From Cyclobacteriaceae bacterium (GTDB taxonomy: Bacteria > Bacteroidota > Bacteroidia > Cytophagales > Cyclobacteriaceae), in NCBI GenBank assembly GCA_965228595.1, contig OZ245828.1:5255846-5279845 (forward strand): a DNA stretch of 24,000 nt, in the 5' to 3' direction. Made by a program: the position numbers and the translations under genes. Under the pieces are notes generated by a model that was not told the origin of the DNA, did no database searches, and saw nothing but the letters and a program-made list of their open reading frames with translations. Positions 1 to 24,000 of the stretch are shown here, one piece after another; positions within the stretch are counted from its first letter, which is position 1, and each line of letters opens with the position of its first letter.

Positions 1-1
1 C

Positions 2-1309
2 TTTCAGAAGAAAGGAGATGAGGTTGTGCGTAAGAACCAGGACCTGTTACAGGCTGGTTACCAATGGGCAGAACAACATCTGGATCTGCATTTTTCTATT
101 CCAGCCAAAAAAACGGAAGACGAAATCGTAGTGATGAATGGGAACGAAGCCATCAGCCTGGGGGTAATGGCATCAGGGATGGAAGTATGCTCTATGTATC
201 CGATTACCCCGGCTACCTCAGCAACACATGGCATGGCAGAGACCATAGAGTCGGCAGGAGGGGTCATCCACCAGGCTGAAGATGAGATAGCGGCCATTGG
301 CTTCGCCATTGGGGCTTCTTATGCTGGCAAGACAGCGATCACGATCACATCCGGACCGGGTATCGCTTTGAAGACGGAATTCATTGGACTGGCCAGCATG
401 GCTGAGATTCCTCTGGTGATCATTGATATCCAGCGGGGAGGTCCTTCAACCGGTTTGCCCACCAAAGTAGAGCAAGGTGATTTGTTGGCTTCGCTATACG
501 GCACACCTGGAGACGCTCCTAAAATCATTTTGGCGCCCGCTACCATTGAAGAGTGTTTTCACTATGTAATCCTTGCCAGAAAATTAGCAGAAGCCTTCAG
601 GATACCTGTGTTTGTGCTTTCCGATGCCAACCTGGCCACAGGTGTACAACCCTTTAAGCGGCCCCAGGTAAAAGAAGAATGGTTTGCTTCCGAACCCGAT
701 CAACATCCCTGGGACAAGGAGATAAGTCCGTATGAATGGAATGAGCAGACCGGAATCAGCAAACGGCCTATTCCCGGTCAAAAAGGGGGAATGTACACGC
801 TGACAGGCCTGGCACATGATAAAGGAAGTCATGTAGCTTATGATCCTGCCATCAACCAACGCGCCATGGAGGCCAGAAGCAGAAAGTTGGCCACATTAAA
901 AGATACGTTAAAACCTCCCAGAATACATGGTGATGAATCCGGGGACCTGTTGTTGGTCGGATGGGGTTCTACACGTGGAGCGATCGAAGAAGCTGTGACC
1001 AGAGCCCGGGAAAAAGGCGCTTCGGTGAGTAGTATAAACCTACATTTTCTCAGTCCGCTGGAGCCCGGTTTAAAAGAAATATTTAAACGATTCAAACAAG
1101 TCATGACAGTGGAGATCAACTACAGTGATACAATTGGGAATCCACATATCACTGAAGAGAACAGGAGATATGCACAGTTGGCCTGGTACCTGAGGGCTCA
1201 GACCCTGGTGGATATTGACTGCTTCAGTCATGTGTTTGGTCAACCGATGAGTCCTTTCAGGATTCTAAAGATGATGGAAAGTAAATTGAACATGGAATTA
1301 ATTGATTAA
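2..1309 (+). CDS. korA: 2-oxoacid:ferredoxin oxidoreductase alpha subunit, 5' end outside the window
   Basis: The frame is open from nt 2 with no upstream stop, so the listed GTG at 26 is probably internal. Alpha-subunit motifs are present: YPITPAT, GASYAGKTAITITSGPG and RGGPSTGLPTKVEQGDL. The first visible residues (KKGDEVV..N..LLQAGY) resemble the end of a fused gamma domain. Confidence 0.9.
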   Translation, partial: FQKKGDEVVRKNQDLLQAGYQWAEQHLDLHFSIPAKKTEDEIVVMNGNEAISLGVMASGMEVCSMYPITPATSATHGMAETIESAGGVIHQAEDEIAAIGFAIGASYAGKTAITITSGPGIALKTEFIGLASMAEIPLVIIDIQRGGPSTGLPTKVEQGDLLASLYGTPGDAPKIILAPATIEECFHYVILARKLAEAFRIPVFVLSDANLATGVQPFKRPQVKEEWFASEPDQHPWDKEISPYEWNEQTGISKRPIPGQKGGMYTLTGLAHDKGSHVAYDPAINQRAMEARSRKLATLKDTLKPPRIHGDESGDLLLVGWGSTRGAIEEAVTRAREKGASVSSINLHFLSPLEPGLKEIFKRFKQVMTVEINYSDTIGNPHITEENRRYAQLAWYLRAQTLVDIDCFSHVFGQPMSPFRILKMMESKLNMELID

Positions 1310-2272
1310 GTGATGATCGCAGTGAACCCTGATGCATGTGAGATCGCCATTCCGGATGGCATTTTCCATCTGGAGGACTACACCAGCAGTAAGGCCAGGT
1401 GGTGTTCGGGCTGTGGTGCTCATTCTATCCTGAATGCGGTCAAACTGCTATGTAAGGAAGAACAGCTGCCACCCGAAAAGACTGTTTTTGTCTCCGGAAT
1501 AGGATGTAGCGGGAGATTTCCGCACTACATGAATACGTATGGCTTTCATGGATTGCATGGACGGGCTTTTCCTGTTGCCAGTGGGGTGAAATTTCGCAGA
1601 CCTGACCTGAATGTGTTTGTGATCACCGGAGATGGTGATTGCTGTTCTATTGGTGCCGGCCATTGGGTGCATGCTATTCGGTACAACATGAAGATGGTTG
1701 TTTTGCTATTCGATAATTCCATCTATGGATTGACTAAAAAACAGACGTCACCGACCAGTCCGATGGGGACGGTGACGAATACACACCCCAGGGGGTCTGT
1801 TTTACCACCAATAAACCCTATCCAGTCCACACTGGGGCTGCCCAATGTATCTTTTGTGGCGCAAACGGTAGACTGGAAACCCGCACACCTTCAGGCGACC
1901 ATCCAAAAGGCTTATGAACATCCGGGATTGGCTTTTGTACGGATTGTACAGCGTTGTCCTGTCTTTATGCATGACAATTATGAACCTACGGTCAAAGATC
2001 CTGATGCCATCACCGTCCTTGATCATGAAAATGGCATTAAACTTTCTGAGAAAGAGCTGGCAAAATTCAGGCACGTGATCGATCATGACCCTTCGGACCT
2101 TGTAAAGGCCAGGGAGGTAGCGGAGCTAGTGAAAAAAACACTTCCTATTGGGCTTTTTTATCAGAATAAAGAAGCTGTCAGGTATGATGAGTATGGAGCT
2201 CATAATATAGGCATCTCTGTGCAGGATAGAATGAAAGCGATTGACCATTTAATGGATCATTATGCCGTCTGA
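1310..2272 (+). CDS. korB: 2-oxoacid:ferredoxin oxidoreductase beta subunit (TPP-binding)
   Basis: Cys motifs CSGCG and GIGCSGR are present, as is the TPP motif GDGD...FDNSIYGLTKKQ. The start abuts the korA stop (TAA GTG ATG). The ATG at 1313 is an equally plausible start. Confidence 0.9.
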   Translation: MMIAVNPDACEIAIPDGIFHLEDYTSSKARWCSGCGAHSILNAVKLLCKEEQLPPEKTVFVSGIGCSGRFPHYMNTYGFHGLHGRAFPVASGVKFRRPDLNVFVITGDGDCCSIGAGHWVHAIRYNMKMVVLLFDNSIYGLTKKQTSPTSPMGTVTNTHPRGSVLPPINPIQSTLGLPNVSFVAQTVDWKPAHLQATIQKAYEHPGLAFVRIVQRCPVFMHDNYEPTVKDPDAITVLDHENGIKLSEKELAKFRHVIDHDPSDLVKAREVAELVKKTLPIGLFYQNKEAVRYDEYGAHNIGISVQDRMKAIDHLMDHYAV

Positions 2273-4001
2273 AAACACACAAATCGAAGCATTGGAAAAA
2301 CCACTTGTTTTCCATATCAAAGCAGCAGTGGAAGGTGAAGAAGTTTCCCCTGAAAAATTCTGGGACCAACTGCGGAATTACTATCGGACTGCCGAACTTC
2401 CAAAAGGGTATAAACACCCTAAGCTTGTTTCGGTATTCAGTCATCAATTGGCTGGTGAAATCAAGGATTCACATACTGAGGCAAAAGAGTCTACATCAGG
2501 AGCTCCATTACTTTTCAAAACACTCAATGACGGGGTAGCCATTTACCAGCAGGTCATCAGTGCCCGATTTCGACAAAAGTCAGCTGACCTGATGAATGCC
2601 CTGAAAGTGTTGCTCAAGGTACCGGAAAACCAAAAAACAATTGGAGAGATCTATGATTTTGCGGAAGAAGTGATTGCTTTTGAAAAGCTTTCCGGATTGA
2701 TACCGGAAACAGAAGGCAAACAATTGACTAAATCCAGGAGCCAACGTTTGGTCCGTGTGCTGGACATGTTACAGCATGGATTGAAATACCTGGAAGGAAA
2801 ACTGGCAACAGTGATGATTGCCGAAGGGATGGCCATGGAACACGAGACGTTATCACACTGTGAAATTATCACGGAGAAAGATGATGTGTTTTCCAAAGCA
2901 GATGAGACCATCAGAGAGCAGATGGACCACTTTTTAGCCATTATCAAAGCCTTTAGAATCGCGGAATTGGAAGTAGATGGAGCATATAAAGAAGATATCC
3001 ACAATGAATATTTCGATCACTTTTCCTGGTACCAACTGACTGCCGAAGAGCGAAGATTATTTCATCCCTTCATTATTGTTGTGGATCATGCATATCTGAT
3101 GGCAAACCTGGATATTTATTCCCAATTACTTGCTTCAAACTGGCCTTTTAAATTCATCGTATTAAACAACCAGGGGGTGAGTCAAACTGCTGAGCATGTT
3201 AGTTGGGAGGATGCCGCCCATCGGTACAGACAGGAGCTCTCTATGCTGACCATTGCTCATCGCAATGTTTTTACTTTTCAGTCCACCCTGCAAAGTAAGA
3301 GCACGTTGATGCAGGGCATCAATGGTTGTTTACATTCATCCGGCCCGTCCCAGGCACACATACTGCTGCCAGAAAACGGAGATAAAATAATAACTGACCG
3401 GGCAGCAGCTTTGAGCAGGTACTTTCCTAACATCAAGTACAACCCTGAAGCAGATCCAAAAGCCGGGCCACGTTTAAGTCTGGAAGGTAATGAGCAACCG
3501 ATGAAGGATTGGCCGGTATTTGAGCTGACTATCGATGAAGGAGTAGGGGATGGCACCATGGAGCTTCCTTTCATCTATGCTGATTATAAGGCATTTTTTC
3601 CATCAAAAGTCAAAGAGCTGATGATCATCCCTTCGGCGTTTTATGGTGATAAACATCTGATCCCATTAAGCGAATATCTTACCCTCAAACCGGATCAGCT
3701 TATTGGCAAAGTACCATATATTTTGCTTGCTGATGGTGAGAGTGGGCTTTACAAAGCAGCCGTACCCAATGTGTGGGTAGTCTCCTGTCAGGAACGCCTG
3801 GATTTCTGGCAATTCCTTCAGGAAATGGGCAGGGTAGAAGCACAGGATGTACAGGAAAAACCACAAAATATCACCACAGATCAAACCAACCTGATCACAG
3901 CGCTCAAACACAAACATGAGCAGGAGATCCGTCAAATCAGGGAATCCGCGGTGAAGCAGGCTGCAGAGCAGCTTTTGGGAACACTCCTCCGGGATAAATA
4001 A
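2262..4001 (+). CDS. Hypothetical 579-aa protein with a degenerate PFOR domain-VI-like segment, translationally coupled to korB
   Basis: A long ORF whose ATG at 2262 overlaps the korB stop (2270-2272) by 11 nt. By eye, residues about 268-410 align with the TPP-binding and C-terminal region of pyruvate:ferredoxin oxidoreductase, but the GDG glycines are missing. See the findings. Confidence 0.75.
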   Translation: MPSENTQIEALEKPLVFHIKAAVEGEEVSPEKFWDQLRNYYRTAELPKGYKHPKLVSVFSHQLAGEIKDSHTEAKESTSGAPLLFKTLNDGVAIYQQVISARFRQKSADLMNALKVLLKVPENQKTIGEIYDFAEEVIAFEKLSGLIPETEGKQLTKSRSQRLVRVLDMLQHGLKYLEGKLATVMIAEGMAMEHETLSHCEIITEKDDVFSKADETIREQMDHFLAIIKAFRIAELEVDGAYKEDIHNEYFDHFSWYQLTAEERRLFHPFIIVVDHAYLMANLDIYSQLLASNWPFKFIVLNNQGVSQTAEHVSWEDAAHRYRQELSMLTIAHRNVFTFQSTLQSKSTLMQGINGCLHSSGPSQAHILLPENGDKIITDRAAALSRYFPNIKYNPEADPKAGPRLSLEGNEQPMKDWPVFELTIDEGVGDGTMELPFIYADYKAFFPSKVKELMIIPSAFYGDKHLIPLSEYLTLKPDQLIGKVPYILLADGESGLYKAAVPNVWVVSCQERLDFWQFLQEMGRVEAQDVQEKPQNITTDQTNLITALKHKHEQEIRQIRESAVKQAAEQLLGTLLRDK

Positions 4002-4020
4002 GAAAGCATACAACTAATGA

Positions 4021-4042
4021 TATGTGTGTTCGAACACACATA
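4021..4042. promoter_or_regulatory. Perfect 22-bp palindrome TATGTGTGTTC|GAACACACATA (operator-like or hairpin)
   Basis: Read directly: the two 11-nt halves are exact reverse complements. It lies 20 nt after the stop of the 579-aa ORF and about 137 nt upstream of the PAP2 ATG. Confidence 0.5.
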
Positions 4043-4056
4043 GGATAAAAACACAT

Positions 4057-4070
4057 TGTGTTCGAGCACA
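4057..4070. promoter_or_regulatory. Second, imperfect copy of the same palindrome core (TGTGTTC|GAGCACA)
   Basis: Same 14-bp core as 4025-4038, with one mismatched pair. The centres are 32 bp apart (4031.5 versus 4063.5). Confidence 0.4.
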
Positions 4071-4178
4071 CAAAAATTCAGGGCTGAGCGCTGGATTAAC
4101 CTAAAAGTGATCTCCGTATGTTTAAAATCAACGATCCCATCCGTTTCCCTATTTTTGCCGCTTCACATCACTTTTGGT

Positions 4179-4955
4179 ATGAGAATAATCATTGGGATTC
4201 TTATTTTTCTTTTTTCCTATCAGACGATCGCTCAGCGGGATAGTTCCTATTACAAGGTAAATATCCCCATTGAAGGAGCTATTACAGCTGCAGGTTTTGT
4301 AACAACCACCATGCTCTTTAAGAGGCTTTTCAGCATCGCTACCATGACAGAAGATGATGTCCTGGCCCTGGATATCAATGACATCAATAGGTTTGACAGG
4401 CCTGTAGCAAGGTTTGACCCCAATGAATATGACACCAGCCAGAAGCTTTCCGATCTGTCAATGAACCTGTCTACCGCACTTCCATTTTTCCTGTTGATCG
4501 ACAGGAAGGTAAGACAAGACTGGGGAGCATACCTGGTGCTTTACCTGGAGTCACAAATGATCAATACATCCATCTATCAGGCAGGAGCATTTAGCTTTAG
4601 AAGGCCCCGACCGCTTACGTATAATGATGGGGTGGACATGGAAGTACGAACCGGGGAGCAACGCAGCAACTCATTCTTTAGTGGGCACGTGTCCACGGCA
4701 GCAACAGCCACCTTTTTTATGGCCAAGGTATTTACAGATTATCATGACATCACCGGATGGAAACGTTTTGCACTGTATGGAGCTGCCTCGGTACCCCCAT
4801 TATTCGTAGGCTATCACCGAATGCATGCTGGTAAGCACTTCCGGACAGATGTATTGCTTGGCTTTGTGATTGGTGCGGCGAATGGGATACTCATTCCACA
4901 CCTGCATGACCGGATGCGAGGGAAGAAAAAACAGGAGCCCAGGGTGGAGTATTAG
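4179..4955 (+). CDS. PAP2-family (type 2 phosphatidic acid phosphatase / haloperoxidase superfamily) membrane phosphatase
   Basis: PAP2 motifs are present: RRPRP, SGH (FFSGH) and R-x5-H-x3-D (HRMHAGKHFRTD). I prefer the ATG at 4179 (MRIIIGILIFLFSYQTIAQ, signal-like) to the TTG at 4056 given in the ORF track. Confidence 0.85.
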   Translation: MRIIIGILIFLFSYQTIAQRDSSYYKVNIPIEGAITAAGFVTTTMLFKRLFSIATMTEDDVLALDINDINRFDRPVARFDPNEYDTSQKLSDLSMNLSTALPFFLLIDRKVRQDWGAYLVLYLESQMINTSIYQAGAFSFRRPRPLTYNDGVDMEVRTGEQRSNSFFSGHVSTAATATFFMAKVFTDYHDITGWKRFALYGAASVPPLFVGYHRMHAGKHFRTDVLLGFVIGAANGILIPHLHDRMRGKKKQEPRVEY

Positions 4956-5131
4956 TGATTTTTCTAGGATGACTATATGCTATCGAGATTAGATATATAA
5001 TCCTGAATGAGCTCCTTAATGGAAAGGGTAAGATGAAAGATGACTTAGGTCGTCCTGTGACTTCTCTTGATCTTTCATATCATCATTATTCTTTGTAGGT
5101 TTAGTTCACGTAAAACTTAACCCAAATCATC

Positions 5132-5545
5132 ATGGAATTGAATTTCGGAGAAATAAACTGGTTATCCATTGTCGTATGCTTTATTGTTGGCCAGGTCTTC
5201 CTGACCTTATGGTTCAGTGTGTTTTTCGGTGAACAATGGGCCAAAGCCTATGACCCTGCAAAAAATAAAAATGAGCATACGAAGGAAGTTCCGGGTTACA
5301 CCTATGCATTTGGTGCTGTCTGCACTTTTCTTTTAACTATGGGATTGGAGTTGTTTCAAATTGCTTTTGGAGTTGACGATCTTAGTTCCGGACTGCAGTT
5401 AGGGGTCATCATCAGTATTTTCTTCATAATAGCAACCATGTTACCAGGATATGCTTTTCTTAGAAAATGGAACGCTGTGAGGCTTGCTCTTGGTAGTCAG
5501 GTCTTTGTCACTTTGATTATCTCTGCCATTTTGGGTGCATGGTAA
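5132..5545 (+). CDS. DUF1761-like small integral membrane protein
   Basis: 137 aa with about 4 hydrophobic segments. The N-terminal pattern NWLSIVVCFIVGQVFLTLWFSVFFGEQWAKAY resembles the DUF1761 family as I remember it. Confidence 0.7.
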   Translation: MELNFGEINWLSIVVCFIVGQVFLTLWFSVFFGEQWAKAYDPAKNKNEHTKEVPGYTYAFGAVCTFLLTMGLELFQIAFGVDDLSSGLQLGVIISIFFIIATMLPGYAFLRKWNAVRLALGSQVFVTLIISAILGAW

Positions 5546-5579
5546 TACCTGTTGAAGGGTGATTTGATATTTAAAAGAA

Positions 5580-6095
5580 ATGCCTGAATCTATCATTGAC
5601 GAGATCCTCCGAAGGCCCTCTACAAAGAAGCCGCTGCTAGATAGGCTCAGGAACGATCCGACAGAAGTCAGGAAAGCCATTGAGCTCGCCTTATCAGACA
5701 AACATCCTCAGGGTTGGCGTGCTGCCTGGATCCTCAAAGACATCATCAAGGATGAGGACCCAAGACTGGCACCTTATCTTGATCAAATGATTTCAGTACT
5801 TTCAGACCGAAAAGACGGACATCAGCGGGAGCTTATTCACCTGGTAGACAAATTCACCCTTTCCGATGAACAGGAGGGAATGCTATTTGACGCTTGCCTG
5901 GGTATATGGTCATCTATCAGGAAATCTCCCTCTGTTAGGATATTGGCATTTAAAAAGCTGGTAGCTATTATAAGGAAATATCCGGAGTTGATTCATGAGT
6001 TGAGCCATGTACTGGAAGACGAATATGGGGAAACGCTCTCACCGGCTGTGAAGCGGATCTTTGTGCGGTTGCGGAACGAATTGTTGGCGCATTAG
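5580..6095 (+). CDS. Hypothetical alpha-helical (HEAT/ARM-like) protein
   Basis: A 171-aa ORF starting 34 nt after the previous gene. Its helical-repeat-like composition vaguely recalls AlkD-like HEAT proteins, but there is no diagnostic motif. Confidence 0.6.
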   Translation: MPESIIDEILRRPSTKKPLLDRLRNDPTEVRKAIELALSDKHPQGWRAAWILKDIIKDEDPRLAPYLDQMISVLSDRKDGHQRELIHLVDKFTLSDEQEGMLFDACLGIWSSIRKSPSVRILAFKKLVAIIRKYPELIHELSHVLEDEYGETLSPAVKRIFVRLRNELLAH

Positions 6096-6185
6096 AAGTA
6101 GTCATAGGATGACTTCTTCCTAAGGAATAATTACCTACGAAACTCGAAAAGAACTTCTTATGGCTGTTTTAAATGAAAATGATTA

Positions 6186-6210
6186 GTTAGAGTCATCCAA
6201 TGACTCTAAC
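6186..6210. terminator. Hairpin between convergent genes (candidate bidirectional terminator)
   Basis: GTTAGAGTCAT-CCA-ATGACTCTAAC forms a perfect 11-bp stem with a 3-nt loop. It lies between the end of the 5580-6095 gene and the hrpB stop. There is no clear U-tract. Confidence 0.5.
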
Positions 6211-6221
6211 CTGAAGTCACC

Positions 6222-8696
6222 TTATGACTTCTTAAACACCCCTGGATCTACTGCCCAGGGATCCTCTGGCCAGCGGTGTTTTGGGTATCTTCTTTTCAGG
6301 TCTTTCCTCACCTCAAAATAGGCGTCATTCCAGAAACTTCGGAGGTCGGCTGTGCGTTGAACAGGCTTGAACCCAGGCGACAACAGGTCTAATAACACTT
6401 CTTGTTTGCCGCCATTGATCGTGGGTGTCTCAGCCAGCCCAAAAAGCTCCTGGAGGCGAACACTCAGGATCGGAGGAAGACCCTCTTCCCGGTATTTCAA
6501 TGGCAGCTGACTACCACTGGGTACTTTGATTTTTAGCGGAGCCAAACTATCCAGCAGTTGTTGTTTGTCATACGCTAGCGTATGTTGAAGCACTTCCCTA
6601 AGATTGATCTTTTTCAGGTCTTCCGGAGTCCGGACATTGTCCAAATAGGGCTCCAGCCACTTATCGGATGTCGACAGTAGGTTCTCCGTACTTACATCAG
6701 GCCAGGAGGTATCTTCATTCCACAGACGTAGTGATAGCACCCGCAACTGCCATTGTACCACTTCTTCACTGAAGTCGAGTAACTGCCTGCCTTCCTTACC
6801 AATCACCTCGAGGATCGCCGCTTTGATAGCGGAAGGGTCCGGATGGATCAGGGGTTTGCTCTGCAGGACAATACTTCCTATAGATAAATCTTTGGTGGCT
6901 ACTAAGCCACCTTTTCGGGTATCCCAGGTGATGACTTCCCGTTCCCTTACCCGAACAGCCAGGTCTTTGGGATTTAAGGGTGCTGCCAAATGAATTTTTC
7001 CCAGGCCATCTCTGGCATTGAGATGAGCTACCGCCAGCCAGGGTTCATGTGACAGGTCATCGCGGTGACCCGCGACTGCGTACCTGCCATTGGCGAGTTG
7101 AAATTGGGCATTGTTACCCGGTCTGGCACTGGCAATCCGCTCGGGATAGGCCATGCTCAGCACAAACCCAACTTCATAAGGATCAACGATCCCATTATCA
7201 GGCCCAGTTTTTAAGAGCCCCCGATAACTATTGGCTACCTGCTCTATGCGGCTCATGCGGCCGCCTTTGCGGTTTTCATCTCGAAAACGGTGGAGTGCTT
7301 CAACGCGAATGGAGAGGTCAATCCCTACATCCGGCAGGGGGTCACGTTCCTCGATCAGGGCAGCAATGTCTGTTGCCAGTGCGGCCATCCCCATCTTGTC
7401 AGCTTCAAGAAGCATATGAGCAATCCGGGGATGGCAGGGGAGTTGTTGTATCTGTTTCCCATGAGAGGTGATCTTACCGTCTTCCAGGGCCTCCAACTCA
7501 TGAAGGAGCTCGCTGGCGGCATGCATATGTCCCAATGGTGGTGGGTTCAGCCAATTCAGTTCCTGCGCATCGGTAATCCCCCAATGAGCAAGCTCCAGTG
7601 CCAGACTTGTCAGGTCAGCTTCAAGCAACTCTGGCGTGCTAAATTCCTGCAAATGAGCGTGGGTTGCCGGGGTCCACATTCTATAGCATACACCCGGAGA
7701 CAAACGACCGGCCCGTCCTGTTCTCTGATCTGCGGTGTCTTTGGTGACGGGTAAAGTCACTAAACGTGACAGCCCTGACCCCGGATCAAAGGAAGCCTTA
7801 CGGATAAACCCTGAATCCACTACCACCTTGATGCCTTCAATGGTGAGACTCGTTTCGGCTATGGAAGTAGCGAGAACTATCTTTCGTCGACCCTGCTTAT
7901 CGGGGAAAATGGCAGCTAGTTGCTTGTTTTGTGGTAGCTGGCCAAAGAGGGGATGAATGGCTGCCTGCGGAAGGTCTTTCTTTAGCAGCTCCTCACACTT
8001 ACGGATCTCACCTTCTCCAGGGAAAAAAGCCAGGATATCACCGGTCTGTTCCCGAAAGGCCTGCAGGATCACACGGGCCGCCATTTCAGGGATCATATAG
8101 GGGTCTGTTTCACCTGTGTATTGGATCGCAACAGGATATTGCTTTCCCTGACTTACTACTGCAGGGGCCTTAAGTAAGGTCTCCAGCTCAGGCATGTTAA
8201 GTGTTGCGGACATGACCAGCAAGCGAAGGTCGGGCCTGAGCACCTGCTGTGCTTCCAGGGTAAATGCCAGTGCCAGATCAGCATGGAGGCTGCGTTCATG
8301 AAATTCATCAAAAATGACCAGACCGACACCCTCCAGAGCATTGTCCGCCTGCAACATACGGGTTAGGATTCCCTCAGTGACGACTTCGATCTTTGTTTGA
8401 TCAGAGACACGTGTCTCGAAACGGATGCGATAGCCGACTGTCTGACCGACTGGTTCATCCAGTAGCTGGGCCATCCGGTATGCAATTGAGCGGGCCGCTA
8501 ACCGCCGGGGTTCGAGTAATATGATCTTCTGTCCTTCCAGCCATTTTTCTTCTAATAATGCCAGCGGAAGAATCGTGCTTTTACCCGCTCCGGGTGGGGC
8601 ATTAACGATCAGCCGGTTTCCTGAAGCTAGCCTGGCTTTTACATCGCCGATGATTTCTGTGATGGGTAAGTCAACCTTGTAGGGATCAAAAGACAA
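6222..8696 (-). CDS. hrpB: ATP-dependent RNA helicase HrpB (DEAH-box)
   Basis: 824 aa with Walker A (APPGAGKST), a DEFHERS (DEAH) box, SAT, and the typical HrpB length and C-terminal domain. The start codon at 8696 is TTG. Confidence 0.93.
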   Translation of the reverse strand: MSFDPYKVDLPITEIIGDVKARLASGNRLIVNAPPGAGKSTILPLALLEEKWLEGQKIILLEPRRLAARSIAYRMAQLLDEPVGQTVGYRIRFETRVSDQTKIEVVTEGILTRMLQADNALEGVGLVIFDEFHERSLHADLALAFTLEAQQVLRPDLRLLVMSATLNMPELETLLKAPAVVSQGKQYPVAIQYTGETDPYMIPEMAARVILQAFREQTGDILAFFPGEGEIRKCEELLKKDLPQAAIHPLFGQLPQNKQLAAIFPDKQGRRKIVLATSIAETSLTIEGIKVVVDSGFIRKASFDPGSGLSRLVTLPVTKDTADQRTGRAGRLSPGVCYRMWTPATHAHLQEFSTPELLEADLTSLALELAHWGITDAQELNWLNPPPLGHMHAASELLHELEALEDGKITSHGKQIQQLPCHPRIAHMLLEADKMGMAALATDIAALIEERDPLPDVGIDLSIRVEALHRFRDENRKGGRMSRIEQVANSYRGLLKTGPDNGIVDPYEVGFVLSMAYPERIASARPGNNAQFQLANGRYAVAGHRDDLSHEPWLAVAHLNARDGLGKIHLAAPLNPKDLAVRVREREVITWDTRKGGLVATKDLSIGSIVLQSKPLIHPDPSAIKAAILEVIGKEGRQLLDFSEEVVQWQLRVLSLRLWNEDTSWPDVSTENLLSTSDKWLEPYLDNVRTPEDLKKINLREVLQHTLAYDKQQLLDSLAPLKIKVPSGSQLPLKYREEGLPPILSVRLQELFGLAETPTINGGKQEVLLDLLSPGFKPVQRTADLRSFWNDAYFEVRKDLKRRYPKHRWPEDPWAVDPGVFKKS

Positions 8697-8856
8697 TGGG
8701 AGTGAAGGTTGGTATATCCGCGAAATTAAAAGGATGTGGTTGAAATTAAATCGGAATCAGGCTTTAAATAATAAGCTTGTTTGTTTGTGTTATCACCATA
8801 ACCATCAATCTAAGGATTGATTATCCAATTGAGCTTGACTGGATTGATTAAAATCA

Positions 8857-8873
8857 GGCCGCTCCTACGGAGC
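8857..8873 (+). repeat. Outer REP-like hairpin, forward (GGCC GCTCC-TAC-GGAGC)
   Basis: A 5-bp GC-rich stem with a 3-nt loop. It recurs at 9912-9928 and 12231-12243, and in inverted form at 9347-9363 and 10189-10205. Confidence 0.8.
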
Positions 8874-8896
8874 TAACTACAATTCGTCATTAATTT

Positions 8897-9098
8897 CTAC
8901 AAACAGGTCGTCCCTCCGGGACTCTTTTCGCTCCATGTAAGACTTCAATAATTGACATGTTCATTAAAGTTTAATGATAACATTCAGATCAGGCAGCCCT
9001 CTCAGCATGCGGCATTTTAATTTCAGCACATGAGCGTCGCACAAGCCATGAGGAAGACAAGCAAGGGAGAAAAGATTTATGGTTACAAAGGAAGCCCA
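8897..9098 (+). repeat. Unit A: inner box CTACAAACAGGTC + hairpin GTCCC-TCC-GGGAC + ~170-bp core
   Basis: It is a head-to-tail duplicate of unit B with a 202-bp period (8899 aligns with 9101). I count only 3 substitutions between A and B. Confidence 0.85.
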
Positions 9099-9321
9099 AG
9101 ACAAACAGGTCGTCCCTACGGGACTCTTTTCGCTCCATGTAAGACTTCAATAATTGACACGTTCATTAAGGTTTAATGATAACATTCAGATCAGGCAGCC
9201 CTCTCAGCATGCGGCATTTTAATTTCAGCACATGAGCGTCGCACAAGCCATGAGGAAGACAAGCAAGGGAGAAAAGATTTATGGTTACAAAGGAAGCCCC
9301 AGCGGGGCGACCTGTTTGTAG
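9099..9321 (+). repeat. Unit B: inner box + hairpin + core + inverted inner box (GCCCC-AGC-GGGGC GACCTGTTTGTAG)
   Basis: The terminal 13-nt boxes CTACAAACAGGTC and GACCTGTTTGTAG are exact inverted repeats, and each is adjacent to a 5-bp-stem hairpin. Confidence 0.85.
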
Positions 9322-9346
9322 AAATTTACATTTGTTAGTGTGATTA

Positions 9347-9363
9347 GCCCCGTAGGGGCGGCC
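9347..9363 (-). repeat. Outer REP-like hairpin, inverted variant (GCCCC-GTA-GGGGC GGCC)
   Basis: It is the reverse complement of the outer hairpin, with one stem pair changed from T-A to C-G. Confidence 0.75.
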
Positions 9364-9441
9364 CGATGCTACATGTTGAACCTTAGCAAATGGTTCTAAT
9401 TGATTCAGATAATTTGGTTAAGTTTCAAGAAATATTGAAAG

Positions 9442-9903
9442 ATGGCAAATACCTATTCAAAAATCTACATTCAAATTGTCTTTGCAGTAAAAGGGCGTCA
9501 GAATTTAATACCGAAAGCCCATCGTGAAGAGCTACATAAATATATCTCAGGAATTGTCGACCGTAGGGATCAGAAATTATTATCCGTATTTTGTATGCCA
9601 GACCATACCCACCTGTTTGTGGGTATGAAGCCATCAGTCTCTGTATCTGATTTAACCAGGGATGTTAAGGCGGCTTCCTCCGGATTCATTTCTGATAATA
9701 ATTGGGTGAAAGGTAAATTTCAGTGGCAGGAGGGATTTGGAGCTTTTTCATATTCCAGAAGTCAGGTAGATACGGTCGCTGCTTATGTTTTGAATCAGGA
9801 AGAACATCATCGTAAGCAGACCTTTAGGGAAGAATACATTGACTTCTTGAATAAATTCAATGTTCAATTTGATGAAAAATACTTGTTTGACTGGATTGAA
9901 TAA
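9442..9903 (+). CDS. REP-associated tyrosine transposase (RAYT; IS200-like HUH/Y1 family)
   Basis: 153 aa. It has an HUH motif (PDHTHLFV), a catalytic Tyr motif (AAYVLNQEEHH) and the N-terminal IYIQIVFAVKGRQ strand typical of Y1 transposases. There is no tnpB partner, and the gene is flanked by REP-like hairpins. Confidence 0.88.
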   Translation: MANTYSKIYIQIVFAVKGRQNLIPKAHREELHKYISGIVDRRDQKLLSVFCMPDHTHLFVGMKPSVSVSDLTRDVKAASSGFISDNNWVKGKFQWQEGFGAFSYSRSQVDTVAAYVLNQEEHHRKQTFREEYIDFLNKFNVQFDEKYLFDWIE

Positions 9904-9911
9904 TAAAATCA

Positions 9912-9928
9912 GGCCGCTCCTACGGAGC
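9912..9928 (+). repeat. Outer REP-like hairpin, forward copy immediately 3' of the RAYT gene
   Basis: Identical to 8857-8873. Confidence 0.8.
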
Positions 9929-9950
9929 TAACTGCGATTCATCAATGATT

Positions 9951-10164
9951 CTACAAACAGGTCGTCCCTCCGGGACTCGTTTGGCTCCATGTAAGACTTC
10001 AATGATTGATATGTTCATGAAGGTTTAAATAAACAACATTCAGGTCTGATAGCCCTCACATCATACGGCATTTCATGAGCGTCAAACAGGCCATGAGGAA
10101 GACAAGCAAGGGAGAAAAGATTTATGGTTACAAAGGAAGCCCCAGCGGGGCGACCTGTTTGTAG
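9951..10164 (+). repeat. Unit C: inner box + hairpin + diverged core + inverted inner box
   Basis: Same architecture as unit B. The right-hand ~75 nt are identical to B. The left and middle parts carry many substitutions and a net deletion of about 9 nt. Confidence 0.85.
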
Positions 10165-10188
10165 ATAATATCAGTTAAAGGAAGAACA

Positions 10189-10205
10189 GCTCCGTAGGAG
10201 CGGCC
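10189..10205 (-). repeat. Outer REP-like hairpin, inverted (GCTCC-GTA-GGAGC GGCC)
   Basis: Exact reverse complement of 8857-8873. Confidence 0.8.
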
Positions 10206-10329
10206 TGTAGATGCTTCTCTAAATAAATTGTCTGGTGATGGCTATGCTGTTGCTAAGTATGCCCTGATCAACCCACATATACGATGTAAAAGTGGTGGTC
10301 TTTTAATTAATTAAGTGCCTTAATAGGCC

Positions 10330-10680
10330 TTAGAAGAAGGAACCAAATACAATATTTTGAGCCAGCTGATCAGAGTCATCTTCCAGGATGATGTCCAGGT
10401 TGGATTGCTTGTTGTTGACCTTTTGTTCAATTGTTTTTAACCCAATGAAGGAATAAATAAGTGTAGCATTTTCAGGAACCTCCAGCTTGTATTCTCCCTT
10501 TGAATTGGTAAGGGCTGCTAAGTCAGTTCCTTTTATTTGGATGGTAACACCCTCGAGGGTTTTGCCATTTTGATCTTTGACCACACCGCTGACAACAACG
10601 TCAGCAGATGCCTGATAGGATAATTGCAACAGAGCTATTACAATTACCATTTTCGTAGCAGTATTTTTAATAAACCTCAT
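10330..10680 (-). CDS. Small secreted carboxypeptidase-regulatory-like (CarboxypepD_reg) domain protein
   Basis: It has a signal peptide. The sequence VSGVVKDQNGKTLEGVTIQIKGT....TNSKGEYKLEVP matches the N-terminal domain of SusC-type receptors, but there is no plug or barrel. Confidence 0.7.
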   Translation of the reverse strand: MRFIKNTATKMVIVIALLQLSYQASADVVVSGVVKDQNGKTLEGVTIQIKGTDLAALTNSKGEYKLEVPENATLIYSFIGLKTIEQKVNNKQSNLDIILEDDSDQLAQNIVFGSFF

Positions 10681-10933
10681 ATACCAGCTTTCAATTACAA
10701 TGCAAAGTAAGGTTAAAATTGAATAAAATTCAATATCTCACCCTGTTATATATGGTATTCGCAAAAATGTGAAGTGTTTTTTACACGTTCACACATGTCA
10801 TTAGGATTGCAACCCTGTTGTAATAAAATATTGCAAAATGCATTTCGCGCGAAAGGGCTATAAACCTCATGTATTTGTGGATAAATGTTTATTTTAGAAA
10901 ACCTACATTTCCCGAACACATCAACACCGAATC

Positions 10934-12025
10934 ATGAATGCCCCATCACAGAATAAAAGAAACAACCGCAGAGACTTTTTGATAAAAGCAGGGTTATTGG
11001 TTGGAGGTTTACACTACGGGCAAATCGCGCCAGCCTTCAACATCATTCATAAAAAAAAACTCCCTGATGAAATCATCGGACATGGAGAATTTCGCTATAA
11101 GGTTGATAAGCATTGGTGTCAGGCTAGTGCAGCAACGACCCCGGTCACGAATTGTCATGAAATGATAGAGGACCGACAGGGCAGACTGATACTACTCACT
11201 GATCATCCTAAAAACAACATCATCATTTTTGATAAATCCGGGAAAGTACTTACTACGTGGACACTGAACCTAAAAATGGGTCATGGTTTAACCATTCATG
11301 ATGAGAATGGTGAAGAGTTTCTCTACATCACAGATGGCAGTGCTGGAGAGGTATATAAGACCACCCTGGATGGAAAGGTAGTATTGCAACTTCCCAGACC
11401 CGATCAGCTGGGGATTTATGCGGAGTGTGATAAATACAGACCTACAGAGACAGCCATAGGACCGAATGGGGATATCTATGTTGCTGACGGTTATGGCTCA
11501 CAGTATATCCTGAGGTTTGACAATAAGGGTAATTATCTGAGTAAGTTTGGAGGAAGTAGTTTCCAGGATAAAAAGAGATTCAAAGAAGCACATGGCATTG
11601 CACTCGATAACCGAGACAAACAAAACCCCACCTTACTGGTAACTGCCAGGATCAAGAATACCTTTAAGCGATTCACTTTGGACGGAGAACATCTGGAAGA
11701 TATCTACCTGCCTGGCGCGTATATCAGCAGACCGGTTATTCAGGGTGACACATTGTATTCAGGGGTGTGCTTTGGAATGACCAGGCATGATTTTAATCTG
11801 CAGAACAACCTGGGGTTTGTAACCATTCTCAACAAGGAAGGTAGGGTGGTCTCCAACCCCGGTGGCACCCGGCCCAAATACAAAGACGGACATCTCATGC
11901 CGCTCTTTCAGGACCAGCCTATTTTCAAACATTGTCATGATGTGTGTGTAGATCGGGATGAAAATTTGTATGTGTGCCAATGGAAAGCGGATGGCGTTTA
12001 CCCTTACAAACTCCACCGGATTTGA
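10934..12025 (+). CDS. TAT-signal NHL-repeat / six-bladed beta-propeller protein (peptidyl-hydroxyglycine lyase-like)
   Basis: The N-terminus has a twin-arginine motif (NRRDFLIKAG). NHL-like blades are present (GPNGDIYVADGYGSQYILRFDNKGNYL; LYVCQW). Confidence 0.75.
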   Translation: MNAPSQNKRNNRRDFLIKAGLLVGGLHYGQIAPAFNIIHKKKLPDEIIGHGEFRYKVDKHWCQASAATTPVTNCHEMIEDRQGRLILLTDHPKNNIIIFDKSGKVLTTWTLNLKMGHGLTIHDENGEEFLYITDGSAGEVYKTTLDGKVVLQLPRPDQLGIYAECDKYRPTETAIGPNGDIYVADGYGSQYILRFDNKGNYLSKFGGSSFQDKKRFKEAHGIALDNRDKQNPTLLVTARIKNTFKRFTLDGEHLEDIYLPGAYISRPVIQGDTLYSGVCFGMTRHDFNLQNNLGFVTILNKEGRVVSNPGGTRPKYKDGHLMPLFQDQPIFKHCHDVCVDRDENLYVCQWKADGVYPYKLHRI

Positions 12026-12230
12026 TTGATTTTGTGCAATTTTTGCTTCAATATGCTGTTTTGTTTAACTAAAGTATTACTTCTTTAACTAAGGGTATAT
12101 ATTGCTATATATCAGCATGTTATGAAAGTTAATTAAAGTAGGTAGAACTGATTTGAAGCTTTCACTTAGGTTTGGGGTAGATACTATAATTTTCTATTTA
12201 ACAACGAATCAGAGAGATGTGATATCGGAC

Positions 12231-12293
12231 GCTCCTACGGAGCTAATCTTTATTCAATTCTAGATTCTACAGACAGGTCGTCCCCAATGGGAA
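12231..12293 (+). repeat. Solo REP doublet (outer hairpin + inner box/hairpin, no core)
   Basis: GCTCC-TAC-GGAGC at 12231-12243 is followed by a 23-nt spacer. Then comes CTACAGACAGGTCG plus a degenerate hairpin TCCC-CAAT-GGGA (12267-12293). The spacing matches the modules at the RAYT locus. Confidence 0.7.
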
Positions 12294-12436
12294 TTCCTTC
12301 GTTCAATTGATCTTTATTAATAGACAGATATAGGACGTCTACCTGGATAAAAAGAAAGTCTGAAATTTAGTGCGCTGTTTTAAAACTTCGGACTCTGATT
12401 TGTTTAGGTAATCATCCTATGAATACTACTGGACTA

Positions 12437-13057
12437 TTATCTTGCCTTGCTAAGTTCGCTGGTGATCTTATTCCTCACCCAGAGTCCGAAAACAAATAAC
12501 CAAAGTATGGCTCCTTCCAGGAAAAATACAAGAGGTGGCCAGATCCACTTTAGCGCCAGAAAATAGATAATCAATCCACCTTCTGCGATCCAGATGTATA
12601 GTCCAATCCTGGTTAGTAGTGGGTATGGAAGTGGTAAATTAAAAGTATACCTGAGATGCCATCCCAGGAGTGCAAAAAAGGCTATTGCATGTGCAATATG
12701 AAAATACCCGGTCCATTCGGTTTGGCCAGGGGCATGCGTAGGTACCAGGGCTACTAGTAAAGTAATGGTCCCGGTACCCACCAACATCACCAGGCTTTGG
12801 CTCGAAGTAAAACCATATAGAATGAATGTGGCACCAAAAAGGATGAGAAAAATCAGGAATAAAAACTTAACCTCAGAATAGTAGTATGAGCTGATAGAAG
12901 ACAACAATACCTGATCTGCACCCAATAACCATTGGCCAAGCGGCAATATAATTGGTAGTATCAATGCCAACAGGCCAAGTATGATTCGTAGGGTTTGTTT
13001 GGGGATAGGAATTTTCATAAGAGCTAAAGTTAAGCGTTTTAAGTCATAAATTAGCAT
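12437..13057 (-). CDS. Hypothetical multi-pass membrane protein
   Basis: 206 aa with about 6 hydrophobic segments. An alternative start (MKIPIPKQ) lies at 13018. I do not recognise the family. Confidence 0.65.
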   Translation of the reverse strand: MLIYDLKRLTLALMKIPIPKQTLRIILGLLALILPIILPLGQWLLGADQVLLSSISSYYYSEVKFLFLIFLILFGATFILYGFTSSQSLVMLVGTGTITLLVALVPTHAPGQTEWTGYFHIAHAIAFFALLGWHLRYTFNLPLPYPLLTRIGLYIWIAEGGLIIYFLALKWIWPPLVFFLEGAILWLFVFGLWVRNKITSELSKAR

Positions 13058-13103
13058 GGTATAAAACCTGTAAATTGTCCAATAGAAAAGAAGATATTAA
13101 TTC

Positions 13104-13874
13104 ATGGAAAAGCTTAGTTACTCCAAAGAATACACGAAACTATCACGGGAGTTGGTGTATATGCAGGAGTGGATCAAGAGTCAGGGGCTCAAAGTAGTCG
13201 TGCTTTTTGAAGGAAGGGATGCCTCAGGGAAGGGAGGAGCCATCAAGCGAATCCTGGAACCATTAAATCCCCGGGTATGTAAAGTAGTGGCACTTGGGAT
13301 TCCGACAGAACGGGAAAAAAGCCAGTGGTATTTTCAGCGGTATGTCGAGCACCTTCCTGCAGCAGGGGAGATGGTGCTCTTCGACCGAAGCTGGTACAAC
13401 CGGGCGGGAGTGGAAAAGGTCATGGGGTATTGTACCCAGGAGGAATATGAGGAGTTTCTACGATCCTGTCCGGAATTTGAGCGCATGATCATAAGATCAG
13501 GGATTATTCTGATCAAATACTGGTTTTCCGTCAGTGACGAAATTCAGGAGCAAAGATTCAGAGAACGTATTGACAATCCTGTGAAAAGATGGAAATTCAG
13601 TCCTATGGACCTCAGGTCGAGGGAGAAGTGGCTGGAGTATTCCAAAGCCAAGGATGAGATGTTTGCCTACACAGACACCAAACAATCACCCTGGTATGTG
13701 GTGAATGGAGACAATAAGCGCAAGGCGCGTCTCAACTGCATCGCTCATCTGCTGACCCAGGTGCCTTATCAAAAAAAGAAATATAAAAAGATTCAGCTTC
13801 CGCCATTACCCGATGATCATGAATACCTACGACCACCCGTAGACTATCAGACTTTTGTGCCGGAAAAATATTAG
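13104..13874 (+). CDS. ppk2: Polyphosphate kinase 2 (single-domain PPK2)
   Basis: Walker A-like FEGRDASGKGG is present, together with the FDRSWYNRAGVE and WKFSPMDL motifs characteristic of PPK2. Confidence 0.9.
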   Translation: MEKLSYSKEYTKLSRELVYMQEWIKSQGLKVVVLFEGRDASGKGGAIKRILEPLNPRVCKVVALGIPTEREKSQWYFQRYVEHLPAAGEMVLFDRSWYNRAGVEKVMGYCTQEEYEEFLRSCPEFERMIIRSGIILIKYWFSVSDEIQEQRFRERIDNPVKRWKFSPMDLRSREKWLEYSKAKDEMFAYTDTKQSPWYVVNGDNKRKARLNCIAHLLTQVPYQKKKYKKIQLPPLPDDHEYLRPPVDYQTFVPEKY

Positions 13875-14004
13875 GTAAAGGAGTTGAAACGATCGTGATC
13901 TCAGACCCAAGTTAAAATTCTGCTATAATTTGAAAGAAATTAGCGTTGCTTAATGAAGAAAATAGCGTGATTTGCGTTTAAATAATTCCTATTCATTCAG
14001 GCAC

Positions 14005-16464
14005 ATGAGATATACTTTTCTATTCATCCTTTTTCTCTCTTTCTTCATTTCCCAGGCACAGACTGGCGTAAAAGGAAAACTCGTGGATCCCACGGCTGAT
14101 GAACCACTTCCTTATGCCAGTGTTGCCCTGTACCAGAGTGCCGATAGTTCACTAGCAGGGGGAGCCGTATCCACTTTTGACGGGTCCTTTGAGATCCGGG
14201 ATATCAAACCTGGGACCTATTACCTCAAAGCGCACTTTATGGGGTTTGACGAGCAAACCCTTGAAAACATTACCGTTTCGAGGAATAAGCTGTCAGATAT
14301 TGGAACGGTGGCGATGCAAGCCAATCAGAAGTTCCTCGACGAAATTGAGATTACCGGGGAGACGGTAACCATGCTTTCCAAAGCAGATCGCCAGGTCTTT
14401 GAAGCCGGAAAATTCCAGTCGAGCACGGGAGGCACCGCCACCGATGTATTGCGTAATCTCCCTTCTGTGACCGTAAATGCCAATGGGGAAATCTCCGCCC
14501 GGGGATCCACCGGGTTTGTAGTGCTCATCAATGGGAAGCCGGTTCAATCGGATCCACAGATGATCCTGAATCAATTACCAGCTAATGCCATCGAAAACAT
14601 CGAGCTGATCACTGCACCTTCGGCCAAATATGACCCGGAAGGAAAAGGAGGGATCATCAATGTGATCACGAAACAAGGTGCTGCTGACAACACCTACATG
14701 CAGATCAATGCCCGACTGGGGGCACCCAGTATTGAAAACTATGACAATGCGGAATATGCTCAGCGTCATGGTGGCGATTTTACACTGAACCACAGATCAG
14801 GCGACTGGGACATCTCTGCGGGACTGAGTTACCAGCGCAATGACCTTACAGGTAGACGGGTAGGCGAAGTTTACACGGTACGAAATGATACGACGGTTTA
14901 TTTCCCATCCAATGGGGAACGTAGTTTTGATGAAGTGAATTATTCCGGCAGGTTTACCCTGGGCTATAATCCCAACCCAAAGAACGCTTTCAACCTGGGG
15001 TTCTTCGCCGGTAAGCGGAGCAAGGATCGAACCGCAGACATCGTGTATTATGATAATCACGCTATTTACAATAATCAGCGACTATATACTATTCAGTACT
15101 ACAATGAGAACCTGCGTATCCGTCGTGGGGATTTTGTACTGGGAAGCCTGGATTATGGTCATTCTTTTGATAATGGCTCAAGACTTTCTTCATCATTCCT
15201 GTATGAATATACCTTACTCGGTGGTCCTACCACCAACAGAAACCTGGGCTATCCGGAAACATCCGTCATCTATCAGGATGAGTACAACACCAATGATAAT
15301 CCCCTTTACGGAACTCGTTTTCAGCTGGACTATACTTCCAAACCCTTGTCCTTTGGAAAGGTGGAAGCCGGGTATCAATTCCGAAACCTCGATCATACCG
15401 GAGACTTTGTCTATGAGCGAAGAAATAACAACACCGGGGAGTTTGAGTTGGTCCCGGAGTTCTCCAGTAATGTAAACCTGTTGAGGTCGATCCATTCGGG
15501 TTATGTCCAGTATTCCGGGAAATCAGGTCAGGTGAGCTATGGTGCCGGGCTGAGAGTGGAATATATGGACCGGGAGCTGGAGCTGAAAGACAAAGCAGGG
15601 ACCATCGACACGATGTATTATTACGATTTTATCAAACCTTTCCCTTCTGCCAACATCCAGTATGATGTAGGAGAGGGGTTGACGGTGAAAGGTGCCTACA
15701 GTCGAAGGATCGAGCGTACGACCACCTTTAAGATGAACCCTTTTCCTGAGCGGGAACACTCAGAAACCCTTGAGCAGGGAGACCCTGAGTTGTTACCAGA
15801 GTTTATTGATCTGGTAGAACTAGGGTTGATCAAGAATTTTTCGGATCACAGCATTTATGCCACAGCTTATTTTCGCAGTGTTAAGAATGTCGTGAACAGG
15901 GTAAACAATATCTACAACGACACCATCCTCAATAGGATTTATTCCAATGTGGGTGATGCGGCATCTGTGGGTCTTGAGGTAGGATCTGACCTTCAGCTTA
16001 CGGACAAGTGGAATGCCTTTATCGGAGGTAACCTGTTTCATTATACCATCGATGGAATGTTTGATGAATATCCCATCAATACATCCAGCTGGATCTACAA
16101 CATCAACATGAACACGACCTTGAATTTCACGAAAGATTTCAGTCTGCAGTGGACCCTCAACTACATTTCGGACCGTATCACTGCGCAGGGGAAAGATTCA
16201 AGATACCTGTCGCCCAACCTGACGCTGCAGAAGACGTTCCTGGATGACCGGCTCACAGCGACCCTACAATGGCTCAACATGGACATGGGACTGTTGGATA
16301 CGAATGAGCAGCGTATCACGACCTGGAGAGATGGGGAGTTTTATACCACCACTAATTATGTGTACGAAGTAGACATGGTGATCCTCAACCTGAGCTATAC
16401 ACTCTATAGCGGCAAGAACCGGGCACGGTTTATTAAGAGTGAGTTTGGAGCACAGGAGTTTTGA
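14005..16464 (+). CDS. TonB-dependent outer-membrane receptor with N-terminal CarboxypepD_reg domain
   Basis: The signal peptide is MRYTFLFILFLSFFISQAQ. It is followed by a carboxypeptidase-regulatory-like domain, a plug (VLRNLPSVTV...GEISARG) and a long beta-barrel with an aromatic C-terminus (..GAQEF). I prefer the ATG at 14005 to the TTG at 13972. Confidence 0.88.
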   Translation: MRYTFLFILFLSFFISQAQTGVKGKLVDPTADEPLPYASVALYQSADSSLAGGAVSTFDGSFEIRDIKPGTYYLKAHFMGFDEQTLENITVSRNKLSDIGTVAMQANQKFLDEIEITGETVTMLSKADRQVFEAGKFQSSTGGTATDVLRNLPSVTVNANGEISARGSTGFVVLINGKPVQSDPQMILNQLPANAIENIELITAPSAKYDPEGKGGIINVITKQGAADNTYMQINARLGAPSIENYDNAEYAQRHGGDFTLNHRSGDWDISAGLSYQRNDLTGRRVGEVYTVRNDTTVYFPSNGERSFDEVNYSGRFTLGYNPNPKNAFNLGFFAGKRSKDRTADIVYYDNHAIYNNQRLYTIQYYNENLRIRRGDFVLGSLDYGHSFDNGSRLSSSFLYEYTLLGGPTTNRNLGYPETSVIYQDEYNTNDNPLYGTRFQLDYTSKPLSFGKVEAGYQFRNLDHTGDFVYERRNNNTGEFELVPEFSSNVNLLRSIHSGYVQYSGKSGQVSYGAGLRVEYMDRELELKDKAGTIDTMYYYDFIKPFPSANIQYDVGEGLTVKGAYSRRIERTTTFKMNPFPEREHSETLEQGDPELLPEFIDLVELGLIKNFSDHSIYATAYFRSVKNVVNRVNNIYNDTILNRIYSNVGDAASVGLEVGSDLQLTDKWNAFIGGNLFHYTIDGMFDEYPINTSSWIYNINMNTTLNFTKDFSLQWTLNYISDRITAQGKDSRYLSPNLTLQKTFLDDRLTATLQWLNMDMGLLDTNEQRITTWRDGEFYTTTNYVYEVDMVILNLSYTLYSGKNRARFIKSEFGAQEF

Positions 16465-16532
16465 TGTAGTCCAGTTTACGTCTGTGGGCCTTAGTGGCAA
16501 TAAATAATTTTGGCCACCAAGACTCGAAGGCA

Positions 16533-16607
16533 CGAAGTAACTGGAGAATTACTTTTCAGTTTGAAGATGGAGATGCCCTGGATGTTACACTAGAAGATTA
16601 TCATTGA
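16533..16607 (+). pseudogene. higB: higB-type toxin remnant (C-terminal ~24 codons only)
   Basis: It translates to RSNWRITFQFEDGDALDVTLEDYH*, matching the conserved C-terminus of HigB 'killer' toxins. The frame upstream is not toxin-like, has no start codon and runs into a stop at 16467-16469. The remnant abuts the antitoxin ATG by 1 nt. Confidence 0.6.
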
Positions 16608-16608
16608 T

Positions 16609-16907
16609 ATGGGAAAAATGCTAAAACCCGTTCACCCGGGAAGAATAATAAGAGATGATTACATGGAACCCCTTGACTTAACGATGGGAGCACTTGCTGA
16701 GGCCCTTGGAGTAACCAGGCAAACCATGGTAAAGATTGTAAATGGAAAAGCCGGGATAAGCCCCGAAATGGCATTAAGACTTTCGAAGCATTTGATACTA
16801 CACCTGATTTATAGTTAGCCATGCAAAGAAACTATGATCTCAGTCTGGCAAAAGAAAAATTCTCACCTGACAGTATTGTAAAGAAACTGTTTATTAATAC
16901 TTTTTAG
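16609..16907 (+). pseudogene. higA: higA-type HTH antitoxin, disrupted by a frameshift and a nonsense codon
   Basis: The N-terminal 60 aa are HigA-like (PVHPGRIIRDDYMEPLDLTMGALAEALGVTRQTMVKIVNGKAGISPEMALRLSK). The expected continuation AFDTTPDL(W)LAMQRNYDL is in another frame after about 16785, and the Trp codon is replaced by TAG. Confidence 0.7.
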
Positions 16908-16987
16908 TTTAATACAGACTGCAATGACGGTCAAGCTTTCCATCACTGCATCACGATTAGCCTTTAGATCCTATTTCTTTTTTTATA

Positions 16988-17047
16988 AGATCCCTGCCTT
17001 CCCACAGGCAGCTTCATCCCGTTTAACTAGGCTCTGGATGACATTGA
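16988..17047 (+). repeat. Degenerate member of the 'AGATyC ... CTTC..CGTT..GGATGAC' hairpin-repeat family
   Basis: AGATCC-CTGCCT-TCCCAC-AGGCAG-CTTCATCCCGTT...GGATGACATT aligns by eye with 20491-20540 and with the left arm of the GIY-YIG flanking repeats. Confidence 0.5.
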
Positions 17048-17205
17048 GTTGTTTGTTTTTGGTCTCACAGAGAAGTGGATGACGCAAAATTGTTTATTGT
17101 CTGTTCGCTTAAAGGTATCACTCAATCCATTTTCAACCAATTCATCACTCATCGGGTCTGGTTACAGGTGAATTTTTTTAATAATTATCAAAAACTCAAA
17201 ATATC

Positions 17206-17240
17206 AGTGACATAGGGCTGTCACTCAAGACGGTTTTTTT
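17206..17240 (+). terminator. Hairpin plus T7 run in the MATE leader (terminator or attenuator candidate)
   Basis: AGTGACA-TAGGGC-TGTCACT forms a 7-bp stem, followed 8 nt later by TTTTTTT. It lies about 95 nt upstream of the MATE ATG. Confidence 0.3.
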
Positions 17241-17333
17241 GTGTAGTAGAAAGATATCTTTTGCCGGAAATGACCTTCATGAATGTCGTTTTTGCATCGG
17301 ATGATTTCAATAATTAAGTATCAATTTTGCTTT

Positions 17334-18758
17334 ATGGAATCAAACAATGAAATGCCTGTAATGGAAGCCCCCAAACAATCTATCTGGCGCCAACTCAAAG
17401 ATGCCATTCAGGGTACGGATGCAGATTATACCACCATAGACTTGAAAAAAGCCATTTTTCTGCTGGCTGTACCCATGATCCTCGAGCTGGTGATGGAATC
17501 GACTTTCGCGGTAGTAGATATCTATTTTGTGGGTCAGCTGGGCTCCTCTGCCGTGGCCACTGTGGGATTGACAGAGACTTACCTGTTCCTGCTGTATTCG
17601 GTGGCCATGGGTTTGGCGATGGCTGTCACGGCCATCATTGCACGTAGGGTCGGTGAAAAGGATAAAAGTGCTGCCGGAAAATCGGCGGTACAATCCATAT
17701 TTCTCTCGCTATTGATATCGCTTCCTTTTACCATCGCCGGGATCTTCTTTGCCAAGGATCTGCTGGCACTCATGGGAGGTGACCAATGGAGTCTGGAGCA
17801 TGGGTATCGGTATACCCAGTGGATGCTGGGTGGTAATGCAGTAATTGTCTTGTTGTTTGTGATCAACGCCATTTTCAGAGGTGCCGGTGATGCAGCCATT
17901 GCGATGCGGGTTTTATGGATTGCCAATGGTCTCAATATCATTCTTGACCCGCTGCTGATCTTTGGGTGGGGACCCATTCCTACGATGGGCATCGAAGGAG
18001 CTGCCATCGCAACCACAACAGGCAGGGGTATTGCCGTGGGCATCCAGTTGTGGACACTCTTCAAGGGTGGAAGGCACATCCAGGTGTTCATAACAGATTT
18101 TGTATGGGATGCCAAAAGGATCATGAATATCATCAAAACTTCCCTGGGAGGTGTGGGACAAATGATCGTGGCCATGTCTTCATGGATCTTCCTGATGCGG
18201 ATCCTGGCAGATGTGGGCAGTGAGGCTGTCGCCGGGGCAACGATAACGATGCGGGTGATGATGTTTACCCTGATGCCCGCCTGGGGACTTTCAAATGCTG
18301 CAGCAACGCTGGTGGGACAAAACCTCGGTGCCGGACACCCTGACCGGGCAGAATCCTCCGTATGGAAGATCGGGTTTTATAACATGGTCTTTCTGATAGG
18401 TGTGTCGATTGTGTATTTCTTCTTTAATCGTTCACTGGTGAGTATATTCTCGGATGACATGACCGTCATTGCCATTGGAGGGGAATGGCTGCGCATCTTG
18501 TCGTATGCCTACTTCATCTACGGCTGGTGGATGGTGTCTGTACAGGCCTTCAATGGTTCGGGGGATACAACGACACCAACGAAGATCAACCTGGTGTTCT
18601 TTTGGCTGATCCAGATCCCGTTGGCATATCTCCTGGCCATTCACTGGCACTGGGATCACTCCGGGGTGTTCTGGGCAGTGTTCTTTTCGGAGACAGCTGT
18701 CGGGTTGTTCACTCTGTGGTTGTTTAGAAAAGGTAAGTGGAAGCTGGCGACAGTATAA
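17334..18758 (+). CDS. MATE-family multidrug/toxin efflux transporter
   Basis: About 12 TM segments and a typical MATE N-terminus (LLAVPMILELVMESTFAVVDIYFVGQLG). I prefer the ATG at 17334 (MESNNEMP) to 17283. Confidence 0.88.
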   Translation: MESNNEMPVMEAPKQSIWRQLKDAIQGTDADYTTIDLKKAIFLLAVPMILELVMESTFAVVDIYFVGQLGSSAVATVGLTETYLFLLYSVAMGLAMAVTAIIARRVGEKDKSAAGKSAVQSIFLSLLISLPFTIAGIFFAKDLLALMGGDQWSLEHGYRYTQWMLGGNAVIVLLFVINAIFRGAGDAAIAMRVLWIANGLNIILDPLLIFGWGPIPTMGIEGAAIATTTGRGIAVGIQLWTLFKGGRHIQVFITDFVWDAKRIMNIIKTSLGGVGQMIVAMSSWIFLMRILADVGSEAVAGATITMRVMMFTLMPAWGLSNAAATLVGQNLGAGHPDRAESSVWKIGFYNMVFLIGVSIVYFFFNRSLVSIFSDDMTVIAIGGEWLRILSYAYFIYGWWMVSVQAFNGSGDTTTPTKINLVFFWLIQIPLAYLLAIHWHWDHSGVFWAVFFSETAVGLFTLWLFRKGKWKLATV

Positions 18759-18836
18759 AAAAGGTAGTTGCCGGCTTAAAAAGGGGTATTGTTTGAGAAT
18801 TGTCTAACTTTAGTTACAAACAACCACCTGAAAAAA

Positions 18837-18932
18837 ATGAAAAAGCTTAACCTCATTGCCATCCTTACTGTAATCCTTTTTTCCTGTAATCGAAATGATC
18901 AGGAGACACCCCTGTATATGTTATGCGTGTGA
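18837..18932 (+). CDS. Possible mini-lipoprotein ORF (31 aa), perhaps frameshifted
   Basis: MKKLNLIAILTVILFSC has a lipobox-like signal. The ORF ends after 31 codons. The +1 frame continues as CICYACERPQDLNGDGGLPDMAEIPG* to 18993. Confidence 0.3.
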   Translation: MKKLNLIAILTVILFSCNRNDQETPLYMLCV

Positions 18933-19039
18933 AAGACCACAGGACCTGAACGGTGACGGTGGTCTGCCTGATATGGCCGAAATACCTGGATAAGGTGTTG
19001 AGTGGGTATTTAGCTCTTAAGTGAGTCTGTTCGGAAACC

Positions 19040-20137
19040 CTATTGGTTGTTTCTGTCTAGGATGTAAAGGTTTATTTTGATCTCCTGACCATCGATCATT
19101 CTGATAAAGAGCGGATACAGACCGGTAGTCAGCCTGCTGGGGAGCGTAAAATACTGGTCGCTGCCAAATGATACAGCTTCAGAGTGAAATACGACATGCC
19201 CGGATAGATTGAATAGCTCGATTTCCTGTAATTCCGCAGAGCCTGTATTGATATGAAACTCTCTGTTAGTCAGCGGATTGGGATATACCTTTATGTCGGG
19301 TGGCGTACTTTGGCCCTGTATCAGCACAAGTGGAAAGATTTCTGTGGTCCCATCAAAATCTGTTTGAGACAATCGAACGTATTTAAGATCAACACCGGAA
19401 ATCTTGCTTAATACGGTACGCGTATAATACCTGGTTTCTTTGGTGGTGCCAGCTCCTTCAATTGTCATAAGGTCCTTCCAGTTGATGCCGTCGATGGATT
19501 CTGATATGGTGAAAAACTCATTATTTACCTCTGAGGCGGTAGACCAGGAGATATCGTAATAGTTGTTCCACTTGTTTTCAACGGTGAAGGAAAGCAGTTC
19601 TACCGGAAGGAGGGAGAGCGATCCAAATACCAAATTGATGGAACCGCAGTCATCCAGTTCACAGTCTCCGCTCAGGTTGATCACGCCTGATCCGGGTGTT
19701 GAGATAGTATTATCTTCCCGGGCTTCTCCTCTTTGGCTTGTTATATCTCCATTGACATTTAATGTGCCATTAACCCTTAGGGAACCGTCTTCTTCACCTG
19801 TATAATCAATGTTACCGGCAACATTAACATTTGCTCCACCAATTACACGGATAGTGGCTTCTTCACCAATCTTCAGACCTCCGATAGTTATATCTCCTTT
19901 GAAAGTGACCTCAGCATCTTCATTGGTTACATTGACTGTTCCTGATACATCTGCCTGAATGGTGACTTTCCCGTCTGTAACCGTAATATCTCCATCATAA
20001 TCATCATCGACAGAGCACGAACTACGCAGTCTGCAGTTACTGGATCCGGTACCTGATCCACAGCCACAGGAGTCCTGAGCATAGGAGTAGAAGGCAGTAC
20101 CGAATAGGATAAATGTTGTGAGTAGATAGTTCTTCAC
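19040..20137 (-). CDS. Secreted repeat (beta-helix-like) protein with T9SS C-terminal sorting domain
   Basis: It has a signal peptide and a GTG start. Repetitive V/T/N/G-rich segments follow, then an LPVELLSF junction motif. The C-terminal ~80 aa (KVYPNPLTN...GLYPLFIRM...) are typical of a Por/T9SS type A sorting domain. Confidence 0.85.
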   Translation of the reverse strand: MKNYLLTTFILFGTAFYSYAQDSCGCGSGTGSSNCRLRSSCSVDDDYDGDITVTDGKVTIQADVSGTVNVTNEDAEVTFKGDITIGGLKIGEEATIRVIGGANVNVAGNIDYTGEEDGSLRVNGTLNVNGDITSQRGEAREDNTISTPGSGVINLSGDCELDDCGSINLVFGSLSLLPVELLSFTVENKWNNYYDISWSTASEVNNEFFTISESIDGINWKDLMTIEGAGTTKETRYYTRTVLSKISGVDLKYVRLSQTDFDGTTEIFPLVLIQGQSTPPDIKVYPNPLTNREFHINTGSAELQEIELFNLSGHVVFHSEAVSFGSDQYFTLPSRLTTGLYPLFIRMIDGQEIKINLYILDRNNQ

Positions 20138-20490
20138 AGTGCTCTTTGCTGGCTGATCATGTAAATATTAATAGGCCGATTTTACTCAAAACCATGAATA
20201 CGTCATAAAAGTATATGATTTTTTACCACTGACTATAATAATTCTATGTTTGGTACTTATTAACGGTAACTGGTTGGGATTTAAGGATTTTGGGGAATGG
20301 TGGGGGGTATTATTTATTGTGCCGAAACACGCAAAACCCATCGTTATTCAGAGCGGAATCACTGGAATCGAATTAAATAAGAAGCATTAAGAGTTACAAC
20401 CAGCGCATCTATCTAAGTTGAAAAATGCTTGTGGAGCGAAGAATCTCATTCCATGTGGGCCGATCTGCCTTGATAGACCTCACGAGAAGG

Positions 20491-20554
20491 AGATTCCTGC
20501 CTCCCGTCAGGCAGGCTTCACTTCGTTCAGGATGACGTTAGAAAATCACGTCCT
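20491..20554. repeat. Hairpin-repeat family member just 3' of the 115-aa gene (possible terminator for the minus strand)
   Basis: It contains CCTGCCT-CCCGTC-AGGCAGG (7-bp stem, 20496-20515). This is followed by CTTCACTTCGTTCAGGATGACG-TTAGAAAATCA-CGTCCT, in which 19 of 23 nt match the GIY-YIG repeat arm. Confidence 0.5.
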
Positions 20555-20900
20555 AAACCGCCTCCAACACTTTGGCTTCCTGCCTGGTTTTCTGCAAATG
20601 ATGCTTCAGGGTGGGGAAGTCCTCCAGAAATTCCCGGATCTGTTTGGCATGGGTAAAGTCCCTGGAACCGTGACCATACTGGTCGGTCCACTCGATGGTC
20701 ACTTTGGCTTCTCTGATATTTAAATTCTTATTTGTCATCCTGAAAACGTCTACGGGTGAATACTTTTTACTGAAATAGTACCTGCTGATGGTATTGTAGT
20801 CCGGAACGGGTACCCCAACATTGTTACAAAGGTCTTCCACACACCTTTTAAAGAAAGTAAGGGAAGAATTGGCTCCTGTATATATTTCGTACTCGTTCAT
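20553..20900 (-). CDS. Hypothetical 115-aa protein (orphan, no recognised family)
   Basis: A clean ATG-initiated ORF, divergent from the 21044 lipoprotein gene across an AT-rich 143-bp spacer. I see no signal peptide and no recognisable motifs. Confidence 0.6.
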   Translation of the reverse strand: MNEYEIYTGANSSLTFFKRCVEDLCNNVGVPVPDYNTISRYYFSKKYSPVDVFRMTNKNLNIREAKVTIEWTDQYGHGSRDFTHAKQIREFLEDFPTLKHHLQKTRQEAKVLEAV

Positions 20901-20924
20901 AATACTAATATAATTAGTATTATG
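20898..20924. promoter_or_regulatory. 12-bp-arm palindrome overlapping the start codon of the 115-aa gene
   Basis: CATAATACTAAT-ATA-ATTAGTATTATG is read directly from the sequence. The CAT at 20898-20900 is the complement of the ATG start codon. Confidence 0.45.
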
Positions 20925-21043
20925 CTAATAATATAATTATTTGTTATCTTTTTTTAGTAAACATTAACTTTTTGAGTTATGAGAATATAGTTATTTGTAG
21001 ATAACTGTAATATGATTAGCTTACAGTAATTAACACAACATCT

Positions 21044-22555
21044 ATGAAAAGATATTTACTGGTTTGTGCGATAGGAATTGGCATTACATTTTCCTGTTCA
21101 CAAAATAACGATGAAGCCCCCAAACCAACAGATTTTGGCTACCTGTCTTTAAATGTTTCTGTTTCTATCACCAGCGAGCCTGCCAATGGTAGAGTAGAGG
21201 CTGTTTCGACCGATGAATGGAAAGTCACTATCTTCTATGATGATGGCACTGAAGCACTGGTCTTTGATCCGTATTCCACAGCACCGACTGAAATACAGTT
21301 GCCAACCGGAGAATACTACATCGAAGCTCACAGCAATAACTTTATGGAAGCCGCTTTCGAAAACTCCTATTATTTCGGCCGATCAGCGAACTTTACAATT
21401 GATAAAGAGGAGATAAAAACCATAGACATCAATGCTGAGCTGGCCAATTCCAAGGTGGCCATCAATTATTCTTCCAATGTGACAAATACATTCAATAATT
21501 ATACCGGAGCGGTGACTGTGGTTAGTTCTGGTACCACACTTAATTACCTACAGGGGGAGACCCGTGAGGGTTATTTTGTATCAGAACCCTTATCAGTTGT
21601 TGTAGATCTGAGCTACAACAAGCTTGACGGAACATTTATTACCAGACAGTTTGCCGCTGATATCGATGCACAGCCTAAGACACTTTACAATGTGAATGTG
21701 GATGCCACACTGAAGGATGGGGAGATTGTCCTTAATATCAATGTGGATGAGACGTTTGAGACGGTAGAGATTGAGCTTGGAGATACAGGATCAGATCCTA
21801 ATGCTGATTGGGTTGCAGGAGACGATTGGATTGACGATCGGGATGGGGAAACTTACGGTACTGTGCAAATAGGAGATCAGGTGTGGATGAGTGAGAATTT
21901 GAGGTACTTACCAGAAGTCCATGATGCCACAAATTGGACATCTGCGTCAGAAAATTACACAAAAGGATATAGTGTCTTCAACTATGACGGCAATTCAGTA
22001 GAGGAAGCCCGGCAACGTCCGGAATACTCAACCAGGGGTGTGATATATAATGGATGGGCAACAATGGATGTGGAAGGTAATGCAGGAGTATTCACCACAG
22101 ACGTACAGGGAGCATGTCCGGTAGGCTGGCATGTGCCAGGTGATGATGAGTGGAATGCCTTGATCAACTATTTAGGGGGCGCTGAAGTGGCCGGCGGAAA
22201 GTTGAAGCAAATGGGTACGGTCAATTGGAGGGATCCTAATGTAGGAGCTACAGATGAGGTTGGTTTTAATGCTATTCCTGGTGGCAGACGATTTCCCGAT
22301 GGTCGGTTTGTAACACCAGACATTGTAGCTCATTTTAGAACAAGCACTCCGGATCCTGAAATTGAAATTTTTCAAGTGGTAAAATTTCTAAATTACAACA
22401 ACACCGCTGTAGTCACACAAAGGGTTCCAAATGACTTTGGTCTTTGTGTCCGGTGCATCAAAGATGTTGAAACTACTTCTTTCAGTGATAGTGATGGTGA
22501 TGGTATTCCGGATAATAGTGAGTTTCCCGGATGTGAAAATGATCCTAATTGCTAA
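21044..22555 (+). CDS. Lipoprotein with DUF4493-like N-terminal region and FISUMP (Fibrobacter succinogenes major paralogous) C-terminal domain
   Basis: The lipobox is GITFSCS. FISUMP hallmarks are present: DGETYGTVQIGDQVWMSENL, GWHVPGDDEWNALINYLGG, AGGKLK, GFNAIPGGRR and CVRCIKD. The tail is Asp-rich (SDSDGDGIPD). Confidence 0.85.
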   Translation: MKRYLLVCAIGIGITFSCSQNNDEAPKPTDFGYLSLNVSVSITSEPANGRVEAVSTDEWKVTIFYDDGTEALVFDPYSTAPTEIQLPTGEYYIEAHSNNFMEAAFENSYYFGRSANFTIDKEEIKTIDINAELANSKVAINYSSNVTNTFNNYTGAVTVVSSGTTLNYLQGETREGYFVSEPLSVVVDLSYNKLDGTFITRQFAADIDAQPKTLYNVNVDATLKDGEIVLNINVDETFETVEIELGDTGSDPNADWVAGDDWIDDRDGETYGTVQIGDQVWMSENLRYLPEVHDATNWTSASENYTKGYSVFNYDGNSVEEARQRPEYSTRGVIYNGWATMDVEGNAGVFTTDVQGACPVGWHVPGDDEWNALINYLGGAEVAGGKLKQMGTVNWRDPNVGATDEVGFNAIPGGRRFPDGRFVTPDIVAHFRTSTPDPEIEIFQVVKFLNYNNTAVVTQRVPNDFGLCVRCIKDVETTSFSDSDGDGIPDNSEFPGCENDPNC

Positions 22556-22682
22556 TACTGATAGGTATAAGGATCATTTTCACAACGCATGTACAAGCTT
22601 ATCAGTATATCTCTGGTGAGACAACTTCAAAATCATTAAAACCGGCTCACATGATGGTCATTGGCCGGCTTTAAGTGTTTTT

Positions 22683-23276
22683 TCACTTCGGGAAACCTGC
22701 CGAGGCCATCAGCTCCTCAATCTGCATGTGGTGCCGCTTACCATGTCCATTGATAAAGACGACCACCTGGTAGGCATCCAGGTTACCAAAAGGGAAGGTG
22801 GTGACACTGCCACGCAGGTCGTCATTGGTCGCCTTGATGAAATCAATGGTGTTGGCCCGGGCTTCGTTATAGGCCGTTAACGTCGCATCATAAGAACCAA
22901 AACGGTTGGTGGGTACCAATTCCGGACGGGTCTTGATTTTCCGTTCGCGATTGGTGATGATGGCATCTACCTGCGCATCTTCAACTTCCGATTGCAAATC
23001 GTTTTCGTCTGCGATGGTGGCTTTTACCAGTCCCAGCAGGTTTTGTTCAGACACGGTGATATGTTCCAGACATTCAGCCACTGACCATACGGAATCTGCT
23101 GGTTTGTAACTGAGTTGTTCGTCCGTCAGGCCTTTGACGGTCTTCAGTAGGGCTTTACGCGACTGCTTAAGCTGATCAACAGCAGATTTCCGATCTGTAT
23201 CCGTCAGCGTTTGTGCCACGGTTAATTCCACGGTGGCAATCAGCAATCCGAGGAAGAGTACAATTAACTTTTTCAT
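22683..23276 (-). CDS. DinB-family (DinB_2-like) four-helix-bundle protein with signal peptide
   Basis: The sequence WSVAECLEHITVSEQ....NGHGKRHHMQIEEL shows the His-containing DinB pattern. The N-terminus has a signal peptide (MKKLIVLFLGLLIA). Confidence 0.75.
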   Translation of the reverse strand: MKKLIVLFLGLLIATVELTVAQTLTDTDRKSAVDQLKQSRKALLKTVKGLTDEQLSYKPADSVWSVAECLEHITVSEQNLLGLVKATIADENDLQSEVEDAQVDAIITNRERKIKTRPELVPTNRFGSYDATLTAYNEARANTIDFIKATNDDLRGSVTTFPFGNLDAYQVVVFINGHGKRHHMQIEELMASAGFPK

Positions 23277-23382
23277 AATCTATTCTTTTAGTGTTTGGTA
23301 TGATGACGGGTGAGAGGCATTGAAATGGACAGGTTGATCATACTATTTTAGACTCAGGGTGATTTTTCATTTCTGTTTTTTT

Positions 23383-23499
23383 GCTAAGATTCTTCGCGTT
23401 GCTCAGGATGACGTAAATAAAAAATCAACCGTCATGCTGAGCCTGCTAAGCATCTTAGTGATCAGAACTCTTCATGAACAATAGAAAAAGAAGGATCTT
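23383..23499 (+). repeat. Left direct repeat flanking the GIY-YIG gene (long imperfect palindrome)
   Basis: The arms at 23383-23412 and 23429-23457 are largely complementary around a 16-nt A/T-rich loop. The tail ends in AAGGATCTTA, which is complementary to the first nucleotides of the repeat. Confidence 0.8.
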
Positions 23500-23543
23500 A
23501 ATAAGAAGTTCATTCCTACCATTATTTATCATTAAATTGGTGT

Positions 23544-23843
23544 ATGGTACGAGGTGGCCTTGTATATATCACAACCACAAAAAGAAACACAGTACTTTAC
23601 ACGGGTGTGTCCTCAGACCTACCAGGAAGAGTCTATGACCATAAAACAAAGGCCTACCCAAAATCCTTTACTGCAAGATATAACGTAGATAAACTGGTGT
23701 ACTATGAAGAACACCCCACCATAGAAGAAGCAATTGCCAGGGAGAAAGAAATCAAAGGTTGGACACGTGCCAAAAAGATCAAACTCATTGAGTCCATGAA
23801 TCCTGAATGGCGAGATCTTTATGAGGAAGTAAAGGAGTGGTAG
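23544..23843 (+). CDS. GIY-YIG nuclease superfamily protein (small stand-alone URI-domain type)
   Basis: 99 aa. It has VYITTTKRNTVLYTGVSSDL (a GIY-YIG-like Y..x..YTG), then RVYDHK and REKEIKGW, typical of the ~100-aa COG2827-like group. Confidence 0.85.
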   Translation: MVRGGLVYITTTKRNTVLYTGVSSDLPGRVYDHKTKAYPKSFTARYNVDKLVYYEEHPTIEEAIAREKEIKGWTRAKKIKLIESMNPEWRDLYEEVKEW

Positions 23844-23856
23844 GGCCTTTTTAATT

Positions 23857-23974
23857 CTAAGATCCTTCGCGTTGCTCAGGATGACGTAAATAAAAAATTA
23901 ACCGTCATGCTGAGCCTGCGAAGCATCTTAGTGATCAGAACTTCCTCATGAACTATAAAAGAAGAAGGATCTTA
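23857..23974 (+). repeat. Right direct repeat flanking the GIY-YIG gene
   Basis: It is near-identical to 23383-23499 in the same orientation, with a handful of substitutions and a 1-nt length difference. It starts 13 nt after the stop codon. Confidence 0.8.
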
Positions 23975-24000
23975 GCAATCAGGACTATATATGTAATATT

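Follow-up and report, generated by a model that had tools for sequence, protein, structure and literature searches.

The Y1 gene and its flanking modules

The window, the whole stretch of 24,000 nucleotides of Cyclobacteriaceae DNA analysed here, carries an HUH/Y1 transposase gene on the forward strand (9442..9903) that encodes an IS200-like protein of 153 aa. The protein matches Pfam Y1_Tnp (PF01797, E = 5e-23) and scores above the cut-off of the NCBIfam IS200 profile (NF033573, 65.3 bits vs. 55 bits) but below that of REP_Tyr_transpos (NF047646, 25.2 bits vs. 80 bits). Its residues H55-T-H57, W95-Q96, and Y115-VLN-Q119-EE-H122-H123 are invariant in 15 homologues, and the tyrosine motif reads YVLNQEEHH, not the class 2 form Y---NP. 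The PDB matches were IS200-type TnpAs, with 4ER8 not among them. Judged by its sequence, the enzyme is IS200-like (Y---Q--HH) and not a canonical RAYT; the label RAYT, given in a first-pass annotation, is functionally apt but misplaces the family, as the score below the REP-associated transposase cut-off indicates. TnpAY1 subclass 1.2 is defined by a Y---Q--HH signature, a WQ motif, and a length of about 148 aa (PMC6006769, Table 1). The window protein (Y---Q--HH, WQ motif, ~150 aa, close to IS200 TnpA) would fit this subclass, an assignment made by motifs and not by the PMC6006769 profile, and differs in its HuH motif (DHTH vs. DH[IV]H). The protein cluster to which it belongs has one member on one contig, and P0001 is 100% identical to it.

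Both flanks of the gene carry an outer hairpin, a spacer, a box with an inner hairpin, a core of ~170 bp, and the mirror image of these parts, just as the first-pass annotation had described. The left module begins with an outer REP on the reverse strand, its tail leftward (8855..8873; CAGGCC-GCTCC-TAC-GGAGC on the forward strand), followed by a reverse-strand inner REP with its CTAC box (8897..8922; CTACAAACAGGTC-GTCCC-TCC-GGGAC) and core copy 1 (8923..9098; no strand is assigned to any core copy). A second inner REP on the reverse strand with a truncated box (9099..9124; AGACAAACAGGTC...) marks a deletion or duplication junction and leads into core copy 2 (9125..9295), which is 99% identical to copy 1. 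On the forward strand, the module closes with an inner REP (9296..9321; GCCCC-AGC-GGGGC-GACCTGTTT-GTAG), its GTAG lying 9 nt 3' of the stem, and an outer REP 25 nt past GTAG (9347..9365; GCCCC-GTA-GGGGC-GGCCCG), which had been misread as GCTCC...GGAGC. The forward-strand leader of the Y1 gene follows (9366..9441); its proximal ~35 nt are kept in loci L122, L124, and L121, and it contains a putative promoter element, TAATTTGG (9411-9418), that resembles the Bacteroidota -7 motif.

Only 7 nt past the stop codon, the right module opens with a reverse-strand outer REP (9910..9928) and an inner REP with CTAC box on the same strand (9951..9976). Core copy 3 (9977..10138) is 86% identical to copies 1 and 2 and has an 11-nt deletion. 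It is followed on the forward strand by an inner REP ending in GTAG (10139..10164), 843 nt past the GTAG at 9318-9321, and an outer REP (10189..10207). The left flank contains a tandem duplication (8899-9100 / 9101-9302, TRF score 781), so the head-to-tail repeat with a period of 202 reported earlier stands, with four substitutions instead of three. The hairpin repeats greatly exceed chance expectation: the outer 17-mer had five matches at ≤3 mismatches (0.02 expected) and the inner 18-mer six (0.01 expected). The only additional doublet in the 24-kb window is a solo copy on the reverse strand (12227..12290), comprising an outer hairpin, a 23-nt spacer, CTACAGACAGGTC, and a degenerate inner hairpin, without core and without partner. 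It was not found in the orthologous spacer of locus L128, which is too diverged to align, and clean insertion boundaries sought against that spacer were not obtained.

A phased hairpin motif and its distribution

The outer and inner hairpins, previously taken for two families, share a single REP-like consensus, G(Y)YCC-NNN-GGR(R)C-GRCCTG(TTTGTAG), which fits 9/9 hairpins. It is built of a 5-bp GC stem, a 3-nt loop, and a GRCCTG tail, with TTTGTAG present in the 'inner' copy (hairpin + GACCTGTTTGTAG). The spacers between outer hairpin and box measure 23 and 22 nt on one side and 25 and 24 nt on the other, in agreement with the 22-23 and 24-25 nt given before; their sequences, described then as variable, are diverged copies of one another where spacers of the left and right modules correspond (left outer-to-box spacers TAACTACAATTCG... 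and TAACTGCGATTCA...). The motif normally occurs as a direct doublet of two hairpins ~51 nt apart, with the geometry hairpin, 9 nt, GTAG, 24-25 nt, hairpin. Across ~140 loci, same-orientation neighbouring hairpins were 49-52 nt apart in 104/124 pairs.

On each side of the Y1 gene, one doublet is aimed towards the gene, and homologous Y1 genes are flanked by the same motif. Fourteen Y1 loci were examined (58-98% aa identity), whose hosts include Bacteroidota, Rhodothermales, Ignavibacteria, Kryptoniota, Acidobacteriota, Planctomycetota (Jettenia), Nitrospirota, and a CPR bacterium; across hosts ranging from CPR bacteria to Bacteroidota, the Y1 protein retains at least 70% identity. A GTAG box in '>' orientation lies 61-135 nt upstream of the Y1 start codon in 14/14 loci, and a CTAC box in '<' orientation 45-71 nt past the stop in 8/14, the remaining six having mostly an inverted REP hairpin near the stop. 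The earlier proposal that the hairpins belong with the adjoining HUH/Y1 gene is borne out by this shared motif, and comparison of these sequences supports the hairpins as its cognate REP-like sites. Searches of the literature for the motif strings returned unrelated primers only.

REP doublets are dispersed in many genomes. Among the matches listed, one motif 18-mer occurred in more than 120 stretches across phyla, and a single metagenome-assembled genome (MAG) supplied 14-16 of the motif loci. Hairpin arrays with a 50-52-nt period occur in L061 and L066, and viral contigs gave two REP matches. One Cyclobacteriaceae genome contains, at a distance of 2.65 Mb from its Y1 locus, a tail-to-tail four-hairpin element; this is the dispersed form in a related genome, and the core is absent from it.

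Tandem units and the DNA between them

The modules had been thought to be bounded by their outer hairpins, but the repeat runs beyond these into the gene 3' end and leader. At least 17 nt from the gene 3' end are repeated on the forward strand directly before the left module (8835-8851 vs. 9887-9903, 16/17 identical, repeat family D7; TTGACTGGATTGATTAA), and the right module is followed by leader-like sequence, a weak forward-strand remnant (10208..10260) that stands out better in L122 and L128. From GTAG to GTAG, the period measures 843 nt. Because the repeat reaches the gene 3' end and the 5' leader, the locus comprises ~1.75 tandem copies of an 843-bp unit; likewise, the sharing of sequence beyond the hairpins indicates segmental duplication and not transposition. 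Locus L128, syntenic with the window (HrpB 87%, CarbReg 88%, and NHL 94% aa identity), has a single module and lacks the Y1 gene, yet keeps both remnants (a diverged gene 3' end and the leader). L122 contains an extra core copy with other junctions, from leader to inner REP, and L123 and L139 show similar reiterations. Copy 1 of L124 is a chimera of left and right copies, which indicates gene conversion. The left and right core copies stay similar only through recent duplication or gene conversion.

The locus is probably a REPtron-like cluster, in which a single IS200-like HUH/Y1 gene is tightly bracketed by its cognate hairpin sites. Its 843-bp unit consists of a doublet, the leader, the gene, an inverted doublet, and ~170 bp of spacer, present in ~1.75 tandem copies; the outer unit copies have lost the gene by deletion, and the 202-bp core repeat derives from one more deletion or duplication. 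The 'modules' are therefore the places where adjacent units meet, and the 'core' is the DNA enclosed there. The gene may be deleted by recombination between direct-repeat modules, or re-integrated from a circle. As far as sequence can tell, an identical periodic structure would be expected whether the locus arose by homologous recombination, by simple tandem duplication, or by the enzyme excising or integrating units precisely. IS200/IS605 TnpA and E. coli TnpA-REP bind and cleave hairpins on single-stranded DNA; by analogy, the window enzyme may bind and cleave its hairpins on single-stranded DNA near GTAG, and this action could spread core-less doublets or tail-to-tail four-hairpin elements through genomes. 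Each hairpin is followed by a T-rich stretch that enters the core, and weak termination at the hairpins may help to insulate the gene.

The 843-bp unit could instead be an active IS200/IS605-type insertion sequence in tandem with its own decayed copies, a reading that we consider unlikely. The 24-25-nt linker and the outer hairpin would form its left end, the inner hairpin, 9 nt, and GTAG its right end, and the core its 3' non-coding part. Because insertion would take place 3' of GTAG, the tetranucleotide with which its own right end closes, each fresh copy would adjoin an old one and every doublet would be a right-end/left-end junction. The protein is indeed IS200-like by profile and by solved structures, the doublet geometry resembles the IS608 junction (10-nt right and 19-nt left linker; PMC3597680), the arrays in L061 and L066 would fit, L128 has the appearance of the window with precisely one unit removed, and a same-strand outer...inner hairpin pair also lies 3' of the gene in L121, L122, L123, and L138. 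However, asymmetric one-strand LE/RE hairpins of IS200/IS605 type were not found: inverted REP doublets bracket the gene in 14/14 loci, the same-strand pair being present in some loci only. For most phyla, inverted REPs alone enclose the gene, and a same-strand right end is missing downstream (L024, L027, L030, L054), and the dispersed elements are symmetric and tail-to-tail, unlike IS200/IS605 ends. The Y---Q--HH subclass is reported to have a low copy number with only 36% identity between same-genome copies (PMC6006769), and the precise loss of one unit is equally explained by recombination between direct repeats.

The first-pass annotation regarded the core as a conserved passenger of an undescribed class, which comparison with relatives does not bear out. 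Core identity to the syntenic L128 is 81%, against 85-86% for the flanking intergenic DNA, and homologous Y1 loci carry unrelated cores of 27-330 nt. The core is lineage-specific, conserved only among very close relatives and at or below the ordinary intergenic level. Two unrelated core families, the window type and the L121/L143 type, share lengths of 160-180 nt, and this may point to some demand on length or structure. On present sequence comparisons, the core is best described as spacer DNA, unconstrained in sequence and length, that was copied along in a local tandem duplication.

Mobility of the core was addressed through its occurrence elsewhere. It was not found by blastn in 120 REP-bearing genome loci, in plasmids, or in a further copy elsewhere in the 24-kb window; a core-specific pattern had no matches in metagenome contigs, nor had the core end in viral contigs. 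A 19-mer spanning core end and REP matched 12 loci in metagenome contigs, of which only L128, the orthologous locus, was related. The suggestion that the core is carried to other sites in trans is not supported by these searches, in which it was absent away from the Y1 locus. A module that behaves as a MITE- or REPIN-like non-autonomous element, mobilised in trans by the Y1 enzyme with the core as passenger, is accordingly improbable in our view, even though the inverted doublets and spacer fold very stably (-118 and -120 kcal/mol; z = -7.6 and -8.8), the spacers of head-to-head REP dimers are typically conserved (PMC3733652), and a solo module is retained in L128. Besides the absence of the core from other sites in the collections searched, the sharing of sequence past the hairpins marks segmental duplication, and the dispersed forms in related genomes are core-less.

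The core 3' half is identical in all three window copies, and copies 2 and 3 contain a 29-aa small ORF, MSV(A/K)QAMRKTSKGEKIYGYKGSPSGATCL. Both would be compatible with a functional product, whether a structured RNA, an ssDNA cofactor or regulator (as proposed in the first-pass annotation for RNA or ssDNA), a small RNA, or the 29-aa peptide; we nevertheless judge such a product very improbable. By itself, the core folded no better than shuffled sequences on either strand (z = +0.2 and +0.9), and Rfam gave no match over the whole window at gathering thresholds and none over 8800-10260 at E ≤ 1. The consensus fold of eight core copies is weak (RNAalifold, -14.8 kcal/mol), with an unfavourable covariation term of +1.58. 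In copies A and C of L122, a frameshift or loss of the ATG disrupts the ORF. Unrelated cores in other lineages, and conservation no higher than in the flanking intergenic DNA, also speak against a product.

Two further roles for the core were considered and set aside. As coding sequence it was rejected, since the 29-aa ORF is not conserved; the remaining core ORFs are shorter than 33 aa. As a promoter it was rejected as well: a sigma-70 scan was at background (4 sites vs. 4.1 expected). The exact Bacteroidota -7 motif is absent from the core; near the locus it matches exactly only at 9327, within a spacer.

Relation to known Y1 systems

The flagged 'conserved cargo' is thus ordinary spacer DNA, duplicated with the transposase unit, and both the reiteration of REP clusters with flanking DNA and head-to-head REP dimers with family-conserved spacers have already been described (PMC3733652). 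The window locus resembles the REPtron/BIME system of E. coli TnpA-REP and the Pseudomonas REPIN-RAYT system in its single HUH/Y1 gene flanked by inverted, GC-rich, GTAG-tagged hairpins, in the intergenic dispersal of hairpins, seen here in other genomes with the motif, as singletons, head-to-head or tail-to-tail dimers, and clusters, and in the reiteration of clusters with flanking DNA (PMC6006769, PMC3733652). It differs in its protein, where Y---Q--HH takes the place of Y---NP and the score stays under the NCBIfam RAYT cut-off; in the position of GTAG, 9 nt 3' of the 5-bp stem instead of at its 5' foot; in its basic unit, a direct doublet with a fixed ~51-nt phase; and in a motif common to many phyla, whereas those of the known systems are species-specific. 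The inverted pair with its spacer has REPIN geometry (a head-to-head REP dimer), the inverted REP pairs I1, I4, I5, and I6 forming a long hairpin with the spacer.

Likeness to IS200/IS605 elements lies in the best profile and structure matches, which are IS200-type TnpAs, and in the order of parts at the IS608 junction (hairpin, short 3' linker, tetranucleotide, longer linker), with linkers of 9 and 24-25 nt here vs. 10 and 19 nt. In contrast to IS200/IS605, inverted repeats bracket the gene here, the elements show symmetry on both strands, and tnpB is absent; cleavage at GTAG is predicted.

TnpAY1 subclass 1.2 was described from Bacteroidetes and Cyanobacteria as a low-copy group with no associated REP or terminal hairpins reported (Quentin et al. 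2018; PMC6006769), whereas REP-like doublets flank every locus examined here. Because the subclass was reported without REPs, the conserved phased doublets are modestly novel. If the association holds, REP/RAYT-like systems would extend beyond the canonical RAYT class, with this one as what looks like an intermediate between IS200 and REPtrons. Its hairpin substrate, simple and conserved, would lend itself to studying how hairpin repeats are recognised and spread by Y1 enzymes. We put forward a broader and doubtful hypothesis, that the IS200-like Y---Q--HH subclass is the enzyme of a pan-phylum REP system whose ~51-nt double hairpin mimics an RE/LE junction, and that it cleaves 3' of GTAG and inserts hairpin units beside GTAG ends. 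If so, this cleavage would give rise to doublets, 50-52-nt arrays, and tandem gene units, and the gene itself would be an excisable, re-integrable 843-nt cassette.

MITEs and PATEs derived from IS200/IS605 elements, such as Nezha, are short non-autonomous derivatives that keep only the end hairpins. The tail-to-tail four-hairpin elements similarly look like a gene-bearing element with the gene removed, whereas the core-bearing head-to-head modules of the window look like inter-unit junctions.

A tandemly reiterated transposase unit

The first-pass annotation described mirror-image hairpin modules on both sides of the 153-aa HUH/Y1 transposase-like gene (Y1 gene, 9442–9903, forward strand), a layout borne out by sequence reading of 8400–10700 and by repeat finders. 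The left module (8855–9365) comprises an outer hairpin (CAGGCC-GCTCC-TAC-GGAGC), a 23-nt spacer, CTACAAACAGGTC-GTCCC-TCC-GGGAC, a first copy of the ~170-bp core, a second inner hairpin, a second core copy, GCCCC-AGC-GGGGC-GACCTGTTTGTAG, a 25-nt spacer and GCCCC-GTA-GGGGC-GGCCCG. The right module (9910–10207) follows the same order with a single core. The tandem copies in the left module (8899–9100 and 9101–9302) differ at four positions. Searches of the window matched the outer 17-mer five times (0.02 expected) and the inner 18-mer six times (0.01 expected), including a solo outer and inner doublet without core (12227–12290), located in the spacer that separates the NHL-repeat gene from the gene that follows.

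The repeat runs left past the outer hairpin into at least the last 17 nt of the Y1 ORF (8835–8851 versus 9887–9903), and right into sequence similar to the initial ~45 nt of the Y1 leader. Because it reaches both gene 3′ end and leader, the locus holds ~1.75 copies of a larger unit, ordered as [gene 3′ remnant, inverted doublet, core(s), doublet] [leader, gene, inverted doublet, core, doublet] [leader remnant]. One unit spans 843 nt from GTAG (9318–9321) to GTAG (10161–10164). The core, earlier proposed as conserved cargo of an undescribed class of element, is instead the spacer between neighbouring units, in a REPtron-like system whose transposase unit has been reiterated in tandem. At the junction of the 202-bp duplication, the loop of an inner forward (>) hairpin is fused to the box of an inner inverted (<) hairpin (AAGCCCaAG joined to ACAAACAGG), exactly the trace expected if a gene copy had been deleted from between two cores. 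The related locus L122 also carries an extra core with other junctions (leader fused to a degenerate inner hairpin), and L123 and L139 contain similar reiterations of module and leader-like DNA. Reiteration of REP clusters together with flanking DNA has been described (PMC3733652).

Locus L128, on a 240-kb contig, shares synteny with the window (HrpB 87%, CarbReg 88% and NHL 94% amino acid identity), and its intergenic region holds one module with one core, no Y1 gene, and both remnants (gene 3′ end and leader). L122 is farther from the window (CarbReg 72%) yet carries the gene, making loss in L128 the parsimonious reading. Either recombination between the direct-repeat modules or precise removal of a single unit could have caused the loss, and the periodicity of the locus fits both equally. 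The solo doublet at 12227–12290 has no counterpart in the orthologous L128 spacer, which is ~113 nt shorter and too diverged to align. Separately, a two-gene toxin–antitoxin-like pair (Gp49/HigB-like and HTH_3/HI1420-downstream family) adjoins the left REP module of L121 (8645–9237) and is missing at the same position in syntenic L143 (3582–3636).

Divergence and folding of the core

Homologous cores occur in L124 (Y1 protein 98% identical), L122 (91%, syntenic) and L128 (syntenic, without the gene), with identities of 63–85% between genomes and 72–99% inside one genome. These identities are at odds with left/right orthology, and the first L124 copy is a chimera of left-type and right-type sequence, which together point to duplication or gene conversion. 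The core is without constraint. Between the window and L128 it is 81% identical with many gaps, against 85.8% and 84.5% for flanking intergenic DNA, and neighbouring coding DNA is 83–87% identical; a small core ORF is broken in L122. Cores at other Y1 loci show no sequence relationship (local-alignment z ≤ 3.5; > 20 inside a family) and range from ~27 nt (L137) through ~40 and ~66 nt (L123), ~80 nt (L138), ~100 nt (L139) and ~175–180 nt (L143) to ~330 and ~180 nt (L121). Conservation as a passenger is not supported.

A structured element was likewise not recovered: the core alone folds no more strongly than shuffled sequence, its alignment fold is weak, an Rfam search gave no match, and the module's strong folding signal comes entirely from the inverted hairpin doublets. 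No core copies were found outside the orthologous locus among REP-bearing genome loci, metagenome contigs, plasmids and viral contigs, and the L128 contig holds one occurrence of a 19-mer that bridges the core end and the inner hairpin.

Another GC hairpin repeat, distinct from the REP motif (AAGCCCCAAAGGGGCG-TAATCA/TCATCA, frequently with ACACAGGGTG close by), is present in Cyclobacteriaceae genomes and in L121/L143-type cores (L099 3920–4010; L121 9770–9800 and 10640–10665; L143 3705–3880). Its presence in these cores suggests that a further repeat family has inserted there in nested fashion. In L099, from a Cyclobacteriaceae metagenome-assembled genome (MAG), an unrelated palindrome, GGTGGTCTGTGGGYCACAGACCAC, is present three times (3828–3860, 4040–4065 and 4205–4235), interspersed with the REP doublet inside one intergenic region.

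An IS200-like Y1 protein and its hairpins

The Y1 protein matched Pfam Y1_Tnp (E = 5e-23) and exceeded the NCBIfam IS200/IS605 cut-off (65.3 versus 55 bits); the solved relatives found are all IS200-type TnpAs. H55-T-H57, W95-Q96 and Y115-x3-Q119-x2-H122-H123 showed no variation in 15 homologues from diverse phyla. Judged by these sequence features, the Y1 gene is IS200-like (Y---Q--HH subclass) and not a canonical RAYT. The earlier RAYT label captured a system that behaves like a REPtron but not the protein family, which scored 25.2 bits, far below the 80-bit cut-off for REP-associated transposases. The Y---Q--HH signature, WQ and ~150-aa length are shared with subclass 1.2 of Quentin et al. 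(2018), an assignment made by motifs only. This subclass is described as near IS200 but low-copy, from Bacteroidetes and Cyanobacteria, and is recorded as "REP: no" (PMC6006769), whereas the Y1 loci examined here have flanking REP doublets. The point worth pursuing is the association of the Y---Q--HH subclass with a pan-phylum, phased REP doublet.

The hairpin motif belongs to the Y1 gene. Homologues of the window protein (58–73% identity, tblastn) were encoded in seven of the motif loci listed, and a protein search returned ~8000 homologues, the best 120 of which were all at least 70% identical; further Y1 loci were added for homologues with 71–98% identity. A forward GTAG box lies 61–135 nt 5′ of the start codon in 14/14 Y1 loci, and its inverted form, CTAC, 45–71 nt past the stop in eight of them; most of the others have an inverted REP hairpin near the stop. 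In CPR and Nitrospirota loci, outer hairpins directly adjoin start and stop codons. A second, inverted upstream set gives a head-to-head arrangement with spacer in the window, L121, L123, L143, L117, L057, L061, L137 and L139.

Y1-protein identity of at least 70% extends across Bacteroidota, Acidobacteriota, Kryptoniota, Planctomycetota (Jettenia), Nitrospirota and a CPR (Magasanikbacteria) genome (loci L117, L024, L054, L137 and L138; proteins P0013–P0120), with the flanking hairpin motif present every time. Such unusual conservation with a constant motif points to strong constraint or frequent horizontal transfer, alone or together.

Phased doublets, their dispersal and a candidate mechanism

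A single pattern fits all hairpins: a 5-bp GC-rich stem, a 3-nt loop, then GRCCTG, extended by TTTGTAG in the inner copy and not in the outer. Scanning one genome per species with GGGRCGACCTGTYTGTAG matched at least 120 stretches, those listed including Bacteroidota, Rhodothermales, Ignavibacteria, Kryptoniota, Gemmatimonadota, Desulfobacterota, Planctomycetota (Brocadiaceae/Jettenia), Acidobacteriota and others. Nearly all listed matches have a second, outer-type hairpin downstream in the same orientation, beyond a spacer of variable sequence; across all loci compared, centre-to-centre spacing was 49–52 nt in 104/124 pairs of same-orientation neighbours. Hairpin elements are dispersed without cores: among the matches listed, some individual MAGs carry 9–16 separate motif loci, and the commonest dispersed form places four hairpins tail to tail, [inner> outer>][<outer <inner]. 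Lutibacter and Bacteroidales have head-to-head pairs with 6–15-nt spacers.

By analogy with IS608 TnpA and E. coli TnpA-REP, the enzyme would recognise the hairpin on ssDNA and cleave near the GTAG tetranucleotide (PMC3597680, PMC6006769). The doublet (hairpin, 9 nt, GTAG, 24–25 nt, hairpin) resembles the IS608 right-end/left-end junction, whose linkers are 10 and 19 nt (PMC3597680). We hypothesize that this junction-like geometry could account for the fixed phase and for arrays with a 50–52-nt period, as in L061 and L066. REPs have a known weak terminator role, with which the T-rich runs entering the core after the inner hairpins on both strands are consistent. Rather than in the core, the Y1 promoter more likely lies in the conserved proximal leader, where TAATTTGG (9411–9418) is shared with L122, L124 and L121.

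Head-to-tail arrays of at least 4–5 REP units (L061 3247–3422, L066 7750–8000, L057 560–750 and L048 6520–6760) have a 50–55-nt period equal to the doublet phase and identical spacers inside each array; those of L061 and L057 lie directly upstream of a Y1 gene. A dispersed four-hairpin tail-to-tail element of ~165 nt (L006 4440–4680) shares a 5.82-Mb contig with the L143 Y1 locus, 2.65 Mb away, and its flanks keep inverted symmetry (GCCGTCAACTTAGCAATT... versus ...AATTCTTAGGTTGACGGC), indicating a palindromic element longer than the hairpins. A Desulfatirhabdiaceae MAG carries near-identical four-hairpin elements at at least 14 loci (e.g. L044 251–404, L086 6406–6560, L089 and L101), with conserved sequence at least 45 nt past the inner hairpins (…cacccccaggaatgaaaatgatatcttccgaaaa…) and also past the outer ones (…aaccggaatacacag), forming a larger, apparently recently amplified element on the same hairpins.

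Follow-up and report, generated by a model that had tools for sequence, protein, structure and literature searches.

The small GIY-YIG nuclease gene near the right-hand end of the DNA analysed here (hereafter the window, a 24,000-nucleotide stretch corresponding to positions 5255846-5279845 of a genome that forms one contig of 5.98 Mb and has a G+C content of 43%) very probably belongs to an Ssn-type locus, in which, as sequence comparison suggests, the gene of a predicted single-stranded DNA (ssDNA) endonuclease is flanked by its cognate SRM repeats in the 'NTS-ssnA-NTS' layout. What was observed here comprises homology, repeat architecture and covariation, the dispersal of the repeats in intergenic regions, synteny, a site empty of the gene, and a breakpoint lying within a repeat doublet.

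The Ssn family was defined in 2025 (PMC11893778). SsnA of Neisseria meningitidis is a 94-aa single-domain GIY-YIG protein (CDD cd10448; Chenal et al. 2025, Nat Commun, PMC11893778), which binds the NTS CGTCATTCCCGCGMAVGCGGGAATCYRG as ssDNA only and cuts a few nucleotides upstream (PMC11893778). Binding to the NTS depends critically on the C that follows the palindrome, and cleavage on the three nucleotides that precede it; the loop is dispensable (PMC11893778). SRMs lie near 71% of the Ssn homologues and on both sides of 42% of them, and the 'NTS-ssnA-NTS' layout was likened by the authors to IS200/IS605 and REP/RAYT (PMC11893778). The Ssn enzymes tested so far come from four proteobacterial species, including the Neisseria and Wolbachia enzymes (PMC11893778). 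The statement of the initial annotation of this DNA, that small stand-alone GIY-YIG proteins have no established substrate, has therefore been out of date since March 2025. Literature searches on GIY-YIG with palindromic repeats, REP/RAYT, COG2827/UPF0213/YhbQ, and MITE returned nothing relevant, and a search on SsnA returned Chenal et al. 2025 only.

Layout of the Locus

The GIY-YIG gene is the sole open reading frame between two direct repeats (Table 1), which share 91% identity over 125/126 nt (blastn E 2e-44) and 96% identity in their 76-nt palindromic cores. Each core is composed of the arms CTAAGATyCTTCGCGTTGCTCAGGATGACG and CGTCATGCTGAGCCTGCkAAGCATCTTAG on the two sides of an A/T-rich 16-nt spacer. 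The initial annotation had described a GIY-YIG gene flanked by direct palindromic repeats with ~30-nt arms and a 16-nt spacer, and this description is confirmed. The repeats that it gave as ~118 bp from 23383 are real, but they are 125/126 nt long and 23383 lies 7 nt inside the first of them. Repeat 1 is separated from the ATG by 43 nt, and the stop codon from the first arm of repeat 2 by 13 nt. The full 125-nt repeat occurs in the 5.98-Mb genome at this locus only (blastn).

Table 1. Features of the locus (positions in the window).
Feature	Position	Strand	Basis and remarks
Direct repeat copy 1 (SRM doublet + 42-nt tail)	23376-23500		blastn vs copy 2; repeat search D5/D11
Left-arm SRM unit, copy 1	23384-23413	-	minus strand CGTCATCCTGAGCAACGCGAAGAATCTTAG, C.A mismatch in mini-stem; nhmmer E 1.5e-7
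A/T-rich 16-nt spacer separating the two CGTC heads, copy 1	23414-23429		sequence
Right-arm SRM unit, copy 1	23430-23458	+	CGTCATGCTGAGCCTGCTAAGCATCTTAG, G-C variant of covarying mini-stem pair; sequence, covariation table
Half-SRM tail GAAGGATCTTA, copy 1	23490-23500	+	sequence; kept in 5' leader of orthologues (upstream regions of L002, L003, L004, L006)
ssn-like gene, 99-aa single-domain GIY-YIG nuclease (predicted)	23544-23843	+	Pfam PF01541 E 2.4e-17
Direct repeat copy 2 (SRM doublet + tail)	23849-23974		blastn, repeat search
Left-arm SRM unit, copy 2	23857-23886	-	minus strand CGTCATCCTGAGCAACGCGAAGGATCTTAG; nhmmer E 3.4e-8
A/T-rich 16-nt spacer separating the heads, copy 2	23887-23902		sequence
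Right-arm SRM unit, copy 2	23903-23931	+	CGTCATGCTGAGCCTGCGAAGCATCTTAG, G-C variant; sequence, nhmmer, covariation table
Half-SRM GAAGGATCTTAG, copy 2	23964-23975	+	further copy beyond window end at 24008-24019
Truncated SRM unit of the same family, CGTCATCCTGAACGAAGTGAAG, then CCTGCC..GGCAGG hairpin	20516-20537	-	nhmmer E 5e-4

Each repeat copy can form a long hairpin on either strand, with DNA energies of -19 to -26 kcal/mol. Compared with shuffled sequences, DNA folding gave z = -4.1 to -7.0 with 0/200 shuffles as good, and RNA folding of the repeats was alike (z -3.6 to -6.7). Both copies also carry the tail AAGGATCTTA, which is complementary to the start of the left arm, perfectly over 10 nt in copy 2 and with one mismatch in copy 1. 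The alternative pairing proposed earlier for this tail is thus correct as regards the complement, but the predicted minimum-energy folds prefer the arm-arm hairpin. Tail pairing as a demonstrated switch was rejected, because it is formally possible but absent from the minimum-energy folds of both DNA and RNA. The tail probably derives from a third SRM that has decayed and of which it is the 3' half.

The Repeat Unit

The true repeat unit is each ~30-nt arm, and neither the 118-nt repeat nor the long palindrome. An arm consists of CGTC, a 21-nt hairpin, and C, where the hairpin comprises 5 bp, tandem G.A/A.G, 2 bp, and a triloop. A survey with motif searches and nhmmer detected ~24-38 copies of the ~30-nt unit CGTCAT(C/T)CTGA...GAAG(G/A)ATCTTAG in this genome, mostly solitary, and 23 of the 24 confident units are intergenic, with no long reading frame open, compared to 10% of random positions. 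A strict pattern of the unit has 3-16 matches in each of the eight additional genus genomes and 9 matches in a set of four other genomes. In 28 further relatives it found nothing, and a reversed control pattern had no match in the genomes searched.

Base-pair covariation in 79 units from 13 genomes indicates the structure of the unit. The mini-stem pair located after CGTCAT and before ATC is C-G in 53 units, T-A in 24, C.A in 2, and T-G in 0, for which Fisher's test on 42 distinct sequences gave p = 2e-9. The inner pair 12-18 shows all four Watson-Crick types (G-C 13, A-T 13, C-G 1, and T-A 1), and across the 79 units the G.A/A.G pairs between the two stems are invariant and the triloop is variable. 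The right arms in the window represent a third variant of the mini-stem pair, G-C (ATGCT/AGCAT), by which the intra-arm stem is kept and the long palindrome is broken at two positions. Because this double change keeps the intra-arm stem while breaking arm-arm pairing, the small hairpins are what selection acts on. That the long palindrome is itself under selection was rejected on the basis of the same double change and of the relatives, in which the mini-loops of the two arms differ.

The long imperfect palindrome arises because two units stand head-to-head across a spacer, which is 15-17 nt long in all doublets of the genus and variable in sequence. Strict head-to-head doublets number 0-3 per genus genome, and all of them lie in the neighbourhood of this locus except one at 3.57 Mb in G001 (the relatives compared individually are designated by G numbers, and their loci by L numbers; GCA_047947195.1 is a same-genus relative).

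A second small hairpin (CCTGCC..loop..GGCAGG) was found within the loops of SRM units or fused to truncated units, at window positions 20491-20554, at 555853-555914 of the same genome, and at ~9737-9785 of L033. At the equivalent position, G001 has a GCCTTGCTTCGCCGAAGC..GGCAAG hairpin. Hairpins inside SRM loops fit the published tolerance of the SRM loop for insertions.

The stable RNA folds and the intergenic positions could also be accommodated if the palindromes acted as RNA, namely as terminators, attenuators, or mRNA-stabilising hairpins, with the adjacency of a nuclease gene being coincidental. This explanation is extremely improbable, since no U-tract follows the hairpin on either strand, the units occur in both orientations relative to the adjacent genes, and the whole window has no Rfam match (E <= 1). 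In addition, such repeats are found next to GIY-YIG genes in several genera although their stem sequences differ, and Neisseria SsnA does not bind RNA (PMC11893778).

The Nuclease and Its Family

In the 99-aa protein, PF01541 spans residues 6-79 and no other domain is present. The protein was searched against five genomes chosen by an exact match to the NTS core. The homologue from Povalibacter uvarum is 54% identical (tblastn E 2e-29), and its gene has a canonical CGTCATTCCCGCGAACGCGGGAATCC NTS on both sides; that from Neisseria dentiae is 46% identical (E 3e-25), and the search of the N. lactamica genome gave no hit. The P. uvarum and N. dentiae homologues served as the Ssn proteins for comparison, standing in for SsnA of N. 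meningitidis. In the N. dentiae homologue, Y6, Y17, and E64 are the residues mutated in N. meningitidis SsnA, with identical numbering. An alignment of 14 sequences showed that Y8, Y19, R29, H33, and E67 of the 99-aa protein are invariant, of which Y8, Y19, and E67 are the equivalents of the SsnA catalytic residues Y6, Y17, and E64. A sequence search of the PDB gave a weak match to the UPF0213 structure 1ZG2 (E 0.014) and nothing else, and the sole NCBIfam match was the group I intron endonuclease model TIGR01453 at 14.8 bits, below its cut-off of 56. The fold is settled by the Pfam match together with the alignment.

The same genome encodes two further homologues, at 558408-558698 and 560148-560435, which are 47% identical to the 99-aa protein. 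Both are flanked on each side by another type of hairpin, e.g. CGTCATCCCTGCGGAAGCAGGGATC, and five of the seven CGTCATyCCTG-type hairpins in the genome adjoin these two paralogues. The paralogues lie on the minus strand of a region (553000-564000) in which they are interleaved with polysaccharide-synthesis genes, encoding GT2, NAD epimerase, GT4, and DegT aminotransferase according to Pfam. The interval 540-620 kb, which is 1.3% of the genome, holds seven of the 24 confident units of the window type, and this arrangement recalls the NTS clusters around surface-structure genes of Neisseria. At 604347-604538 there is also a fourth sequence resembling GIY-YIG genes, a weak match (29% identity, E 0.017) with SRM-like units 2-4 kb off (606347 and 608304); it may belong to a different GIY-YIG subfamily.

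Association of the Enzyme with SRM-Type Repeats

The initial annotation had proposed checking the co-occurrence of paralogues and repeats, which was found for both hairpin types: besides the hairpins adjoining the paralogues, 3-4 of the 38 units of the window type are within 300 nt of the 99-aa gene, compared to 0.006 expected. The association also extends beyond this genome. Homologues of the 99-aa protein are present in 24 of 40 relatives, and at nearly all of 30 inspected homologue loci from these 24 genomes the gene is bracketed by lineage-specific CGTCAT...ATGACG palindromes.

The four units flanking the 99-aa gene, on both of its sides, are oriented with the CGTC head first, then the palindrome, and then C. 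Their CGTC head and their final C correspond to the positions found critical for cleavage and binding, respectively, in the NTS (PMC11893778), and their overall length equals that of the NTS. The locus further resembles known Ssn/SRM pairs in that a single-domain GIY-YIG protein of ~94-100 aa has equal catalytic Tyr/Tyr/Glu residues, its gene carries on both sides a repeat composed of a CGTC head, a ~20-nt hairpin, and C, the repeats are intergenic and dispersed, and the protein is 46-54% identical to homologues from NTS-bearing genomes. The suggestion of the initial annotation that the repeats might be recognition and cleavage sites for the encoded enzyme is thereby strongly supported, as far as homology and the SRM/NTS architecture of the arms can indicate.

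Some differences from the described systems were also found. The stem here is AT(N)CT followed by tandem G.A, 2 bp, and a triloop, whereas the NTS stem is ATTCCCGCG, and this divergent stem is the reason why the units are missed by the published degenerate SRM pattern, HGTCWYN(0-2)YYVSBRHN(0-5)WNVSBRGN(0-2)RNCYNB. No match to this pattern was found among the arms or the paralogue-flanking hairpins; throughout the genome it has 23 sites, compared to 11-13 in simulated genomes, none of them near GIY-YIG genes. The published pattern is a search aid and not a definition of the family. Since the units escape it, they represent a divergent, uncatalogued type of SRM, and the present enzyme-repeat pair would have been scored as lacking SRMs. 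Moreover, there are tens of copies per genome here (3-16 strict matches per genus genome) versus hundreds in Neisseria, and the host belongs to the Bacteroidota, as a 16S-like stretch and the gene content also suggest; this group is absent from the main text of Chenal et al. (PMC11893778).

At least 120 stretches of public genomes (L042-L121 among them) contain an exact copy of the NTS core of Neisseria, CGTCATTCCCGCGNNNGCGGGAATC. Their hosts are from very distant groups and include Dehalococcoidia, Planctomycetota, Bacteroidota, Verrucomicrobiota, Nitrospirota, and many Proteobacteria. Where two exact NTSs lie near each other in these other phyla (roughly 30-200 nt apart), they are arranged tail-to-tail (+ then -), which is the opposite of the head-to-head doublets with a 15-17-nt spacer at this locus.

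History of the Locus across the Genus

Six of eight genus members have the gene in one and the same chromosomal setting, between a conserved gene for a 115-aa protein (window 20553-20924) and one for a 521-aa protein just past the window end, and the orthologues in G001, G003, G004, G005, and G007 are 77-92% identical. Because the orthologues share one neighbourhood, vertical inheritance rather than transposition is indicated. In G001, two gene copies 3 kb apart flank the orthologue of the 521-aa gene (L026, L005; G001:C1:4244939-4248434); one of them is apparently frameshifted near residue 80, and their doublets share the spacer GAATAAAAAAATAAG. In G005 (L003), the last codons of another GIY-YIG gene (..RDLYEEMRRW*) are located directly upstream of the upstream doublet, which looks like the remnant of a tandem second copy.

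The two doublets flanking the gene differ in their relationship among the genomes. The upstream and downstream doublet cores are 96% identical here, 65-79% in the relatives, and 85% at the second copy in G001, and the 42-nt tail is found in the relatives upstream only, within the conserved 5' leader. The downstream doublet in this genome has evidently been overwritten by the upstream doublet plus leader, and the sequences point to recent homogenisation by gene conversion or duplication.

A site without the gene, of the sort that a comparison of orthologous loci had been proposed to reveal, was found in G006. Judged by its 521-aa protein (92%), G006 is the nearest among the five genus genomes that were compared in this way. 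Between the equivalent flanks, it has one doublet and one solo unit, and the GIY-YIG, DUF4493, and DinB genes are all missing, so the difference amounts to 2.9 kb and includes two neighbouring genes. Although this clade of the gene is absent from G006, 9 units are kept in its genome. In G004 and G007, the gene is inverted. When G004 was compared with G005, the inverted and collinear alignments were found to overlap inside the single doublet, as would be expected if units of opposite orientation had recombined. Collectively, the gene-less site and the inversions look like recombination at repeats rather than transposition, as judged from these alignments.

Past the end of the window, at 24044-24681 on the minus strand, a membrane-protein gene appears split into the overlapping frames 24044-24382, 24207-24491, and 24466-24681, perhaps because of a frameshift in this genome; the corresponding stretch of G006 is 80% identical.

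The initial annotation had considered a mobile cassette. A cassette, or a free-standing homing endonuclease gene, whose ends or duplicated target would be the 118-125-nt repeats, could be suspected from the near-identical direct repeats bracketing the gene, from its presence and absence in the genus (G006 is without the gene, and the nearest homologue in G008 is elsewhere), from its inversion in G004 and G007, and from the two copies in G001. Such mobility is very unlikely, however, because neither the repeat nor a gene of this clade occurs a second time in the genome, no target-site duplication was seen at the locus, and the gene stays in a single locus across the genus, with its neighbourhood kept in six of eight members. 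The near-identity of the repeats is specific to this genome, the flanking doublets of the relatives being merely 65-85% alike, and the gap in G006 is not that of the cassette alone, as two unrelated genes are included in its 2.9 kb. Furthermore, unlike homing endonucleases of the Seg or I-TevI type, the 99-aa protein has no extra DNA-binding domain, and its score with TIGR01453 is far below the cut-off.

Comparison with Other Enzyme-Repeat Systems

Similarities to the REP/REPIN-RAYT systems deserve separate consideration. As in these systems, the gene is present once, is inherited vertically, and is surrounded by hairpin repeats of its own, which have a conserved 5' head, form inverted doublets, and are dispersed in intergenic regions. 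The nuclease could accordingly be pictured as mobilising the SRM units as non-autonomous elements of a selfish system, with the flanked gene as the (domesticated) master copy. This possibility can be supported by the layout, in which, as in RAYT/REP and IS200/IS605, the gene is placed between hairpin repeats with a conserved head and inverted doublets, by the dispersed intergenic units with their C-G and T-A subfamilies, and by the gene being single-copy and inherited vertically in one neighbourhood, like RAYTs. We consider it quite unlikely in view of the chemistry and of the distribution of the units. GIY-YIG enzymes hydrolyse DNA without a covalent intermediate, and we know of no strand-transfer activity in the GIY-YIG superfamily; the enzyme here is a GIY-YIG hydrolase and not an HUH/Y1 (IS200-like) transposase. 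There are just ~25-40 units per genome, and G006 has as many units without this gene clade. In REPINs the replicating unit is a dispersed inverted doublet, which was not encountered here, as most units are solo and the head-to-head doublets are confined to this locus. The selfish-element idea was raised by the authors of the Ssn study themselves (PMC11893778), and it is compatible with the Ssn/SRM explanation rather than opposed to it.

The window also contains, 14 kb away from the Ssn locus, a RAYT gene (8834-10205) accompanied by REP hairpins that are unrelated to the SRMs (repeat families D1-D6), so that this genome carries both enzyme-and-repeat partnerships.

The locus also resembles IS200/IS605 elements, in which a gene between subterminal hairpins is associated with their recognition as ssDNA, but it differs from them in that TnpA (Y1) and TnpB are missing, nothing points to transposition, and the locus is not multicopy, the repeat pair being unique in the genome. 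A further parallel is provided by dRS3 and the minimal mobile elements of Neisseria, where repeats likewise border a site with species-variable gene content between conserved flanks; the difference is that exchange in Neisseria occurs by natural transformation.

Proposed Mechanism

By analogy with the characterised members of the family, we infer the enzyme activity, the cut position, and a role, which could be, e.g., to limit or steer ssDNA recombination at marked loci. When DNA becomes single-stranded during replication or repair or enters the cell as ssDNA, each unit would fold into its small hairpin, as deduced from the Neisseria and Wolbachia enzymes. The enzyme would then bind the hairpin together with the 3' C and nick the strand a few nucleotides 5' of CGTC. 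If the cut position of Neisseria SsnA (PMC11893778) applies here, the predicted nick falls in the A/T-rich spacer of the doublets, on either strand. In this explanation the doublet repeats are substrates of recombination, which accounts for the gene-less site in the sister species and for the inverted gene in others.

A stronger version of this proposal is that the head-to-head doublets are hot spots of Ssn-dependent breakage and recombination, which drive inversion, deletion, and exchange of the segments bracketed by them between the 115-aa and 521-aa genes. We regard it as unlikely, yet if it were true, the locus would be a nuclease-programmed gene-shuffling locus instead of a set of passive repeats. 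As for the role of the system, it could be the modulation of ssDNA recombination at marked loci, as in Neisseria, or the maintenance of a domesticated selfish element.

Conclusions

The locus is a further example of a known enzyme-repeat partnership, that of Ssn, with a variant repeat; it does not represent a novel type of mobile element or of system. An evident pair of enzyme and repeat that is missed by the published pattern helps to explain why some Ssn homologues are seemingly without repeats. In addition, the repeat is a candidate for a new ssDNA specificity, having a stem in which G.A pairs stand in tandem and one base pair covaries in nature among three variants. The comparison across the genus shows the fate of such a locus over time, in which the repeats have been homogenised, the gene has been lost with repeats staying behind, and the gene has been inverted with a breakpoint inside a doublet. 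These observations are relevant to the debate on the nature of Ssn/SRM pairs, which may be selfish elements that became domesticated or modulators of recombination.
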